Source: a virus. From it: a DNA stretch of 6,138 nt. Where the stretch lies: IMG/VR virus record IMGVR_UViG_3300045988_000907, positions 1 through 6,138 of that record. One strand, 5' to 3'. The notes beneath the pieces are model-generated. The model was given only the letters and a program-made list of their open reading frames with translations. It made no database searches and was not told the DNA's origin. Below, piece after piece: positions 1-6,138 of this stretch; position 1 is the first letter of the stretch, and each line of letters opens with the position of its first letter. The translations under genes and the position numbers were made by a program.

Positions 1-55
1 CCTCTCAATCCGCGCAACAGAATACCTACAACGCTGGAAAGAAGTAGTACAATTC
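1..55. repeat. Terminal direct repeat, copy 1, identical to 6084..6138. This is the overlap from a circular genome assembly.
   Basis: I compared the 55-nt string CCTCTCAATCCGCGCAACAGAATACCTACAACGCTGGAAAGAAGTAGTACAATTC base by base at both window ends and it is identical. The VP1 frame continues across the junction: 6084 is a third codon position and position 2 is a first codon position. Confidence 0.97.
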
Positions 56-763
56 GCTAGCAAGGACTATTCGGATCAGATGGCTGCCCAATTCGGAATT
101 AAAGCTCCTGAATACATGGGTAATCATTGCCATTATATCGGAGGTTGGTCTAGTGTAATCAATATTAATGAGGTTGTTAACACTAATCTTGATACTGATT
201 CTTCGCAGGCTTCTATTGCTGGTAAGGGTATCTCTAGCAATTCCGGACATACTCTTACTTATGATTGTGGCGCCGAGCATCAGGTAATTATGTGTGTTTA
301 CCACGCTGTTCCCTTGCTTGATTGGTCTCTTAAGGGACATAATCCACAGTTATTATGTACGTCTATATCTGACTTTCCTCAACCTGCTTTTGACCAGTTG
401 GGTATGCAGCCTGTCCCGGCTTTGGCTCTTAATAATAGCCCTTCATCTACCACTGGTAATATTGGATATAATCTGCGTTACTGGCAATGGAAATCCGCTG
501 TTGATACGGTTCATGGTGCGTTTCGTCCTAATGCTGCTTATCAGTCTTGGGTTGCTCCGCTTCAAGGTTCTCAGATTCAAGTTTTGGGCCAATCTTCATT
601 GTCCTATCAGTCATTCAAGATTCGTCCTCAACAGTTGAATTCTATATTCGAACCTCAAATTTCTACTAGCAATTATAGTGTGGCTTATGATCAGTTATTA
701 TGTAATGTTAATTTCCAAGTGTACGCTGTACAGAACTTGGATAGAAATGGTTTACCTTTTTAA
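2..763 (+). CDS. VP1: Major capsid protein VP1, C-terminal part, continuing from 5110..6083. The listed ORF 80..763 is its in-frame tail.
   Basis: It is in the same frame as 5110.. once the 6083-nt circle is closed. 974 + 763 = 1737 nt = 579 codons, giving 578 aa. Sequence ...RATEYLQRWKEVVQFASKDYSDQMAAQFG...FPQPAFDQLGMQPV...NLRYWQWKSAVDTVHGAF...LDRNGLPF, with TAA at 761..763. The length and motifs fit the large VP1 of gut Bacteroidales-type microviruses. Confidence 0.9.
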   Translation, partial: LSIRATEYLQRWKEVVQFASKDYSDQMAAQFGIKAPEYMGNHCHYIGGWSSVININEVVNTNLDTDSSQASIAGKGISSNSGHTLTYDCGAEHQVIMCVYHAVPLLDWSLKGHNPQLLCTSISDFPQPAFDQLGMQPVPALALNNSPSSTTGNIGYNLRYWQWKSAVDTVHGAFRPNAAYQSWVAPLQGSQIQVLGQSSLSYQSFKIRPQQLNSIFEPQISTSNYSVAYDQLLCNVNFQVYAVQNLDRNGLPF

Positions 764-774
764 TTGTTTGTGTT

Positions 775-1218
775 ATGAGAAATTTTGCTTATAAAAATCC
801 TAATTTTGAACAGGATTCTGTGACTCCCGAATTGGTTGAAGGGAATCCCTGTTACCAGTCTAGTGTATATGATTCGGTTATGTTGGAAGAAATGCCTGAT
901 GGCTCGTTTAAATATATGGATATGACGTCTATTCTTCTTAATCAGGAGAAGTATCGTCGTTTGCTTGGTGATATGAACGTGCAGAACATTCTTTCCCAGA
1001 TGCATCCTACTCAATCTACTGTTATGGATGGTATGACTGATGAGGAACGTTTTAATTGTGTTATCTCTCGGCATTGTCAGACTATGTCGGAACGACAGGC
1101 TGTTCTTCAGCAATTGGCTAATGAGCAATCAGAATTAACTAAGTACGCCGAAACTATGTTGGCAGAGCAACAGTCAGCGCCCGATCAATCGCCCGCCCCT
1201 GACACCACTGCTCAATGA
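775..1218 (+). CDS. Hypothetical 147-aa protein. A scaffolding (VP3-like) role is suggested only by its position and size.
   Basis: The ATG lies 12 nt after the VP1 stop, and its TGA overlaps the next gene's ATG (ATGA at 1215..1218). It is T-rich at third codon positions. The C-terminal half is Gln/Glu-rich and looks helical (QAVLQQLANEQSELTKYAETMLAEQQ), followed by a Pro/Ala/Gln tail. I recognise no diagnostic motif. Confidence 0.7.
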   Translation: MRNFAYKNPNFEQDSVTPELVEGNPCYQSSVYDSVMLEEMPDGSFKYMDMTSILLNQEKYRRLLGDMNVQNILSQMHPTQSTVMDGMTDEERFNCVISRHCQTMSERQAVLQQLANEQSELTKYAETMLAEQQSAPDQSPAPDTTAQ

Positions 1219-2327
1219 GATTCTATGAGATTGGAGAAAGCCCCTTAATGGGGCACTCCGAAAAATGTATTGCTCCACTTGTTCTTGGAGGTATTATTGC
1301 TGCCGGTGCTTCACTTGCTGGTAATGCTATCGGCGCGTCTTCTCAGTCTGCTACTAATGATGCTAATGTTGAGATTAACCGTCAAAATAACCAGTTTAAT
1401 GCTGATCAGGCTGCTATGCAGCGTCAATGGTCAACTGATATGTGGAATCGTAATAATCGGTATAATTCACCTAATGAGATGATTTCTCGTGGTCTTAATC
1501 CGTTTATATCGAATACTGGTGCTGGTGTTTCTAAGTCTCCCGCTTCCGGTGGTGCTGCTGCTTCTGCTGCTCCTCCTCCTAGTATCCAGGCGTTCCGTCC
1601 GGACTTTTCTGATGTCGGCTCTGCGTTGGCTTCTATGGCTCAAGCTCGTGCCTCCATGATTAATGCCGAACAGAATGCTGCTCTTACGCCGTATAAGATT
1701 GAACAGATTCGTGGTGCTACTGATTATCGTAATATTGGTGTAGGTGAGTCCGGTTACTGGACTGCTTCTGCTGGTAGGCGTTCTGCTCTATTAGATCAGT
1801 CTAAAGAGTACCAGGAACTTAAGAATATGGAATTCGCCGGTCGTCTTACGTCTGCTCAAGAATCTCAGATCTTACTCGACGCTCAAGCTCAACAGATATT
1901 GAATAAATATCTTGATGAACAGCAACAGGCTGATTTGTTCATTAAGGGACAGACTTTGGCTAACCTGTATGCTCAAGGTGCACTCTCTGAGGCTCAATAT
2001 AAGAATCAGATGGCACAGGCTGTTAAGGCTTCTGCTGAAACCAATGGTATTCGTCTTAGTAACAGGATTGCTGAACAGACGGCTGACTCTCTGATCTATG
2101 CTAATATTCAGGCTAATCGTGCCCGTGGTTTATCTTCTCTTTGGGATTCTAAGAATACCAATATCCTTAAGAATATTGAATATTCTAAGGACAAGGCTTT
2201 GCGCGACTATTATAAATGGTCTTCTAAGGAAAAACAGAAAGATGTTAAATCTTATGAGTTACGTAATGCTATTGATTACGGTACTCGTATATTCCAAGGA
2301 GTTGGTAATTCTATTGGCCGTAAATAA
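1215..2327 (+). CDS. VP2: VP2-type minor capsid / DNA pilot protein (370 aa).
   Basis: There is an N-terminal Gly/Ala-rich hydrophobic segment (IAPLVLGGIIAAGASLAGNAIGASS). It is followed by the block NRQNNQFNADQAAMQRQWSTDMWNRNNRYNSPNEMISRGLNPF, which resembles the conserved N-x-F-N...W...M-W-N...Y-N-S-P...GLNP signature of microvirus VP2/H pilot proteins. Then come a low-complexity linker (GGAAASAAPPPS) and a long Gln/Ala-rich region that looks like a coiled coil. An alternative start is the ATG at 1248. Confidence 0.85.
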   Translation: MRFYEIGESPLMGHSEKCIAPLVLGGIIAAGASLAGNAIGASSQSATNDANVEINRQNNQFNADQAAMQRQWSTDMWNRNNRYNSPNEMISRGLNPFISNTGAGVSKSPASGGAAASAAPPPSIQAFRPDFSDVGSALASMAQARASMINAEQNAALTPYKIEQIRGATDYRNIGVGESGYWTASAGRRSALLDQSKEYQELKNMEFAGRLTSAQESQILLDAQAQQILNKYLDEQQQADLFIKGQTLANLYAQGALSEAQYKNQMAQAVKASAETNGIRLSNRIAEQTADSLIYANIQANRARGLSSLWDSKNTNILKNIEYSKDKALRDYYKWSSKEKQKDVKSYELRNAIDYGTRIFQGVGNSIGRK

Positions 2328-2439
2328 ATATTACTATTCGTTGTCTTCTATTTTTACTTATCGCTTATTCTTGTTGTGAATATTTGATTTTGCGAAATAT
2401 TTTGACACTCGGTAGTAAAATAGTATTACATATACATTC

Positions 2440-2660
2440 TTCAGGACTAGAAGCCTATCACGGCGTTTGAGTGATATACACCTGCCGCCCGCATAGGGCC
2501 TGATCGAAAAACGGAGCGGAGCGACTTCCTTATAGGAGCGCCCCGCTCCGGTAATTTAGCACGTAGGTGCGCAAAGGCAAGACAGCTCCTGCCTTGCCGT
2601 GCCTATACCCCCCTGTATACATCCACTTGTTAATTATGCGGAGCCCCTAGTTGTGTCCGA
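2440..2660. other. GC-rich, hairpin-dense non-coding island. Candidate roles are ssDNA complementary-strand origin, att-like element or structured RNA. The family is unknown.
   Basis: By hand count, 2451..2660 is 116/210 = 55% GC, against 26% for 2341..2440 and 30% for 2701..2840. Stems read directly from the sequence: TATCAC 2456..2461 with GTGATA 2471..2476; GCCC 2487..2490 with GGGC 2496..2499; CGGAGCGG 2512..2519 with CCGCTCCG 2543..2550, with inner pairs; GCAC 2559..2562 with GTGC 2567..2570; GGCAAGACAG 2576..2585 with CTGCCTTGCC 2589..2598, with one A.C mismatch. There is no ORF showing the T-rich third-position bias of the genes. Confidence 0.5.
2512..2550. other. Long imperfect GC-rich hairpin of about 16 bp, the strongest local structure in the genome.
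   Basis: The outer 8 bp are CGGAGCGG/CCGCTCCG. Inside are GCG 2521..2523 with CGC 2539..2541, C2525 with G2538, and TCCT 2527..2530 with AGGA 2534..2537, closing on loop TAT. A5 (2507..2511) precedes it, so on the minus strand it reads as stem-loop plus U5. Confidence 0.7.
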
Positions 2661-2663
2661 AAG

Positions 2664-2700
2664 GAAAACCCGAGTTATCATCTCGGTTTCTCTGTTTCTT
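2664..2700 (+). terminator. Candidate intrinsic terminator closing the + strand transcription unit.
   Basis: CCGAG 2670..2674 pairs with CTCGG 2682..2686 (loop TTATCAT). The stem extends through A2666..A2668 pairing with T2687..T2689, with C2669 bulged. It is followed by the T-rich tract TTTCTCTGTTTCTTG. The stem is only moderately strong. Confidence 0.4.
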
Positions 2701-2757
2701 GTCTATAAACGCACAACTCACACCCTATGGTACAATCTAAAAAAAAATAGCTTTTTC

Positions 2758-2788
2758 TTTGGATTCATGGAAATAGTTCGTATATTTG
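2758..2788 (+). promoter_or_regulatory. Bacteroidetes-type promoter (-33 TTTG, -7 TAnnTTTG) upstream of the small-ORF/M15/VP4/VP1 gene string.
   Basis: TTTG sits at 2758..2761 and TATATTTG at 2781..2788, an exact TAnnTTTG match, with a 19-nt spacer. It lies about 50 nt upstream of the first ATG after the gap (2839). The motif definition comes from established knowledge of Bacteroides sigma-AB promoters. Confidence 0.5.
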
Positions 2789-2838
2789 CCCCGGTTAGAA
2801 GTTACAACTGTTATTAACATTTTAAAACTATTACAATT

Positions 2839-3033
2839 ATGCAAAAGTTCATTATTTCAGTTAAAGAAAAAACTACTGGTCGTGATGTTGTTTCGCCTTA
2901 TGTCGTTAATTCTCTCGATGGTCTTGGAAACTATTCTGAACGAGTTTCTTCGTTGGGTCTTATTGTTATTGTGGATTCAATTAAAGAAGAGAATAGCTTT
3001 GTTGAACTTAAAACTCAAGGTGATGAAAAGTAA
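2839..3033 (+). CDS. Hypothetical 64-aa protein.
   Basis: It is the first ATG after the promoter. Third codon positions are T-rich (ggt cgt gat gtt gtt tcg cct tat gtc gtt). Its last codons overlap the start of the next small ORF (ATGAAAAGTAA). I recognise no motif. Confidence 0.55.
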   Translation: MQKFIISVKEKTTGRDVVSPYVVNSLDGLGNYSERVSSLGLIVIVDSIKEENSFVELKTQGDEK

Positions 3034-3106
3034 TAATATTTGGAAACTTGTTATTGGCGCTGTTTCTGCTGCTCTTGGTTACATCCTTAATGCTATTGGA
3101 CTGTGA
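3023..3106 (+). CDS. 27-aa single-pass hydrophobic peptide (MKSNNIWKLVIGAVSAALGYILNAIGL). Candidate membrane, holin-like or anchor peptide.
   Basis: This is the C-terminal part of track ORF 2786..3106. I chose the internal ATG at 3023 because upstream of it that frame overlaps the better-supported 64-aa ORF. A polar N-terminus is followed by about 20 hydrophobic residues. Its TGA overlaps the next gene's GTG (GTGA at 3103..3106). Short ORFs are inherently uncertain. Confidence 0.45.
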   Translation: MKSNNIWKLVIGAVSAALGYILNAIGL

Positions 3107-3411
3107 ATAATACTCTTATGCATTTTCTTGAGCATCTGTTGTGTTTTAACTTGCACTTTACGATAACAAGTGCCAAACGTTCTATCGCTGAGAACAAGGC
3201 TGCCGGTGGCGTTCCTAATTCGCAACATCTGTTTGGAGAGGCTATTGATATGAAGCCTTATGGCTCTACTACTTATAGTCGTTTGCTTGAGCACATCCAT
3301 AGTTATTCGGATAATACCCATGTATTCGATCAGTTGATACTGTATCCTACATTTATTCATATTTCGTTTGGTGCTCGTAATCGTCGCCAAGTAATTGACA
3401 AACGTAAATAG
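3103..3411 (+). CDS. Minimal peptidase M15 (VanY / Peptidase_M15_3-like zinc peptidoglycan peptidase). Probable endolysin.
   Basis: ITSAKRSIAENKAAGGVPNSQHLFGEAIDM matches the family signature S-G/A-x-R-S-x-x-x-N-x-x-x-GG-x-x-x-S-x-H-x-x-G-x-A-x-D. The C-terminal FIHISF supplies the third zinc ligand. Candidate ligands are H42 (3226..3228), D49 (3247..3249) and H86 (3358..3360). The start is either GTG 3103 or ATG 3118. Confidence 0.8.
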   Translation: MNNTLMHFLEHLLCFNLHFTITSAKRSIAENKAAGGVPNSQHLFGEAIDMKPYGSTTYSRLLEHIHSYSDNTHVFDQLILYPTFIHISFGARNRRQVIDKRK

Positions 3412-3413
3412 TT

Positions 3414-5093
3414 ATGAAATTTTCTCCTGATTTGCTTAAGGCTGTTGATCATTGTCAGCATCGTTCGTTTATTACGAATAGATATAATGGTGCACGTATT
3501 GCTGTAGATTGCGGTCAATGCGATTATTGTATCCATAAGAAAGCTAAGAAAGCGTCTATGCGTGTGAAGACCGCTGGAAGTGCTTTCAAGTATTCTTATT
3601 TTGTGACGCTTACTTATGACAACGTTCATATTCCTCTTATGAATTGTAAGGTTCTCCACAGTGAATATGAGGATGTCGTAGGCATTTCAGGAGACCTTCA
3701 TTTTGGTAATGAATATCATCAGTATATCCCTGTTTCCGAGTATCATTGTAATGATAACTCCGCATTGTGTCATATACTCTTCGAACAGGTTCAAGGCACT
3801 GTGCCGTATGACCGTGAAATTAAGGAATATGCTCCTGTTAAGGATAATTGGTTTCTTAGTATGGATGCTATTCGTAGCTTTATCGCTAAAACGCAAGCCG
3901 TTGACAAAACGGATTATCCCGCTTCTGGACAATATGGTCGTGATAACCTTATTCCCTTTCTGAATTACGTCGATGTTCAGAATTATATTAAGCGCTTGCG
4001 TAAACATCTTTTTCAAACTTTAGGTTCTTATGAAACGTTACACTTTTACGCTGTGGGTGAGTACGGACCCGTACATTTCCGCCCGCATTATCATCTCCTA
4101 TTATTCACAAACTCGGACGAAGTCGCTGAGGTTCTACGATACTGTCACGATAAGAGTTGGAAACTCGGTCGTTCAGATTTCCAACGTTCCGCTGGCGGAG
4201 CTTCATCGTACGTTGCGAGTTACGTTAACAGCCTTAGTGCTGCTCCCCTTCTATATCGTTCATGCCGCGCGTTTAGACCCAGGTCGCGAGCGTCTGTCGG
4301 ATTCTTTGAGAAAGGCTGTGACTACGTGGAAAGTGAAGACCCTTATGCGCAAATTGAGCAAAAAATCGATTCTGTCGTTAATGGAAGAATCTATAACTTC
4401 AACGGCATCAGTGTTCGGTCAACTCCACCCATGTCGTATATCCGTACCTTACTGCCCCGATTCTCGTCTGCTTGCAATGACGATAGTACTGCGATTGCTC
4501 GAATTCTTCTCGCTGTTCACCGAACGCCAAAAAGAATTGCGAAATTCGGATTCGTTGATTACAGACAGGATTCAATATTAGATCTTGTTCGTACCTATTA
4601 TAAATATCTTAAGGTTAATTCTATTCTTACAGATGATGATAAGATTATATTACACACTTCTCGGTGCCTTACTAGGTTCTGCAACAGTTCTAGTGACGTC
4701 GATATTGAATCTTATATTAATAAGTTATATCGGTTGTTCCTATATGTCTCTAAGTTCTTCCGTAACTGGCATCTGCCTGACTTCGGTTCTGATATTAGTG
4801 CTTACTCCGGCCGTATTGATTATATCATTAAAACGGGTATAGAGTATGAGAAGAAAAAGGATTATGAAAGTCTACGAGATGTATTCAACTTACGCTCCGC
4901 TAATCCGGAGATATCGGATTGTATGTTTGCGTTGCCACAGAATGGGCAAGAACTTGATGTCTTTACAAATGTTTCACGTGAAACGGTTCTACTCCTTGAG
5001 CAACTTCGGTATCGTAGTTCGACTCTTTGTCGTGACATGATTAAACATAAGAAGCTTAATGATGCTAATAATATATTCAACCGTATGGTTTAA
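3414..5093 (+). CDS. VP4: Replication initiation protein VP4 (HUH rolling-circle endonuclease, phiX174 gpA-like), 559 aa.
   Basis: It has an N-terminal CGQCDYC zinc-finger-like motif (3510..3530). HUH motif I is FVTLTYD (3600..3620), motif II is RPHYHLLLF (H-Y-H at 4086..4094), and the two-tyrosine motif III is SSYVASYVNS (Y266 at 4209..4211, Y270 at 4221..4223). The ATG lies 2 nt after the M15 stop. Confidence 0.92.
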   Translation: MKFSPDLLKAVDHCQHRSFITNRYNGARIAVDCGQCDYCIHKKAKKASMRVKTAGSAFKYSYFVTLTYDNVHIPLMNCKVLHSEYEDVVGISGDLHFGNEYHQYIPVSEYHCNDNSALCHILFEQVQGTVPYDREIKEYAPVKDNWFLSMDAIRSFIAKTQAVDKTDYPASGQYGRDNLIPFLNYVDVQNYIKRLRKHLFQTLGSYETLHFYAVGEYGPVHFRPHYHLLLFTNSDEVAEVLRYCHDKSWKLGRSDFQRSAGGASSYVASYVNSLSAAPLLYRSCRAFRPRSRASVGFFEKGCDYVESEDPYAQIEQKIDSVVNGRIYNFNGISVRSTPPMSYIRTLLPRFSSACNDDSTAIARILLAVHRTPKRIAKFGFVDYRQDSILDLVRTYYKYLKVNSILTDDDKIILHTSRCLTRFCNSSSDVDIESYINKLYRLFLYVSKFFRNWHLPDFGSDISAYSGRIDYIIKTGIEYEKKKDYESLRDVFNLRSANPEISDCMFALPQNGQELDVFTNVSRETVLLLEQLRYRSSTLCRDMIKHKKLNDANNIFNRMV

Positions 5094-5109
5094 TTTTAAT
5101 TAATTAATT

Positions 5110-6138
5110 ATGAGTGATTTTAATATCTTAGACCGGGCTAGAATTTCTACGCATCGGTCTTCTTTCGACTTGAGTTCGAAAAAACTGTTTACAGCCAAAG
5201 TTGGAGAGATTCTCCCATGTTATTGGCAGATTGCTATTCCTGGCAATAAGTACCGTATTTCCTCTGATTGGTTTACTCGTACTGTTCCGGTTAATACTGC
5301 TGCTTATACTCGTATTAAGGAATACTACGACTTCTATGCTGTGCCGTTACGTCTTATATCTCGTGCTCTTCCACAGGCGTTTACCCAGGTGACGGATTAC
5401 ATGACTTCTGCTTCGTCTAATGTTTCTAATTCAGAACGGTTGACTGATGTTCCGTATGCTCCTCTTGGTAATATCTCCGGCGAGATTCGTAATAGAACGG
5501 CCTCTAATACCTTAGATGATGCTGGTTTTGGCTTTGCTTATGGTTCTTGTAAGTTGCTTGATCTGCTTTGTTATGGCTCGTTTATTGGTACTGGTAATGA
5601 CAAGAAAAAAGAAATTACTCTGCAGTATCTTGGTCTTGATATCGCTTCGTTGGCTGATTCTCAGAATCCTCTTATATATGGAACTAGTGTCAATGTAAAT
5701 CTTCTTCCTATCCTTGCCTATCAGAAGATCTATTTTGATTTCTTTTCTAATTCCCAGTGGGAAAAACATTTGGCTTATTCTTATAATGTTGATTATTGGG
5801 ATGGTAAGAGTTCTGTTGAGATCTCTTCTGATATGATTAAGCTTCGCTATGCGGACTATCCTAAAGATTACTTTCTTGGTGTCTTGCCTAATTCTCAATA
5901 TGGTTCAGTAGCTATTTTGCCGAGTGTGTTTTCTACGTCCTATCCGTCGAATTCTGTCTTGGTTGTTTCTAATGACCGTTCTTCTGTTAGTGGTGTAGAA
6001 AATGTTGCTAGTTCTTCTACGGTTAGCGTTTCCGATCAATCGTCTTCTCTTCGTCCTTCATTTATTAATTCTGACCTCTCCGCCCTCTCAATCCGCGCAA
6101 CAGAATACCTACAACGCTGGAAAGAAGTAGTACAATTC
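5110..6138 (+). CDS. VP1: Major capsid protein VP1 (Microviridae F-like jelly-roll capsid), N-terminal part. The ORF runs off the window end and continues at position 2.
   Basis: I translated from the ATG at 5110 and found no stop through 6138: MSDFNILDRARISTHRSSFDLSSKKLFTAKVGEILPCYW...YDFYAVPLRLISR...LPILAYQKIYFDFFSNSQWEKH... These are typical microvirus VP1 N-terminal motifs (H/R-S-x-FDLS, G-x-L-P, Y/F-x-VP-x-R-L). The ORF is missing from the supplied track only because it has no stop inside the window. Third codon positions are T-rich, like the other genes. Confidence 0.9.
   Translation, partial: MSDFNILDRARISTHRSSFDLSSKKLFTAKVGEILPCYWQIAIPGNKYRISSDWFTRTVPVNTAAYTRIKEYYDFYAVPLRLISRALPQAFTQVTDYMTSASSNVSNSERLTDVPYAPLGNISGEIRNRTASNTLDDAGFGFAYGSCKLLDLLCYGSFIGTGNDKKKEITLQYLGLDIASLADSQNPLIYGTSVNVNLLPILAYQKIYFDFFSNSQWEKHLAYSYNVDYWDGKSSVEISSDMIKLRYADYPKDYFLGVLPNSQYGSVAILPSVFSTSYPSNSVLVVSNDRSSVSGVENVASSSTVSVSDQSSSLRPSFINSDLSALSIRATEYLQRWKEVVQF
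6084..6138. repeat. Terminal direct repeat, copy 2, identical to 1..55. The unit genome length is 6083 nt.
   Basis: Exact 55/55 identity with 1..55. It lies inside the capsid ORF, so it is redundancy from circularisation and not a biological repeat. Confidence 0.97.

Follow-up and report, generated by a model that had tools for sequence, protein, structure and literature searches.

What is the only sizeable non-coding region of this microvirus genome used for? In the window, by which we mean the whole stretch of 6,138 nucleotides analyzed here, all genes are located on the + strand and a single larger gap (2328-2838) separates VP2 from the next ORF. A sequence-only reading of the window had drawn attention to a GC-rich, hairpin-dense island in this gap and had offered three explanations, namely a complementary-strand origin, a host-derived attP site and a structured RNA or 3' UTR element. 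The microviruses to which this phage is related are among the most abundant phages of the mammalian gut, and the copying of their genomes starts from single-stranded DNA (ssDNA).

A conserved non-coding element downstream of VP2

The GC content had been estimated by hand at about 55% for the core of the island with AT-rich flanks on both sides, and recomputation gave 55.2% for 2451-2660, 25.5% for 2328-2437 and 26.8% for 2727-2838, compared with 40.5% for the genome; the accompanying estimate of about 35% for the VP2 coding sequence was too low, as the measured value is 42.9%. The gap contains no credible ORF, as had been claimed. None of the reading frames of 2438-2726 is open and each of them contains three to six stops. 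An ORF at 2599-2817 was rejected as a gene, since it has no Pfam match and the indels of the relatives are not multiples of three. A conserved element is indeed present where the island had been placed (2440-2700), but its true extent is slightly wider, and the alignments A1 and A2 divide it as follows.

2438-2726, + strand: whole conserved non-coding element
2438-2611, + strand: GC-rich 5' module, the optional half of the island
2612-2627, + strand: variable spacer and insertion hot-spot between the two modules
2628-2726, + strand: universal 3' module

The island is carried by more than 170 independent (unique) microvirus assemblies with sources including dog, human and lemur, and this recurrence rules out an assembly chimera, which had been a concern of the sequence-only reading. 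Identity of the island among relatives equals or exceeds that of coding sequence; many of its columns in A1 and A2 are invariant and the upstream flank is unalignable. In many relatives the island starts within a few nucleotides of the VP2 stop. The same microvirus clade was recovered by three independent pattern scans, and a BLAST search with the island against 50,697 phage records returned matches confined to this clade. A second clade (clade 2), whose Rep is only about 26-28% identical, keeps the architecture of the 3' module with different stem sequences; an exact-pattern scan found a 3' module of this type in one contig only, and the others needed a protein-guided search.

Two relatives (L037 and L069) are devoid of the 5' module and a third one (L018) retains part of it, whereas all three retain the 3' module. 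The 5' module is therefore dispensable in a few relatives and alone cannot be the sole essential origin. The spacer between the modules contains extra hairpins of about 30 nt in some relatives and deletions in others; inserts of about 150 nt (L010, L069) and three tandem 22-nt repeats (L061) are located at the same exact point.

Covarying helices in both modules

Compared with shuffled sequences, the island folds with z scores of -3.7 (+ strand) and -3.9 (- strand) using RNA parameters and of -4.0 using DNA parameters. About ten helices are backed by covariation, including two crossing pairs and one long-range stem. In the covariation test 97.6% of the cells were paired and double changes were found at 15 pairs (179 cells), a result equaled by none of 500 shuffles, while slid registers reached at most 8 pairs and 40 cells. 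This comparison of homologous islands, which had been suggested as a check, supports the stem-loops that had been read directly from the letters, including a stem of about 16 bp (H3, 2512-2550). Likewise, GGAGC at 2513, 2518, 2535 and 2640 and GCTCC at 2545 and 2585 were verified at exactly the reported positions. The proposed pairing of CCGCATA (2489-2495) with TATGCGG (2635-2641) is present in the window but is not kept in the relatives and was discarded; the real long-range helix connects 2649-2655 with 2712-2718. For these analyses a helix-level scan replaced an all-against-all listing of pairs, which was too noisy. Pairs across clades were counted by motif-anchored parsing; the MAFFT alignment A3 is one column out of register at the long-range helix.

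The 5' module contains the following parts.

2450-2475, + strand: crossing helix pair PK1 with covariation, consisting of S1 (2450-2455/2462-2467) and H1 (2457-2461/2471-2475)
2473-2482, + strand: invariant single-stranded motif GATATACACC, with a second copy CCTATACCC at 2602-2610
2483-2499, + strand: compact crossing helix pair PK2, consisting of S1 (2483-2485/2491-2493) and S2 (2487-2490/2496-2499)
2512-2550, + strand: long hairpin H3 (2512-2519/2543-2550, 2521-2523/2539-2541, 2525-2528/2535-2538), with a T-rich tail at 2552-2558
2559-2570, + strand: 4-bp hairpin H4 (GCAC/GTGC), with a C-GNA-G tip in many relatives
2576-2598, + strand: hairpin H5 (GGCAAG/CTTGCC) with covariation

H1 is paired in 100% of cases (2460:2472 is G:C 69, A:U 11, C:G 4) and S1 of PK1 is weaker with 82% overall (2451:2466 is A:T 62, G:C 10). 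PK2, which is either a pseudoknot or two alternative hairpins, is 100% paired with zero G:T; the counts are C:G 106, T:A 7 and G:C 4 for 2483:2493 in S1, and C:G 114, G:C 2 and A:T 1 for 2488:2498 as well as C:G 114 and T:A 3 for 2490:2496 in S2. At least two copies of the GATATACACC-type motif are present in 117 of 117 clade-1 islands, and the motif is found in clade 2 too. Two smaller hairpins lie within H3, namely the mini-hairpin GCGGAGC at 2516-2522 and a perfect alternative hairpin (2535-2540/2544-2549), the latter of which covaries as well (G:C 72, A:T 45). The pair 2536:2548 shows transitions only, which keeps both alternative folds pairable, and in one sub-clade the 3' strand of H3 is replaced by a second GCGNAGC. 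H3 stands alone among the helices in being rich in wobble pairs (G:T 278 vs. A:C 13). H4 is 100% paired (2561:2568 is A:T 90, G:C 27), and H5 occurs in three compensated versions (GGCAAG/CTTGCC, GGCAGGT/ACCTGCC and GGCAGAT/ATCTGCC) with G:C 54, G:T 44, A:T 16 and A:C 3 at its inner pair and a wobble count of G:U 46 vs. A:C 3.

The 3' module is composed of the following parts.

2628-2644, + strand: AT-rich TGTTAATTAT followed by the mini-hairpin GCGGAGC (2638-2644)
2649-2655 (AGTTGTG) with 2712-2718 (CACAACT), + strand: long-range helix
2656-2665, + strand: mini-hairpin H6 (T-CC-GAAA-GG-A)
2666-2689, + strand: hairpin H7 of about 8 bp with the conserved loop TTAYCNY (2675-2681)
2690-2723, + strand: pyrimidine tract, near-invariant CTTGTCTATAAACG (2698-2711), CACAACT (2712-2718) and CACAC

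N alone varies in the GC-GNA-GC mini-hairpin at 2638-2644, and across clades its 2-bp stem covaries (G:C 158, A:T 12; C:G 168, T:A 2). The long-range helix exists in five Watson-Crick versions in clade 1 and in at least seven when clade 2 (GAGTTTGC/GCAAACTC and GAGTTTAC/GTAAACTC) is added; each of its seven pairs is at least 99.4% canonical with G:T in only 3 of 1190 cells, compared with 16-36% Watson-Crick pairs in slid registers. The H6 pair 2657:2664 is G:C 69, C:G 45 and A:T 3, the loops being GAA, GGA, GTA, GAAA or GTAA, and clade 2 contains CCC-GNA-GGG and CCT-GGA-AGG at this position. In H7 five of the eight pairs covary over 170 modules (G:T in 2 of 1352 cells) around a loop whose sequence is TTATC(C/A/T)T in members of clade 1 and TTACCTC in those of clade 2. 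The block at 2690-2723 is invariant in clade 1 and can be recognized in clade 2 as CTTGTCTTATATACGCAAACTCACAG.

Putative terminator and promoter context

H3 combines the properties of an intrinsic terminator, as a stable GC-rich hairpin (mean RNA dG -25.2 kcal/mol) is followed by a T-run and lies beyond the final gene of the operon; TATTTTAGC is found after the hairpin in 106 of 117 relatives and TAATTTAGC in the window. The segment 2512-2558 thus looks like a candidate intrinsic terminator of the VP2-containing main transcript. A simple terminator scan overlooked H3 owing to its bulges and flagged H7 instead, which we consider weak as a terminator in view of a dG of only -7.7, the missing T-run, the invariant loop and the long-range helix spanning it. 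In clade 1, H3 with its TATTTT is the best terminator candidate and precedes H4, H5 and the entire 3' module. The predicted terminator of clade 2 is of the classical type (dG -15.5, TTTTGTTGTT) and is located right after the VP2 stop and before all mini-hairpin structures. Downstream of the island two further features were identified.

2739-2747, + strand: A-run
2758-2788, + strand: Bacteroidota-type promoter with -33 TTTG (2758-2761), a 19-nt spacer and -7 TATATTTG (2781-2788)

This promoter is the single strict match of the Bacteroidota type when both strands of the genome are scanned, and it lies outside the folded element. The alignment shows conservation of TTTG and TAnnTTTG, and Dulem virus 236 has the same promoter arrangement. 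With a putative terminator before and the only strict promoter after it, most of the structure is located in a probably untranscribed spacer.

Features at the DNA and RNA level

The pattern of compensation allows a distinction between structure in DNA and in RNA. G:T pairs are close to zero in H1, PK2, H4 and H6, and the almost purely Watson-Crick compensation of most helices is what one would expect for DNA, where a wobble amounts to a mismatch. Where wobbles occur, the large excess of G:T over A:C assigns the helices to the + strand. Furthermore, GNA with a closing C:G pair accounts for 208 of 222 triloops, and among 45 G..A tetraloops 18 belong to the GNRA type, the remainder being GTTA, GTCA or GCCA. 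These hairpin tips (C-GNA-G, GNNA) point to a fit with DNA rather than RNA.

We also considered that the island is a structured RNA, i.e., the folded 3' end (3' UTR or processed RNA) of a single genome-length transcript from the 2758-2788 promoter, which might stabilize the mRNA, control termination or read-through by means of GGAGC/GCTCC pairings that exclude each other, or have a trans-acting effect on the host. The island has mRNA sense, begins next to the VP2 stop in many relatives and is GC-rich within an AT-rich genome like structured RNAs; its RNA folding (z = -3.7), the pseudoknot-like geometry of two crossing helix pairs with independent covariation in each, the acceptance of G:U but not A:C in H3 and H5 and the switch-like pair 2536:2548 are all consistent with a function as RNA. 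On the other hand, an Rfam cmscan (E<=10) resulted in three weak matches, none of them in the island core, in agreement with the earlier impression that no known RNA family is present, and ARAGORN detected no tRNA or tmRNA. For an RNA it would also be unusual that most covarying helices are nearly free of G:U intermediates, GNA triloops on stems of 2-3 bp would be marginal, and the tetraloops are GNNA instead of GNRA. In addition, the long-range helix needs sequence 25 nt past H7 and about 160 nt past H3 as the better terminator candidate, the homologous structures of clade 2 lie behind a strong predicted terminator, and a dedicated promoter would find no space and is not conserved either. We regard a structured RNA as a rather unlikely explanation for the island. 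What remains of this option of the sequence-only reading is mainly H3 with its wobble pairs and T-run; most of the other helices look like DNA-level structure. A more specific version, in which the 5' module (2438-2611) would represent a structured RNA of a new class with which the genome-length transcript ends, with two pseudoknots and exclusive pairings acting as a termination switch at H3 or with a trans-acting role on the host, also seems unlikely to us. In this reading the same sequence might serve twice, as an RNA and as an ssDNA priming signal.

Less likely readings: integration site or viral-strand origin

Integrase-less microviruses can use their non-coding region for integration: enterogokushoviruses carry a dif-motif attP (Kirchberger and Ochman, 2020, PMC7062461), and a dif-like att site has been proposed for proviruses of Bacteroidota microviruses (BMV; Krupovic and Forterre, PMC3091885). 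A corresponding dif-like site for integration by the host XerC/XerD would fit the position of the gap, which occupies the same interval as the BMV att sites, downstream of VP2 and upstream of the Rep gene (PMC3091885). GGTGCGCA (2566-2573) is identical to the first 8 bases of the XerC arm of E. coli dif, and the minus strand of 2617-2644 matches the bacterial dif consensus at 19 of 28 positions. However, this best score of the gap is lower than the best score in coding sequence (21/28, measured against the bacterial consensus), so that a dif scan of the gap (28 bp, 11-6-11) revealed nothing above the coding background. A 28-bp site would also leave 290 nt of covarying structure unexplained.

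The XerC/XerD sites of these systems flank real prophages, unlike the situation found here. A scan of 185,579 species genomes for a host copy yielded nothing beyond two 19-mer matches, one in a cyanobacterium and the other in a Rhodoferax MAG, both with dissimilar flanks, whereas about nine such matches are expected by chance according to our own estimate from the database size. One search returned more than 2,800 Rep homologues, the best 120 of which are almost all located on contigs of about 6 kb. No integrated copy was found among the fetched loci above 6.5 kb or on the two longest contigs with a Rep homologue; the contigs above 6.5 kb showed repeats offset by about 6 kb or gene sets in tandem, and all of them are tandem concatemers without host genes instead of prophages. 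The proposed host-derived attP, together with the host match or prophage junctions that had been suggested as checks, thus finds no counterpart in these data, and we consider an attachment site highly improbable.

Another function that has to be discussed is the initiation of viral-strand (+) synthesis, with the 3' module as the nick and re-ligation site of Rep (VP4, Pfam REP_ORF2-G2P) and the rest of the island as accessory sequence. Such an origin would resemble hairpin [D] in the intergenic region of filamentous phages or the double-strand origin of rolling-circle plasmids, and it would be compatible with a complementary-strand origin in the same island. A covarying stem with an invariant loop is the pattern of many nick hairpins of HUH nucleases, and H7 with its invariant TTAYCNY conforms to it. 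The stems of H7 and the 3' module are strand-symmetric and pure Watson-Crick, the Pfam family of Rep includes the gene II protein of filamentous phages, and the indel hot-spot at 2612-2627 lies just upstream, as errors of rolling-circle initiation or termination would leave it. CCACTTGTTA at 2623-2632 shares 8 of 10 bases with the phiX174 cleavage decamer CAACTTGATA; this is a weak match, as about 0.2 are expected in the gap. Yet no nick site can be recognized by sequence, Reps of the phiX174 type do without a hairpin, the ACTTG part is missing in some relatives, and a 7-bp stem around 56 nt would be hard to extrude from duplex DNA. HUH nick motifs can be very conserved too, but the maintenance of the motifs across Reps of about 27% identity is at least as compatible with a conserved reader on the host side. 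Taken together, it is doubtful that the 3' module is the nick site, and we rate this as unlikely.

A candidate complementary-strand origin

A signal for the initiation of the complementary strand is required by all microviruses (PMC9865509), and of the three options of the sequence-only reading this one is best supported: the island is non-coding, conserved and located on the + strand, its helices are compensated by Watson-Crick pairs, and its hairpin tips correspond to DNA mini-hairpins. The closest parallel are the primase-dependent origins (oric) of G4, St-1, alpha3 and phiK, which belong to the same virus family and are intergenic and on the viral strand as well. When the same scan was applied to G4, GCGAAAGC fell within the primer annotated at 3970-3997, which belongs to an intergenic island of 136 nt with 58% GC compared with 46% for the genome. 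The island studied here has the same kind of location on the non-coding + strand, is likewise a GC-rich cluster of short stable hairpins (55% vs. 40%), and carries a mini-hairpin at a hairpin tip. The composition that had been taken as foreign or host-derived is also the signature of the G4 origin, so that this implication finds no support.

Mini-hairpin DNA motifs, which are poor binders of SSB, are known from the primer start of G4 (GCGAAAGC), from St-1/alpha3 (GCGTTAGC) and from RSF1010 ssiA with its CCGAAGG (PMC13037366). In the window the motif occurs on the + strand at 2516, 2638 and 2657 (GCGGAGC twice and CCGAAAGG), so that the tips of the GCGNAGC/GCGNNAGC type resemble those of the G4 group. 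It is about 20-fold denser in the island than elsewhere (3 in 289 nt vs. 3 in 5789 nt; shuffle P = 0.011), but with a background of about 1 per kb in G4 coding DNA and 0.5 per kb here it is enriched and not diagnostic. The relatives, in which GCGAAGC, CCGAAGG and CC-GTTA-GG are also found, carry three to five copies on the + strand in 116 of 117 cases and zero to two on the - strand in all cases. In the cultured relative phiHBP1 the gap is AT-rich, 208 nt long and free of such motifs, which counts against the assignment. (G/T)ATAC is 8-13-fold enriched in both the island and the G4 origin region, which is a post hoc observation. By analogy with G4-type origins, the hairpin cluster would resist coating by SSB.

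The two systems also differ. There is no sequence homology to G4, St-1 and alpha3 beyond short motifs, and a comparison by eye of the flank of the first mini-hairpin revealed only CCCTA(G/C)T in common. The island is about twice as long as that of G4 (290 vs. 136 nt), is modular with an optional 5' half and has a Bacteroidota host, and its crossing helices and long-range stem have no described counterpart in G4. The primosome assembly site of phiX174 (n'/PriA hairpin in the F-G intergenic region) is comparable as folded intergenic viral ssDNA from which the host machinery of replication restart primes the complementary strand, and a signal of this type has been treated as a generic requirement of microviruses (PMC9865509). 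It is, however, a single hairpin of about 55 nt without sequence consensus, and the island contains nothing that could be matched to it by sequence. Computational work on uncultured microviruses of the 'reekeekee' and 'roodoodoo' groups has likewise proposed conserved intergenic hairpins with compensatory substitutions as candidate negative-strand initiation sites (Olo Ndela et al., 2022, PMC9865509). In contrast to these one or two simple hairpins of 13-64 nt, the element described here extends over 290 nt with several domains, mini-hairpin tips, crossing helices and a long-range stem, and it is found in a Bacteroidota-associated lineage.

Outside the family, the arrangement is reminiscent of the filamentous Ff phages (M13/f1/fd). 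Their intergenic region of about 500 nt consists of a terminator hairpin, minus-origin hairpins, a plus-origin hairpin nicked in its loop and the promoter of the downstream replication genes, and terminator, structured hairpins, invariant-loop hairpin and promoter follow each other in the same order in our window; as mentioned above, Rep shares its Pfam family with the gene II protein. Sequence similarity is absent, and a microvirus would not be expected to carry a packaging signal. The minus origin of Ff presents RNA polymerase with a mimic of a sigma-70 promoter, whereas no mimic of a Bacteroidota promoter is visible in the hairpins of the island: inspection by eye for an M13-like ssDNA promoter revealed no TTTG...TAnnTTTG in a long hairpin arm within the island. 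The plasmid elements ssoA/T/U/W and RSF1010 ssiA/ssiB are orientation-specific folded ssDNA of about 150-300 nt, non-essential, exchangeable and located just upstream of the double-strand origin. The island would share with them the strand- and orientation-specific folding, the absence or replacement of the 5' module in L018, L037 and L069 may reflect a cassette-like exchange, and the CCGAAGG mini-hairpin of ssiA is identical to H6 in 32 relatives, but it is phage-borne and not plasmid-borne. The consensus elements of ssoA, RS-B and CS-6 (TAGCGT in the terminal loop), are not present as such in the island, with only TAGCAC/TAGCGC at 2556-2561, partly in the stem of H4 and outside any loop.

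What the comparisons show directly is that the island is conserved and folded, which strand and which wobbles its helices favor, which motifs it carries and where it lies with respect to the putative terminator and the promoter; a priming function and the host enzyme that would read the signal are inferred. On the basis of these sequence comparisons, we give about even chances to the view that the island acts in cis in replication and harbors a complementary-strand origin of the G4 kind, to which the viral-strand origin may be adjacent. According to this model, the circular ssDNA genome would enter the Bacteroidota host and most of it would be coated by SSB, while the GC-rich cluster of short and very stable hairpins, several of them tipped by C-GNA-G or C-GNNA-G, would remain folded and mark the start for host priming of the complementary strand, either by primase alone as in G4, St-1 and alpha3 or by a PriA-type primosome. 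The universal 3' module, i.e., the mini-hairpin, the long-range stem around a second mini-hairpin, the 8-bp hairpin with invariant loop and the subsequent invariant block, would form the core of the signal and may in addition include or adjoin the nick or termination site of Rep. The optional GC-rich 5' module would be an accessory or second initiation signal, within which H3 (2512-2550 plus T-run) would double as the RNA-level terminator of the main transcript. Three further observations form a counterpoint to an origin: the + strand is the mRNA sense too, so that RNA would fold similarly; PK1 and PK2 are located upstream of the proposed terminator and hence would be transcribed; and tight crossing helices with linkers of 1 nt and 2-3 nt are more familiar from RNA pseudoknots.

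The island accounts for spurious small gene calls at this position in public annotations. Furthermore, the combination of wobble tolerance with the preference for GNA/GNNA over GNRA loops offers a comparative route to separate DNA-level from RNA-level structure. As a candidate origin the island is concrete down to the base pair, its helices, invariant loops and mini-hairpins being open to mutation, and it could guide the construction of replicons, phagemids and reporter systems for Bacteroides and Prevotella. If this assignment is correct, the DNA mini-hairpin signature of ssDNA initiation sites would extend from enterobacterial phages to a distant lineage of microviruses.

Genome organization and the conserved intergenic element

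The window represents one complete circular genome; its length is 6,078 nt, the exact direct repeat at the ends (1-60 = 6079-6138) being assembly overlap, and all its genes are located on the + strand:

5110 wrapping to 763, +, VP1, crossing the circular junction
775-1218, +, 147-aa protein
1215-2327, +, VP2, pilot protein
2328-2838, gap of 511 nt
2839-3033, +, 64-aa ORF
3103-3411, +, M15 peptidase, 102 aa (Peptidase_M15_3 domain, E = 2.9e-9)
3414-5093, +, Rep protein VP4 (Pfam REP_ORF2-G2P)

The Peptidase_M15_3 protein, presumably a phage lysis enzyme, is kept in both the window's own relatives (clade 1) and the distant group of Dulem viruses 236 and 257 (clade 2). The sequence-only reading had described a GC-rich, hairpin-dense island without credible ORF or recognisable RNA family, and this description holds. 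The GC content of 2451-2660 is 55.2% versus 25.5% and 26.8% in the flanks (whole genome 40.5%), none of the reading frames crosses the island uninterrupted, folding of either strand exceeds that of dinucleotide-shuffled sequences (RNA z = -3.7 and -3.9; DNA z = -4.0), and neither Rfam (E<=10) nor ARAGORN found a match within it. The GGAGC and GCTCC positions were also exact; the GC content of VP2, estimated at about 35%, is 42.9%. Public annotations contain small gene calls of 51, 56, 50 and 98 aa, labelled hypothetical proteins, that lie within or overlap the homologous island (relatives L139 3938-4284, JGI contig Ga0564409_00016; L007 460-612; L002 895-1191), probably spurious calls caused by GC-rich structured DNA.

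The conserved block spans 2438-2726, and the VP2 C-terminus directly upstream is not alignable. BLAST detected the island in 34 phage records with 73-87% identity, which is at least the genome-wide identity of the same records, and three independent exact-pattern scans of IMG/VR each returned more than 100 contigs, all microvirus-sized. The element is modular: the GC-rich 5' module (2438-2611) is missing in L037 and L069 and reduced to one hairpin in L018, whereas the 3' module (2628-2726) is retained in each of them. Between the two modules, the spacer 2612-2627 is a hot-spot of insertions and deletions (also listed for L003 and L078). Some relatives carry an extra perfect hairpin of ~30 nt (CCTAGATC..GATCTAGG), L061 (2373-2750) has three tandem copies of a 22-nt unit containing AAGTCCAGGACTT, and L010 and L069 have a ~150-nt insert. 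This hot-spot might mark a point of replication initiation or termination. In L131 (IMGVR_UViG_3300007657_000131) the island stops after the first strand of H5 and runs straight into Rep-like coding sequence, probably a chimeric or rearranged assembly.

Structure and covariation

Helices of the island (window coordinates)
2457-61/2471-75, H1, crossed by 2450-55/2462-67, supported
2483-85/2491-93 and 2487-90/2496-99, compact second crossing pair, each stem covarying independently
2512-2550, H3 (H3-long), with the alternative short hairpin 2535-40/2544-49
2559-70, H4
2576-98, H5, three compensated versions
2656-65, H6
2666-89, H7
2649-55/2712-18, long-range helix

Across 84 non-redundant sequences, 97.6% of the cells of our 57-pair model are paired, and both partners have changed in 15 pairs and 179 cells; none of 500 shuffles reached this covariation, and slid registers gave at most 8 pairs and 40 cells. 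Pair 2483:2493, for example, occurs as C:G (106), T:A (7) and G:C (4). The long-range helix is proven because additional members show five Watson-Crick versions (AGTTGTG/CACAACT, AGTTGCG/CGCAACT, AGTTCAA/TTGAACT, AGTTCAG/CTGAACT and AGTTCGA/TCGAACT). The pairing 2489-95/2635-41 suggested earlier turned out to be specific to the window.

The element probably acts as DNA

Three lines, namely wobble, loops and position, favour DNA over RNA. Despite covariation, H1, both stems of the second crossing pair, H4, H6, H7, the long-range helix and the short H3 are essentially Watson-Crick only (G:T in 3 of 1190 cells of the long-range helix and 2 of 1352 of H7). Wobble is tolerated only in H3-long (G:T 278, A:C 13), the inner pair of H5 (46 vs 3) and a terminal pair of 2450-55/2462-67.

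Among the loops, GNA closed by C:G makes up 208 of the 222 triloops, and the G..A tetraloops comprise GNRA (18/45) and GTTA, GTCA or GCCA (27/45); in the GC-GNA-GC units the flanks are invariant, N varies and the 2-bp stems covary. The mini-hairpin DNA motif GCGNAGC/GCGNNAGC is extraordinarily stable in DNA and binds SSB poorly; it has been reported from the complementary-strand origin of G4, where primase starts (GCGAAAGC), and from St-1/alpha3 (GCGTTAGC), RSF1010 ssiA (CCGAAGG) and the N4 ssDNA promoter (GCGGAGC) (PMC13037366). The window carries GCGGAGC at 2516 and 2638 and CCGAAAGG at 2657 (+ strand), that is three copies in the 289-nt island versus three in the remaining 5,789 nt (P = 0.011 by shuffling), and 116 of 117 relatives have 3-5 copies on the + strand, with 0-2 on the - strand in all. 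As positive control, the same scan of G4 found GCGAAAGC within the primer annotation (3970-3997), and the intergenic island around it measures 136 nt and has 58% GC versus 46% for the genome. The motif is supportive, not diagnostic, because its background in this control is ~1 per kb.

Concerning position, the single strict Bacteroidota-type promoter on either strand (TTTG-N19-TATATTTG, pattern TTTG-N19-TAnnTTTG, 2758-2788) lies directly downstream of the element, preceded by an A-run (2739-2747), which implies one genome-length transcription unit that would start downstream of the island and end inside it. As a terminator, H3-long is the strongest candidate: its mean RNA dG is -25.2 kcal/mol, and TATTTTAGC comes directly after it in 106 of 117 relatives; H7 is weak in this respect (dG -7.7, no T-run, invariant loop). 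In clade 2 a classical terminator (dG -15.5, TTTTGTTGTT) directly follows the VP2 stop, before all mini-hairpin structures. From this placement, the hairpins that tolerate wobble resemble RNA-level terminators, and the bulk of the Watson-Crick-only structure falls in a probably untranscribed spacer between terminator and promoter. A structured 3'-UTR RNA, proposed earlier, is a less likely account of the island.

Conservation in a second clade

Clade 2 comprises Dulem viruses 236 and 257 and 64 IMG/VR relatives, with a Rep ~26-28% identical to that of the window. In these genomes the gap after VP2 shows the 3' architecture of the window, built from different stem sequences that carry compensations of their own.

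3' architecture of clade 2
First mini-hairpin: GGC-GAA-GCC, GAC-GAA-GTC or GGT-GAA-ACC
Long-range stem: GAGTTTGC/GCAAACTC or GAGTTTAC/GTAAACTC
Mini-hairpin after the long-range 5' strand: CCC-GNA-GGG
8-bp hairpin: AAAGCGAT/ATCGCTTT or AAAGCTAT/ATAGCTTT, loop TTACCTC
Following sequence: pyrimidine tract, then CTTGTCTTATATACG...ACTCACA

In 170 unique 3' modules of both clades, the seven pairs of the long-range helix are at least 99.4% canonical, three with 3-4 Watson-Crick types, and covariation is seen in 5 of the 8 pairs of H7; with slid registers, only 16-36% of pairs are Watson-Crick.

To our knowledge, phiHBP1 is the sole cultured Bacteroidota microvirus. The host of this distant relative is Bacteroides fragilis (PMC13064476). 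Its gene order differs from that of the window, and its single gap (208 nt, 6195-6319 + 1-83) is AT-rich (27% GC) and contains no mini-hairpin motif; any intergenic origin signals of this phage are thus of a different kind.

Possible function in replication

Dif-like att sites of Bacteroidota microvirus proviruses have been placed in the same genomic interval as the gap (Krupovic and Forterre, PMC3091885). The host-derived attP considered earlier is unsupported and highly improbable: the best dif-like score in the gap is 19/28 versus 21/28 for the coding background (scored with the bacterial dif consensus), and among 185,579 species genomes two 19-mer matches turned up, both attributable to chance and without flanking similarity. 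Rep has more than 2,800 homologues, and the best 120 listed are almost all on ~6-kb contigs; no integrated copy was found, and all oversized contigs examined are tandem concatemers. Many long contigs of the clade are such 1.1-3x concatemers (L139, L140, L141 and 16 IMG/VR loci >6.45 kb), some joining two slightly different genomes (579- and 575-aa capsid genes in L140 and L141); they are assembly or rolling-circle-amplification artefacts that inflate apparent genome size. A Rep 88% identical to the window's (P0110) is labelled a hypothetical protein of Corynebacterium striatum at NCBI; the 6,035-nt contig that encodes it is almost certainly phage sequence wrongly placed in a bacterial assembly.

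Wobble, loops and position agree with the remaining earlier proposal, a complementary-strand origin, and with moderate confidence we assume that the island is a phage cis replication region acting as folded viral ssDNA. As in G4, St-1 and alpha3, hairpins tipped by mini-hairpins would escape SSB coating and attract the host machinery that primes the complementary strand. The core would be the universal 3' module; with an invariant-loop hairpin and an invariant block beside it, this module may also include or border the nick or termination site of Rep. The 5' module, the core of the finding, would be an accessory signal also holding the terminator. That the 3' module is primarily the + origin is compatible with such a cis replication region but is considered less likely. 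Window 2623-2632 (CCACTTGTTA) agrees at 8 of 10 bases with CAACTTGATA, the decamer cleaved by the gene-A protein of phiX174; the gap would be expected to hold ~0.2 matches this good, and some relatives have lost the ACTTG part. With its succession of terminator, structured hairpins, invariant-loop hairpin and promoter, the region is laid out like the intergenic region of filamentous phages and like rolling-circle plasmids, in which the SSO lies upstream of the DSO; both layouts are well established.

Some further similarities were observed. Post hoc, (G/T)ATAC is 8-13-fold enriched in the island (2475, 2604, 2616), the homologous gap of Dulem virus 236 (L145, 3455-3737) and the origin region of G4 that was defined by experiment (3913, 3950, 3965), and TATAC(A/C)CC follows a hairpin twice in both clades. 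The 3' flank of the first mini-hairpin (window 2644-2652, GC-CCCTAGTTG; clade 2, CC-TACATGAG) resembles the G4 flank at 3989-3998 (CCCTACTG), site of the primase start trinucleotide, which could be coincidence.

Conserved intergenic DNA hairpins of other uncultured microviruses have been proposed as candidate negative-strand origins (PMC9865509), and the concept is already established. We found no description of this element, which exceeds known microvirus origins in size and structural richness, is modular, and comes from a very abundant lineage of the gut.
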